Positions 1 through 64,000 of a stretch of DNA of 64,000 nt are shown piece by piece; the first letter of the stretch is position 1, and each line of letters opens with the position of its first letter. The stretch spans positions 1,630,946 to 1,694,945 of the forward strand of contig JAKVOM010000001.1 of NCBI GenBank assembly GCA_022482815.1. The letters run 5' to 3'. The position numbers and the translations under genes were made by a program. The notes below the pieces were generated by a model, which ran no database searches, was not told where the DNA came from, and saw only the letters and a program-made list of their open reading frames with translations. Origin of the DNA: Acidaminococcus sp. (GTDB taxonomy: Bacteria > Bacillota > Negativicutes > Acidaminococcales > Acidaminococcaceae).

Positions 1-740
1 ATCAGGCTGCCGTCTGCATTCTTGATGAATGGCTCCCGGAAGATATCATGAAGAAAATGACTGCTGAAAATAATTTCTCCGAAACTGCTTTCGCCGTATG
101 TGAGGGCGGAGACCGCTACCATCTGCGCTGGTTTACGCCGGCTGCGGAGATTGAGCTTTGCGGCCATGCCACACTGGCCACGGCTTTCGTGATTATGACA
201 ATCCTGAAACCGGAATGCAGTAAAGTCGAATTTGACACTTTGAGCGGTCTTTTGACGGTAACCAAAGACGGAGACCTCTTTACGCTGGACTTCCCGTCCA
301 ATACGCTGAAGCCCGTGGAAATCACGGAAGATTTCGTAAAGGCTATCGGCGTAAAGCCGAAGGAAGTGTACCTTGGTGATGATATGCTCTGCGTTCTCGA
401 TAATGAAGACGAGGTGCGCAGCGTAGTACCGAACCAGGAAGTGATTGCCAAACTGGACGGCGTCTGTTTCCATATCACCGCTCCAGGTAAGGACTATGAC
501 TGCGTGACGAGAACCTTTGCTCCAAAGTGCGGCGTTTACGAAGATCCGGTCTGCGGCCGGGCGCACTGTCACGTCATTCCTTACTGGGCAAAGAAGATGG
601 GCAAAAATGATATTAAAGCCTTCCAGGCTTCCAAGCGCGGCGGTGAACTGTACTGCCGTTATGCCGGTGACCGTACCTACATCAGCGGCAAAGCGACCCT
701 CTTTGCAGAAGTGACCGTTCATTTGGAAACGGTATTATAA
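1..740 (+). CDS. PhzF family (phenazine biosynthesis-like) isomerase, 5' end outside window
   Basis: Frame is open from base 3. Motifs NxSETAF, LRWFTP, E(I)xLCGHAT and EDPVCG are typical of PhzF-like epimerases. Confidence 0.9.
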   Translation, partial: QAAVCILDEWLPEDIMKKMTAENNFSETAFAVCEGGDRYHLRWFTPAAEIELCGHATLATAFVIMTILKPECSKVEFDTLSGLLTVTKDGDLFTLDFPSNTLKPVEITEDFVKAIGVKPKEVYLGDDMLCVLDNEDEVRSVVPNQEVIAKLDGVCFHITAPGKDYDCVTRTFAPKCGVYEDPVCGRAHCHVIPYWAKKMGKNDIKAFQASKRGGELYCRYAGDRTYISGKATLFAEVTVHLETVL

Positions 741-783
741 AATCACTGAGCCATTTATGAGCATACTTTGAAATAGAGCTGAT

Positions 784-833
784 AAGCTGTCGAAACTTTA
801 ACCTTTAACAGGCTGGTTTCGGCAGCTTTTTTT
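784..833 (+). terminator. Intrinsic terminator after the PhzF-like gene
   Basis: AAGCTGTCGAAAC...GTTTCGGCAGCTT stem followed by a T-run. Confidence 0.65.
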
Positions 834-848
834 CCTACCCGGAGGTTC

Positions 849-950
849 GCTATCTGCTGCTAACGGCTATCTGCTGCCTGCAAACTGCCTCAGGTTTTAC
901 CTGATAATCTGGCCGCACGATTGTACTAACTACTTCTCACTAACCACTTT
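849..950 (+). repeat. Interspersed heptamer repeat element (GCTATCT/GCTAACG units plus GCACGATTGTACTAAC core plus CTAACCA units)
   Basis: The same core recurs at about ten other intergenic sites in the window. Confidence 0.8.
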
Positions 951-1057
951 TGCTTCTATTTTTATTTTCTTGTAAAATTTACCATCTCTTAAGTGAATAA
1001 TAGCCTTTGGTATGGTACAATAATTACATATTTGAGAAATCATAAAGGAAGAGCATC

Positions 1058-2284
1058 ATGCGTGAATATACAAGAGCAACTATCACGAAAAAAGGCGAAA
1101 AAATGGCCCGCGGCGGTCATCCATGGGTATTTGCCGACGAAGTGGAACAGCTCGACGGTCCCTATGCAAACGGGGATCTGGTCGATGTGGTCAGTGAAAA
1201 GGGCAAATACATCGGCACCGGTTTTATCAACGATCATTCCAAGATTCGCATCCGCATTATTTCGATGAACGCTAACGATAAGTTTGACGCGGCGTTTTTT
1301 GAAAGACGGCTGCGCTACGCCGTCGATTACCGGAAAACGGTAATGCCCGGACCGGATTTTCGCTGCTGCCGCCTGATCTTTGGCGAAGCGGACGGATTCC
1401 CGGGTCTTACGGTGGACCGCTTTGAAGATGTGCTGGTGGCCCAGGTCCTGAGCCTTGGTATCGAGCAGCGCAAAGAAGAGATTTTTACGCTGCTTCTCAA
1501 GATTCTGCGCGAAATGGGCGAGAACATCAAAGGCATCTACGAACGCAACGATGTTAAAATCCGTGAGCTCGAGGGCATGACGGAAAATAAGGGTATTGCC
1601 GCGGTGGAAGGCAGCTCGCTGACGGAAAAAGACCTTCACCCGACGATTGTGGAAAATGGCCTGAAGTATCACGTCAATGTCGTGGATGGACAGAAAACGG
1701 GGTATTTCCTCGACCAGAAATATAATCGCCTGGCTGTGGCACGCATTGCAGCGGGCAAAAAGGTGCTCGACTGCTTCACCCATACGGGTGCCTTTGCCCT
1801 CAACGCGGCAAAGGGTGGGGCAGCTTCCGTGACGGCTGTCGATATTTCCGAGGAGGCCCTGCGCCAGGCAAAGGAAAATATTGCTCTGAACGGTTTTGAA
1901 AAGGTGATTACAACGGTCAAGGCAAATGTGTTTGATTACCTGACTGATCTCGAAAGCAAAAAGCAGCATCCTTTTGATTTTATCATTCTGGATCCGCCTG
2001 CTTTTACCAAATCCGGTCAGACCGTGAAAAACGCATTCCGCGGTTATAAGGACATCAACTTCCGGGCCATGAAACTGCTGCCGCGCGGCGGCTATCTGGC
2101 TACTTGTTCCTGCTCGCACTTTATGCGCGAAGACCTTTTTGTCAAGATGCTCAAAGAAGCAGCACACGATGCTTCCGTATCGCTGCGTCAAATTGAAGGA
2201 AGGCAGCAGGCACCGGATCATCCGATCCTTTATTCCGTGCCCGAAACGGATTACTTGAAATTTTATCTGTTCCAGATTGTTTAA
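1058..2284 (+). CDS. rlmI: Class I SAM-dependent rRNA methyltransferase (RlmI/YwbD-like, PUA domain)
   Basis: GHPWVF N-terminus, GQKTGYFLDQ, VLDCFTHTG and DFIILDPPAF motifs. Confidence 0.85.
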   Translation: MREYTRATITKKGEKMARGGHPWVFADEVEQLDGPYANGDLVDVVSEKGKYIGTGFINDHSKIRIRIISMNANDKFDAAFFERRLRYAVDYRKTVMPGPDFRCCRLIFGEADGFPGLTVDRFEDVLVAQVLSLGIEQRKEEIFTLLLKILREMGENIKGIYERNDVKIRELEGMTENKGIAAVEGSSLTEKDLHPTIVENGLKYHVNVVDGQKTGYFLDQKYNRLAVARIAAGKKVLDCFTHTGAFALNAAKGGAASVTAVDISEEALRQAKENIALNGFEKVITTVKANVFDYLTDLESKKQHPFDFIILDPPAFTKSGQTVKNAFRGYKDINFRAMKLLPRGGYLATCSCSHFMREDLFVKMLKEAAHDASVSLRQIEGRQQAPDHPILYSVPETDYLKFYLFQIV

Positions 2285-2304
2285 TAAAAGTGAGGGAATA
2301 AAAA

Positions 2305-2643
2305 ATGACAATGAAAAAATTGTTTACTATGCTGGCAGCAGCCCTTGTGGCAGGCCAGACTCTGAGCTTTACCCTGGGATCTCATCCGGCTGACGCTATG
2401 TCGACGGAACAGCGGTATCATGAATCCCGCATCGTCATGTCTACGGTTCACGATAACACGCCTTTTTATGCTGAACCGAACAAAGGTGCACTGACGCTGG
2501 GATTCTATCCGAAAGGAACCCTGTTTGTGCCTATCAACCAGTCCCGCAATTTGGAGGAAGCCAAGACCTACAACCTCGTCATTCGTTTTGACGGTGCTGT
2601 CGGCTGGGTCTCCTCGGATGATGTCGTGCTCAGCAAGCGCTGA
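2305..2643 (+). CDS. Small secreted protein with an SH3b-like domain
   Basis: RBS GAGG, signal peptide ending ADA, C-terminal GWVSSDDV typical of bacterial SH3. Confidence 0.65.
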   Translation: MTMKKLFTMLAAALVAGQTLSFTLGSHPADAMSTEQRYHESRIVMSTVHDNTPFYAEPNKGALTLGFYPKGTLFVPINQSRNLEEAKTYNLVIRFDGAVGWVSSDDVVLSKR

Positions 2644-2826
2644 TTGTCCCGGAAAATATAGCTGTTATCGTCGTTCCGTCCGGAGGAGCGGCCGGGACGA
2701 GGTGAGTATCACTTATTTTCCCTATACGAAAGATTTCCGTCCGGGAAAATAAAATATCAAGGGAAGCGCAGTAAAGAAAGCTGCCGGAGGCAGGTGTGTT
2801 TCCTGGAAGAAAGGGGAGGGCTTCGC

Positions 2827-4230
2827 ATGGAAGAAGAAAAAGAAATCAAGGCCCAGGATGAAGAAAAGCAGGAACAGCTCGAAGAACAAGTCGAAAATGA
2901 ACTGACATCTGCTCTGGGACGGCGTGACGAGAAAGCTGTTTCAGAACTCTTGGAGGAAGCCCACCCGATAGATATTGCTATTGCCCTGGAAGAAGTGACA
3001 GACAGCGATATCCTCTTCCTCAACCAGCTTATTTCTGCCGAGCAGATGGCTGACATCATCGAACAGGCCGATGAAGACCTTCAGGTCCGCATCATGAATC
3101 TCCTCGATATCGACCGTATCCTCGGTGTGTTCCAGCACATGTCCAAGGACGATATCGTCGATATCCTCGGCAATATGCCGGCTAACCGCCGCAAAGACCT
3201 GGTCCGTCTGATGAAGACGAGTGACCAGACAGTCATCCGGAACCTCTTAGGCTATCCGGAGACGAGCGCCGGCGGTATCATGACCACCGAATATATTTCG
3301 ATGCGCAGCACCCTGACGGTCAGCCAGGCTCTGGAAAAAGTAAAGGAAATTGCACCGCGCACGGAAGAAATCAACATCCTTTATATTACGAACGAAAAGA
3401 AGCAGCTCATCGGAACGGTGTCCCTGCGGGAACTGCTTGTTGCCAAGAACTATGACAAGCTCCAGGATATCATGGAAGATAACGTCATTTCCGTGGAACC
3501 GGAGACGGACCAGGAAGACGTTGCCCGTATCGTATCTAAATACGACCTGCACGCCATTCCTGTTGTCAACAAGAGAAAAGGTATCATTGGTATTATTACG
3601 GTCGACGATATCATCGATGTCATCGAAGAAGAAAATACCGAAGATATCTTAAAATTAGGCGGTGTCAATAAGGAAGAAGACGTCGACAGCACCATTGTCG
3701 AGTCCGTTAAGATGCGTCTTCCGTGGCTCCTGATCAATCTGGTCACTGCTTTCCTTGCTTCCGCTACGGTTTCCATGTTTGAAGATACGATTTCCCAGGT
3801 TGTAGCCTTGGCAGCAGCCATGCCGATTGTAGCCGGCATGGGCGGCAACGCGGCGACCCAGACGTTATCCGTCGTCATCCGCGGTATTGCCATGGGGGAT
3901 ATTACTCTGAAGGATAATAAAAAGCGGATTATCAAAAACGTTTGTGTCGGCTGTATCAACGGCATCATCAACGGCTGTATCGCCGGGGCCGTGGTGACAG
4001 TCATGTATCACAATGTGTATCTTGGTATCATCATCTTTATCGCAATGATCTGCAACTTGATGATCGCTGCCTTCGTCGGTTACGTAGTGCCGGTAGTCCT
4101 CAAGGCCCTCCATGCGGATCCGGCCGTGGCTTCCAGCATTTTCATCACGACCTTTACGGATGTCTGTGGTTTCTTCATCTTCCTGGGGCTTGCTAAACTC
4201 TGCCTGCCTCTCCTGCTTACGCAAGGATAA
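2827..4230 (+). CDS. mgtE: Magnesium transporter MgtE
   Basis: MgtE_N region, AGGIMT CBS pair, RLPWL, GMGGNAATQ and DPAVAS..TTFTD motifs; start chosen after the GGAGG RBS. Confidence 0.95.
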   Translation: MEEEKEIKAQDEEKQEQLEEQVENELTSALGRRDEKAVSELLEEAHPIDIAIALEEVTDSDILFLNQLISAEQMADIIEQADEDLQVRIMNLLDIDRILGVFQHMSKDDIVDILGNMPANRRKDLVRLMKTSDQTVIRNLLGYPETSAGGIMTTEYISMRSTLTVSQALEKVKEIAPRTEEINILYITNEKKQLIGTVSLRELLVAKNYDKLQDIMEDNVISVEPETDQEDVARIVSKYDLHAIPVVNKRKGIIGIITVDDIIDVIEEENTEDILKLGGVNKEEDVDSTIVESVKMRLPWLLINLVTAFLASATVSMFEDTISQVVALAAAMPIVAGMGGNAATQTLSVVIRGIAMGDITLKDNKKRIIKNVCVGCINGIINGCIAGAVVTVMYHNVYLGIIIFIAMICNLMIAAFVGYVVPVVLKALHADPAVASSIFITTFTDVCGFFIFLGLAKLCLPLLLTQG

Positions 4231-4384
4231 TTTTTATGAAAGAGATTTCCAAAGAGCCCTCCACGACCGAATTTGATCTGGCAGCGGGCTCTTTTTGTTC
4301 GAAAATTGGTATTAAAACGTAACTCTTTTGGCAAATTCACTTCGTAAATTCTACAAAAATGTTACAAAATAAGATTAACTTTCT

Positions 4385-4413
4385 TTGAAGTGTGAAATAA
4401 TCCATGTTATAAT
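4385..4413 (+). promoter_or_regulatory. Sigma70/SigA promoter of the P-type ATPase
   Basis: TTGAAG-17 bp-TATAAT with an extended TGn. Confidence 0.65.
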
Positions 4414-4443
4414 ATTCCCATATGTGAAGAAGGGAGAGACTTA

Positions 4444-7083
4444 TTGTTGAAAAAAGAGATTTTGGGACTGACCACAAAAGAAGCGGAAGCTTCCGGTAAG
4501 CGGTTTGGCTATAATGAACTTTCTAAGCCGGCGCAGGAGACGCTGTGGGATAAGTTCAAGGACAATTTGAAAGATCCTATGATCCGCATCTTGATTGTAG
4601 CGCTGCTCATCAATGTGGTGTTTGCTGCTACGGGCAATGCGGATTGGCTTGAAACCATCGGCATTTTTCTTGCTATTATGGTCGCAACATTGGTCAGTAC
4701 GTACTCGGAGTATTCCAATGAGTCTGCTTTCCAGAAATTACAGGAAGAGGCATCGCGCATCGTCTGCAAGGTCATCCGTGACGGTAAGCCACAGGAAATC
4801 GGAATCCAGGAAATCGTGCGCGGCGATGCCGTGATTCTGCAGGCTGGGGACCGTATTCCTGCCGATGGTTTTCTGCTCGATGGCTATATTAAAGTGGACC
4901 AGTCCGTGCTGAACGGTGAAAGTGAAGAAGCCACTAAACGGCCGCCGGAAGAAGGCCAGATCCTTGATATGGCCAAGGTGGATTTCCTCAATCCTCATTT
5001 TGTGTACCGCGGTTCCGTGGTGCTCGAAGGGGAAGGTGTCATGCACGTAGAAGCGGTCGGCGACCATTCTGTGTATGGCAAGCTGACGCAGGAACTCAAG
5101 AGCAACGAGCGGCCGAGCCCGCTGAAGCATAAACTTTCTGTTCTTGCTGCGATCATCAGCCGTCTTGGTTATACCGGCGGTGTTCTGATTGCCCTGGCGC
5201 TCATGCTGCACAAGATCCTTATGGCACCGAGCTTTGAGTTTTACATGTCAAACGGTACGCTGGTGCTGCACGACTTGATGGAAAGTATCATTCTCGGCGT
5301 CATCATTATTGTCATGGCAGTGCCGGAAGGACTTCCGCTCATGGTGGCACTTGTTTCTTCTCTCAATATGAAGAAAATGCTGCACGATAACGTCCTCGTC
5401 CGGAAGCTTGTCGGTATCGAAACAGCCGGCAGTTTGAACATCCTCTTTACGGATAAGACAGGAACCATTACCAAGGGCAAGCTGGAAGTCACGACGTTCG
5501 TGACCGGTGACGGCAAGGTGTATACGAATTTTACCGATTTGCCGGAACCGATTCGGAACGTGACCTACGCCAACTGCCTGATGAATACGTCTGCCACGGT
5601 GAGTGACGGTCGGATTATCGGCGGCAATATGACGGAAACTGCTCTCAGCCGTTATCTGGGTGATTTTACGATGGACCTGCCGCTGACGCGGGAGTATTTC
5701 GTGCCGTTTAATAGTACCAACAAGTACTCCTGGGCTCATGTGGTCGGGGATGACGTAGATTTATGTCTTATCAAGGGGGCTCCGGAAAAACTGCTTCCGG
5801 CAACAGAAACTTATTATGACAATGCAGGTAAAAAGCAGCCTTTTACGGCAGATATGAAGCGTTCCCTTGATGCTACGATGCTGGGCTTTGCCGAAAAGTC
5901 CATCCGCATGCTCGGGTTATTTTCCCGTGCCGGCATGATTGCCGGGGATAAGGTTCCGGGCAACGGTCTCACGCTGATCGGTATCCTGGGCATCCGCGAC
6001 GATGTCCGTCCGGAGTCGGTGAAAGCGATTGCAGAGGTGCACCGCGCCGGTATCCAGGTTGTTATGATTACGGGCGACCGGAGAGAAACGGCCATGGCAA
6101 TTGCCAAGGACGCAGGAATCCTGAGGGAACCCGATGATATCGTATGGACGAGCGATGAACTTTCCCAGATGAGTGACGGTGACATCAAAAAGCAGATCAG
6201 TCACCTTCGTGTGGTTGCCAGAGCCCTTCCGACGGATAAATCGCGCCTCGTGCGCATTGCCCAGGAGATGGGCCTTGTCGTCGGCATGACCGGCGACGGT
6301 GTCAATGATTCGCCGGCCCTCAAGAAAGCCGATGTCGGCTTTGCTATGGGCAGCGGTACGGAAGTCGCGAAAGAAGCCGGGGACATTGTCATCCTGGATG
6401 ATAACTTCCTCAGCATCAAACAGGCCATTCTGTACGGCCGTACGATTTACAATTCCATCTGCAAGTTCATCGTCTTCCAGCTGAGCATCAACTTCTCGGC
6501 GGTTGCGGTTAACCTCATTGCACCTTTCATTGGTATTGAGCATCCGCTGACAGTGATCCAGATCCTGTGGATCAACCTCATCATGGATACGCTGGCAGCC
6601 CTGGCGTTCGGCGGCGAACCGGCCCTTCCCGAATACTTGAACGAAGCGCCGAAGAGCCGCAGTGCTCCGATTGTCAGCCGTCCTATGTTCATCAAGATTC
6701 TGATAGGCGGCGGTTATATGACGTTCCTCAGCCTGCTATTCTTCCTGTGGGAACCGTTGTGGCACTTGTTTCGTCCGGGACCCCATCATATTTACCTCTA
6801 CACAGGTTATTTCTGCACTTACGTATTTATGGCTGTCTTCAATGCCTTTAACGTTCGTGTGGATTCCATCAATATCTTTGAACATCTAGGTGCCAACAAA
6901 GGCTTCCTGCAGATCAATATCATGATCATCGTCATTCAGGTTATCATGACACTGATTGGCGGCAGAATCCTGCGGGTACGTCCGCTGCTTCCCAGGGAGT
7001 GGATGGCAGTACTGCTCATTTCCCTGTCCATCATCGTGGTGGGGACTATTTTCAAGGCAATTCTGCGCGGAGAAAGAAAATAA
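4444..7083 (+). CDS. Calcium-translocating P-type ATPase (type II)
   Basis: NGES, VPEGLP, DKTGT, KGAPE, TGD and GDGVND motifs; QILWINLIMDT helix. Confidence 0.92.
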   Translation: MLKKEILGLTTKEAEASGKRFGYNELSKPAQETLWDKFKDNLKDPMIRILIVALLINVVFAATGNADWLETIGIFLAIMVATLVSTYSEYSNESAFQKLQEEASRIVCKVIRDGKPQEIGIQEIVRGDAVILQAGDRIPADGFLLDGYIKVDQSVLNGESEEATKRPPEEGQILDMAKVDFLNPHFVYRGSVVLEGEGVMHVEAVGDHSVYGKLTQELKSNERPSPLKHKLSVLAAIISRLGYTGGVLIALALMLHKILMAPSFEFYMSNGTLVLHDLMESIILGVIIIVMAVPEGLPLMVALVSSLNMKKMLHDNVLVRKLVGIETAGSLNILFTDKTGTITKGKLEVTTFVTGDGKVYTNFTDLPEPIRNVTYANCLMNTSATVSDGRIIGGNMTETALSRYLGDFTMDLPLTREYFVPFNSTNKYSWAHVVGDDVDLCLIKGAPEKLLPATETYYDNAGKKQPFTADMKRSLDATMLGFAEKSIRMLGLFSRAGMIAGDKVPGNGLTLIGILGIRDDVRPESVKAIAEVHRAGIQVVMITGDRRETAMAIAKDAGILREPDDIVWTSDELSQMSDGDIKKQISHLRVVARALPTDKSRLVRIAQEMGLVVGMTGDGVNDSPALKKADVGFAMGSGTEVAKEAGDIVILDDNFLSIKQAILYGRTIYNSICKFIVFQLSINFSAVAVNLIAPFIGIEHPLTVIQILWINLIMDTLAALAFGGEPALPEYLNEAPKSRSAPIVSRPMFIKILIGGGYMTFLSLLFFLWEPLWHLFRPGPHHIYLYTGYFCTYVFMAVFNAFNVRVDSINIFEHLGANKGFLQINIMIIVIQVIMTLIGGRILRVRPLLPREWMAVLLISLSIIVVGTIFKAILRGERK

Positions 7084-7221
7084 TTGGAAAAATGGCTGCT
7101 GCACCACGCAGCGGCCTTTTTCACGATTATACGGTTTCGCACTGCACAGGAGCCTGCGGCGGGCTTCTATTTTTGCAGCAATCTGAAGGGAAACCGTTTT
7201 TTTAAGGAGTAATGAAAGTAT

Positions 7222-8538
7222 ATGAATGATTTTCACATATCGTCGGGCCTTTTGACCGTGATTCTCGTTGTCTTTGTCTCGTTGTCTGCCTTTTTCTCCG
7301 CTTCGGAGACGGCACTTACGGGCAGCAACAAGCTGCGCCTCAAGAATCTTGCCAAGAACGGCGAGAAGCGGGCTAATACCGTGCTGCGGCTTCTGAGTCG
7401 TTTTGATAAGGCGCTGACGACGATTCTTGTGGGCAACAACATTGTCAATATCGCTACGGCATCGCTTGCCACAGCCGTGTGTACCGTGTATATGGGCACG
7501 TCCGGGCTTGCGGTGGCGACGGCCGTAACGACGGTCATTATCCTGATTTTCGGCGAAATCCTGCCGAAGAGCCTGGCTAAGGATCAGCCGGAAAAATTTG
7601 CTATGGCTTGTTCCTCTTTCCTGTCTGCTCTTGTTTTCCTGCTGACGCCGCTTACCGTCTTCTTCCAACTCATTCGCAAGGTCATGGACCATTTGGGCAA
7701 AAAGAAGCTGGCTCGTACGGCCAATGAGGAAGAGCTGCTGCTCATGGTGGACGAAGTCGAAAAAGGCGGCGATATCAAAAAGCGCGACAGCCAGCGCATC
7801 AAATCGGCTATTGAATTCAGCGATATCCGCGTCCGCGAAATCATGACGCCCCGCGTGGCTATTCGCGGCATTGACATTGCCGAAGGCAATAAGGCTGCGC
7901 TTGCTGTTTTTTCGACGCAGGGATTTTCGCGTCTGCCTGTCTTTAAGGATGATTACAACGAGGTCATCGGAGCGCTGCATGCAAAGGATTTTTATGCGGC
8001 CTATCTGAAAGATCCGGATTTTGATTTGCAGACGGTGCTTAAAAAAGTCGTGTTCGTGCATACTTCCACAAAGATTGCCAAAGTGCTGGAATCTCTGCAG
8101 GAATCCAAGGTGGAAATGGCTATCGTGGTGGACAGCTACGGTACCATTGACGGTCTTGTCACGACGGAAGATATCGTGGAAGAGCTGGTCGGTGAAATCT
8201 GGGATGAACACGATAAATTTACGTCGTCTTTCCAGAAAATTGCTCAGAATACGTATGTCGTCAACTGCAGTTCCAATTCGCAGAATGCCAATCTGTTTGA
8301 TCTGTTTAAATTCCTCGACCTCGATATTACCGACTATCACCTGGAAAATGATTCCATCAGCGGCTGGGTGCTCGATTCCCTGGGAGACATTCCGCAGAAG
8401 GGGGCCACCTTTGACTGCGGCAACCTCCACGTGACGGTTACGAAGGCCAATGCGCACAGAGTCGAAGAAATTGTCATTGAAGTCAAACCTCGCGGTGATG
8501 AAAATAAGGCCGAAGATAAAGAGCAGATTAACGAATAG
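7222..8538 (+). CDS. Hemolysin-family CNNM/CBS/CorC protein (putative Mg2+/Co2+ efflux)
   Basis: FFSASETA, ILVGNNIVN, FGEILPK, MTPR CBS pair, VDSYG, EDIVEELVGEI(W)DEHD. Confidence 0.92.
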   Translation: MNDFHISSGLLTVILVVFVSLSAFFSASETALTGSNKLRLKNLAKNGEKRANTVLRLLSRFDKALTTILVGNNIVNIATASLATAVCTVYMGTSGLAVATAVTTVIILIFGEILPKSLAKDQPEKFAMACSSFLSALVFLLTPLTVFFQLIRKVMDHLGKKKLARTANEEELLLMVDEVEKGGDIKKRDSQRIKSAIEFSDIRVREIMTPRVAIRGIDIAEGNKAALAVFSTQGFSRLPVFKDDYNEVIGALHAKDFYAAYLKDPDFDLQTVLKKVVFVHTSTKIAKVLESLQESKVEMAIVVDSYGTIDGLVTTEDIVEELVGEIWDEHDKFTSSFQKIAQNTYVVNCSSNSQNANLFDLFKFLDLDITDYHLENDSISGWVLDSLGDIPQKGATFDCGNLHVTVTKANAHRVEEIVIEVKPRGDENKAEDKEQINE

Positions 8539-8613
8539 GGACAGTCATCGCTCGCTTGTGTCGTTCTCACTTTTTTCACATTCTCACAATCAATATGATA
8601 TAATAATACCGTT

Positions 8614-9273
8614 ATGTTAAAAATTGACCAGCTGATCCGGACAAGGCGCCGGACACTTTCACTAGAAATCAATAAAGATGCCGAACTGATTGTCAGAGCT
8701 CCGCTCTACATGCCGCAAATCCAGATTGACCATTTTGTAGCGGAAAAAGCGCAGTGGATCCTGACTCATCAGGAACGGGTGCGCCGGGAGAAAAAACGCT
8801 TATCTCCCATTACTTTGACAGAAGGGTTCACGTTCCCGCTCCTGGGGCGTCCCTGCTCGCTGCATTTTGCCAATGTCGGTTCGATTCAGCTTGTAGGGGA
8901 CAGTCTCTGTATTCCCCGAGGGGCGACATTGAACTCCCTTGCTCAGTGGCTGGGGAGGTATCTTCTTGTGCTGCTTGAGGACCGGGTCAAATTTTACGCG
9001 GCCCGTCTGCAGCTGCCGGTACCGCCGATTAAACTGGCTAACGGCAAGTCGCGCTGGGGGTACTGCAACTATAAAAACGAGCTCGGTTTTAACTGGCGTC
9101 TTGTTTTTTGCAGCGTGGAGGCCGTGGATTACGTAGTGGTCCATGAGCTGTGCCATATTCAAAATAAATCCCATAATCGCCTTTTCTGGAAGGCTGTGGA
9201 ATCCATATTGCCGGACCGCAAAGAGCGGGAACGGTGGCTTAGAATCAATCGGAGGGTTATGGATATTTTATGA
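8614..9273 (+). CDS. M48/YgjP (DUF45) family metal-dependent hydrolase
   Basis: SRWGYC, LGFNWRL and YVVVHELCH...HNRLFW motifs. Confidence 0.88.
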   Translation: MLKIDQLIRTRRRTLSLEINKDAELIVRAPLYMPQIQIDHFVAEKAQWILTHQERVRREKKRLSPITLTEGFTFPLLGRPCSLHFANVGSIQLVGDSLCIPRGATLNSLAQWLGRYLLVLLEDRVKFYAARLQLPVPPIKLANGKSRWGYCNYKNELGFNWRLVFCSVEAVDYVVVHELCHIQNKSHNRLFWKAVESILPDRKERERWLRINRRVMDIL

Positions 9274-10286
9274 GCATCAACAAACGAATTCTCCTGTTCC
9301 TGACAATTCTGCTTCTGGTAGGGGGCGTCTCTTTCCACTTGCTTCATACAAGTCCGAAGTACATTGCCCAGCAGAAACAAATAGAGGAATCAAAGATTGT
9401 GCACGATAAGGACACGAAGCTGCCTTATGCCTTCTTGAATAACGTGATTGCCCAGTCAGGGGCTTCCTGTTCTGTGTACTACAAGTCCCTGGATACAGGT
9501 GAGGTCTTCTATAACTTTTCCGGTAAGATGCCGGCCGGGGGTCTCATCCGTCCGTACGTTGCCGCTGCCGTATTGCAGCAGGTCAAGGATGGAGAGCTGA
9601 AACTGACGGATACGGAGACGGTAAAGGAAAGTGAAAAACTGCCCGCCAGCCCTGTCATGTCAAAAATGGCCGAAGGCAGCAAGGTGACCATCCAGCGTCT
9701 TCTGGAAGCCATGATGCTGCAGAATGACCAGACGGCCATGAGCAAACTGGTGGCCCTTGCCGGGCGCGACGTGATCAACAAGTACCTTTTGGATAAGGGA
9801 TTTGCTGATACGTACCTTAGCAGCAAGGATTTTGAAAATACGGATGAAGTACTGCCCAGAGGGATTCCCGAAAATCCTGAAGGTGACAAAGAGAAAAAGC
9901 CGGAAGCTAAAAAGGATAAAGAGCCGGAAAAGGAACCTGAAATCAGTTATACTTCCGTCAACGATACAGTAGCTCTTTTAAGTAAACTTTATGCAGGTCA
10001 GCTGATAGATCAGAAGCAGGATCTTTATCTGCTTTCTCTTTTTGAACAGCAGGATGACCGTCATCTCATGGGGGCGCTGCTGCCAAGGAACCTGAAGCTG
10101 GCCCAGCTTTCTGTCGATCACGGCCGTGTTCTTAATGCGGCGGGGATTGTGTATGGCAATGAAAAATATATCCTTGTGATGATGACGGATAAGGCACTGC
10201 GTCCGGAAGAGACGCGCAAGACCATGAATCAGATTTCCTCGATTATTTTCAATACGGTGAACGACAAAGAGGTGTTCAAGAAGTGA
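9270..10286 (+). CDS. Membrane-anchored class A beta-lactamase-like serine hydrolase homolog (catalytic motifs degenerate)
   Basis: Beta-lactamase2-like layout with an N-terminal TM helix; SxxK reads GLIR, SDN reads QND, and KTG is absent. Confidence 0.75.
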   Translation: MSINKRILLFLTILLLVGGVSFHLLHTSPKYIAQQKQIEESKIVHDKDTKLPYAFLNNVIAQSGASCSVYYKSLDTGEVFYNFSGKMPAGGLIRPYVAAAVLQQVKDGELKLTDTETVKESEKLPASPVMSKMAEGSKVTIQRLLEAMMLQNDQTAMSKLVALAGRDVINKYLLDKGFADTYLSSKDFENTDEVLPRGIPENPEGDKEKKPEAKKDKEPEKEPEISYTSVNDTVALLSKLYAGQLIDQKQDLYLLSLFEQQDDRHLMGALLPRNLKLAQLSVDHGRVLNAAGIVYGNEKYILVMMTDKALRPEETRKTMNQISSIIFNTVNDKEVFKK

Positions 10287-11680
10287 GCAAAAATGTAGAT
10301 GTAGCAATTATCGGCGGAGGTCCGGCCGCAATTTACGCGGCTTACGAATTCGCTTTGAAATATCCCGATGTAAAAGTCATGATCATTGAAGAAGGACATT
10401 CCATTGAGTTCCGGAACTGCCCGATTATTGCCGGTAAAGTCAAACAATGTGTGAGCTGTGTACCCTGCAGCATTATGCGCGGGTTTGGCGGTGCCGGTGC
10501 CTTCTCTGACGGTAAATACAACTTTACGACAGAGTTTGGCGGCTGGCTGAGCGACTATCTGCCGCGGCAGACGGTCATGGATTTGATCGATTATGTGGAC
10601 CAGATCAACTGCCGTCACGGGGCGCCGGGGGAAGTATTTTCTACAAAGAACTGCCGCATCGGAAAAATTGCCCTGGGGCATGACCTGCACCTCTTGAACG
10701 CCAAGGTTCGTCATCTGGGGACGGACAACAACCGGAAACTGATGGCAAGCATTTACCACTTCCTCCTGGAACACGGCATTGAAATTGCCTGCGATACCCA
10801 GGTGGAATCGATTGAGAAAAACGGCGATGAATATGACCTCACTATCAAGGGACAGGATGAAAAAATCCATTGTACTTATTTGATTGCCGCTCCGGGCCGT
10901 GCCGGTGCCGAATGGTTCTCGGATCAATGCAAGCAGCTGGGGCTGTCTCTTAAGAACAACCAGGTCGATATCGGTGTCCGCGTCGAAGTACCGGCCCAGG
11001 TCTTCGAACACATTACCGACGAAGTGTATGAAGCAAAGCTGGTCTATACGACAAAACAGTATGGGGATCGCGTCCGCACCTTCTGCATGAACCCGAATGG
11101 CTATGTCGTCGCCGAAAATACGGACGGCATCATTACGGTAAACGGCCACAGCTTCAGTGACCCGGCTAAGAACAGCGGCAATACGAACTTTGCTCTGCTT
11201 GTCAGCAACCGCTTTACCGAACCGTTCAAGGAACCGCATAAATACGGCAAACACATTGCGTCCTTGTCCAATATGCTGGGCGGCGGCGTACTCGTACAGC
11301 GCTTCGGGGACCTTATCAAGGGCCGCCGCACGAATGCGCATCGTCTGAGCAAGAGTTTCCTGCGTCCTACGCTGAACGCTGTACCGGGTGACTTGAGCCT
11401 GGTGCTGCCGAAACGTCATCTTGACAACATCATTGAAATGATTTACGCCCTGGATAAGGTGGCTCCGGGAACGGCAAACGACGACACGCTGCTTTACGGT
11501 GTGGAAGTCAAATTTTACAGTTCCCGTCTGGAACTGGACGGCAATCTCGAAACGCAGCTGCCGAACTTCTTTGCCATCGGCGACGGCGCCGGCATTACGC
11601 GCGGTTTGTCCCAGGCCAGTGCGTCCGGGGTCTATGCGGCCCGCGTAATCGGCGAGAGAATCAAGAACGCGCAGAACTGA
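10283..11680 (+). CDS. NAD(P)/FAD-dependent oxidoreductase (uncharacterised FAD-dependent dehydrogenase family)
   Basis: GGGPA Rossmann motif, GGAGAFSDGK, DIGVRVE, RTFCMNP, YGVEVKFYS, GDGAG.TRG. Confidence 0.9.
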   Translation: MSKNVDVAIIGGGPAAIYAAYEFALKYPDVKVMIIEEGHSIEFRNCPIIAGKVKQCVSCVPCSIMRGFGGAGAFSDGKYNFTTEFGGWLSDYLPRQTVMDLIDYVDQINCRHGAPGEVFSTKNCRIGKIALGHDLHLLNAKVRHLGTDNNRKLMASIYHFLLEHGIEIACDTQVESIEKNGDEYDLTIKGQDEKIHCTYLIAAPGRAGAEWFSDQCKQLGLSLKNNQVDIGVRVEVPAQVFEHITDEVYEAKLVYTTKQYGDRVRTFCMNPNGYVVAENTDGIITVNGHSFSDPAKNSGNTNFALLVSNRFTEPFKEPHKYGKHIASLSNMLGGGVLVQRFGDLIKGRRTNAHRLSKSFLRPTLNAVPGDLSLVLPKRHLDNIIEMIYALDKVAPGTANDDTLLYGVEVKFYSSRLELDGNLETQLPNFFAIGDGAGITRGLSQASASGVYAARVIGERIKNAQN

Positions 11681-11693
11681 CGGGGACAAAACA

Positions 11694-11966
11694 ATGGATT
11701 TTGTAAATTCTAATTTATTTATTTACTACTTACTTGCAGTCAACGTCGTGGCTTTCTTTTTGTACGGTATCGATAAGTACAAGGCTGCCCATCATCTGTG
11801 GCGGATTCCGGAAAGCATGCTGCTTCTCACTGTAGTCATCGGCGGCGGTCTTGGCGCCATGACAGGAATGAAATATTTTCGTCATAAGACGCAGCATCTG
11901 AAATTCCGGGTAGGCGTCCCGCTGATTGTGCTGTGTCAGGTAGGATTAATTCTATACTTAAGGTAA
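11694..11966 (+). CDS. DUF1294 family membrane protein
   Basis: YGIDKYKA..WRIPE, GG.LGA..GM..FRHKT motif. Confidence 0.9.
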   Translation: MDFVNSNLFIYYLLAVNVVAFFLYGIDKYKAAHHLWRIPESMLLLTVVIGGGLGAMTGMKYFRHKTQHLKFRVGVPLIVLCQVGLILYLR

Positions 11967-12016
11967 AAAAACAGGCTGTGAAATAATGCGTGTGCATTAT
12001 TTCACAGCCTGTTTTT
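11966..12016. terminator. Bidirectional hairpin terminator (CTGTGAAA...TTTCACAG family)
   Basis: Long perfect inverted repeat flanked by A- and T-runs, between convergent genes. Confidence 0.75.
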
Positions 12017-12147
12017 GGCAGATAGCAGTTGGCAGGCAGCCGATAGCTGCAGTTGGCCAAAGTAATAAAAGTGGACAGTGGTTAGTGGCTGGTGGTTAGT
12101 ACAATCGTGCGGGCAGCCACCTTGTACGGATTCTTGAGATAGATCAT
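12017..12147 (-). repeat. Reverse-oriented copy of the heptamer/AAGAATCC-core element
   Basis: Reverse complement reads CTATCTCAAGAATCCG..GCCCGCACGATTGTACTAACCACCAGCCACTAACCACT, followed by GCTATC-type heptamers. Confidence 0.8.
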
Positions 12148-12241
12148 AGAAAACAGTGAGTCAGCTTGCTGCAGATCTATAAAAAATGGCCAAATAGACG
12201 TCCGAGACAAGTCGAGGGCTCTATTTGGCCAGGTGCTTTTT

Positions 12242-13540
12242 TTATTTTTCCACTACCGAAGTATGCATTAATTCTCCCGTCTTCGTATATCCATTGATCG
12301 TTAATTTATCCGGTGTTGCTTCGAGGACCAGGTAATTGCGGTCTTCCGGCTGCGGGGCTTCGTATTCGTCCAGAGCATGAGTTTTCCAAAGGCCTTTGTA
12401 CTGCACGTCGCCGGCAATGCCGGTCAGAATGTAGTAGGGACCTTCGCTGCTGCGGGCAAAATTCCTTAAGTGGCCGCGGTCGCGATAGGTATGGAGATGG
12501 GCGGAAAGTACAAGGTCAACGTGATACTCGTCAAAAAGCGGCATCCACGTGCGGCCTTCATCGGAAAATCCTTCGGGACGAGGCTGCGGACGTTTGGCAA
12601 AGGAGTACTGCAGCGGATCTTTGTGCATGAGCACAACTTTCCATTTCTTTTGAGAGGCTTCCATATCCTTGCGGAACCAGGCAATCTGATCTTCTGTGAG
12701 ATTCGGCTCCCAATCATTCAGCTCGTTTTGCTGTGTATTCAATACGACAAAATGTACGTCGCCGACATCAAAGGAATAGAACTCATTCTTGTAGTGTTCC
12801 GCGTCGCCGGAAGGCAGTTCAAAAAGATGCAGGAACGCTTCCGGACGACGGACTTTCCAATCCATGTTGTACGTTTCGTGATTGCCCATAATGGGAGCGA
12901 CCGGAATTTCTTCAATCATGGGAGAAACTGCATTAAACCAGGCATCCCATTGGGAATGCTGCTCGCCGTTATCGACGAGATCTCCCATATTTACAAAGAA
13001 GGAAGCTTCCGGATGATCCTTGTAGGCCTTTTTGGCCAGATGATCCCAGCCGGTATAGTCGGCAGACTGGCTGTCCGGGAAAATGAGGGCCGTAAAGGTG
13101 CTGCTGTTCAACGTCCGGAGCGGATACCAGTTACTGCGCTTGTCACCATAACCGACACGGTATTCATAGTCCGTACCCGGTTCCAGACCGGTGAGCTGTG
13201 CCACATGCAGATAACGGGTTACTTTATCATCCGTAAAAGTTGTATTTTCTGCATCTACGGAGCTTCCCTCAGAGGCACCTTTTTTACGAAACTCCACGAG
13301 GGAACCGTTTTCCTCATATTCGGACTGCCACATAATGGTGCGGGACGTGGATGGGTCCTTGGTCATAATCTGGCGGACGTAGGCCACATCTGCTTCATTT
13401 GTAAGGTTATAGTGAGCGCCCAGAGATTTTGCCTTGTGGACGATTTCGTTTCTCTGTGAGGACAGGCCCGGCACAAAGGCGAAGGCGAGAGCACAGACTG
13501 CCACAAGCAGGGCAGCAATTCCCAATAATTTTTTACGCAT
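12242..13540 (-). CDS. Secreted purple-acid-phosphatase-like metallophosphoesterase (FN3 plus calcineurin-like domain)
   Basis: Signal peptide; DSQ, GDLVD, GNHE, H and AHLH metal ligands. Confidence 0.9.
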   Translation of the reverse strand: MRKKLLGIAALLVAVCALAFAFVPGLSSQRNEIVHKAKSLGAHYNLTNEADVAYVRQIMTKDPSTSRTIMWQSEYEENGSLVEFRKKGASEGSSVDAENTTFTDDKVTRYLHVAQLTGLEPGTDYEYRVGYGDKRSNWYPLRTLNSSTFTALIFPDSQSADYTGWDHLAKKAYKDHPEASFFVNMGDLVDNGEQHSQWDAWFNAVSPMIEEIPVAPIMGNHETYNMDWKVRRPEAFLHLFELPSGDAEHYKNEFYSFDVGDVHFVVLNTQQNELNDWEPNLTEDQIAWFRKDMEASQKKWKVVLMHKDPLQYSFAKRPQPRPEGFSDEGRTWMPLFDEYHVDLVLSAHLHTYRDRGHLRNFARSSEGPYYILTGIAGDVQYKGLWKTHALDEYEAPQPEDRNYLVLEATPDKLTINGYTKTGELMHTSVVEK

Positions 13541-13729
13541 CTTTTTCTCCTTGTTTTTCTCTGTTTTGTTAGTGCTATCATAATACAGATGGCCTGTAAT
13601 GTGAAATAGTTAGTTTGGATACCGTATTATGCATTTCAGGCATTGTTCAAAAAGTAATAAAAAGGGACTTTGAAAAGGATTTCATTTTTCAAAGTCCCTT
13701 TTTTGCAGGTCAGTGGACGGCGGTTTTTA

Positions 13730-14233
13730 TTACTTTTTACTCTTCAGCCATTCGTTGTACTCATGGACGAGCGGCGCGCCGGCGATATAGCCGAGTTCCG
13801 GAATATCCGGGCGCTTTTCCTGCAGCACTTTATAAGCGTCTTTGGAAACGATGCCGCCTCCGCAGTGGATCAGAACCGGACGGTTTTTCGGTATTTCTTC
13901 ATAGCGCTGTGCCATTTCCGTGTGAGGAATCCACAGCGCTCCCGTAAAGCCTTCCTTCAGTTTCCATTCCGACGTATTGACTTCGACAATGACGAGGTTT
14001 GGCGTCTTTTTCATATAGGCCAGGGCATCTTCGGGGGAAATACCGCCCAGGAGATGGGTCTTTGTGCTGCTGGAACCAGGTTTTGCCGTCTCCTCCTTGA
14101 CTTCCTGTTTAGGGGAGGCAGCAGGTGTACTTTTTTGAGAAGATAATCCGGCGCAGGCCGTAAAAGGCAGTGTCATCAGACAAAGCACTGCAATGAGCAC
14201 TCTCTTTTTCATGATGGTTTTACATGCTTTCAT
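13730..14233 (-). CDS. Exported rhodanese-like domain protein
   Basis: N-terminal signal/lipoprotein-like peptide, GALWIP, VLIHCGGG active loop. Confidence 0.8.
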   Translation of the reverse strand: MKACKTIMKKRVLIAVLCLMTLPFTACAGLSSQKSTPAASPKQEVKEETAKPGSSSTKTHLLGGISPEDALAYMKKTPNLVIVEVNTSEWKLKEGFTGALWIPHTEMAQRYEEIPKNRPVLIHCGGGIVSKDAYKVLQEKRPDIPELGYIAGAPLVHEYNEWLKSKK

Positions 14234-14335
14234 AAGGAAAGCACCCTGGACAGGCTCCTTTCTTGTTAAGCTTTTTCCTGCATTTATTATAGAAAAAGAA
14301 GCTGTTTTTCATAACGCCGAAACGTAAGAAAATGA

Positions 14336-14536
14336 GTGGTAAATCTTAAGATGCTGCTTTGGCGGCATGACGTCACTGAATCTGTCCGTTTCCTGAAATC
14401 TGTCGTCAGGAATCTGCAGCCCGATGAACTGTCCGTGATTCCTATCGATGTTCCGTTCCGGAAAGTACTGGGCGTCGATACCGATACGCTGCAGCGGATC
14501 CGGATTGAACCCGAGTCCGTGCTTAAGAAGGCATGA
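14336..14536 (+). CDS. Small hypothetical ORF or gene remnant
   Basis: 66-codon frame with host-like codon usage, followed by a hairpin and T-run; no clear RBS. Confidence 0.35.
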   Translation: MVNLKMLLWRHDVTESVRFLKSVVRNLQPDELSVIPIDVPFRKVLGVDTDTLQRIRIEPESVLKKA

Positions 14537-14784
14537 TGAAATACATGATGCTGTGAAGAAATGAGTGGTCTTTTTTTCACAGCTTTTTTCTTTTCGGACA
14601 TAAAAGAGGGGAAATTTAGACTCCTGGTTAGTTTGATGAAAAGAAAATTTGATAACTTGTTTACATATTCTTTACATGTTATTGAGAGATAATATCCATT
14701 AAATGAAGCTTAGCGAAATCTTTGGCGGGTATTTATCCCTTTTGGTAAAATTTATATGAAATATTTTTGTCAGGAGGGAATGTA

Positions 14785-15774
14785 ATGATGAAAAAATGGA
14801 GTCGCGTACTTGTTGCTGCTGTGTTGTCAGTAGGACTGTCCATTGGTTATGGCCAACAGGTCAATGCCATGGTCGGCGGAAAGCCAGTCATTGGGATTTC
14901 CTGGAAGGGACCCAATCAGGCAAAGACTTATGAAGCCTTCAGAAAGATTATCACCATGGCAGGCGGCGTCCCGGTTGAACTGGACCAGATTCGCAGCGAG
15001 GACGTAAAGTATGATGCTTCAGGCGTTGTCGATAAGGCTGATTTGGAGCCTTCCGGTATGCTCAAACAGTCCTATGCCGACAAAATCAAGAAAGCTGATT
15101 TTGCCCGCACCAATGTCGAAACGGTCATGCAGGGCGTCGACGGTGTCTTTGGTACCGGCGGCGCGGATATCAGTCCTTCCTTATACAAGAATCCCGAGAA
15201 AGAAAAGAATCACGGCGAAGCTATCGATGCAGCGCGTGACGTTTCCGATTATACGCTCCAGGCTTATTGCCGGGCACATAATATCCCCATTCTCAACGTC
15301 TGCCGCAGTGAGCAGATGATGGGTGTCGTCTATGGGGCAAGCCTCATCCAGGACATCCCCGATTATTACAAGGCTAATGGAGTCACTTCCTATAAGGAAA
15401 TCCACCGTATGCCTGTGGGAACGCCGAATCGGGACTATGCTCATCACGATGTTCATATCTTCAAGATGCCTTCTCATTTGCGCGAGATTGTCGGCGCTGA
15501 TACGATCAAGAACGTTTCTTCGTGGCATCATCAGAACATCCTGTCTGTGAAGGGAACGGATTTGGGCCAGACGGCAGAATGTGAAGATCAAGGTCTCAGC
15601 CTCATTGAAGGCGTTGAGGATCCGAGCCGTACCTTTGCCGTAGGACTTCAGTTCCATCCGGAAAACGACATCAAGAACGTTGTTCTGCTGAAGAAGGATC
15701 CGAAGGGATTTGCTGATCCCGATACGTGCCTGAAATTCTTCAAGGCGCTCGTAGCAGCTGCTAAGAAATCCTGA
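14785..15774 (+). CDS. Exported gamma-glutamyl-gamma-aminobutyrate hydrolase family protein (peptidase C26, class I glutamine amidotransferase)
   Basis: Signal peptide; GGADISP, PILNVCR nucleophile elbow, SSWHHQ, QFHPE. Confidence 0.85.
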   Translation: MMKKWSRVLVAAVLSVGLSIGYGQQVNAMVGGKPVIGISWKGPNQAKTYEAFRKIITMAGGVPVELDQIRSEDVKYDASGVVDKADLEPSGMLKQSYADKIKKADFARTNVETVMQGVDGVFGTGGADISPSLYKNPEKEKNHGEAIDAARDVSDYTLQAYCRAHNIPILNVCRSEQMMGVVYGASLIQDIPDYYKANGVTSYKEIHRMPVGTPNRDYAHHDVHIFKMPSHLREIVGADTIKNVSSWHHQNILSVKGTDLGQTAECEDQGLSLIEGVEDPSRTFAVGLQFHPENDIKNVVLLKKDPKGFADPDTCLKFFKALVAAAKKS

Positions 15775-15939
15775 TAAAGAAAAATAACAGGGGCCGTGAA
15801 ACAGCAAGAAATTGTTGCTTCACGGATCCTGTTTTTTAGTTCAGCGCAAAATTGCTTTGACAATTTAAATTCCATGGGTGAAATACGAAAAAAAGACTGT
15901 GAAACAATGCACAATCATTGTCTCACAGTCTCTTTGTTA

Positions 15940-17088
15940 TTACTTATTAAGCAGATACGTATTCAGCGCATAGCAGAGCTCCATACCTAACGTGTGCGGG
16001 GAAAGGGGAGTCCAGGCAATGTCGGTGACACTGTGCTCAGAGAGCAGCGTGTGGCCCTTACCTCCGTATTCGGCGCGGTACAGATCGGCGAAGGTCTTCA
16101 GGCGTACATCGTAGCGGGAATAGAGATAAATGTCATTACCGCCGCGGCGGTGCCACTTGTTCCAGACGGTGATGATACCGGTCTTCTGGTCATATTCCAG
16201 AGAGCGGGAATCAAAGGAAACTTCGTAACGGGAGTTGGAGGCCGCCAGTTCCCAGGTAGCTTCCGCATCGGTCGGCACGGTGGGAAGCGATTCGTTCTGC
16301 AGGGAAGTATCTACTTTTTTAGCAGTCGGTTCTGCCTCGGTACCCTTTGCGTTGGCGCGGGCGCGGAATTTTTCGAGAGCAGAAGACTGTTTCGGTTCTT
16401 CCGTCGTTTCTGTCGGCGTTTCCACCTTCTCCGCAGGAGCCGGGGTTACATCCGTCTCAGTCTGTGCTTCTTCAGCAGCTCTTTGACGGGCGCGGGCACG
16501 GAATTTTTCGAGGGCGGAAGACTGCTTCGGTTCTTCCGTTTCAACCGGTGCCGCGATTTCCTGGGCAGCAGGCGCCGTCACTGTTTCCGGCGGAATATGA
16601 TCTTTCCGGATGGGAGGCGGAATTATATCCGTTTCTTCCTGAGGTTCCGTCTGAGTTTCTTCAGCAGTTCTTGCGTTGGCGCGGGCGCGGAACTTTTCAA
16701 GGGCTGACGGTTCAGCCTTAGTTTCCTCGGCTGCCTGTGTTTCTTTGACCAGTTCTTCTTTTACAGCAGGCTTCGTTTCAGCCTCGGGTGCAGCAGACGT
16801 GGTACTATCCACTTTTTCCTGCGTTTCTGTATCTTGCTGAGCCTTGCGATTTTTGGTGATGTAGCGTCTCCACATGGGCTGAGCGGCTGCTTCGGCTTCT
16901 GCTTTTTTGCGTGCTTCTTCGGCTGCCTTCAGGGCTTCCTGACGCTCAAGTTCTTTTTGCGCCTGTTCCTGATGGTATCTGGTTGTATGTGTTCTCCAGG
17001 ACGGGGTTTCAGCAGCTTCCCCGGTAAAAGGAGCGGGGAAAGCAATCATGGAACCGACGACCAGGGATAACAGCAGACGTTTTTTCAT
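15940..17088 (-). CDS. Secreted protein with a repetitive Glu/Ala/Thr-rich stalk and a C-terminal adhesin-E-like domain
   Basis: Signal peptide, three SALEKFRARA repeats, and a globular C-terminal ~110 aa. Confidence 0.75.
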   Translation of the reverse strand: MKKRLLLSLVVGSMIAFPAPFTGEAAETPSWRTHTTRYHQEQAQKELERQEALKAAEEARKKAEAEAAAQPMWRRYITKNRKAQQDTETQEKVDSTTSAAPEAETKPAVKEELVKETQAAEETKAEPSALEKFRARANARTAEETQTEPQEETDIIPPPIRKDHIPPETVTAPAAQEIAAPVETEEPKQSSALEKFRARARQRAAEEAQTETDVTPAPAEKVETPTETTEEPKQSSALEKFRARANAKGTEAEPTAKKVDTSLQNESLPTVPTDAEATWELAASNSRYEVSFDSRSLEYDQKTGIITVWNKWHRRGGNDIYLYSRYDVRLKTFADLYRAEYGGKGHTLLSEHSVTDIAWTPLSPHTLGMELCYALNTYLLNK

Positions 17089-17352
17089 GCTGGAATCATC
17101 CTTTCTTGTGGGGAAATCATGATATGCCTCGAAGGAGGCCGCAGTTTCCTCACTCTGGTTCTCTTATTGTATCATAACTGAATAAAATTGGGCAGATTTT
17201 TCGACAGAAAGGAGGAAAGAAGAGCGACTTATGCTATAATATAGATATAGAATTTTCAGAAATTTGCCAGATGTTTGGATGCCCGAAGATTTAGCAGTTG
17301 TCCTATAATTTGCACAGTAAAAATCATCCAAACCGCAAGGAGGGCGAGACGC

Positions 17353-18960
17353 ATGAAAATAAGATTCCTGGGTGCCGATAAGATTGTGACTGGTTCTTGC
17401 CACATGTTGGAAGTCAACGGCAAGAAAATTCTTCTGGACTGTGGTATGTTCCAGGGGTCCAAGCTGATTCGCGACCTGAACCGCCGGGAATTTGATTTTA
17501 ATCCCGGTGAAATCGATGCCGTAGTGCTGAGCCACGCTCACGTCGATCACAGCGGCCTTTTGCCGAAGCTTGTAAAAGAAGGCTACAAGGGACCGATTTA
17601 CTGCACCCATGTGACCAAGGAATTGTGCGAAATCCTGCTTCCTGACTGTGGCCATATTCAGGAACAAGATGCCGAAATCGCTACCCGTAAAGGACTGCGT
17701 GCCGGCCGTACCGAAGTAAAACCACTGTACACGGTGGATGATGCCTACCTGGCACTCAAACAGTTTGTGACTTACGATTATGATGAGAATGTGGAAATCC
17801 TGCCGGGTGTGACCATCCGGTTCCGCGTGGCCGGTCATATTCTGGGCAGCGCCCTCGTCAATGTGATGATCAATGAAAACGGAAAGGAAACCAAGATCAT
17901 CTTTACCGGCGATATCGGACAGCCGAATGTCCCGATTCTTGATGATCCTTATCAGATTTCCGGCGCTGACTTCATCATTACGGAATCGACTTATGGCAAC
18001 AGGCTCCACGAAATCGGTGACCGCGAAAAAGAGCTTCTCGATATCATGAAGGAAGCGCTGGCCCGCGGCGGCAACGTCATTATTCCTGCTTTCGCCGTCG
18101 GCCGTACCCAGGTCATGCTCTACTATTTCCAGAAACTGATGTCGTCCGGACAGCTTCCGACCGTTCCCATCATGGTCGATAGCCCGATGGCTATCAAAGC
18201 AACGCAGGTCATGCTGGTGAACCCGGACGAATATGATGAAGAAGCAAAGACCATTTTCCAGCGTCAGGGCGGCAAGCTCATCAATATGAAGAATGTGCAC
18301 TATACCGAGACAGCTCAGGAATCCCGTGCCATCAACGAGATGCCCAGCCCGATGATTATCATCTCCGCATCCGGTATGGCCGATGCCGGCCGTGTCCTGC
18401 ACCATCTGAAACATAACCTGTGGCGAAAGGACAGCTCGGTCATCTTCGCCGGCTATCAGGCGGAAGGCAGCTTGGGACGCCGGCTGATTGACGGCGCCCG
18501 CAAAGTAAAGATTATGGGTGAAGACATCGTCGTCGGTGCCAAGATTTATAACATGACCGGTTTCTCTGCGCACGCCGACAGAGATCAGATGCTGAAGCTC
18601 TACAAAGGCATGAAGAAAAAACCGAAAGCGTTCTTCGTTGTCCACGGTGAATATGACGCAACCCGTTCGTTTGCCGATACGCTGCGGACCGAGCTGGGAA
18701 CAGCAGCTTATGTGCCGAATTACGGAGATACCGCTATTATCGAAGGCACGGAATGGCATGTCGAACCGGCAAAAGTGGTCCTCAAGGAACCGGCGCTGCA
18801 GGAACTCAACGAAGCACTCCGTGGTCTGGAAAAATTCTACTTCAACTACAAAGCACGCGTCCTTCGCCGCGTAATGCGCGACGTTACCAAAGTGCCTGAA
18901 ATGAAGGCAAAGATTGAAAAGATCAAGAAGTACGTCGAAGATCTCATGAAGAATGTGTGA
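17353..18960 (+). CDS. MBL-fold beta-CASP ribonuclease-like metallo-hydrolase
   Basis: LDCG, SHAHVDH, AGHILGS, FTGDIG, ESTYG, PAFAVGRTQ, FSAHAD. Confidence 0.92.
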   Translation: MKIRFLGADKIVTGSCHMLEVNGKKILLDCGMFQGSKLIRDLNRREFDFNPGEIDAVVLSHAHVDHSGLLPKLVKEGYKGPIYCTHVTKELCEILLPDCGHIQEQDAEIATRKGLRAGRTEVKPLYTVDDAYLALKQFVTYDYDENVEILPGVTIRFRVAGHILGSALVNVMINENGKETKIIFTGDIGQPNVPILDDPYQISGADFIITESTYGNRLHEIGDREKELLDIMKEALARGGNVIIPAFAVGRTQVMLYYFQKLMSSGQLPTVPIMVDSPMAIKATQVMLVNPDEYDEEAKTIFQRQGGKLINMKNVHYTETAQESRAINEMPSPMIIISASGMADAGRVLHHLKHNLWRKDSSVIFAGYQAEGSLGRRLIDGARKVKIMGEDIVVGAKIYNMTGFSAHADRDQMLKLYKGMKKKPKAFFVVHGEYDATRSFADTLRTELGTAAYVPNYGDTAIIEGTEWHVEPAKVVLKEPALQELNEALRGLEKFYFNYKARVLRRVMRDVTKVPEMKAKIEKIKKYVEDLMKNV

Positions 18961-18964
18961 TAAT

Positions 18965-19090
18965 CGCAGGTCGCTGGCCGCGTGTCGCCGGTCGCGCTGT
19001 AAGCAGCCAAGATGCCGTAGGCACTTGGCGGAAATGAATTCCGCGGGCCGCTGGCCGCCATGGGAAGAGGTAAACCGCGCGGTGGTTTGC
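18965..19090 (+). repeat. (nnGTCGC)n heptamer plus palindrome element (two sub-units)
   Basis: GGTCGCT GGCCGCG TGTCGCC GGTCGCG then CTGTAAG and a hairpin; begins 5 nt after the upstream stop codon. Confidence 0.8.
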
Positions 19091-19249
19091 GGTAAAAAAC
19101 AAATGGAACATCGGACTCCTGTGGGGGTCCGATGTTTTCGTATACAGTGCAAAACTGGAAAACCCAGAATTTTAGACAACCAATATACTAAATTAACTTT
19201 TTCTGGATTTTCAATGCTTAATTTGGTAGTCTTGTCATGAAAGGGGAGC

Positions 19250-19675
19250 ATGGCAATGAAACGCAAGTACTTTACGGAAGAAGAAATAGAACTGCTGAAG
19301 AAAAATCCGTATACCTTCCATGTTAACAGAGGACAGATTTTTTTCACAGTCGAATTCAAAAAAGCTTTCTTGAAATTGTACGACTCCGGGGTACCAGCCG
19401 CCGTGGCCGTCCGTAAGCTCGGGTATGATCCTGATATCCTTGGAAAGGGCCGCATCAACAGCATTAAAAGAAATGTAAACGACCAGTTGACTCATGCCGG
19501 AGAGCTTCACGAAGGACCTCATAAAAAGATTTCCCTTCAGCAGTTGTCCGCTCAATCCTCATCGGCCGAAATTGCCCGCCTGAAGCAGGAAGTAGCTTAT
19601 CTCCGGGAAGAAGTAGAGTTTATGAAAAAAAGCCTTGCCCTTGCCAGAAAAGGTGCCAAAAAAAGAAAGCGATAA
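19250..19675 (+). CDS. HTH protein resembling IS3/IS150-family OrfA (orphan, no OrfB)
   Basis: FTEEEIELL..NPY, FT.EFK, LGYDPDILG..RI, and a C-terminal zipper EIARLKQEVAYLREEVEFMKK. Confidence 0.7.
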   Translation: MAMKRKYFTEEEIELLKKNPYTFHVNRGQIFFTVEFKKAFLKLYDSGVPAAVAVRKLGYDPDILGKGRINSIKRNVNDQLTHAGELHEGPHKKISLQQLSAQSSSAEIARLKQEVAYLREEVEFMKKSLALARKGAKKRKR

Positions 19676-19812
19676 GATCTCTTGAAAAATTTCCCTTGCT
19701 TCAATATAAACCCATTGAAGTTGTGCTGTGGAGGATAACCAACAAGTCAGCAAACAGATTGGTGGTTTGAAGGGTATAATCAAAAATCTGGTTATTAGCT
19801 CCAATCTATATT

Positions 19813-19883
19813 AAGAATCCGCCAAGGCAACTGCCTGCACGGGTGTGCTAACCACTCTTTCCACTAACCACTACCCACTTTTT
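19813..19883 (+). repeat. AAGAATCCGCC-core/CTAACCA heptamer element
   Basis: Same core as at 26651, 32339, 46924, 53963 and 63799. Confidence 0.8.
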
Positions 19884-19953
19884 GCTACAAGCCCTGTTGC
19901 CTGCCTTGTGCCCCAACCATCTGTCCGTACTAACGATTAATTATTGTTCCTAT

Positions 19954-19982
19954 TTGACAGTATACTACGAATAGAATATAAT
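19954..19982 (+). promoter_or_regulatory. Consensus promoter of typA
   Basis: TTGACA-17 bp-TATAAT. Confidence 0.8.
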
Positions 19983-20064
19983 AATGTGGTCGAAATTTCA
20001 GGTTACTTTGAGGATGCTTTTGACAAGCATCCTCTTGATTTATCTCAAGAGGGGATAGGCTTTT

Positions 20065-21900
20065 ATGATTAGAAACGATTTGCGTAACATTGCTATCATT
20101 GCCCACGTTGACCATGGTAAGACTACACTGGTTGACGCTATGCTGAAGCAGAGCCATGTCTTCCGTGCCAATGAAAAGGTACAGGAAAGAGTCATGGACT
20201 CCAATGATCAGGAAAGAGAACGCGGTATTACCATCCTGGCAAAAAACACGTCCGTCATGCATAATGGCACCAAAATCAACATCCTGGATACTCCGGGCCA
20301 TGCTGACTTTGGCGGCGAAGTAGAACGTGTGCTGAACATGGTTGATGGTGTTCTGCTCCTGGTTGATGCTTACGAAGGGCCTATGCCTCAGACCAAATAT
20401 GTACTGCGTAAAGCTTTGGAACATCATCTGAAGCCGATTGTAGTTATCAATAAAATTGACCGTCCTGATCAGAGAGTCGAAGAAGTCGTGGATGAAGTCC
20501 TTGACCTCTTTATCGAGCTGAACGCCAGTGATGATCAGCTGGACTTCCCGGTTGTTTACTGCTCTGCAAAGACCGGTGTAGCTAAGCTTTCCATGGATGA
20601 CGATAGTGATAACCTGGAACCGCTGTTCCAGACCATTCTGGATACGATTCCGGCACCTGATGTCGACGTCGATGCTCCGCTGCAGCTCCTTGTCAATACG
20701 CTGGACTATGACGATTATGTCGGCCGCATTGTTATCGGCCGTATCGTCCGCGGTACCATTCATAACGGCGAACAGATCTGCCTGATGCATGATGACAAGC
20801 GCACCAACGAAAAGATTGGGCGCCTGTACACCTATGAAGGCCTCAAGAGAGTCGAGACTCAGGAAGCTCAGGCCGGTGAAATCATCGCCTTGATCGGTCT
20901 GCAGGATGCAGAAATCGGTGATACCATTGCCGATGTGGAAAATCCTGAACAGCTCGCCGGCATCAAAGTCGATGAACCGACCCTGTCCATGACGTTCTCT
21001 GTCAACGACGGTCCTTTTGCCGGTCAGGAAGGCCACTTCATTACGAGCCGCCACATTCGTGAACGTCTGTACAAGGAAGTAGAAACCAACGTATCCATGA
21101 AAGTAGAAGATACGGATTCTCCTGATACCTTCAAGGTTTCCGGCCGTGGTGAACTGCACCTGTCCGTACTGATCGAAGCGATGAGAAGAGAAGGTTTCGA
21201 ACTGCAGGTTGGTAAACCGACCGTTATTATGCGCCGTGACAAGGACGGCAAGCTGCTCGAACCGATGGAAGCGCTGACCATCGATGTGCCGCAGGATTTC
21301 ATGGGCCCTGTGATGGAAGCCCTGGGTATCCGCAAGGCTGAACTGCAAAACATGACCGAAATGGCCGGTTATCTGAGAATGGAATTCATCATTCCGGCTC
21401 GTGGTCTGATCGGTTTCAGAAACCAGTTCCTGACCGATACTAAAGGCAACGGCATCATGAACCACGTATTTGCCGGCTGGGGCGCTTATAAGGGCGATAT
21501 CCCCGGTCGTACGAGAGGTTCCCTGGTTGCGTTCGAAGCCGGCGAAACGACGGCTTATGGTATTGATAAATGTCAGGCCAGAGGTACGATGTATGTCAGC
21601 CCGGGCGAACAAGTTTATGAAGGCCAGATTGTCGGCGAAAACAGCCGTGAAGATGATATGGACGTCAACCCCTGCAAGAAGAAGCATGTATCCAATATGC
21701 GTGCAGCTGGTTCCGATGAAGCCGTTCGTCTGATTCCGCCGCAGACCTTCTCTCTGGAAGGCGCTCTGGAACATATCAACGAAGATGAAACGGTTGAAGT
21801 CACTCCGAAGAGCATCCGTATGAGAAAGAAAGTCCTGTCCCGTCTGGATCGTGCCCGCGACAGAGCACGCAATGCCCGCGCTGTCAAAGCAGACGATTGA
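20065..21900 (+). CDS. typA: Translational GTPase TypA/BipA
   Basis: [52 protein letters not shown]. Confidence 0.97.
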
Positions 21901-21940
21901 TGAGAATTTGGTTTCCCTGTAAGCAAAGGAGGGATGTCCC

Positions 21941-22255
21941 GTGCAAGATGGAGCAAGTTATGGCTATGATGAGGAACGCCGGTATGGTTCCGGTTCTCTG
22001 CATGTGCTTTCCCGGCCAACCCTTCGGATGGCGCTGAGAGTTCCGGATTCAATTGACAGAATCATGAAGTACGGGGAACTCATTGTGGAAGGAAACGCCT
22101 TGCTTGTAGATTATTCCGAGCTCAGTGATGACCTTGCCGTCCGCGCTATGGACTATCTTTCCGGTGTGGCTTACGCAGTCGATGCGACGGAAACCGAAAT
22201 TACCATTAACGTCATTCTTTATATGCCCCGAGGGGCAGAAACAATTAAAGGCTAA
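21941..22255 (+). CDS. sepF: Cell division protein SepF-like
   Basis: Resembles the SepF C-terminal domain (RAMDYLSGVAYAVD); GGAGG RBS. Confidence 0.7.
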   Translation: MQDGASYGYDEERRYGSGSLHVLSRPTLRMALRVPDSIDRIMKYGELIVEGNALLVDYSELSDDLAVRAMDYLSGVAYAVDATETEITINVILYMPRGAETIKG

Positions 22256-22264
22256 GAAGTTAGC

Positions 22265-22301
22265 AGCACCTGTTTTTCCCAGTGAAGAACAGGTGCTCTT
22301 T
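22265..22301 (+). terminator. Terminator after sepF
   Basis: AGCACCTGTT...AACAGGTGCT followed by CTTT. Confidence 0.65.
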
Positions 22302-22318
22302 GTAGTATAATATAAAGA

Positions 22319-22428
22319 CGCTGGTCGCGGGTCGCCACTGGTGGAAGCAAACCGATAATCGGTTTGCAAAAACGCAGTTCGCGGTTTGCAGGTCGGACTG
22401 GAGGAGGCAAACTGCATGGCAGTTTGCA
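22319..22428 (+). repeat. (nnGTCGC)n plus GCAAAC..GTTTGC palindrome element, upstream flank of the four-helix-bundle gene
   Basis: Two heptamer+hairpin sub-units. Confidence 0.8.
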
Positions 22429-22588
22429 GTGAATAAAGGAAACCAGTCACACCCTGTGAAATAAAGTGTTTCGATCTGCAAAAATCAATAAGCGCACTCA
22501 CTGCCGATTATCGGCGGGTTATGTATAGAAAAACTACTAAATCTAAACAACATTTACAGTAATTAGTTGCAGAAAGAGTGATAATATC

Positions 22589-22954
22589 ATGGGCATCAAA
22601 AATCATCGCGATTTTGAAGTCTGGAATCGAGCTATGGATTTAGGCGAAGAAATTTATCGTTTGACCAAACTCCTTCCTGATGAAGAAAAATACGCAATGT
22701 CCAGCCAATTAAGGAGAGCATCAATTTCAGTGCCTTCCAATATTGCTGAAGGCAAAGAGAGACATTCAGATAGAGAATTTCTCCATTTCTTAAATTTTGC
22801 CGGCGGCTCAGTTGCCGAACTGGATACACAGTTAAGACTGGGCGTTCGTGTCGGCTTGTTTACAGAGTGTGATGTTGAAAAAGCATTAGACTTGTGTACA
22901 CATGTTAAGATGATGCTAAATGCGTTGATTCGCAGAATATCTTCAGATTTGTGA
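22589..22954 (+). CDS. Four helix bundle protein (23S rRNA IVS protein/Avd-like family)
   Basis: HRDFEVW..AMDL, P.EEKY...SQLRRAS.SVPSNIAEG, EF..FL..A.GS..ELDTQL signature; AT-rich codons. Confidence 0.92.
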   Translation: MGIKNHRDFEVWNRAMDLGEEIYRLTKLLPDEEKYAMSSQLRRASISVPSNIAEGKERHSDREFLHFLNFAGGSVAELDTQLRLGVRVGLFTECDVEKALDLCTHVKMMLNALIRRISSDL

Positions 22955-23043
22955 CTAGCAAAATAGCAAGATAAAAGTGCTATTCAGAAGTACTAAAAAA
23001 TATTAAAAAAGCCAGGAGCTGAATGCGACTGGCAACCTACAGA

Positions 23044-23108
23044 GCGACGCGCGACCAGCGACGTGCGACCCGCGAAATAGAAGCTAACAAATCGCTTTGC
23101 GATTTGGC
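23044..23108 (-). repeat. Inverted (GCGACnn)n heptamer array plus palindrome, downstream flank of the four-helix-bundle gene
   Basis: GCGACCAGCG and GCGACCCGCGA are exact reverse complements of 22319-22328 and 22325-22335. Confidence 0.8.
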
Positions 23109-23130
23109 TTGATTAAGTAAGGAGTTATTC

Positions 23131-26100
23131 ATGTCCGATCAGTTTGTTCATTTACATACGCATACGCAGTACAGCCTGCTTGATGGGGCGTGCCGTATTC
23201 CTGAACTTGTGCAGTTTGCCAAGGAGCAGGGGATGCCGGCACTTGCCATCACCGACCATGGTGTGATGTACGGCGTTATCGAATTCTATCGGGAATGCGT
23301 AAAAAATGATATCAAGCCGATTATCGGCTGCGAAGTCTATATTACGTCCGGTTCCCGTCACAAAAAGAACCTGGAATCCCGCGGCAAACTGTATCATTTG
23401 ATTCTTCTCGCTGAAAACAGGACGGGATACCAGAATTTGATGAAACTGGTCTCTATCGGTCAGGTGGAAGGGTTCTATTATAAACCCCGTATCGATAAGG
23501 AAGTTCTCCGCAAGTACCATGAGGGACTTATCTGCCTGAGCGCCTGTGTGGCCGGTGAAGTGCCTCGCCACATCGTGCGCGGGGAACTGGAGACTGCCGA
23601 AAAAGTCATGCTGGAATACCTGGACATTTTCGGGCCGGACCATTATTATCTCGAAATCCAGAATCACGGTCTGCCGGAAGAAAAAACGGTTTCCGCCGAA
23701 CTGCATCGCCTTGCGGCTAAGCACCACGTGAAACTCGTGGCGACGAACGACCTTCACTATGTGAAAAAGGAAGATGCCGCCGGTCAGGATATGCTGCTCT
23801 GCATCCAGACGGGCGCGCATTACCTTGAACCGGACCGCATGCGGTTCAACAACGACTCTTACTATTTGAAGAGCCGGGAAGAAATGGAAGCTATCTTCCC
23901 CGATGATCAGGAAGCTCTCGATAATACGCTGGAAATTGCGCAGCGCTGTGATCTGACGCTTGAATTCGGACATCTCCTGCTGCCGGAATTTCCGCTCCCC
24001 GAAGGGGAAACTTCTATGGATTCCTACTTGCGCAAGCTGTGCGAAAAAGGTTTTGGCGAGCTTTATCCCAATGATGACGGCACGGCTAAAAAGCGCATGG
24101 AATACGAGCTCGGCATCATCAAGCAGATGGGGTATTCTGGATATTTCCTGATTGTCTGGGATTTCATCAATTACTGCCGTACACACGACATTCCTGTCGG
24201 ACCCGGCAGAGGCAGTGCCGCCGGCAGTATTGTGGCGTATCTTACGGGAATCACGGATATCGATCCCCTGAAATATAATCTTATTTTTGAACGTTTCCTT
24301 AATCCGGAACGCGTGAGCATGCCGGATATTGATACGGATATTGACTACGTGAAGCGTCACCTCGTCGTGGAATATCTGGCAAAAAAATACGGCGAAAGCC
24401 ATGTCGCTCAGATTGTGACGTTCGGTACGCTGGCAGCCAAAGCGGCTGTCAAGGATGTCGGAAGGGCTTTGGAAATCCCGCTTAATGTGGTGAACCAGGT
24501 CAATAAACTCATTCCTAACACGCCGGGTACGACACTGCAAGGCGCTATTGAGGGCAGTAAGGAACTGGCCCAGATGCGGGACGAGAACCCCAGCATTGCC
24601 CAGCTCCTCAATTTTGCCGAGCGCGTCGAAGGTATGCCGCGTCATACGTCGACCCACGCGGCAGGCGTTGTCATCACGCCGGGTAAACTGACGGACTATG
24701 TGCCGCTCCAGATTACGTCGAGCAGTGACGACGACCATGAATATATCTGCACGCAGTATGATAAAGATTGTTCCGAATCCCTGGGCCTTCTGAAGATGGA
24801 TCTTCTGGGTCTTCGGACCCTGACCGTCATTGATGACTGCATCAAGATGGTGAAGAAGAACCAGGGCATCGATATTGATATCAGGCACATTGACCTGGCC
24901 GATCCGAAGACCTGTAAAATGCTTTGTGACGGTGATACGGCCGCCGTGTTCCAGATGGAATCGAACGGCATGACGCGCCTCATGAAACAGCTGGCTCCGG
25001 AAAATATGGCAGACCTCATTCCGCTGGTTGCCCTCTACCGCCCGGGCCCTCTGGGCAGCGGCATGGCAGAGGACTTCATTGCCGGCCGTCACGGCAAACG
25101 GACAGCAAAGGTGCTGCATCCTCTGATGGAGCCCATTGTCGCCGATACGTACGGCGTCATCCTGTACCAGGAACAGGTTATGCAGATTGTGTCCGCACTG
25201 GCTGGTTTTACCCTCGGCGAAGCTGATATTCTTCGCCGTGCCATGGGAAAAAAGAAAGCCGCACTCCTGGACAGCATGAAGGAAAAATTCATCGACGGCG
25301 CTGCCAAGTGCCACCAGATTGAGCGTCCTCTTGCCGAGCAGATTTTCGCTTTGCTGCAGCACTTTGCCGGTTACGGCTTCAACAAATCCCACTCGGCGGC
25401 ATATGCCCTCGTGGCCTATCAGACCGCGTATCTGAAGGCGAACTTCCCTGTCGAATATATGGCAGCGTTCCTCAACAGCGTGATTACCGTGGCAGAAAAA
25501 GTCAGCTGGTATATCAACGTCTGCAAGGACATGGGCATCAAGGTGCTGCCGCCCGATATCAACACGAGTGAAGCCGGTTTTTCTGTCGACGGAAAGACCA
25601 TTCGCTTCGGTCTCGGCGCTATCAAGAGCGTCGGCGACGCCGCCGTTGATGTCATTTTGGAAGAACGGGAAAAGAACGGCCCGTTCAAAGATTTCTTCGA
25701 TTTTGCCAACCGCGTCGATATGACTAAAGTCAACAAACGCGTCGTGGAAAATCTCATTAAGAGCGGTTCCATGGATACTTTCCATCTGAAACGCTCGCAG
25801 CTCCTTGCCATTATGGACCAGGTCCTTGATGCGGCCGCACTGAATCAGAAAGACCGTATGATGGGAGCGATTGGTCTCTTCGGGGATGAAGAACAGCAGC
25901 AGGCGACGATGATACCGATTCCGGATCTGCCGGAGATCCCGAAGGAGGAAATCCTGCGCCTTGAAAAAGAGTTGATTGGTTTTTATGTGACGGGACACCC
26001 TCTCGAGGAATACCGGGCGGCGCTCTCCGCGATGACGCCGATTGCCCGCTGCACCGACGAAAACTTCCGTGACGGCGACCGCATCGACGTTGGGGGCATT

Positions 26101-26553
26101 ATTTCCGATCTGCGGGTGCGTACGACGAAAGCCGGGGAACAGATGGCCGTGTTTACCCTGGAAGATCTCAGCGGATCCATCCAGGTCATTGCCTTCCCGC
26201 GTACTTACGTGGCGAGCCGTGCCAATATTGACACCGATAAGATTGTGTCGGTCTTTGGCATGCTCAAATTCGATGAGGAATCACCCCGTATCTTTGCAAA
26301 CAAGGTGGAACCGCTGCGGCAAGCCGGAAGCGGCGTTCATCTCTATATCCACAAAGGACGGAATACGGCCGGCGTACAGCATCAGCTGTCAGCCATTTTT
26401 GCCGCCTATCACGGACATAATCCGGTGTACCTCCATGTGGAAGATACCCGCCGGATTATCCGGACAAATCCCCAGTTCTGGGTGGACAGCGATGCTCCCG
26501 GATTTTCCGACGCCATTACGAAAGTGCTTGGCGAAGGCGCGATAAAGGGGTAA
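23131..26553 (+). CDS. dnaE: DNA polymerase III alpha subunit
   Basis: PHP domain HLHTHTQYSLLDG, GPGRGSAAGS, MPDIDTD, KMDLLGL, YGFNKSHSAAY, OB fold. Confidence 0.98.
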   Translation: MSDQFVHLHTHTQYSLLDGACRIPELVQFAKEQGMPALAITDHGVMYGVIEFYRECVKNDIKPIIGCEVYITSGSRHKKNLESRGKLYHLILLAENRTGYQNLMKLVSIGQVEGFYYKPRIDKEVLRKYHEGLICLSACVAGEVPRHIVRGELETAEKVMLEYLDIFGPDHYYLEIQNHGLPEEKTVSAELHRLAAKHHVKLVATNDLHYVKKEDAAGQDMLLCIQTGAHYLEPDRMRFNNDSYYLKSREEMEAIFPDDQEALDNTLEIAQRCDLTLEFGHLLLPEFPLPEGETSMDSYLRKLCEKGFGELYPNDDGTAKKRMEYELGIIKQMGYSGYFLIVWDFINYCRTHDIPVGPGRGSAAGSIVAYLTGITDIDPLKYNLIFERFLNPERVSMPDIDTDIDYVKRHLVVEYLAKKYGESHVAQIVTFGTLAAKAAVKDVGRALEIPLNVVNQVNKLIPNTPGTTLQGAIEGSKELAQMRDENPSIAQLLNFAERVEGMPRHTSTHAAGVVITPGKLTDYVPLQITSSSDDDHEYICTQYDKDCSESLGLLKMDLLGLRTLTVIDDCIKMVKKNQGIDIDIRHIDLADPKTCKMLCDGDTAAVFQMESNGMTRLMKQLAPENMADLIPLVALYRPGPLGSGMAEDFIAGRHGKRTAKVLHPLMEPIVADTYGVILYQEQVMQIVSALAGFTLGEADILRRAMGKKKAALLDSMKEKFIDGAAKCHQIERPLAEQIFALLQHFAGYGFNKSHSAAYALVAYQTAYLKANFPVEYMAAFLNSVITVAEKVSWYINVCKDMGIKVLPPDINTSEAGFSVDGKTIRFGLGAIKSVGDAAVDVILEEREKNGPFKDFFDFANRVDMTKVNKRVVENLIKSGSMDTFHLKRSQLLAIMDQVLDAAALNQKDRMMGAIGLFGDEEQQQATMIPIPDLPEIPKEEILRLEKELIGFYVTGHPLEEYRAALSAMTPIARCTDENFRDGDRIDVGGIISDLRVRTTKAGEQMAVFTLEDLSGSIQVIAFPRTYVASRANIDTDKIVSVFGMLKFDEESPRIFANKVEPLRQAGSGVHLYIHKGRNTAGVQHQLSAIFAAYHGHNPVYLHVEDTRRIIRTNPQFWVDSDAPGFSDAITKVLGEGAIKG

Positions 26554-26554
26554 A

Positions 26555-26875
26555 GGCCGCGGGTCGCGTGTCGCAGGTCGCACCGTATGTAGCAAACCGG
26601 CAGGCGGTTTGCAGGAATTAAAAAGGTAACTACGGCCTGCGAACTTCCTCAAGAATCCGCCAAGGTGGCTGTTTGCACGGGTGTACTAACCCCTAGTCAC
26701 TTAACCGCTAACCACTTTAAGATGAGGCTAAAAGCCAAATGCCAAATGCCAAATGCGCCTTTGCTCTTTAAGCAAGCCGATTAAAAATATTATTGCGGTT
26801 GTACTAACCACTTGCCACAAACCACTATCCACTTTTAACTAGGCTAAAAGCCATATGCTAAACGCTAAAAGCGAT
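26555..26875 (+). repeat. Composite heptamer element: GTCGC-hairpin left part, AAGAATCC core, CTAACCA and GCTAAAA/GCCAAAT heptamers
   Basis: All heptamer sub-families occur in order between dnaE and the U32 gene. Confidence 0.85.
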
Positions 26876-26920
26876 TTTATTCTTAAATTTCCATTTTCAC
26901 TGAATCATTAAGGAGAACTC

Positions 26921-29386
26921 ATGCGTAAAGAAGACGTTGAATTACTTTCCCCGGCGGGAACCGGGGAAGCTATGGAAGCGGCCGTCAATGCCGGTGCCGA
27001 TGCCGTATACCTTGGCGGGACCGCCTTTGGTGCCCGTCAGTATGCAGAAAATTTCGGCCCCGAAGAAATGCAGCGTGCCGTTCATTTTGTCCACCTTCAT
27101 AACGTACGAATCTACGTGACCGTCAATACGCTGGTGCGGGATGATGAACTGCCTGCGCTGGGCGAGTACGTCACGTTCCTCAGCAATATCGGCGTTGACG
27201 GCATTATTGTGCAGGACGTGGGCATCATCCGTATCTGCCGCAATGCCGTGCCGGAACTGGAACTTCACGCCAGCACCCAGATGACCGTGACGAACTCGGC
27301 AGGAGCCGTTTTTGCCTACCATCAGGGCATGCCGCGTTCCGTTATTGCCCGCGAAACGTCGCTGAAGGATATGAAGAAAGTTTGTGAGACCACACCGGGT
27401 GAAATCGAAGCTTTCATGCACGGTGCACTCTGCGTCTGCTATTCCGGCCAGTGCCTCATGAGCAGCCTCATCGGCGGCCGCAGCGGGAACCGGGGCCGTT
27501 GTGCCCAGCCCTGCCGCCTGCCTTATACGCTGGTAAACGGGGAAGGCAAGGATATGCTGGCCCATGTGGATGCCGGTCATTATCTCTTAAGCCCGAAAGA
27601 CATGAATACGCTTGATGTCCTGCCGGAACTTCTGGAAACGGGCGTCCGTTCCTTCAAGATTGAAGGGCGCATGAAACGGCCGGAATATGTGGCCGTCGTG
27701 ACGGATATTTACCGCCGCGCTATCGACAGCTATTTTGCCGGACACTATCACGTGCCTGAGGAAGACCGCGCCAATATCGAGCAGATCTTTAACCGTGACT
27801 TTACGACGGCTTACATGAAAGGGCGTCCGGGCCGTACCATGATGAGCGACCGCCGTCCGAATAACCGCGGCGTCCTGCTGGGGCGAGTGACGGGATTTTC
27901 AAAAGATCATCACCAGGGCACTGTTAAACTTGACAAGGACCTCCATTTGGGCGATGGCCTGGAATTCTGGGTCAGTGTCGGCGGCCGCGTCGGGACGACC
28001 GTAGAAAAGATGACCGTAAATGGTCAGGAAACAGCCGTGGCCCGTGCCGGTGAGCAGGTGACCATCGACGTGCCGAAGGGCATTCGCATGAATGACCGCG
28101 TCTTCCGCACGTATGACAATAAATTGATGCAGTATGCAGCCCAGTTCTTCGGGGAGCACCATAAGCACAGAATTCCCCTTGATTTTTATGTGACGGCGCA
28201 TCTTGGCCAGCCCATGTCCATTGTGGTGACCGACTCCGATGGTCACAGCGGGGAAGGCAAGACGGACTTTATCGTCGAAAAGGCGCGCAAGCATGCCCTT
28301 GATGAAGCGGCCGTCAGAAAACAGGTCGACCGCCTGGGTACGACGGAATTCAGCGTAGGCCAGCTCATCCTCGACGTGGATGAGGGCGTCATGGTGCCGA
28401 TGAGTGAAATCAACGAAGCTCGCCGCGTGGCCGTAGAAGCCTTGGAAAAACAGCGGACCAGTGAATTCCGTCCGCCGCGTAAGCAAGTGACCTGGAACAA
28501 TCGCTATCTGGAGCAGCCTGTCAACCATTCGCTGCGCCAGCACAGTGAGATTTCTGTCCATGTGGATACACTTGAAAAGGCCAGGGTGGCGCTCGAAGCC
28601 GGGGCCGATGTGCTCATTGTCGGCGGGGACAGCTACTCGCTGCCGCTCCTTACGGCTAAAGATTATGAGACGATTGCAGGCTGGGTGAAAGACCAGGGGA
28701 AGAAATGGGTCGCTGCGACGTCCCGCATTGTGAGCGAAGGACAGCTCGGCTATTTCAGGAATGCCATCAACCAGTGGAGCGCGCTCAATCCGGACGGCAT
28801 CCTTGCCGCCAATAACGGCCTCATTGAAATGATTACGGCCGCCGGAGCGCCTCTTTATATCGATTACGACCTTAATGCTTTTAACAGCCAGAGCATCCTC
28901 TTCTGGCAGGAATGCGGTGCCAAAGGAATTACGCTCTCTCCTGAGTTGACGCTGGCTCAGGTCGGAGATCTAGTCAAAAAGTCGGCCCTTCCAATCGAAT
29001 GCCTGGTGGAAGGCTCCCTCGAAATGATGGTTTCCGAATACTGCGTCACGGGGAGCTTCCTCGGCCATCTGGATCAGGGCAAGTGCACCTTTAACTGCCG
29101 GGAACAGGCGTACCTGGAAGACCGGAAGAAAGAGCGCTTCCCGCTGAAACAGGATCAGTTCGGCCGCACGCATATCCTGAACGGCCATCCGCTTTCCATG
29201 CTGGCCCATGCCAGGAACATGGAAAAGATGGGTATTGCCCGCCTGCGCATCGACGGCCGCAGCTTAACGGCTGAAGAAGTCGGTACCCTGACGGCTCTTT
29301 ATAAAGGCGTGCTGCAGGGCGATACGATTGTCGAAGAAAATCGTCCCCATACGACACGGGGGCATTATTTCAGAGGTGTCTTGTAA
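26921..29386 (+). CDS. U32 family protein with DUF3656 (RlhA-like rRNA hydroxylation / collagenase-like family)
   Basis: ELLSPAG, GADAVYLG, ELHASTQ, HGALCVCYSGQC, NRGRCAQPCR, KIEGRMK; C-terminal TRGHYFRGV. Confidence 0.9.
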   Translation: MRKEDVELLSPAGTGEAMEAAVNAGADAVYLGGTAFGARQYAENFGPEEMQRAVHFVHLHNVRIYVTVNTLVRDDELPALGEYVTFLSNIGVDGIIVQDVGIIRICRNAVPELELHASTQMTVTNSAGAVFAYHQGMPRSVIARETSLKDMKKVCETTPGEIEAFMHGALCVCYSGQCLMSSLIGGRSGNRGRCAQPCRLPYTLVNGEGKDMLAHVDAGHYLLSPKDMNTLDVLPELLETGVRSFKIEGRMKRPEYVAVVTDIYRRAIDSYFAGHYHVPEEDRANIEQIFNRDFTTAYMKGRPGRTMMSDRRPNNRGVLLGRVTGFSKDHHQGTVKLDKDLHLGDGLEFWVSVGGRVGTTVEKMTVNGQETAVARAGEQVTIDVPKGIRMNDRVFRTYDNKLMQYAAQFFGEHHKHRIPLDFYVTAHLGQPMSIVVTDSDGHSGEGKTDFIVEKARKHALDEAAVRKQVDRLGTTEFSVGQLILDVDEGVMVPMSEINEARRVAVEALEKQRTSEFRPPRKQVTWNNRYLEQPVNHSLRQHSEISVHVDTLEKARVALEAGADVLIVGGDSYSLPLLTAKDYETIAGWVKDQGKKWVAATSRIVSEGQLGYFRNAINQWSALNPDGILAANNGLIEMITAAGAPLYIDYDLNAFNSQSILFWQECGAKGITLSPELTLAQVGDLVKKSALPIECLVEGSLEMMVSEYCVTGSFLGHLDQGKCTFNCREQAYLEDRKKERFPLKQDQFGRTHILNGHPLSMLAHARNMEKMGIARLRIDGRSLTAEEVGTLTALYKGVLQGDTIVEENRPHTTRGHYFRGVL

Positions 29387-31758
29387 TGCCAAAATTTGCT
29401 GTCAATACGCTGGAATTCGATAAAGTAAAGAGCAGGCTGGCCCAGGAAGCCGGTACGACGCTGGGCCAGAAGCTTGCGATGGAGCTTCAGAGTTCCTCCG
29501 ATTTTGAAATTGTAAAAAGAATGCAGGAAGAAACGGCGGAAGCCACCCGCATCTTTGATGAGGGAAAACGCATTCCTTTGGGCGGTATCACCGATATTTC
29601 GGGCCTTGTCAAACGGGCCCGCGTCGGCAGCGTGCTCGATCCGGAAGAATTCAAGGCGGTCAACGATGCCATTGCGGGCATGAAAGACCTGAAGGATTTT
29701 CTCCTCGAAGAACGGGAAACAGCGCCGGCTCTTGCCACATATGCCGAAGATCTGGCTGATTTTTCCCGCCTTGCCAAGCAGCTTGCAAGCGTACTTGATG
29801 AAAAGGGGGAAATCAAGGATTCGGCGTCCGTGAAACTTGCGGGACTGCGGACGGGTATCCTCGTCGCGAAGAACCGCGTAAAGGATAAACTGACGGATAT
29901 CCTTCATGATCCCAATAACCAGAAATATTTCCAGGATGCGCTCGTGACGATGCGTGAGGACCGGTACGTTATCCCGATTAAACAGGAATACCGGCTGAAT
30001 TTCCCCGGTATCGTTCATGACCAGTCTTCCAGCGGGGCCACGCTCTTCATCGAACCGATGGCGGTTGTGAACCTCAATAACGACATTAAAAAGTACGTCT
30101 TGGAAGAACGGACGGAAGTGGAGCGCATCCTGCGTTCCCTGACGAGCCACGTAGGGGCTGAGTCTGACAATATCCTCGAGTCCCTCGATGTGACGGCGGA
30201 AATCGACATCATTGCTGCCAAAGCAATGTATGGTCATAAGCTCCATGCCCGCCGGCCCATGATGGTGACGGGGCGAACCCTCCGCATTGCCAAGGGCCGT
30301 CATCCGCTGCTCAACCAGGAAACGCTTGTGCCGCTCGATATTACGCTGGGCGAGAAATTCTCGACGCTTCTTATTACCGGTCCGAATACGGGCGGTAAAA
30401 CGGTGGCCTTAAAGACGGTCGGCCTTTTTGCCCTGATGGCGCAGGCCGGACTCTTTATTCCGGCAGAAGAAGCCGTGCTGCCGGTCTTCGGCGGTGTTTA
30501 TGCCGATATCGGCGATGAACAGAGCATCGAGCAGAGCCTCTCCACGTTTTCCGGTCACATGAAGAATATGATTTCCATTCTGACGAGTGTGAACGACAAG
30601 GACTTGGTGCTCGTCGATGAAATCTGCGTCGGGACCGACCCGACGGAAGGCGCGGCCCTCGCCATGTCCATGATTGAATATCTTTATGATCGTCACGTCC
30701 TCACCATTGTGACGACGCACTACAGTGAACTGAAAACCTTTGCCTATGAGCATGAAGGCATGGAAAATGCCAGCGTGGAATTTAATCCGGAAACGCTGCG
30801 TCCGACCTACCGCCTCCTCATGGGTGTTCCGGGCAGCAGTAATGCCTTCTATATTTCCCAGCGTCTGGGATTGCCGCAGGAAATCCTGGACGGTGCCAAG
30901 ACGTATATCAGTGAACGCCACAGCAATATGGAAACGGTGCTGCAGAACCTTGAAGGGGAGCGGCGCGAGTATGAAAACCGCAAGGATGAAATCGAATCCC
31001 TGCGCATCGAAACCGAATCGCTGCGCAACCAGCTGCGGGCCGAGAAGAATCGTCTGGAATCAAGCCGCAATGCCATCTTGCGCAAGGCACGTGAAGAAGC
31101 TGACGAACTCTACCGTAATGCCCGCCGCGAAAGTACGGCTATCCTGAAGGAACTGCGGGCGAACCAGGACCTTGTCGAAAGTGCCCGCGTCGAAAAGCTC
31201 GCCGAAATGTCACGGAAAGCGCTGAATAAAAACTTCTCTCTTTCCGGAAAACCCGTACCGGAAGGGCAGGGGCTTACAAGCGGCAACGTGGCTGTCGGCA
31301 AACGCGTCTATGTCAAAACGCTTGGACAATACGGCAAGGTTACTGCCATTAACGGACGTGATATTACAGTTGCAATCGGTGCCATGAAGATGAATGTGGC
31401 CATGAAGGACTGCATCCTGACTAAGGATCAGCCGACACCGCCGCAAAAGACGCACCGCACGCTGCGCAAGGGCGGCAGCCAGAAGCACGACCTCTTTGTC
31501 AGCAAGGCACAGAGCACATCTGTACAGATTGATGTGCGCGGCAAGACCGTGGATGAAGCCATTCCTTACGTCGATAAAGCCATTGATGACGCCCTGCTCG
31601 CCGGGATGGACCGATTCCGTCTCGTGCATGGCAAGGGTACGGGCATGCTGAGAAAAGGCCTTTTGGAATATCTGAGCCAGCATCCGAACGTCAGCAAGAC
31701 CGAAATGGCGCCGCTTAACGAAGGCGGTTTCGGGGCCACGATTGTTTATGTCAAGTAA
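29386..31758 (+). CDS. mutS2: Endonuclease MutS2
   Basis: [33 protein letters not shown]-terminal Smr domain with HGKGTG. Confidence 0.97.
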
Positions 31759-31778
31759 ATAGGAGAGGCGGGAATAGA

Positions 31779-32255
31779 ATGGAAAAGGTAGTTATCGAAA
31801 GTTTCACGCTTGACCATACGAAAGTCAAAGCGCCGTATGTGCGCCTCATTTCCCAGGAAACGGGCGAACACGGTGACATCGTGTCGAATTATGATATCCG
31901 GCTCTGCCAGCCGAATAAGGAAGCGATTCCGACGGGCGGAATGCATACGCTGGAGCACCTGCTGGCCCTCTATCTGCGCCCGCGGATCAAAGGGTATCTG
32001 GACTGCTCTCCCTTCGGCTGCCGCACGGGATTCCATCTGCTGTGCTGGGGCGTCCATGACCCGAAGGACGTGGCTGTAGCCCTCAAGGAAGCACTGGAAC
32101 TTGTGACGAAGACGAAGTGGGAAGACGTACCGGGCACGCAGGAAAAGGAATGCGGCAACTACCGCGACCATTCCCTGTTTTGCGCTCAGGAATGGGCCAA
32201 AGCTATTCTGAAAAAGGGCATCAGCTCGGATCCGTACGAGAGAAAATTGGTGTAA
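31779..32255 (+). CDS. luxS: S-ribosylhomocysteine lyase
   Basis: [37 protein letters not shown]. Confidence 0.97.
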
Positions 32256-32260
32256 TCAAA

Positions 32261-32465
32261 CGCTGGCCGCGCTGTAGGAAGCAAACCAACGAGCGGTTTG
32301 CAGGGAATAAAAACTAATTGTTATGTGCAATCTATCTCAAGAATCTGCCTAGGCGGCTGCCCGCACGATTGTACTAGCCACTTTTGTAACTGCAATCGAG
32401 GCTAAAAGCTAAACGCCAAAAGCTAAAGGCGCTTTTATTTTCTATCTGCAATCGGCTATCTGCTT
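32261..32465 (+). repeat. Composite heptamer element (hairpin, AAGAATC core, GCTAAAA heptamers)
   Basis: Same modules and order as 26555-26875. Confidence 0.8.
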
Positions 32466-32485
32466 TTTCTAAATCCCGGAGGATA

Positions 32486-32989
32486 ATGATGACAGAGTTA
32501 TATTTTATCGGATACAAGGATTTTAAAAACGGGAAACTGTGCCGCGTGGAAACGCTGCGGCTAAGAATTCCTATTAATATTGAAGCTAAAGAAGGCTCTG
32601 ATTTTTCCCTCAGGGAAAATGATCGCTGTGAAGTGGAAATCTCCGGGCGGGATTCGGAACTGAGAATTTACCCGAGCAAGGCAGCCTTTATGGATGGAGA
32701 AGCTGGAGTGACTCCGTATGCCACGATGCCTATCGGAACGATGGGTGAGACACCGGATGGCCGGCAGGTCGAAGAAACTCCGTTTCTTGTTTTCTCCGGG
32801 GAAATCATGGATGTCCGTCACAATGAGCATCCCGGTGAAAATGACCCCGATTATTATGTGACCATCAAAGCAAGCGATTTTGTCTTTGATTTGCCCGTGT
32901 TCTATAAGGACACCATTGAAAAGGGGTATTGGATTATGGGGATTACGTGGCTTACGGGTGTAGTGAAAAAGCCGCAGGCCGCGCTGTAA
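32486..32989 (+). CDS. Hypothetical protein (beta-rich); last codons overlap a repeat element
   Basis: GGAGG RBS, 167 aa; no family recognised. Confidence 0.75.
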   Translation: MMTELYFIGYKDFKNGKLCRVETLRLRIPINIEAKEGSDFSLRENDRCEVEISGRDSELRIYPSKAAFMDGEAGVTPYATMPIGTMGETPDGRQVEETPFLVFSGEIMDVRHNEHPGENDPDYYVTIKASDFVFDLPVFYKDTIEKGYWIMGITWLTGVVKKPQAAL

Positions 32990-33091
32990 GAAGCAAACCG
33001 ACAAGCGGTTTGCGACGAATAAAAAATAAAAATCGGGTCTCTTGCGAGGCTCGATTTTTTTGTATAATAGTTCAGTGCGATAGAAAAGGTT

Positions 33092-33735
33092 GAAAACAGC
33101 CTCGCGCCTTGATGAAGCCAAATCAAAGATTTGGCTCAATTCAATTAGGACGATGCTTGATCGTACCCATTCATGCGGTCTGAATGAATACCCACCGCAG
33201 ACGGAATGGCCTGACGATATCAGGCCATTCCTGCGGTCCTCCTTAATCAACTATCCTCCACCACTCCGTGGTCCGCCCTCCTTCCGAAGGAGGTTGTAGA
33301 GGAATTCCAAACCTAACGGTTTGGCTTAACTAAGGCGAACAGAGGGCAAAAGAGGTGCGAAAATTTCACTTGTGTCTTCTCTATTTCAAAAAGCAGCTCT
33401 TTAGGGTTAAAACATTCTATCCTCCATCGCAAGCGATTCTCCTTAACTTACTTTCCTCCGCCACTTCGTGGTCCGCCCTCCTTCCAGCGGAAGGAGGTTG
33501 TAGAGGAATTCCAAACCTGACGGTTTGGCTTAACTAGGGCGACGTGAAAGAAGGTCCGGACGTAGCAATGCTTCGCATTGCCTGAATAAATAAAATGAGC
33601 TGCGTTTTTTCACCGTAGAAGTGTTATATTTTTGTCTCTGCTATCGGATACAGATAGTTAAAAGAAATTTAAGGGTCATCATCCCCCGCAAAGCGGGCCC
33701 CCTTCTTCAATGTCGCACAGCGACGTCGAAGAAGG
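33092..33735 (+). repeat. Mosaic double-hairpin repeat block, copy 1
   Basis: Long similarity to 41932-42450, 46020-47035 and 53245-54075. Confidence 0.9.
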
Positions 33736-33984
33736 TCTCTAAAAATTTACCGCCGCAATTTTTTAATTTTATTTTTACTAAACTGACACAGGAGGTGAGG
33801 TTTAGTTTCCATGGGCGACCTGCGACGCGCGTCCCTGCAGTTGTCTTGCATCAGAGTCCATCAGAAACGAATTAAGGCCGATTTCAGCGGCTGGGGGTGA
33901 AGGCTTTGGTCTCCTTTGTCGGCCGGTCGGAAAGTCGCTGCAGGCGGGCTAAATGCCATACGCTGAATGCACTTTTCAGCCATC

Positions 33985-34080
33985 TGCAGCTATCGGCTAA
34001 CTGCTAACGGCTATCTGCCTTGGGCTTTGCCTAACAACCTGCCCGCACGGGTGTGCTAACCACTACTCACTAACCACTGC
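33985..34080 (+). repeat. GCTATC/GCTAAC heptamers plus GCCCGCACG core plus CTAACCA heptamers
   Basis: Same modules as 849-950. Confidence 0.75.
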
Positions 34081-34092
34081 CGCTACTTTCCC

Positions 34093-34121
34093 TTGCAGTC
34101 CTTTTTTGTTCATGTTATAAT
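34093..34121 (+). promoter_or_regulatory. Promoter of the pheST leader
   Basis: TTGCAG-17 bp-TATAAT with an extended TGn. Confidence 0.7.
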
Positions 34122-34142
34122 ATTTTCATTAAATTTCATACT

Positions 34143-35396
<1,254 letters not shown>

Positions 35397-35411
35397 GGAG
35401 GCACTGCCAGT

Positions 35412-37847
35412 ATGTTAGCTTCTATCAATTGGTTAAAGAAATATGTAGATATCGACGTCACTCCGGAAGAGCTGGCGGATAAATTAACGCATGTCGGTCT
35501 GGAAGTAGAACGCGTCATTCATCTGGGCGAAGGCCTGGAAGGCGTTATCACCGGTAAAGTCCAGACCATTGAGCGTCATCCGAATTCCGACCATCTGTGG
35601 ATCTGCCAGATGGATTTGGGCAACGGCGAACTGACCCAGATTCTGACGGGTGCCCAGAATGTTCATCAATACGATATGGTTCCGGTCGCCGTAGTCGGTT
35701 CCCATCTGCCAAACGGCATGAAACTGAAGACGGCTAAGCTGCGCGGCCTCGATTCTTTCGGTATGCTCTGCAGCGCCGGTGAACTTGGCATTGACTCCAA
35801 GCTCCTTCTGCCGGAACAGCGTGACGGCATTTTCATTCTGCCTCCGGACACCCCGATTGGTGTGGACGTCCGCTCCTTCCTGGGCCTTGATGATGTGGTT
35901 CTGGATATCGACCTCACGACGAACCGCGGCGACTGCTTCAATATGCTGGGCCTTGCCCGCGAAGTCGGTGTCGTCCTGAATAAGCCTGTTACGCTGCCGG
36001 AAATGGCTCCAGAAGAAGGCGAGGGTACGCCGGTCGAGAACCTTGCCAAGGTTTCCATCGAAGCCGATGACCTTTGCTCCCGTTTCTCCCTGCGTATGGT
36101 GAAGAACCTCAAGATCCAGCCGTCTCCGGAATGGATGCAGAAACTGCTCCGTGCCGTCAATATTCGTCCAATCAACAACGTCGTCGATGTGACAAACTAT
36201 GTCATGATGGAACTCGGCCAGCCGATGCACGCTTACGATTATGACAAGGTGACCAACCATCACTGGGTGGTTCGCCGCGCCAATGAAGGCGAAGTCCTGA
36301 AGACGCTGGACAGCCAGGACCGTAATCTGACCGAAGAAATGATTGTCATTGGCGACGATGAAAAAGGCATCGGCCTCGGCGGTATCATGGGCGGCTTCGA
36401 AACGGAAGTGACGGATGCCACGAAGACGGTTATGCTGGAATCCGCTACGTTTGACGGCCCGACCATTCGCCGTACATCCAAGGCACTGGGCCTTCGCAGT
36501 GAAGCTTCCCAGCGCTTTGAACGCGGTGTTGATACGATTCGCCAAAAAGATGCCCTGGACCGCGCGGTTTACCTCATTGTCCAAATGGGTGCCGGCGAAG
36601 CTGTACCCGGCGTAACGGAAGCTTATCCGCATCCGCAGAAGCCGGTTGTTATCGACGCTGTTCCTGAAAAACTGGATCAGCGCATCGGCTGCGATATTCC
36701 GGTACCGGAAATGAAAAAGATTTTGGAAGACCTGTACTTCACTGTGGAAGAAAAGGCCGATGGTTCCTGGAGCGTAACCGTTCCGACCTGGCGTAAGGAC
36801 TGCGACTGCAGCGCCGACCTCAGCGAAGAAATCGCCCGTATCTACGGCTATGACAAGATTCCTTCCAAGACACCGCAGCTTGACATGGCACGCGGTGGTC
36901 AGTCCGGCATCGAAGACCTCAAGGATACCGTCCGCGATACGCTCGTCGGAGAGGGCCTTGATGAAGTCATGACCTATACGTTCGTCAATCAGCAAGTCTT
37001 CGATAATATGGCCCTGCCGGCTGCCGACCCGCGCCGCAAGGCAATCCAGATCATCAACCCGATCAGTGAAGACTTCCGGACCATGCGTACAACGATTGTA
37101 CCGAGCCTGCTCAATACGGTGGCCTACAACCTGGCCCGCCAGCAGGAACGGGTAGCCATCTTTGAAGTCGGCCGTGTCTTCATTGCCAAGGATCTGCCGC
37201 TTACTGAATTCCCGGAAGAACGGGAAGTGCTCGGCATTGCTTTAAGCGGCAAGCGTCACTGCATGAGCTGGAACGAGAGCAAGGATACCGTAGATTTCTA
37301 TGATGTGAAGGGTTATTTTGAATCTGTCATGGATAAACTGCAGGTAACCGACATCGATTACAAACCGTGTACGGAACCGTTCATGCATCCTGGCAAGAGC
37401 TGCGTCATCCTCTATAAGGGTGAAAAAGTCGGCTTCATGGGTGCCATCCATCCGACCAGCCAGGAACGCTTCGGCCTGAGCCAGGAAACCTATGTCCTTG
37501 AACTGAGCCTCAAACCGTTTGTGGAAGCGGCAGAAAAAGTTCCGCAATTTGTACATATTCCTCAGTTCCCGAGTGTATCCCGCGATATTGCCGTGGTCGT
37601 TAATAAAGACGTACCGGCAGCAGCACTCGAAGAAGATATCCGTACGCAGTGCGGTACGCTGCTCAAAGAAGTCCGTCTGTTCGACGTCTATACCGGTCTC
37701 CAGGTGAAACCGGGCTGCAAGTCCGTCGCCTTTAACCTGACCTTCCAGGATCTCAAGAGAACCCTGCAGGATAAGGAAGTCGACGACATCATCAAACAAG
37801 TCGTTGAACACGTGCAGGAACGCTTCGGAGGAAGCCTGAGAGACTAA
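35412..37847 (+). CDS. pheT: Phenylalanine--tRNA ligase beta subunit
   Basis: tRNA-binding OB fold, NRGDC, INNVVD.TNYV, RFERGVD, EEIARIYGYD, C-terminal FDX-ACB domain. Confidence 0.98.
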   Translation: MLASINWLKKYVDIDVTPEELADKLTHVGLEVERVIHLGEGLEGVITGKVQTIERHPNSDHLWICQMDLGNGELTQILTGAQNVHQYDMVPVAVVGSHLPNGMKLKTAKLRGLDSFGMLCSAGELGIDSKLLLPEQRDGIFILPPDTPIGVDVRSFLGLDDVVLDIDLTTNRGDCFNMLGLAREVGVVLNKPVTLPEMAPEEGEGTPVENLAKVSIEADDLCSRFSLRMVKNLKIQPSPEWMQKLLRAVNIRPINNVVDVTNYVMMELGQPMHAYDYDKVTNHHWVVRRANEGEVLKTLDSQDRNLTEEMIVIGDDEKGIGLGGIMGGFETEVTDATKTVMLESATFDGPTIRRTSKALGLRSEASQRFERGVDTIRQKDALDRAVYLIVQMGAGEAVPGVTEAYPHPQKPVVIDAVPEKLDQRIGCDIPVPEMKKILEDLYFTVEEKADGSWSVTVPTWRKDCDCSADLSEEIARIYGYDKIPSKTPQLDMARGGQSGIEDLKDTVRDTLVGEGLDEVMTYTFVNQQVFDNMALPAADPRRKAIQIINPISEDFRTMRTTIVPSLLNTVAYNLARQQERVAIFEVGRVFIAKDLPLTEFPEEREVLGIALSGKRHCMSWNESKDTVDFYDVKGYFESVMDKLQVTDIDYKPCTEPFMHPGKSCVILYKGEKVGFMGAIHPTSQERFGLSQETYVLELSLKPFVEAAEKVPQFVHIPQFPSVSRDIAVVVNKDVPAAALEEDIRTQCGTLLKEVRLFDVYTGLQVKPGCKSVAFNLTFQDLKRTLQDKEVDDIIKQVVEHVQERFGGSLRD

Positions 37848-38135
37848 GCCGCAGGAAACCTGCGGCGGCAGATAGCCGTTAGCAGTTGGCCGATAGCGGA
37901 GGATTATGCTGAAATTAAAAAATCGGATCCCTTATGGGGTCCGATTTTTTTGTGGAAAAAGATAAGGCTGTGGCCGACTGCGTCGACCGGCTTTTCGCCG
38001 CTATGGCGGCGAGGCTGGGGTTGCCATCGGCAACCGGCGGTGAGGCTTCGGCCAACTTCGTTGGCCGGCTTAAAAGCTGAGAGGAAAAACACTATCAGCT
38101 GCTAACTGCCTTGGGTTTCAGATTCGCGACCGGCG
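37848..38135. repeat. Cluster of short GC-rich palindromes and heptamers between pheT and the tRNA promoter
   Basis: GCCGCAGG/CCTGCGGC, reversed GCTATC heptamers, and GCTGTGGCCGAC matching the reverse complement of ~47000-47025. Confidence 0.65.
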
Positions 38136-38152
38136 GATTTTCCTAAAAAGAC

Positions 38153-38181
38153 TTGCAAAGAACGTAAATTTATGGTAATAT
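38153..38181 (+). promoter_or_regulatory. tRNA operon promoter
   Basis: TTGCAA-17 bp-TAATAT with TGn. Confidence 0.65.
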
Positions 38182-38200
38182 ACATACCTGTCAGGCAATC

Positions 38201-38278
38201 GGCCCAGTAGTTCAGTTGGTTTAGAATGCCGCCCTGTCACGGCGGAGATCGTCGGTTCAAGTCCGTCCTGGGTCGCCA
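38201..38278 (+). tRNA. tRNA-Asp (GTC)
   Basis: Cloverleaf, anticodon loop CTGTCAC, 3' CCA. Confidence 0.95.
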
Positions 38279-38280
38279 AT

Positions 38281-38355
38281 GCGGAAGTAGCTCAGTGGTA
38301 GAGCATCACCTTGCCAAGGTGGGGGTCGCGAGTTCGAATCTCGTTTTCCGCTCCA
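38281..38355 (+). tRNA. tRNA-Gly (GCC)
   Basis: Cloverleaf, anticodon loop TTGCCAA, 3' CCA. Confidence 0.97.
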
Positions 38356-38356
38356 T

Positions 38357-38430
38357 AGGAGTATAGTTCAATGGTAGAGCAACGGTCTCCAAAACCGTGG
38401 ATCTGGGTTCGAATCCTAGTACTCCTGCCA
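38357..38430 (+). tRNA. tRNA-Trp (CCA)
   Basis: Cloverleaf, anticodon loop CTCCAAA, 3' CCA. Confidence 0.97.
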
Positions 38431-38440
38431 GTGAATTTTA

Positions 38441-38477
38441 AAGCGTGGAAATTCTTACAAGAGTTTCCACGTTTTTT
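38441..38477 (+). terminator. Terminator after the tRNA cluster
   Basis: CGTGGAAA..TTTCCACG stem followed by a T-run. Confidence 0.7.
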
Positions 38478-38623
38478 ATTTATTATAGAAGAAATCCCAT
38501 ATTGTTTCCGCTTTAACGGGACAATATGGGATTTCTTTAATTATTTTCTTGTTCTGCTGAGGTTTTCAAGTGACAATAATGGGTTTTAGGCAGTTCTCAA
38601 TGCAGCTAATTGCGAATGAGCAT

Positions 38624-38735
38624 TAAGAACATAAAAACAACTTTTTATGTTCTTATATGTTGCTAAGAGCAAAAAAACCACATTTTTTGTTCTTAACTGT
38701 TACTAAGAGCAAAAAAACGCAATTTTTTGTTCTTA
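38624..38735. repeat. Three 32-bp palindromes at an exact 40-bp period
   Basis: Units TAAGA(A/G)CA...TGTTCTTA start at 38624, 38664 and 38704. Confidence 0.9.
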
Positions 38736-38917
38736 AAGTAATTCAACAAGCTTTGAAAATACATATCTTGTCTTTCTTTGACTGCCACTACGCATATTTT
38801 GCCGAATATTGTGGCGATTTTATAACTACATCGACTTGTCACTTGGCATTTAAATAATTTATAATAAGAATAATAAAATTATTTAAAATACTTTTATCGC
38901 AAGGAAGTGATTGGACG

Positions 38918-39481
38918 TTGAGTAAAATTAAGTTTGGTCTCAACATGCCGAAAAAGGCAAACATCCAGACAATGGATGAGCTGCGGGAATTTTTTGATGT
39001 GCAGGCCGTAATGAAATGTTTCTTAGACGGCAAGCTCAAGACTTGGCTGGAAGACCGGAATTATGAAGAAGCTGAAGCCGTCCGGCAGCTTGAACGCGAT
39101 TTGTCTGCACAGCTTTGTGCCATTTTTGGCGTAAAAGTGCAGCAGGCTCCGGAATCTTCTGAGATGACTTTTGGTATCAAGGAAGAACGGGAAGGATTCC
39201 ACCGCAAGGCGCAGACTTATAAGGTGTCTTCCGGGTTTGATACGATGCTGGATGATAAAAAGCGGGAAGTTTCGAAAGAAACTTTTAATCGCATCCAAGC
39301 GGCGTTCAGAAATTGGCAGTATGATCCATTAAAAGACAGTCGGGCCATTATCGATGTAATCAATGGTTCCGGGCTGCAAGGATACGGCAAACATTTTACG
39401 GATGATACCCGAATTGCAGATGTCATCAGCAGCAGTGATTTGCGAGGCTATGTAAAAAATTATTTAAACCGACTGGCATAA
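38918..39481 (+). CDS. Hypothetical protein (island gene 1)
   Basis: TTG start after AAGGA; 187 aa, helical. Confidence 0.8.
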   Translation: MSKIKFGLNMPKKANIQTMDELREFFDVQAVMKCFLDGKLKTWLEDRNYEEAEAVRQLERDLSAQLCAIFGVKVQQAPESSEMTFGIKEEREGFHRKAQTYKVSSGFDTMLDDKKREVSKETFNRIQAAFRNWQYDPLKDSRAIIDVINGSGLQGYGKHFTDDTRIADVISSSDLRGYVKNYLNRLA

Positions 39482-39492
39482 AGGAGAAAAAA

Positions 39493-39999
39493 ATGGAACA
39501 ATTAAGCGAATTAAAAAAGCAGAAATTTAGCAATATGGTGAATGAGATAAATCAATATTTTTATAGAAATGAAGTAAGCGGCATTCTTCTTCAGGATCGT
39601 CCTGACAGACTTCCGATTGCTAAGGAAAAAGAGTGGGAATATCGAAAAAATCCTTTGGTAGGCATTGTTTATAGTATTATTTATGCCCATAATGAGAATG
39701 ATAATCCTTTCATGGGAATGTTCGCTGCCCCCACTAGTCTCCTACCAGGGATGAGTTTATCTCAAGGTGCGTCTTTGTTTTGGTCTCTCTTCCTCTGTGC
39801 CGTCAGTGATGAATTTTACGATAATGAGCTGAATCTCGTTGCAGATCAGGCCACAGCATTTGACTTTACCCCTGAAGACGTAGAGGATTGGATTACTGCT
39901 GTGAAATACGTGCTCGACAACAATAAATTAAGCGAGAACTGCAATTTGGCTGTCAAGGGTGAGAAAGCAAAGAAATTTTTCGGTGTACAAGGGATTTAA
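39493..39999 (+). CDS. Hypothetical protein (island gene 2; possibly TerB-like helical C-terminus)
   Basis: AAGGAG RBS, 11 bp after the previous stop; fold guess is tentative. Confidence 0.8.
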   Translation: MEQLSELKKQKFSNMVNEINQYFYRNEVSGILLQDRPDRLPIAKEKEWEYRKNPLVGIVYSIIYAHNENDNPFMGMFAAPTSLLPGMSLSQGASLFWSLFLCAVSDEFYDNELNLVADQATAFDFTPEDVEDWITAVKYVLDNNKLSENCNLAVKGEKAKKFFGVQGI

Positions 40000-40161
40000 C
40001 CCAAAGAAAATGCACGAAGGAAAGTAAGATAACTGAACCAAAGTTAGTGTATTATTTTGATATAGTCTTACTAATGTATTGACCTTAATTACGGGGGGCT
40101 GTCCTTACAATTTGCTAGCGACTGCGTCTCGCTAGACCAAGCAGTGGAGGAGGAAAGACAC

Positions 40162-40971
40162 ATGGGTATTCTTGATATACTGGAAGAAAAACATGATCGT
40201 CATAATCGGGCCAAAGAATACCGGAAATCCGCAGAGCATTATATAGAACACGGCAAGGAAATCATCAACCGGGCTTATGAAAGAGCCTCCCGGGACGCGT
40301 ATAAGACGGAAAAAGCGGTCGATGATTTCAACGATTTCAGAACTCAGGTGGCAAGAGAACTCAATACGTCCATCCGTCCTGTGTTAAGAAATTTTGAGGA
40401 TTTTCATATTGATAGCAAAATTGATGTTCCTGATGTGGGGGTAGATGATATCCGCCTGTCTTCTTTTCATTTTTCTGCTGCTTCCAGTATCCCGAATTTA
40501 GATATTCTTCCGATTTTTGCTATCCTAAGTTTCTTTGATGACAGCGATTATGACGCTGCCTGGACGGCCAAAATGAAAGCAGAAGGTTTCTATGATGACA
40601 TGAAGTACTACAGGATAATGCTGAATAATAAAAGGAAAAAGATGAGCGAAATCCGTTCTTTTCTGGCAGAGGAGCAGTCAGTCATCACATCTTTGATGGA
40701 AAAATTGTCGGCTGCCAAAGACAAACTGAATGAAGGAATGAGAAGCAGCTCTTTCTCCCAAGAGCAGGCAGATACGCTGAAGGGCATCGCCAAATGCTCC
40801 AAACTCGTCGCCAAAACACTTGAGACACAGTTCCTTACGGATTCGGATGATATCGATGACAGAGCCAAAAAACTTCTCAAAGAAATTCAAACCATCAATG
40901 AAGAATTGCCTTCGGCTCCTGATATCCGGCGTTCTCCTAAGGTTATCTGGTTTGGCTCGATTATGTATTGA
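40162..40971 (+). CDS. Hypothetical coiled-coil protein with a central hydrophobic segment (island gene 3)
   Basis: GGAGG RBS; coiled coils flank LDILPIFAILSFF. Confidence 0.8.
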   Translation: MGILDILEEKHDRHNRAKEYRKSAEHYIEHGKEIINRAYERASRDAYKTEKAVDDFNDFRTQVARELNTSIRPVLRNFEDFHIDSKIDVPDVGVDDIRLSSFHFSAASSIPNLDILPIFAILSFFDDSDYDAAWTAKMKAEGFYDDMKYYRIMLNNKRKKMSEIRSFLAEEQSVITSLMEKLSAAKDKLNEGMRSSSFSQEQADTLKGIAKCSKLVAKTLETQFLTDSDDIDDRAKKLLKEIQTINEELPSAPDIRRSPKVIWFGSIMY

Positions 40972-40985
40972 CGGGTATTATAAAA

Positions 40986-41309
40986 ATGGATACTAAAATA
41001 AGTGATCTGGTTGCGGAGCTGATAAGGGCTTTTTACGACTATCTTTATGAGAAGGAATATCAGAAAGAGTATCATTTGACAGAACTTGAGAAAAATATAG
41101 CCGTAATCAGAATCCGGACGAAGCAGATAGCGGCCCAAACGGAAAACATGAAGGCCTATTTTGATTCTCATCAACAGGAAAGGCTGCGGCTCTACCAATC
41201 TGCCGAAAAAGTGCTGGACAAGGCGCTGGCAGACGGCGATAGTGAGTACGCGGAACTGGCCTGCAAGATGATTACGATTATCCGGCAGAAAAATCCTTTC
41301 GCGTTTTAG
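40986..41309 (+). CDS. Hypothetical helical protein (island gene 4)
   Basis: Closely follows gene 3; C-terminus similar to gene 5. Confidence 0.75.
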   Translation: MDTKISDLVAELIRAFYDYLYEKEYQKEYHLTELEKNIAVIRIRTKQIAAQTENMKAYFDSHQQERLRLYQSAEKVLDKALADGDSEYAELACKMITIIRQKNPFAF

Positions 41310-41347
41310 AAAAGGATATTCCCGGTGAGGAGAAGGAAGGGATTTTT

Positions 41348-41836
41348 ATGAGCAGAGACAGTGATAAAAATGAGGTGATTACTGTTACGGCGGAACCCGT
41401 GCCAAGTAAGGCTTCCGCGCCGACTTCGGTGGCGGGAGCTATTTCCATCAAAAACATTCCTATTGAAATTAGTATTGGGTTAATCAAGGAAATCGCGGAT
41501 GTGTATAAAATCGGCATCGAGTGCTTTACGGACTACCTTACCAGTCGGCAGCAAGAAGAGACGGAAAGATTGAGAATCAGGGAATGCGCAAGGGCCATTG
41601 AAAAGAAACTGGAATATGACCAGGAACTCAGACTGAAGATATTAGAAGATAACAGCAAGGAAAAAAATCGTCTCTATGATTCAATGGAAAAAAGTCTGGA
41701 CGTTGCCCTTAAGAATAACGATACAGCCTTTGCCCAAGTTGTAATAAAAACGATGATGGATCTATATAAGTACGATAAAAACATGCCCCTTTTGCAGAGT
41801 CTTGGCAGTTCTCAAGATTCGATAACTCTGAAATAG
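41348..41836 (+). CDS. Hypothetical helical protein (island gene 5), paralog of gene 4
   Basis: Shared E+.RLY.S.EK.LD.AL...D...A motif. Confidence 0.8.
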   Translation: MSRDSDKNEVITVTAEPVPSKASAPTSVAGAISIKNIPIEISIGLIKEIADVYKIGIECFTDYLTSRQQEETERLRIRECARAIEKKLEYDQELRLKILEDNSKEKNRLYDSMEKSLDVALKNNDTAFAQVVIKTMMDLYKYDKNMPLLQSLGSSQDSITLK

Positions 41837-41931
41837 ATGGTGGAATGATGGAAAGGAAAAGTGAACAATGGGGAAGGCACTGTGCGGCGGAGAATCAGTG
41901 CGATAACAAGTCATAGTAGATTTGAAGGAAG

Positions 41932-42450
41932 GAAAACAGCGTCGCGCCCGAATGAGGCCAAATCAAAGATTTGGCTCAATTGAATTAGGACGGTGCTTGA
42001 TTATACTCATTCCTGCGTTCTGAATGAATACCCACCGCAGACGGAAGCCCCGATGGAATCGGGCCTTCCTGCGGTCCGCCCCTCTTATTTTCCAATGGAA
42101 AACAAGAGGGCAAAAGAGGTGCGGAATTTTCACTTTTGCCTTCTATATTTCAAAAAGCAGCTTTTTTGGGGCTAAAACATTCTATCCTCCATCGCAAGCG
42201 ATTCTCCTCCTTTCGACGCCGCAGTGCGGCGTGAAAGAAGGTCCAGCCGTAGCCAATACTTCGCATTGCCGGAATGAAATTAAAAGAGCTACGGAAATTT
42301 ACCGCAGCGATGTCATATTTTTGTTTTAACAAAGCAGTATAGAAGGTTAAAAAAATAATAAGGGTCATCATCCACCGCAAAGCGGTCCCCCTTCCTCAAT
42401 GTCGCGCAGCGACGTCGAGGAAGGTCCCTACGGCGGGGGGATAGCTTCTT
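41932..42450 (+). repeat. Mosaic double-hairpin repeat block, copy 2
   Basis: Aligns by eye with copies 1, 3 and 4. Confidence 0.9.

Positions 42451-64000: not shown

Follow-up and report, generated by a model that had tools for sequence, protein, structure and literature searches.

A PF05635 four-helix-bundle gene inserted between sepF and dnaE of Acidaminococcus and bracketed by inverted heptamer arrays

The PF05635/TIGR02436 proteins, also named the 23S rRNA intervening sequence (IVS) protein family and related to Avd, form a very large family that has no known function outside diversity-generating retroelements (DGRs), and whose sole studied context is the 23S rRNA IVS. In the 23S IVS of Coxiella burnetii, tandem GACAGAT heptamers of strain-variable copy number precede the ATG of the S23p gene and form part of a 28-bp terminal stem, with the IVS being excised by RNase III (PMC4990558). 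IVSs are also named for Leptospira, Haemophilus and Brucella (PMC4990558). The Coxiella element is the sole published precedent that we found for the layout presented here, and its heptamers are described for that element, not as a feature of the family; our literature searches found no paper generalizing the heptamer layout beyond Coxiella. The cyanobacterial STRRs are intergenic tandem heptanucleotide arrays that are genome-specific and variable in copy number; to our knowledge, they have been described in heterocystous cyanobacteria and without a gene partner. RAYTs are homologues of the Y1 (HUH) transposases, and REPs are palindromes of ~20-30 nt. The foldback (FB) transposons of eukaryotes have terminal inverted repeats built of short tandem repeats. 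Avd is a small, basic, pentameric, nucleic-acid-binding protein (PMC10053308).

Between sepF and dnaE the window, i.e. the whole stretch of 64,000 nt of Acidaminococcus sp. DNA analysed here, carries an intact, AT-rich orphan gene (Table 1). Its product matches Pfam PF05635 with 123.9 bits against a cutoff of 33.8 (E 4e-36; residues 7-112, 106-position model) and TIGR02436 with 121.2 bits against a cutoff of 24 (E 2e-35), both being full-domain profile matches above the curated cutoffs. The 121-aa protein has the residues of all 17 columns that are invariant in a 30-sequence alignment, with the motifs R..S..SNIAEG and GS..E..TQ, and also matches XCC0516 (PDB 2GSC, E 1e-25), a structure deposited with five chains. 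In a search of 5.8 billion proteins, its closest homologue shares 56% identity. An earlier note, made from the letters of the window, had assigned the gene to an Avd-related four-helix-bundle (4HB) family, which these profile matches bear out, and had also rightly called it AT-rich, the GC content of the ORF being 0.40 as against 0.50 in the remainder of the window. By its origin the gene looks imported, and the window holds no second 4HB copy. The weak similarity to Avd models (22.1 bits for NF033474; E 1.6e-5 for phrog_3206) might be taken to mean that the gene is a remnant accessory gene (avd) of a DGR. However, the equivalog cutoff of NF033474 is 80 bits, the neighbours of the gene are sepF and dnaE, a Pfam-annotated gene list contains no reverse transcriptase (RVT) up to 10 kb away in either direction, and empty sites point to an insert of ~0.78 kb and no more; a DGR origin is hence extremely improbable. 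With no reverse transcriptase nearby and an Avd score under the cutoff, we rejected a DGR context.

Table 1. Features of the sepF-dnaE interval, in window coordinates
Feature	Position	Strand	Remarks
sepF terminator-like hairpin	22265..22297	+	14-bp stem; kept in L006, L007-L012 and L093; ancestral, outside the insert
TATAAT box within TTTGTAGTATAAT	22306..22311	+	putative dnaE -10 element; ancestral
Lineage-specific insert	~22313-23088	+	~776 bp; each end uncertain by several bases; junctions read against empty sites
Left heptamer array, CGCTG GTCGCGG GTCGCC	22319..22336	+	pairs with 23044-23060 in the predicted MFE and centroid folds
Two resident-type hairpin modules	22337..22428	+	32-nt direct repeat, 60 nt spacing
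Module hairpin GCAAACCGATAATCGGTTTGC	22347-22367	+	
Module hairpin GCAAACTGCATGGCAGTTTGC	22407-22427	+	
Small hairpin CTGCCGATTATCGGCGG	22501..22517	+	within AT-rich spacer 5' of the ORF
4HB gene, 121 aa, PF05635/TIGR02436	22589..22954	+	profile matches
Right inverted heptamer array	23025..23075	+	degenerate GCGACTG GCAACCT, then at 23044-23075 GCGACGC GCGACCA GCGACGT GCGACCC GCGA (4.7 heptamer copies)
Hairpin CAAATCGCTTTGCGATTTG, dnaE leader	23088..23106	+	probably ancestral
dnaE AGGAG ribosome-binding site	23120-23124	+	
dnaE ATG	23131	+	

The exact inverted matches reported in the earlier note are real, with CGCTGGTCGC (22319-22328) recurring as its reverse complement GCGACCAGCG at 23051-23060 and TCGCGGGTCGC (22325-22335) as GCGACCCGCGA at 23065-23075, and so are the palindromes seen beside each array (22347-22367 and 23088-23106). 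The best continuous inverted match covers 17 nt at 94%, joining 22319-22335 with 23044-23060. The exact matches are ordered A, B...A', B' and hence are non-nested; they arise from two arrays of a single repeat family with several pairing registers, and not from a unique long stem. Moreover, the right-hand palindrome appears to be part of the ancestral dnaE leader, as the empty site of L006 has a related hairpin, ATCGCAGTCTGCG, at the equivalent place.

These arrays are not confined to the locus. The motif GTCGCNNGTCGC occurs in 10 copies in the window as against 0.14 expected, a count reached in none of 100 shuffles, and further GTCGC arrays lie at 18984, 26563, 44389-44419 and 63711-63727. 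They belong to a genome-wide intergenic family, such that exact 10-11-mers common to arrays are to be expected. Minus-orientation copies of GTCGCNNGTCGC, on the other hand, are limited to three at 23044-23069 and one weak copy at 33815, and the right array is the sole minus-orientation multi-copy GTCGC-family array in the window. Hairpins of the type GCAAAC...GTTTGC also stand behind the GTCGC arrays at 19070, 26592, 32281 and 32993, and modules of array plus hairpin are likewise found 3' of an RNase J-like gene (Lactamase_B/Beta-CASP, ending at 18960) and of dnaE. GTCGC arrays occur in L006 too, although the gene is absent there. Judging from these sequence similarities, the cassette arrays are of the type of the resident genome, though the gene looks imported, and the left array with its two hairpins may be a copy of the resident array-hairpin module, possibly having arrived separately; the earlier note had missed both points. 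The left array stands 253 nt before the ORF and the right one 90 nt behind it, whereas the usual distance in homologous loci is 0-50 nt; no period-7 signal of decayed 'donor' arrays was detected beside the ORF in 22430-22588 or 22955-23043. In a metagenome scan 3 of 120 GTCGC x4 arrays lay beside a 4HB gene, all three directly adjoining it; the contigs with such arrays were mostly high in GC and unrelated, and none resembled the window. Hence, GTCGC arrays are no marker of the PF05635 family.

Comparison of loci, which the earlier note had proposed as a check, showed the sepF-dnaE interval to be empty in three related lineages (L006, L007-L012 and L093/L094). Therefore, the ~776-bp segment is an insertion relative to these lineages, and its ends match the arrays: read against the empty sites, they fall within a few bases of the two inverted arrays, both of which are missing from all empty sites. 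The flanking DNA of L006 is 89-92% identical to the window, with BLAST similarity stopping at 22297, and the cassette is missing there; five other contigs that carry the gene have the segment 22313-23088 unchanged. As GTAGTATAAT is shared unchanged by the window and all relatives at a matching position upstream of dnaE, we infer the TATAAT box to be the dnaE -10 element; a promoter consensus scan did not call it. The insert starts ~7 nt 3' of this conserved box, roughly at the transcription start, and the cassette now makes up the first ~0.8 kb of the dnaE leader. ATAAAGA at the left end and ATAGAAG at the right end are loosely alike, the dnaE leader being strongly diverged from that of L006, and on account of this divergence no target-site duplication could be defined at the insert ends against the empty sites. 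A Pfam search of the insert detected no transposase or recombinase fold, its sole ORF being the 4HB protein. The spacers of the insert have no DNA-level relatives in the window or in any of the retrieved loci by BLAST; PADLOC returned no defence-system match, and Rfam neither a known RNA family in the interval (the window at the gathering threshold and 22200-23200 at E values up to 5) nor an rRNA match anywhere in the window, the element sitting between sepF and dnaE.

A composite origin of the locus has to be weighed here, wherein a resident array-hairpin module expanded 3' of sepF and the orphan gene was inserted separately, the inverted arrangement of the arrays being coincidental. Compatible with it are the abundance of intergenic heptamer arrays (~13 within the 64-kb window), the difference in module copy number between the window and L006 at other spacers, the match of the left array and hairpins to the resident module and the unusually large distance of the left array from the ORF. 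Yet the sole reverse-orientation multi-copy array sits beside the gene, every empty site is devoid of both arrays, and homologues in dozens of unrelated genomes, as well as in viral contigs, are enclosed in the same inverted manner far more often than controls. Taken together, these observations render a composite origin quite improbable.

The last of these observations comes from a survey of 80 homologous loci from many phyla, of which 77 were used for flank-pair statistics and 73 for neighbour orientation; this one query gave more than 1,000 relatives, and the genome scan listed at least 600 pattern-matched stretches, the window's own genome not being among those listed. Within 100 nt of either end of the ORF the density of period-7 arrays is 4.8-5.2 per kb, as against 0.08 per kb beyond 500 nt; enrichment near the ORF is weak for period 8 and lacking for periods 5, 6, 9 and 10. 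The best inverted match between the two flanks averages 14.75, compared with 8.16 (sd 1.2) for flanks mismatched between loci, and a score of 12 or more is attained by 38 of the 77 loci as against 1.8% of the controls. Viral contigs provide an independent replication (3.25 versus 0.295 arrays per kb). Flanking arrays have a median of 4.4 copies, clustering at 3.6-4.9 with few above 5, a peak that is partly shaped by the detection threshold, and the upstream arrays mostly end 0-30 nt before the ATG. In 94% of loci the GC content of the ORF is below that of the flanks; the flanks are G-rich upstream and C-rich downstream. Of 73 loci, 58 have co-oriented neighbouring genes; the gaps have medians of 61 and 56 nt, and cassettes were found within the pairs groES-groEL and pglZ-brxL; none of the 18 best loci is located in rRNA. 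The layout of a gene between inverted heptamer arrays is thus family-wide, with the cassettes set tightly between co-oriented host genes. As homologues carry flanking inverted arrays and the gene is not fixed at the present locus, contrary to the refuting condition set by the earlier note, the earlier suggestion that gene and arrays form a mobile unit is supported in the form of an insertion with its ends at the arrays.

We consider it probable, though not firmly so, that the element is a compact selfish cassette of the IVS type, a member of a widespread class situated outside rRNA, which is transcribed from a host promoter and looped out by its pair of arrays. Under this explanation, a PF05635 4HB gene bracketed by inverted tandem-repeat arrays of ~7-nt units would have landed just 3' of the dnaE -10 box. 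Lacking a promoter and terminator of its own, the cassette would be transcribed from the host promoter; indeed, the interval offers no convincing internal promoter for the 4HB gene (a TTTACA-GATAAT pair is spaced 21 nt apart, which is too far), the sole promoter-scan match in the cassette, at 22332-22359, is weak, and no terminator was found 3' of the ORF. In the transcript the GUCGCnn array would pair with the nnGCGAC array, with the ORF looped out, and RNase III could act on the resulting stem, as has been shown for the Coxiella IVS. After cleavage the leader of dnaE would be near-native, and this would account for the tolerance of an insertion before an essential gene. In the MFE and centroid folds of 22318-23135 alike, the cassette is closed by pairing of 22320-22335 with 23044-23060 (z = -7.7), the predicted closing stem being short and interrupted (10 + 5 bp and minor pairs). 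The IVS-like RNA stem of the earlier note is thus suggested by structure prediction and by analogy with the Coxiella precedent. Against it, stem mismatches across 44 homologous loci show no G:U excess (45 of G:U type versus 57 of A:C type, p = 0.28), such that the test for RNA-level selection on sense-RNA pairing was negative. On the debit side of the IVS-type explanation we enter the unusual array-ORF distances, the resident type of the arrays, the missing G:U excess, the shortness of the stem and the want of a definable target-site duplication. A further entry of the same kind is that the left array and hairpins are possibly a separate resident module.

The same data can be read at the level of DNA. 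The cassette would then be a foldback-like transposable element with the arrays as its terminal inverted repeats, these being recognized either by the 4HB protein or by some recombinase, of the host or otherwise, acting in trans; RNA pairing would be incidental. The insertion polymorphism with its ends at the arrays and the stem mismatches without G:U bias would both fit. So would the unit GAGTGAC, common to L039, L057 and L074, which come from different phyla and whose proteins are 63-69% identical: similar proteins with the same unit in different phyla imply that gene and arrays appear to travel together. Likewise, solo arrays elsewhere in a locus carry the unit of its cassette in 19 of 54 cases as against 0.9% for other loci, resembling the scatter of MITEs. 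We nevertheless regard a DNA-level element as unlikely. Terminal inverted repeats are present at the ends, yet the insert encodes neither a transposase nor a recombinase fold, no target-site duplication could be defined, and near-identical copies as of a DNA transposon or MITE are missing, the window holding no second copy and the database no homologue above 56% identity; the family is one of small helical bundles without known catalytic activity. Furthermore, the window arrays are of the resident and not of a donor type, and the co-orientation of neighbours (58/73) together with the G-rich and C-rich flanks points to a strand-specific constraint at the level of the transcript.

Another possibility, compatible with the IVS-type explanation, is that the 4HB protein binds the arrays as a pentameric ring, each subunit taking up about one heptamer, in analogy to TRAP on tandem triplets. 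Binding to its own mRNA would then control translation or processing, and the solo arrays of the genome would be additional targets. Among solved structures the closest homologue is 2GSC, which has five chains and is described as a toroidal homopentamer (PMC4990558), and the flanking arrays have a comparable number of copies (3.6-4.9, median 4.4, few above 5), though the threshold of detection contributes to this peak. Upstream arrays usually lie 0-30 nt from the ATG, solo and cassette arrays share their unit, and protein similarity correlates with unit similarity (permutation p ~0.002). On the suggestion of the earlier note that the protein may be the trans factor for the solo heptamer elements, the units common to solo and cassette arrays and this correlation bear at most indirectly. 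In addition, Avd is an RNA-binding scaffold. Several observations weigh on the other side: L006 has GTCGC arrays and no gene at this site, only 3 of the 120 metagenomic GTCGC x4 arrays adjoin a 4HB gene, and the window arrays are distant from the ribosome-binding site. We therefore entertain pentamer binding as a tentative and somewhat doubtful proposal.

Equally tentative is the broadest reading, in which PF05635 proteins and heptamer arrays would constitute one widespread system. In it, a pentamer might recognize runs of ~4-5 heptamers, be it in RNA or in single-stranded DNA; the gene would be a travelling cassette bounded by inverted arrays, and the solo, STRR-like arrays scattered between the genes of many bacterial genomes would be non-autonomous products or targets of the system. 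If true, this would supply a function for a very large family together with an origin for heptamer arrays, and would amount to an analogue of REP/RAYT that employs a non-enzymatic, Avd-like nucleic-acid scaffold. More generally, the inverted period-7 bracketing, the co-oriented placement, which extends to essential operons such as groESL and to the dnaE leader, and the presence or absence in close lineages delineate a general and testable class of elements, widening what had been an anecdote of rRNA; they also offer a possible explanation for the genome-specific heptamer arrays of many bacteria. For annotation, it matters that such cassettes are easily taken for operon members and have, e.g., been counted as 'CRISPR-associated'.

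Among known systems, the FB transposons share inverted repeats made of short tandem repeats with the window element; this is a likeness of form only, as they are eukaryotic, much larger and different in coding content. The STRRs resemble the arrays in being intergenic, genome-specific and copy-variable tandem heptamers; literature searches found no link between STRRs and PF05635. With Avd the window protein shares a homologous four-helix-bundle fold, but its gene has no reverse transcriptase or template/variable repeats nearby and scores below the Avd equivalog cutoff, and we know of no report of Avd genes bracketed by inverted heptamer arrays. The REP/RAYT systems are alike in that inverted copies of a short repeat stand on both sides of one gene and further copies are dispersed in the intergenic regions of the same genome, here as solo GTCGC arrays (18984, 26563, 44389, 63711), and this parallel suggests a protein acting in trans on the repeats. 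They differ in the protein, which in the window is a helical bundle devoid of known catalytic motifs and for which Pfam and NCBIfam return four-helix-bundle families alone and no Y1/HUH homology, and in the repeats, which in the window are tandem heptamers. The 23S IVS differs in position, the window element lying in an mRNA leader between sepF and dnaE and not in a helix of an rRNA gene, and compared with the Coxiella IVS the arrays are farther from the ORF (253 and 90 nt) and the predicted stem is shorter and interrupted. Nevertheless, the two have in common a gene of the same family (S23p/PF05635) within terminal inverted repeats, which in the window are an enclosing inverted-repeat stem (17 nt, 94%; predicted folds) containing tandem heptamers (GTCGCnn x2-3 and GCGACnn x4.7), and both are regarded as selfish.

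Our main result is that the bracketing of a four-helix-bundle (4HB) gene by inverted heptamer arrays is not special to the sepF-dnaE locus. One genome per species was scanned with an alignment of 30 proteins, and 80 loci from many phyla were surveyed among the matches listed. The best ungapped inverted match between the 350 nt upstream and the 250 nt downstream of the ORF had a mean score of 14.75, as against 8.16 (sd 1.2) when upstream and downstream flanks were mismatched between loci. With the comparison restricted to 150 nt on each side, scores of at least 12 came from 38 of the 77 loci, compared to 1.8% of the controls, and direct matches were far rarer than inverted ones. The earlier note had named as fatal to its proposal that paralogs lack flanking inverted heptamers and that the gene is fixed at this locus; homologues in the survey do carry such arrays, and relatives with an empty site are described below. 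The matches are arrays of ~7-nt units hugging the ORF, such as GAGTGAC, GCAGTGG, AGTGGTT, AGTCATT and GTGAAAC, each complemented downstream. Period-7 arrays occur at 4.8 per kb before and 5.2 per kb after the ORF (100 nt each) as against 0.08 at distances above 500 nt. Near the surveyed ORFs, enrichment is weak for period 8 and absent for periods 5, 6, 9 and 10. Median array copy number is 4.4 (quartiles 3.6-4.9), with upstream arrays G-rich and C-poor and downstream ones C-rich and G-poor. Likewise, 32 viral contigs, forming a separate sample, gave 3.25 versus 0.295 arrays per kb. The ORFs average 7.3 GC points below their own flanks and are lower in 94% of loci, making AT-richness a family trait. 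In 58 of 73 loci, with ORFs called crudely, the genes on either side are co-oriented with the 4HB gene, and the gaps to them have medians of 61 and 56 nt. Two of the cassettes checked, one separating groES from groEL (L202, 1050-1650) and one separating pglZ from brxL in a BREX operon (L031, 3944-4407), carry tight inverted heptamer arrays; another is placed between trkH and an SLH protein gene, and another has a DsbD-like gene and a response regulator as its neighbours. The 18 best loci all lie outside rRNA genes. Very long period-7 solo arrays (9-30 copies), that is, arrays away from the cassette, also lie downstream of 4HB genes, ~1.2-1.5 kb away at loci L021 (5765-5876) and L040 (5600-5660), and ~0.6 kb away at L053 (4941-5152), where the unit family is that of the cassette arrays.

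By all sequence criteria the protein encoded in the window is a PF05635/TIGR02436 member. PF05635 is matched over the whole model (E 4e-36), TIGR02436 ('four helix bundle protein') with E 2e-35, and the closest solved relative is XCC0516 (2GSC, five chains deposited; E 1e-25). The Avd equivalog of diversity-generating retroelements (DGRs) matches weakly (22 bits; cutoff 80) and no reverse transcriptase lies within 10 kb of the gene; a DGR identity of the element is ruled out, and that the gene is a remnant of one is barely credible. The exact protein is present on 7 contigs, the sepF-dnaE interval being identical in the 5 contigs read, and the next relative among 5.8 billion clustered proteins has 56% identity; in sequence terms it is an orphan, with its nearest relatives scattered over many phyla. 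Its description as AT-rich holds, with a GC of 0.40 for the ORF and 0.50 for the remainder of the window.

The empty-site comparison proposed by the earlier note bore out an insertion. The SepF-like small neighbour has two homologue clusters only (97% and 62% identity), and via these and a TypA cluster mate we reached the contexts of relatives. The order typA-sepF-dnaE recurs in lineages L006, L007-L012 and L093/L094, where the spacer measures 115-151 bp and the 4HB gene is missing; their flanking DNA is 89-92% (L006) or 79-88% (the others) identical to the window. Common to all lineages are the sepF terminator hairpin, then GTAGTATAAT, and a short leader in which a small hairpin and AAGGAG stand ahead of the dnaE ATG. 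In the window this homology breaks off about 1-7 nt past TATAAT (22306-22311) and resumes around 23076-23088; ~776 bp has therefore, on this sequence comparison, been gained in the window's lineage, beginning roughly where dnaE transcription should start. Each end is no more than a few bases away from one of the two arrays, and no target-site duplication could be defined against the relatives' empty sites. That the arrays act on the DNA level, as terminal repeats of a mobile element of the foldback type, is an unlikely explanation. At its left end the insert has 110 nt made up of an array, a hairpin, a degenerate array and a hairpin, a design shared with the resident double module (module being an array-hairpin unit) that follows the RNase J-like gene. 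This part may therefore have come separately from the 4HB gene. The 'mobile unit' of the earlier note thus stands as an insertion ending at the arrays, but perhaps not as a single acquisition. A composite of resident module and imported gene, formed purely by chance, seems quite improbable.

Both reverse-complement pairs across the gene are exact, but neither encloses the other: two arrays from a single repeat family pair here in shifted registers. The best continuous inverted match spans 17 nt (94%). The adjacent palindromes are likewise present, and the right one (23088-23106) seems to belong to the ancestral leader of dnaE. GTCGCNNGTCGC has 10 copies in the window (0.14 expected), in reverse orientation only three beside the 4HB gene and a weak one at 33815 (GCGAC x2, in a long non-coding stretch); the right array is the window's only multi-copy reverse array of the GTCGC family. 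As a rule, a GTCGCnn array there has a GCAAACCG...CGGTTTGC hairpin behind it, and the arrays at the 4HB gene belong to a genome-wide intergenic family. GTCGC arrays also follow dnaE and the RNase J-like gene (Lactamase_B/Beta-CASP) in L006, where the 4HB gene is missing; judged by sequence, those of the window's lineage are of the resident type. Module copy number is unequal between the two species. The dnaE-peptidase U32 spacer, for instance, is 367 bp in the window (26554-26920) and 634 bp in L006 (9862-10494, ~90% identical), a difference in module number, which implies that intergenic modules turn over quickly. The GCAAACCG-N5-CGGTTTGC hairpins (7 matches, 0.2 expected) have conserved stems and variable loops, lack a U-run behind, and are REP-like.

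The window holds further repeats. A second intergenic family has a conserved ~60-nt block, AAGAATCCGCCAAGG...GCACGGGTGTRCTAACC, leading into an ACTAACC/CCACTnn heptamer array (7 copies, 0.01 expected); its unit, AGTGGTT/AACCACT, also flanks 4HB genes of other genomes, at loci L014, L026 and L031. A third heptamer family differs in copy number from L006. A stand-alone HTH_Tnp_2 ORF is shared with L006 and missing from the more distant L007-L012 and L093.

Features of the 4HB locus and other features of the window (window positions)
Feature	Positions	Strand	Remarks
Left array CGCTG-GTCGCGG-GTCGCC	22319-22336	+	upstream of 4HB ORF
4HB gene, 121 aa	22589-22954	+	PF05635 (23S_rRNA_IVP), TIGR02436
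Right array GCGACGC-GCGACCA-GCGACGT-GCGACCC-GCGA	23044-23075	+	two degenerate units ahead, from 23025
Other GTCGCnn arrays	18984, 26563, 44389, 63711		
GCAAACCG-N5-CGGTTTGC hairpins	19070, 22347, 22407, 26592, 32281, 32993		
ACTAACC/CCACTnn family	19820-19880, 26650-26720, 34030-34080, 46948-46964, 53987-54003, 63800-63863	+	
ACTAACC/CCACTnn family	12070-12110	-	
GCTAAAA/GCCAAAT/GCTAAAC family	26724-26761, 26840-26870, 32401-32427		intergenic regions shared with second family
HTH_Tnp_2 (PF20310) ORF, 141 aa	19250-19675		between RNase J-like gene and typA
205-bp tandem repeat	53242-53696		2.2 copies, 91% identity
Pair of ~190-nt repeats	33230-33540		in non-coding stretch 33000-34100
Three tRNA genes	38201-38427		followed by 40-nt tandem repeat, 2.8 copies, 38624-38737
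DUF3800-I RNA	42595-42708		85.7 bits; directly upstream of ORF 42722-43417
T-box leader	34141-34331		108.5 bits; upstream of 34365-35396
12-nt unit GCGACGACCACA x6	51251-51322		98% identity; within 1399-aa ORF 48665-52864

Across the survey the array unit varies from genome to genome. Solo arrays share 6-mers with cassette arrays of the same 8-kb locus in 19 of 54 cases, compared to 0.9% for other loci. Locus pairs with common array 5-mers have a protein identity of 54% as against 48% (permutation p about 0.002), a link partly confounded by host relatedness; L039, L057 and L074, from different phyla, have the GAGTGAC unit and 63-69% protein identity in common. Among 120 metagenome contigs with four GTCGC units, mostly high-GC and unrelated, 3 have a 4HB gene, with the array adjoining it in each. 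The arrays could conceivably be binding sites for a pentameric ring of the protein, with about one heptamer per subunit and the solo arrays as further targets, a doubtful reading, but compatible with the IVS-type one favoured below.

In the predicted RNA fold of 22318-23135, the MFE and the centroid structure alike pair the left array with 23044-23060 and so enclose the entire cassette (z = -7.7 against shuffles). We found no convincing internal promoter in the cassette and no terminator after its ORF; hence it is probably read from the dnaE promoter, with dnaE following. Experimental precedent was found in one system only, the Coxiella 23S rRNA intervening sequence (IVS), in which 2-3 tandem GACAGAT heptamers, strain-variable in number, precede the S23p ORF, a 28-bp terminal stem encloses it and RNase III cuts at the first repeat (PMC4990558). 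Given the predicted stem, the lack of its own signals and this precedent, we somewhat favour an IVS-type cassette outside rRNA: the host-gene transcript would include it, array pairing would loop it out, and it would probably be cut out thereby. This would explain both tolerated insertions ahead of dnaE or inside groESL and co-orientation with neighbours. Against the IVS-type reading, the window arrays are unusually far from the ORF, and the stem predicted to close the cassette has interruptions and little length. A further point against it is the lack of a G:U bias among the mismatches of 44 homologous stems (45 G:U-type versus 57 A:C-type, p = 0.28), a test that leaves selection at the RNA level unsupported. 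The earlier 'IVS-like RNA stem' is accordingly backed by predicted fold and precedent but not by the mismatches in homologous stems.

The literature searched, which omits some journals, held no statement of a family-wide heptamer layout, and describes heptamers with this family for Coxiella only. What appears new is the array-bracketed layout as a family-wide feature outside rRNA, although an earlier description is possible. Two CRISPR surveys record the family within cas loci, unexplained, and in a published Flavobacterium gene table a 4HB gene sits tightly between gmk and nadD, at distances of 35 and 33 nt; both placements fit the cassette picture. REP/RAYT systems and STRR arrays resemble the window element in form only. 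By analogy, it would work like the ORF-bearing 23S IVSs, but it is not one of them, because it lies outside rRNA.

What the first reader, a model, noticed from the sequence alone, without database searches (positions are those of the whole stretch)
38918..41836. Five-gene operon of uncharacterised helical proteins beside a tRNA cluster
Seen: five co-oriented genes with foreign (AT-richer) codon usage, none with an enzyme motif I recognise. They include a coiled-coil protein with one hydrophobic segment, a possibly TerB-like protein and a paralog pair. Known: tRNA 3' ends are integration hotspots that often carry defence or competition islands. Inference: an undescribed multi-protein membrane-acting or anti-phage module, possibly partial.
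Basis: partly seen in the sequence, partly recalled or inferred. Interest (0 to 1): 0.65.

Follow-up and report, generated by a model that had tools for sequence, protein, structure and literature searches.

The report
Two fused gene cassettes, one new trio
The five genes are real, but they are two unrelated cassettes joined behind one promoter: a leftover front end of an ATPase-based system, and a complete copy of a rare, undescribed three-gene set of long-helix proteins that recurs in phage-defence islands and mobile elements.

Summary
Five co-oriented ORFs lie in a 40% GC, roughly 5-kb island after tRNA-Asp/Gly/Trp. None matches Pfam, NCBIfam, PHROGs or PADLOC. The "five-gene operon" is a mosaic.

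- **g1-g2** are in-frame shortened homologues (67-69% and 53% aa identity, dN/dS about 0.1) of the first two genes of a four-gene cassette. That cassette lies in a serine-recombinase element beside type I RM or BREX genes. Its Cdc48-like AAA+ ATPase and glycine-rich membrane protein are absent here, and DNA homology stops at the g2 stop codon.
- **g3-g4-g5** are a self-contained trio. g3 has 70 remote relatives (E up to 0.001) among 1.84 billion representatives. In 9 of 10 contexts examined a g4-like gene follows g3, and a g5-like gene follows too in all 8 contexts with enough sequence. No other neighbour is conserved, and g1-g2 never accompany the trio elsewhere.
- **Neighbours** include Cas9, a STAND-type kinase, BnzB-like and DrmC-like genes, integrative elements, and once an operonic LeoA-like dynamin pair.
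- **Models** show a long helical hairpin (g3) and a single 84-residue helix (g5). No known fold matches. The hydrophobic segment is not a conserved transmembrane helix.

Most likely the trio is a new non-enzymatic coiled-coil conflict or defence cassette. That function is inferred, not shown.

The parts
38201..38430 (+). tRNA-Asp(GTC), tRNA-Gly(GCC) and tRNA-Trp(CCA) cluster. This is the left-hand context of the island.
   Evidence: ARAGORN and Rfam tRNA hits. The same cluster follows pheT in the nearest relative, L030, but with unrelated genes after it.
38440..38475 (+). Terminator-like hairpin ending the tRNA operon. It marks the left edge of the AT-rich island.
   Evidence: Terminator scan, 16-pair stem followed by a T run. 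GC drops to 0.32 in 38500-38999.
38836..38865 (+). Sigma-70-like promoter (TTGTCA-18-TATAAT, 11 of 12 matches) upstream of g1. It is the only strong promoter match ahead of the five genes.
   Evidence: DNA homology to the L003 cassette starts at 38855, so the -10 region and leader came in with g1-g2.
38918..39481 (+). g1, 187 aa. It has the N-terminal 'ELREFFDVQAV..FLDGKL..WLEDR.Y' module plus the C-terminal domain of the 291-aa protein P0003. The central segment of about 105 residues is missing, in frame.
   Evidence: 67% identity over residues 3-83 and 69% over 62-187 to P0003. dN/dS is 0.12. Residues upstream of the internal ATG (IKFGLNMP) are conserved with P0003, which supports the TTG start.
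39493..39999 (+). g2, 168 aa. It is a shortened homologue of the 204-aa second gene of the L003-L005 cassette. It has a strong ribosome-binding site (AAAGGAG) and starts 11 nt after the g1 stop.
   Evidence: BLASTP 53% identity, E=2e-67, with 38 gap columns. dN/dS is 0.10. No Pfam hit at E up to 1. DNA homology to L003 ends at 39998.
40000..40161 (+). Junction between the two modules. It has no homology to L003 and no promoter-like or terminator-like site.
   Evidence: One 151-nt metatranscriptome contig (39994-40144) spans most of it. This is weak evidence for read-through.
40162..40971 (+). g3, 269 aa, the large subunit of the trio. It has the family's N-terminal MG[LFI]FD motif, a long helical hairpin (helices 3-80 and 129-193) with a disordered tip carrying a short hydrophobic motif, three shorter C-terminal helices, and an LPxxPxI motif.
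   Evidence: HMMER found 70 relatives at E up to 0.001, full length, with 19-46% identity. Alignment A2. AF2 pLDDT 82.8, pTM 0.75. No significant Foldseek hit in PDB or BFVD. Not a transmembrane protein.
40986..41309 (+). g4, 107 aa (113 aa if the TTG at 40968, which overlaps the g3 stop, is used). It is the small helical subunit and a paralogue of the g5 core.
   Evidence: g4-like genes of 99-114 aa follow every g3 homologue except the one in L110.
41348..41836 (+). g5, 162 aa. It has a disordered 38-residue N-terminus, then one 84-residue helix (39-122) and a short helix (126-144). It has a strong ribosome-binding site.
   Evidence: AF2 pLDDT 81.7. Orthologues of 122-157 aa occupy the third position in L019, L022, L024, L026, L028 and L111, with a partial copy in L021.
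42595..43417 (+). Neighbouring, separate cassette: DUF3800-I RNA (42595-42708) and a DUF3800 gene (42722-43417). It forms the right-hand part of the AT-rich island and is not part of the five-gene unit.
   Evidence: Rfam RF02969, 85.7 bits. Pfam DUF3800, 5e-12. GC 0.33.

Best explanation
**Shown**
- The five genes lie in an AT-rich island of about 5 kb downstream of a tRNA cluster. One strong promoter-like site precedes them, and no terminator-like site lies in the gap between g2 and g3.
- They are a mosaic of two evolutionarily independent modules.
- *Module A (g1-g2)* is a pair of in-frame shortened copies of the first two genes of a four-gene cassette. The full cassette encodes a g1-like adaptor, a g2-like protein, a Cdc48/p97-like AAA+ ATPase and a 517-aa glycine-rich membrane protein. 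It sits in a serine-recombinase mobile element next to type I RM or BREX genes. The ATPase and membrane protein are absent from this window.
- *Module B (g3-g4-g5)* is a complete copy of a rare, undescribed, strictly syntenic three-gene cassette. It has a roughly 280-aa long-helical-hairpin protein starting MGxFD, followed by two paralogous small proteins, one of which (g5) was modelled as a single very long helix.

**Inferred**
- The three trio proteins assemble into one hetero-oligomeric coiled-coil bundle. The helix lengths of 65-84 residues match, the genes are tightly spaced or overlapping, and they are always inherited together.
- The trio acts as an autonomous, non-enzymatic module in phage or mobile-element conflict, most likely anti-phage defence. 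A possible mode is that g4 and g5 hold g3 in an inactive bundle until an invader product disturbs it, which frees the conserved hydrophobic/acidic 'FD-FF' motifs of g3 to bind a target or membrane.
- g1-g2 here are orphaned survivors of their own system. They were either retained for a residual function or simply supply the promoter.
For: **Mosaic structure**
- blastn homology between the window and L003 runs from 38855 to 39998 only.
- g1 and g2 homologues sit with an IetA-like, Cdc48-like AAA+ ATPase in L003-L005.
- The g1 N-terminal module recurs beside the same AAA+ in L008, L010, L011 and L013.
- The window has no AAA+ or 517-like gene.

**The trio as a unit**
- g3 has 70 remote full-length homologues.
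- g4-like and g5-like genes immediately follow the g3 homologue in L019, L020/21, L022/23, L024/25, L026/27, L028/29 and L111. L018 has a partial g4. No other neighbour is shared.

**Structure**
- AF2 models give high-confidence long helices.

**Conflict context**
- L024 lies between Cas9, a kinase-NB-ARC-TPR protein and MBL and HSP70-like genes.
- L019 has a BnzB-like gene (5e-16), a DrmC-like PLD (5e-20), NERD and an SLFN-like helicase.
- L111 is operonic with a LeoA-like dynamin pair (PDB 4AUR, 2e-8).
- L022 and L028 lie in integrative or mobilisable elements.
- Two-gene dynamin operons are a validated defence system (Millman et al. 2022, bioRxiv 10.1101/2022.05.11.491447).

**Expression and selection**
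- The promoter is present, and no terminator-like site lies in the g2-g3 gap.
- Sparse metatranscriptome contigs cover g1 to g5, including the g2-g3 gap.
- dN/dS of about 0.1 for g1 and g2 argues against long-standing pseudogene decay.
Against: - No functional evidence exists. The defence role rests only on neighbourhood, in about 5 of 10 contexts.
- L020 and L026 lie among housekeeping genes, and L110 is a solo g3.
- The trio gives no consistent PADLOC match, only scattered coiled-coil noise.
- It has no relatives in the phage, plasmid or IMG/VR collections.
- Complex formation was not modelled, because no multimer tool was available.
- In L022 the trio sits beside RadC, DUF932 and relaxase genes. 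That position would also fit an anti-defence or leading-region role.
- Purifying selection on g1 and g2 could mean they work together with the trio here.
- The RNA evidence is a handful of single-read contigs from a metatranscriptome that may contain DNA.
Confidence: 0.5

Rival explanations
1. The five genes work as one integrated chimeric system. g1-g2 would be a portable sensor or regulator front end that can be coupled to different back ends: the AAA+ ATPase and membrane protein in L003, and the coiled-coil trio here.
For: - There is a single promoter and no terminator in the g2-g3 gap.
- A transcript fragment spans the gap.
- g1 and g2 are intact, with dN/dS of about 0.1, and their deletions are in frame.
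- The g1 N-module family is fused to many different C-terminal domains, as an adaptor would be.
Against: - The trio occurs without any g1 or g2 relative in 8 other contexts, so it is autonomous.
- g2 was found only with the AAA+ cassette.
- g1 has lost the central segment that is conserved across its family.
- The combination was seen only in this one lineage.
Confidence: 0.15
2. The trio serves the mobile element rather than the host. It would be an anti-defence, entry-exclusion or establishment function carried in cargo or leading regions of integrative and conjugative elements.
For: - In L022/L023 the trio lies between RadC, DUF932, Rad52-like and YqaJ genes and a NikA-like/relaxase pair, with a divergent XRE regulator.
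- In L028/L029 it sits in an integrase and DUF5906-primase element.
Against: - Other copies lie in chromosomal islands next to Cas9/STAND, Bunzi-like/PLD and Eleos-like genes, or between housekeeping genes with no mobility genes in view.
- The trio is absent from 72,556 plasmids, 50,697 phages and IMG/VR at the sensitivity used.
Confidence: 0.2
3. The trio is a membrane-stress or membrane-remodelling accessory, PspA/ESCRT-III-like or a dynamin partner, with a physiological rather than conflict role.
For: - The N-terminus MG[LFI]FD resembles the start of PspA and Vipp1 (from memory, a lead only).
- g3 has a long helical hairpin.
- L111 is operonic with a dynamin-like pair, and a PspA gene lies 5 kb away in L019.
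Against: - hhalign of the g3 family against a PspA_IM30 protein gives probability 0.1%, and against the L111 dynamins less than 1%.
- No Pfam PspA_IM30 hit appears in 44 members.
- The N-terminal motif is acidic rather than basic-amphipathic.
- The distribution is patchy, rare and island-borne, unlike a housekeeping function.
Confidence: 0.1
4. The trio is a secreted alpha-helical toxin or effector with two small helical chaperones or partners. It would resemble the ClyA/XaxAB family, tripartite alpha-pore-forming toxins, or WXG100/LXG-like substrates.
For: - There are three helical proteins, including a paralogous pair of about 100 aa.
- There is a weak NCBIfam hit to alpha-xenorhabdolysin A (E=0.014, 14.7 bits).
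- AhlB, SmhB and NheA appear among non-significant Foldseek hits.
Against: - All of those hits are far below cut-off (125 bits is required; Foldseek E is at least 2.7).
- No conserved hydrophobic hairpin is present (1 of 44).
- No secretion-system genes appear in any of the 10 contexts.
- No WXG100 or LXG Pfam hits were found.
Confidence: 0.05

Closest known systems
Eleos / two-gene dynamin-like (LeoA-LeoBC) anti-phage system (Millman et al. 2022)
   Same: One trio copy (L111) lies 27 nt downstream of, and co-oriented with, a LeoA-like GTPase pair. Both are found in defence islands. Both are built largely of long helical stalks.
   Different: The window has no GTPase. The g3 family shows no profile similarity to the L111 dynamins. 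Seven other trio copies have no dynamin neighbour. PADLOC LeoA and LeoBC hits in a few g3 members are weak coiled-coil matches.
PspA/IM30/Vipp1 (bacterial ESCRT-III superfamily)
   Same: Both have an N-terminus beginning MG-hydrophobic-F, a long alpha-helical hairpin and a size of 220-290 aa.
   Different: No sequence or profile homology was found. The loop between the hairpin helices is a disordered insert of about 40 residues. The N-terminal motif is acidic. The two small partner proteins are soluble helices, unlike PspB and PspC.
IetAS-type and other AAA+-based defence cassettes (for g1-g2)
   Same: The parental cassette of g1-g2 contains a classical-clade AAA+ ATPase that hits PADLOC IetA models (1e-25) and Cdc48/p97 D2 (1e-64). 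It sits beside RM and BREX genes in a mobile element.
   Different: No IetS protease is present. The partners are a g1-type adaptor, g2 and a glycine-rich membrane protein. The window copy lacks the ATPase altogether.
ClyA/XaxAB and tripartite alpha-pore-forming toxins (Hbl, Nhe, AhlABC)
   Same: Both are sets of two or three all-helical proteins encoded together, with long helical hairpins that have a hydrophobic tip.
   Different: The hits are only sub-threshold. There are no signal peptides or conserved membrane-spanning hairpin. The small subunits are a third of the size of toxin components.

Membership tests
   hmmscan against Pfam-A at E up to 1 returned 0 families for g1 and g2, and no TerB hit for g3-g5. 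The 204-aa relative of g2 also had none at E up to 0.1.
PspA/IM30/ESCRT-III | Sequence or profile homology to PF04012 members | tested here: not met
   No PF04012 hit in 44 g3-family members. hhalign of A2 against a PspA_IM30 protein from L019 gave probability 0.07%.
PspA/IM30/ESCRT-III | Fold consisting of an alpha1-alpha2/3 hairpin plus alpha4-5 | tested here: inconclusive
   The AF2 model has a long hairpin plus three short helices. Foldseek gave only non-significant matches (CdvB2 at E=3.7 and a phage PspA at E=2.2).
Known anti-phage systems in PADLOC-DB v2 | A consistent significant hit of family members to one system's models | tested here: not met
   g1-g5 gave no hit better than E=0.004. 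Across 44 g3 and 14 g4/g5 relatives there were only scattered coiled-coil hits to LmuB, JetC, ZorA and LeoA, each in at most 6 members.
Eleos (LeoA/LeoBC dynamin-like defence) | Paired dynamin-like GTPase genes | tested here: not met
   None of the five window proteins has a GTPase-family hit. A LeoA-like pair is adjacent to the trio only in L111.
ClyA/XaxAB/tripartite alpha-pore-forming toxins | Family model match and a conserved hydrophobic membrane-inserting hairpin | tested here: not met
   NCBIfam alph_xenorhab_A scored 14.7 bits against a cut-off of 125. Foldseek E was at least 2.7. KD19 exceeded 1.6 in only 1 of 44 members.
AAA+ cassette of L003-L005 (g1-like, g2-like, Cdc48-like AAA+, 517-aa membrane protein) | All four genes present | tested here: not met
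   g1 and g2 are homologous. tblastn of the AAA+ and 517-aa proteins finds nothing in the 64-kb window. The rest of the genome could not be searched because the genome search was shut.
tRNA-integrated genomic island | Integrase gene and a direct repeat of the tRNA 3' end at the far border | tested here: not met
   No integrase or recombinase ORF lies in 38476-43450. The 25-nt and 15-nt 3' ends of tRNA-Trp occur only once in the window, even allowing 2-3 mismatches.
tRNA-integrated genomic island | Atypical composition and variable content at the same site in relatives | tested here: met
   Island GC is 0.40 against 0.52-0.54 for the flanking genes. The nearest relative, L030 (pheT 85% aa), has the same tRNA cluster followed by unrelated DNA.
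g3-g4-g5 trio (the family defined here) | A g3 homologue immediately followed by a g4-like and then a g5-like gene on the same strand | tested here: met
   This arrangement holds in the window and in L019, L020/21, L022/23, L024/25, L026/27, L028/29 and L111. L018 has a partial g4. L110 is the one solo g3.

The most novel reading that the evidence does not exclude
The g3-g4-g5 trio is a new kind of immune effector with no enzyme. It would be a metastable three-protein coiled-coil bundle, SNARE-like or viral-fusion-like in logic. On infection it would rearrange to expose the conserved hydrophobic/acidic motifs of g3, and then remodel or block membranes or phage assemblies. It would act either alone or as a partner of dynamin-like (Eleos) defence GTPases.
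Probability: 0.12. Interest if true: 0.75.

Novelty: new variant of a known kind. Interest (0 to 1): 0.45.

Why it matters
If the trio is a defence or counter-defence module, it adds a system made only of long-helix proteins, with no nuclease, NTPase, protease or transmembrane effector. That would point to a structural or mechanical mode of action that is poorly represented among characterised systems. The single operonic link to a LeoA-type dynamin pair gives a concrete handle on how dynamin-based defence might recruit partners.

The locus also gives a clear example of defence-island mosaicism. The promoter-proximal half of one cassette has been joined, under continued purifying selection, to a complete unrelated cassette.

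The practical value is modest until a phenotype is shown. The family is rare: 70 clusters at 50% identity among 1.84 billion representatives. It is known only from metagenomes and a few genomes.

Tried and rejected
- **Family libraries.** Pfam, NCBIfam, PHROGs and PADLOC gave nothing significant on g1-g5.
- **Word-indexed homologue search.** g3 and g5 found only themselves among 5.8 billion proteins. Only the full HMMER scan revealed the g3 family.
- **Profile against PDB sequences.** The g3 and g4/g5 families matched only designed or viral coiled coils.
- **Foldseek.** The g3 model against PDB and BFVD, and the g5 model against PDB, gave nothing at E up to 0.001.
- **hhalign.** The g3 family showed no relation to PspA, to the g4/g5 family, or to the L111 dynamins.
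- **BLASTP of g2 against the N-terminus of the L111 GTPase.** This tested the TerB/dynamin idea and found nothing.
- **tblastn against phages and plasmids.** g3, two g3 homologues, the 204-aa g2 relative and P0003 gave no match.
- **IMG/VR scans.** The g1 family and the g3 sub-family gave none. Alignments A2 and A3 were too divergent to generate search patterns.
- **att-like repeat.** No repeat of the tRNA-Trp 3' end was found.
- **Earlier scan notes.** A search by sequence found nothing related elsewhere.
- **Whole-genome search.** The missing AAA+ could not be sought in the rest of the genome, because the genome search was shut.
- **Rejected: integral-membrane reading of g3**.
- **Rejected: one ancestral five-gene operon**.
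Full report
**1. Observation**

The window has five co-oriented + strand ORFs at 38918-41836.

| Gene | Coordinates | Length |
|---|---|---|
| g1 | 38918-39481 | 187 aa |
| g2 | 39493-39999 | 168 aa |
| g3 | 40162-40971 | 269 aa |
| g4 | 40986-41309 | 107 aa |
| g5 | 41348-41836 | 162 aa |

- The family alignment fixes the g3 start at MGILD.
- g4 may instead start at a TTG at 40968 that overlaps the g3 stop.
- The genes follow pheS, pheT and a tRNA-Asp/Gly/Trp cluster.
- GC is 0.39-0.45 (GC3 0.39-0.54), against 0.52-0.54 (GC3 0.63-0.65) in the flanking housekeeping genes. The island 38476-43450 averages 0.40.
- A terminator-like hairpin ends the tRNA operon at 38440-38475.
- The only strong promoter match is TTGTCA-18-TATAAT at 38836-38865.
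- No promoter-like or terminator-like site lies in the g2-g3 gap.
- None of the five proteins has a significant hit in Pfam, PADLOC, PHROGs or NCBIfam.
- g4 and g5 are paralogues (E=5e-8).

**2. g1-g2 are the front end of another cassette**

- g1 has a 291-aa homologue, P0003. g1 matches its first ~85 residues (67% identity) and its last ~125 residues (69%). It lacks the ~105 residues in between, in frame.
- In three metagenomic loci (L003-L005), P0003 is followed by three genes:
  - a 204-aa protein that is 53% identical to g2, with g2 being 36 residues shorter;
  - a 495-aa classical AAA+ ATPase (PADLOC IetA models 1e-25; Cdc48/p97 D2 1e-64);
  - a 517-aa protein with a glycine- and alanine-rich hydrophobic C-terminal half.
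- This cassette lies just after two large serine recombinases. Type I RM or BREX (PglZ) genes follow it.
- DNA similarity between the window and L003 (73-80%) starts at 38855 and stops at 39998, the last base before the g2 stop. Nothing downstream is shared.
- The window contains no AAA+ or 517-like gene. The rest of the genome could not be searched because the tool was shut.
- The N-terminal part of g1 belongs to a wider family.
  - It heads proteins with very different C-termini: Sel1/TPR repeats, a WD40-like propeller, zinc ribbons, a biotinyl/lipoyl domain and HPr.
  - These genes often occur in 2-3 tandem copies.
  - In Selenomonas, Lachnospiraceae and Cytobacillus, and in one unclassified bacterial MAG, they lie next to the same highly conserved AAA+ (537-567 bits) and a 517-like protein.
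- dN/dS between the window and L003 copies is 0.12 for g1 and 0.10 for g2, with dS saturated. The pair has therefore evolved as coding sequence. The shortened forms may still function, but without their usual ATPase neighbour.

**3. g3-g4-g5 are an autonomous, conserved trio**

- Word-indexed searches found only self-hits for g3 and g5.
- A full HMMER scan of 1.84 billion representatives found 70 relatives of g3 at E up to 0.001, 54 of them at E up to 1e-10. Nearly all are full length (264-308 aa) and share 19-46% identity.
- I read ten independent genomic contexts.
  - In nine, a g4-like gene of 99-114 aa follows the g3 homologue within 0-28 nt or overlaps it by 4 nt.
  - In all eight with enough sequence, a g5-like gene of 122-157 aa comes next.
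  - The exception is a solo g3 in L110.
- An all-against-all comparison shows no other gene shared between these loci. No g1 or g2 relative appears in any of them.
The five-gene unit does not recur, but each of its two halves does.

**4. What the trio proteins look like**

- *g3 model.* AF2 on a 44-sequence alignment gives pLDDT 82.8 and pTM 0.75.
  - Helices 3-80 and 129-193 form a long hairpin.
  - The tip (88-117) is disordered.
  - Helices 200-221, 233-248 and 259-268 follow.
- *g3 conserved features*:
  - the N-terminus MG[LFI]FD;
  - a short hydrophobic/acidic motif at the hairpin tip (for example IPSIFDFF) followed by DYYEA;
  - a C-terminal LPxxPxI motif.
- *The hydrophobic segment.* In the window protein it reaches KD19 1.52. 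Only 1 of 44 relatives exceeds 1.6, so the family is not integral-membrane.
- *g5 model.* pLDDT is 81.7. It shows a disordered 38-residue N-terminus, one 84-residue helix and a short helix. g4 shares this core.
- *Fold and profile searches.* Foldseek against PDB and BFVD returned nothing at E up to 0.001. Profile searches against PDB sequences returned only generic coiled coils. hhalign found no relation of g3 to PspA, to g4/g5 or to dynamin-like proteins.
- *Inference.* The matching helix lengths (65-84 residues), the tight gene spacing and the strict co-inheritance lead me to infer a heteromeric coiled-coil bundle. This is not shown.

**5. Context and likely role**

| Locus | Neighbours of the trio |
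|---|---|
| L024 | Cas9; a 1406-aa kinase-NB-ARC-TPR protein (PADLOC PD-T4-6 and MkoA kinase hits); MBL-fold and HSP70-like genes |
| L019 | BnzB-like gene immediately upstream (5e-16); DrmC-like PLD (5e-20); NERD; SLFN-like helicase; PspA |
| L111 | Two GTPases ending 27 nt upstream; the second has a DLP_helical domain and matches LeoA (PDB 4AUR, 2e-8) |
| L022/23 | RadC, DUF932, Rad52-like, YqaJ, relaxase, resolvase |
| L028/29 | Integrase and DUF5906 primase |
| L020, L026 | Housekeeping genes |
| Window | DUF3800-I RNA/DUF3800 cassette, plus the g1-g2 remnant of a cassette linked to RM and BREX |

- The L111 pair has the architecture of the validated two-gene dynamin defence system.
- PADLOC models do not recognise the trio beyond coiled-coil noise.
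- The trio is absent from the phage, plasmid and IMG/VR collections at the sensitivity used.
- The most economical reading is a horizontally mobile, non-enzymatic conflict module, most likely defensive. Probability is about 0.4-0.5 for conflict in general, and less for any specific mechanism.
- An element-serving role (anti-defence or establishment) and a membrane-stress role remain open.

**6. Island status and expression**

- No integrase lies in the island, and the tRNA-Trp 3' end is not repeated.
- The closest relative available (L030, pheT 85% aa) has the same tRNA cluster followed by unrelated genes. More distant relatives also lack all island genes.
- The site is therefore variable, but tRNA-directed integration is not demonstrated.
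- Identical copies of the locus occur in several assemblies and in DNA runs of a food-fermentation study.
- A metatranscriptome of that study holds a few single-read contigs over g1, g2, the g2-g3 gap, g3, g4 and the g4-g5 junction. This fits low-level co-transcription but is weak evidence.

**7. Verdict**

- The feature is real and the description is mostly accurate.
The genes are undescribed, one part is partial, and the genes keep defence-like company. It is wrong in treating the five genes as one unit and in the TerB and transmembrane inferences.
- The new element is the g3-g4-g5 trio. It is a rare, conserved cassette with no detectable relation to any catalogued system, and its function remains to be tested.

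Noticed in passing
L003:10001-14567 (also L004, L005; related sets in L008, L010, L011, L013): This is a recurrent and apparently undescribed cassette. It combines a Cdc48/p97-like AAA+ ATPase with a distinctive N-terminal domain, a '517-like' protein that sometimes has a glycine-rich hydrophobic C-terminus, and one to three proteins sharing the g1-type N-terminal module. Those proteins carry variable C-termini: Sel1/TPR, WD40-like, zinc ribbons, biotinyl/lipoyl and HPr. In L003-L005 it sits between serine recombinases and RM or BREX genes.
   Followed up: partly
L111:1866-7668: The trio is operonic with a LeoA/LeoBC-like dynamin GTPase pair (829 aa and 567 aa). An RF-1-domain gene and a 70-aa Cys-rich ORF precede them. 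This is the only link found between the trio and a validated defence system.
   Followed up: partly
window 38624-38743: Three palindromes of about 32 bp are phased exactly 40 bp apart (TAAGAAC/TAAGAGC ... GTTCTTA), upstream of the g1 promoter. They lie outside the stretch shared with L003, so they do not belong to the g1-g2 cassette.
   Followed up: no
window 41880-42450 (copies at about 46020-46810): A mosaic intergenic repeat lies between g5 and the DUF3800 cassette. In DNA runs its contig depth is 180-525, against about 20 for the flanking single-copy DNA. It is therefore a multi-copy element in the genome or community.
   Followed up: no
window 38482-38544: A 24-nt inverted repeat (88% complementary, 15-nt spacer) lies just after the tRNA terminator, at the left edge of the AT-rich island.
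   Followed up: no
L019:4490-7988: Four co-oriented genes lie directly upstream of a trio copy: 301 aa, a paralogous pair of 261 and 215 aa (27% identity), and a 375-aa BnzB-like protein (PADLOC 5e-16). This may be a Bunzi-related system.
   Followed up: no
L026:4501-7915: The trio is bracketed by two paralogous genes of unknown function, 263 aa upstream and 253 aa downstream (33% identity). The whole block is inserted between a uroporphyrinogen methyltransferase/HemD-like gene and aroD-like genes.
   Followed up: no
L110:5926-6816: A solo g3 homologue has an altered C-terminus and no g4 or g5. It lies among transporter and GntR genes. It is either a decayed copy or evidence that g3 can stand alone.
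   Followed up: partly
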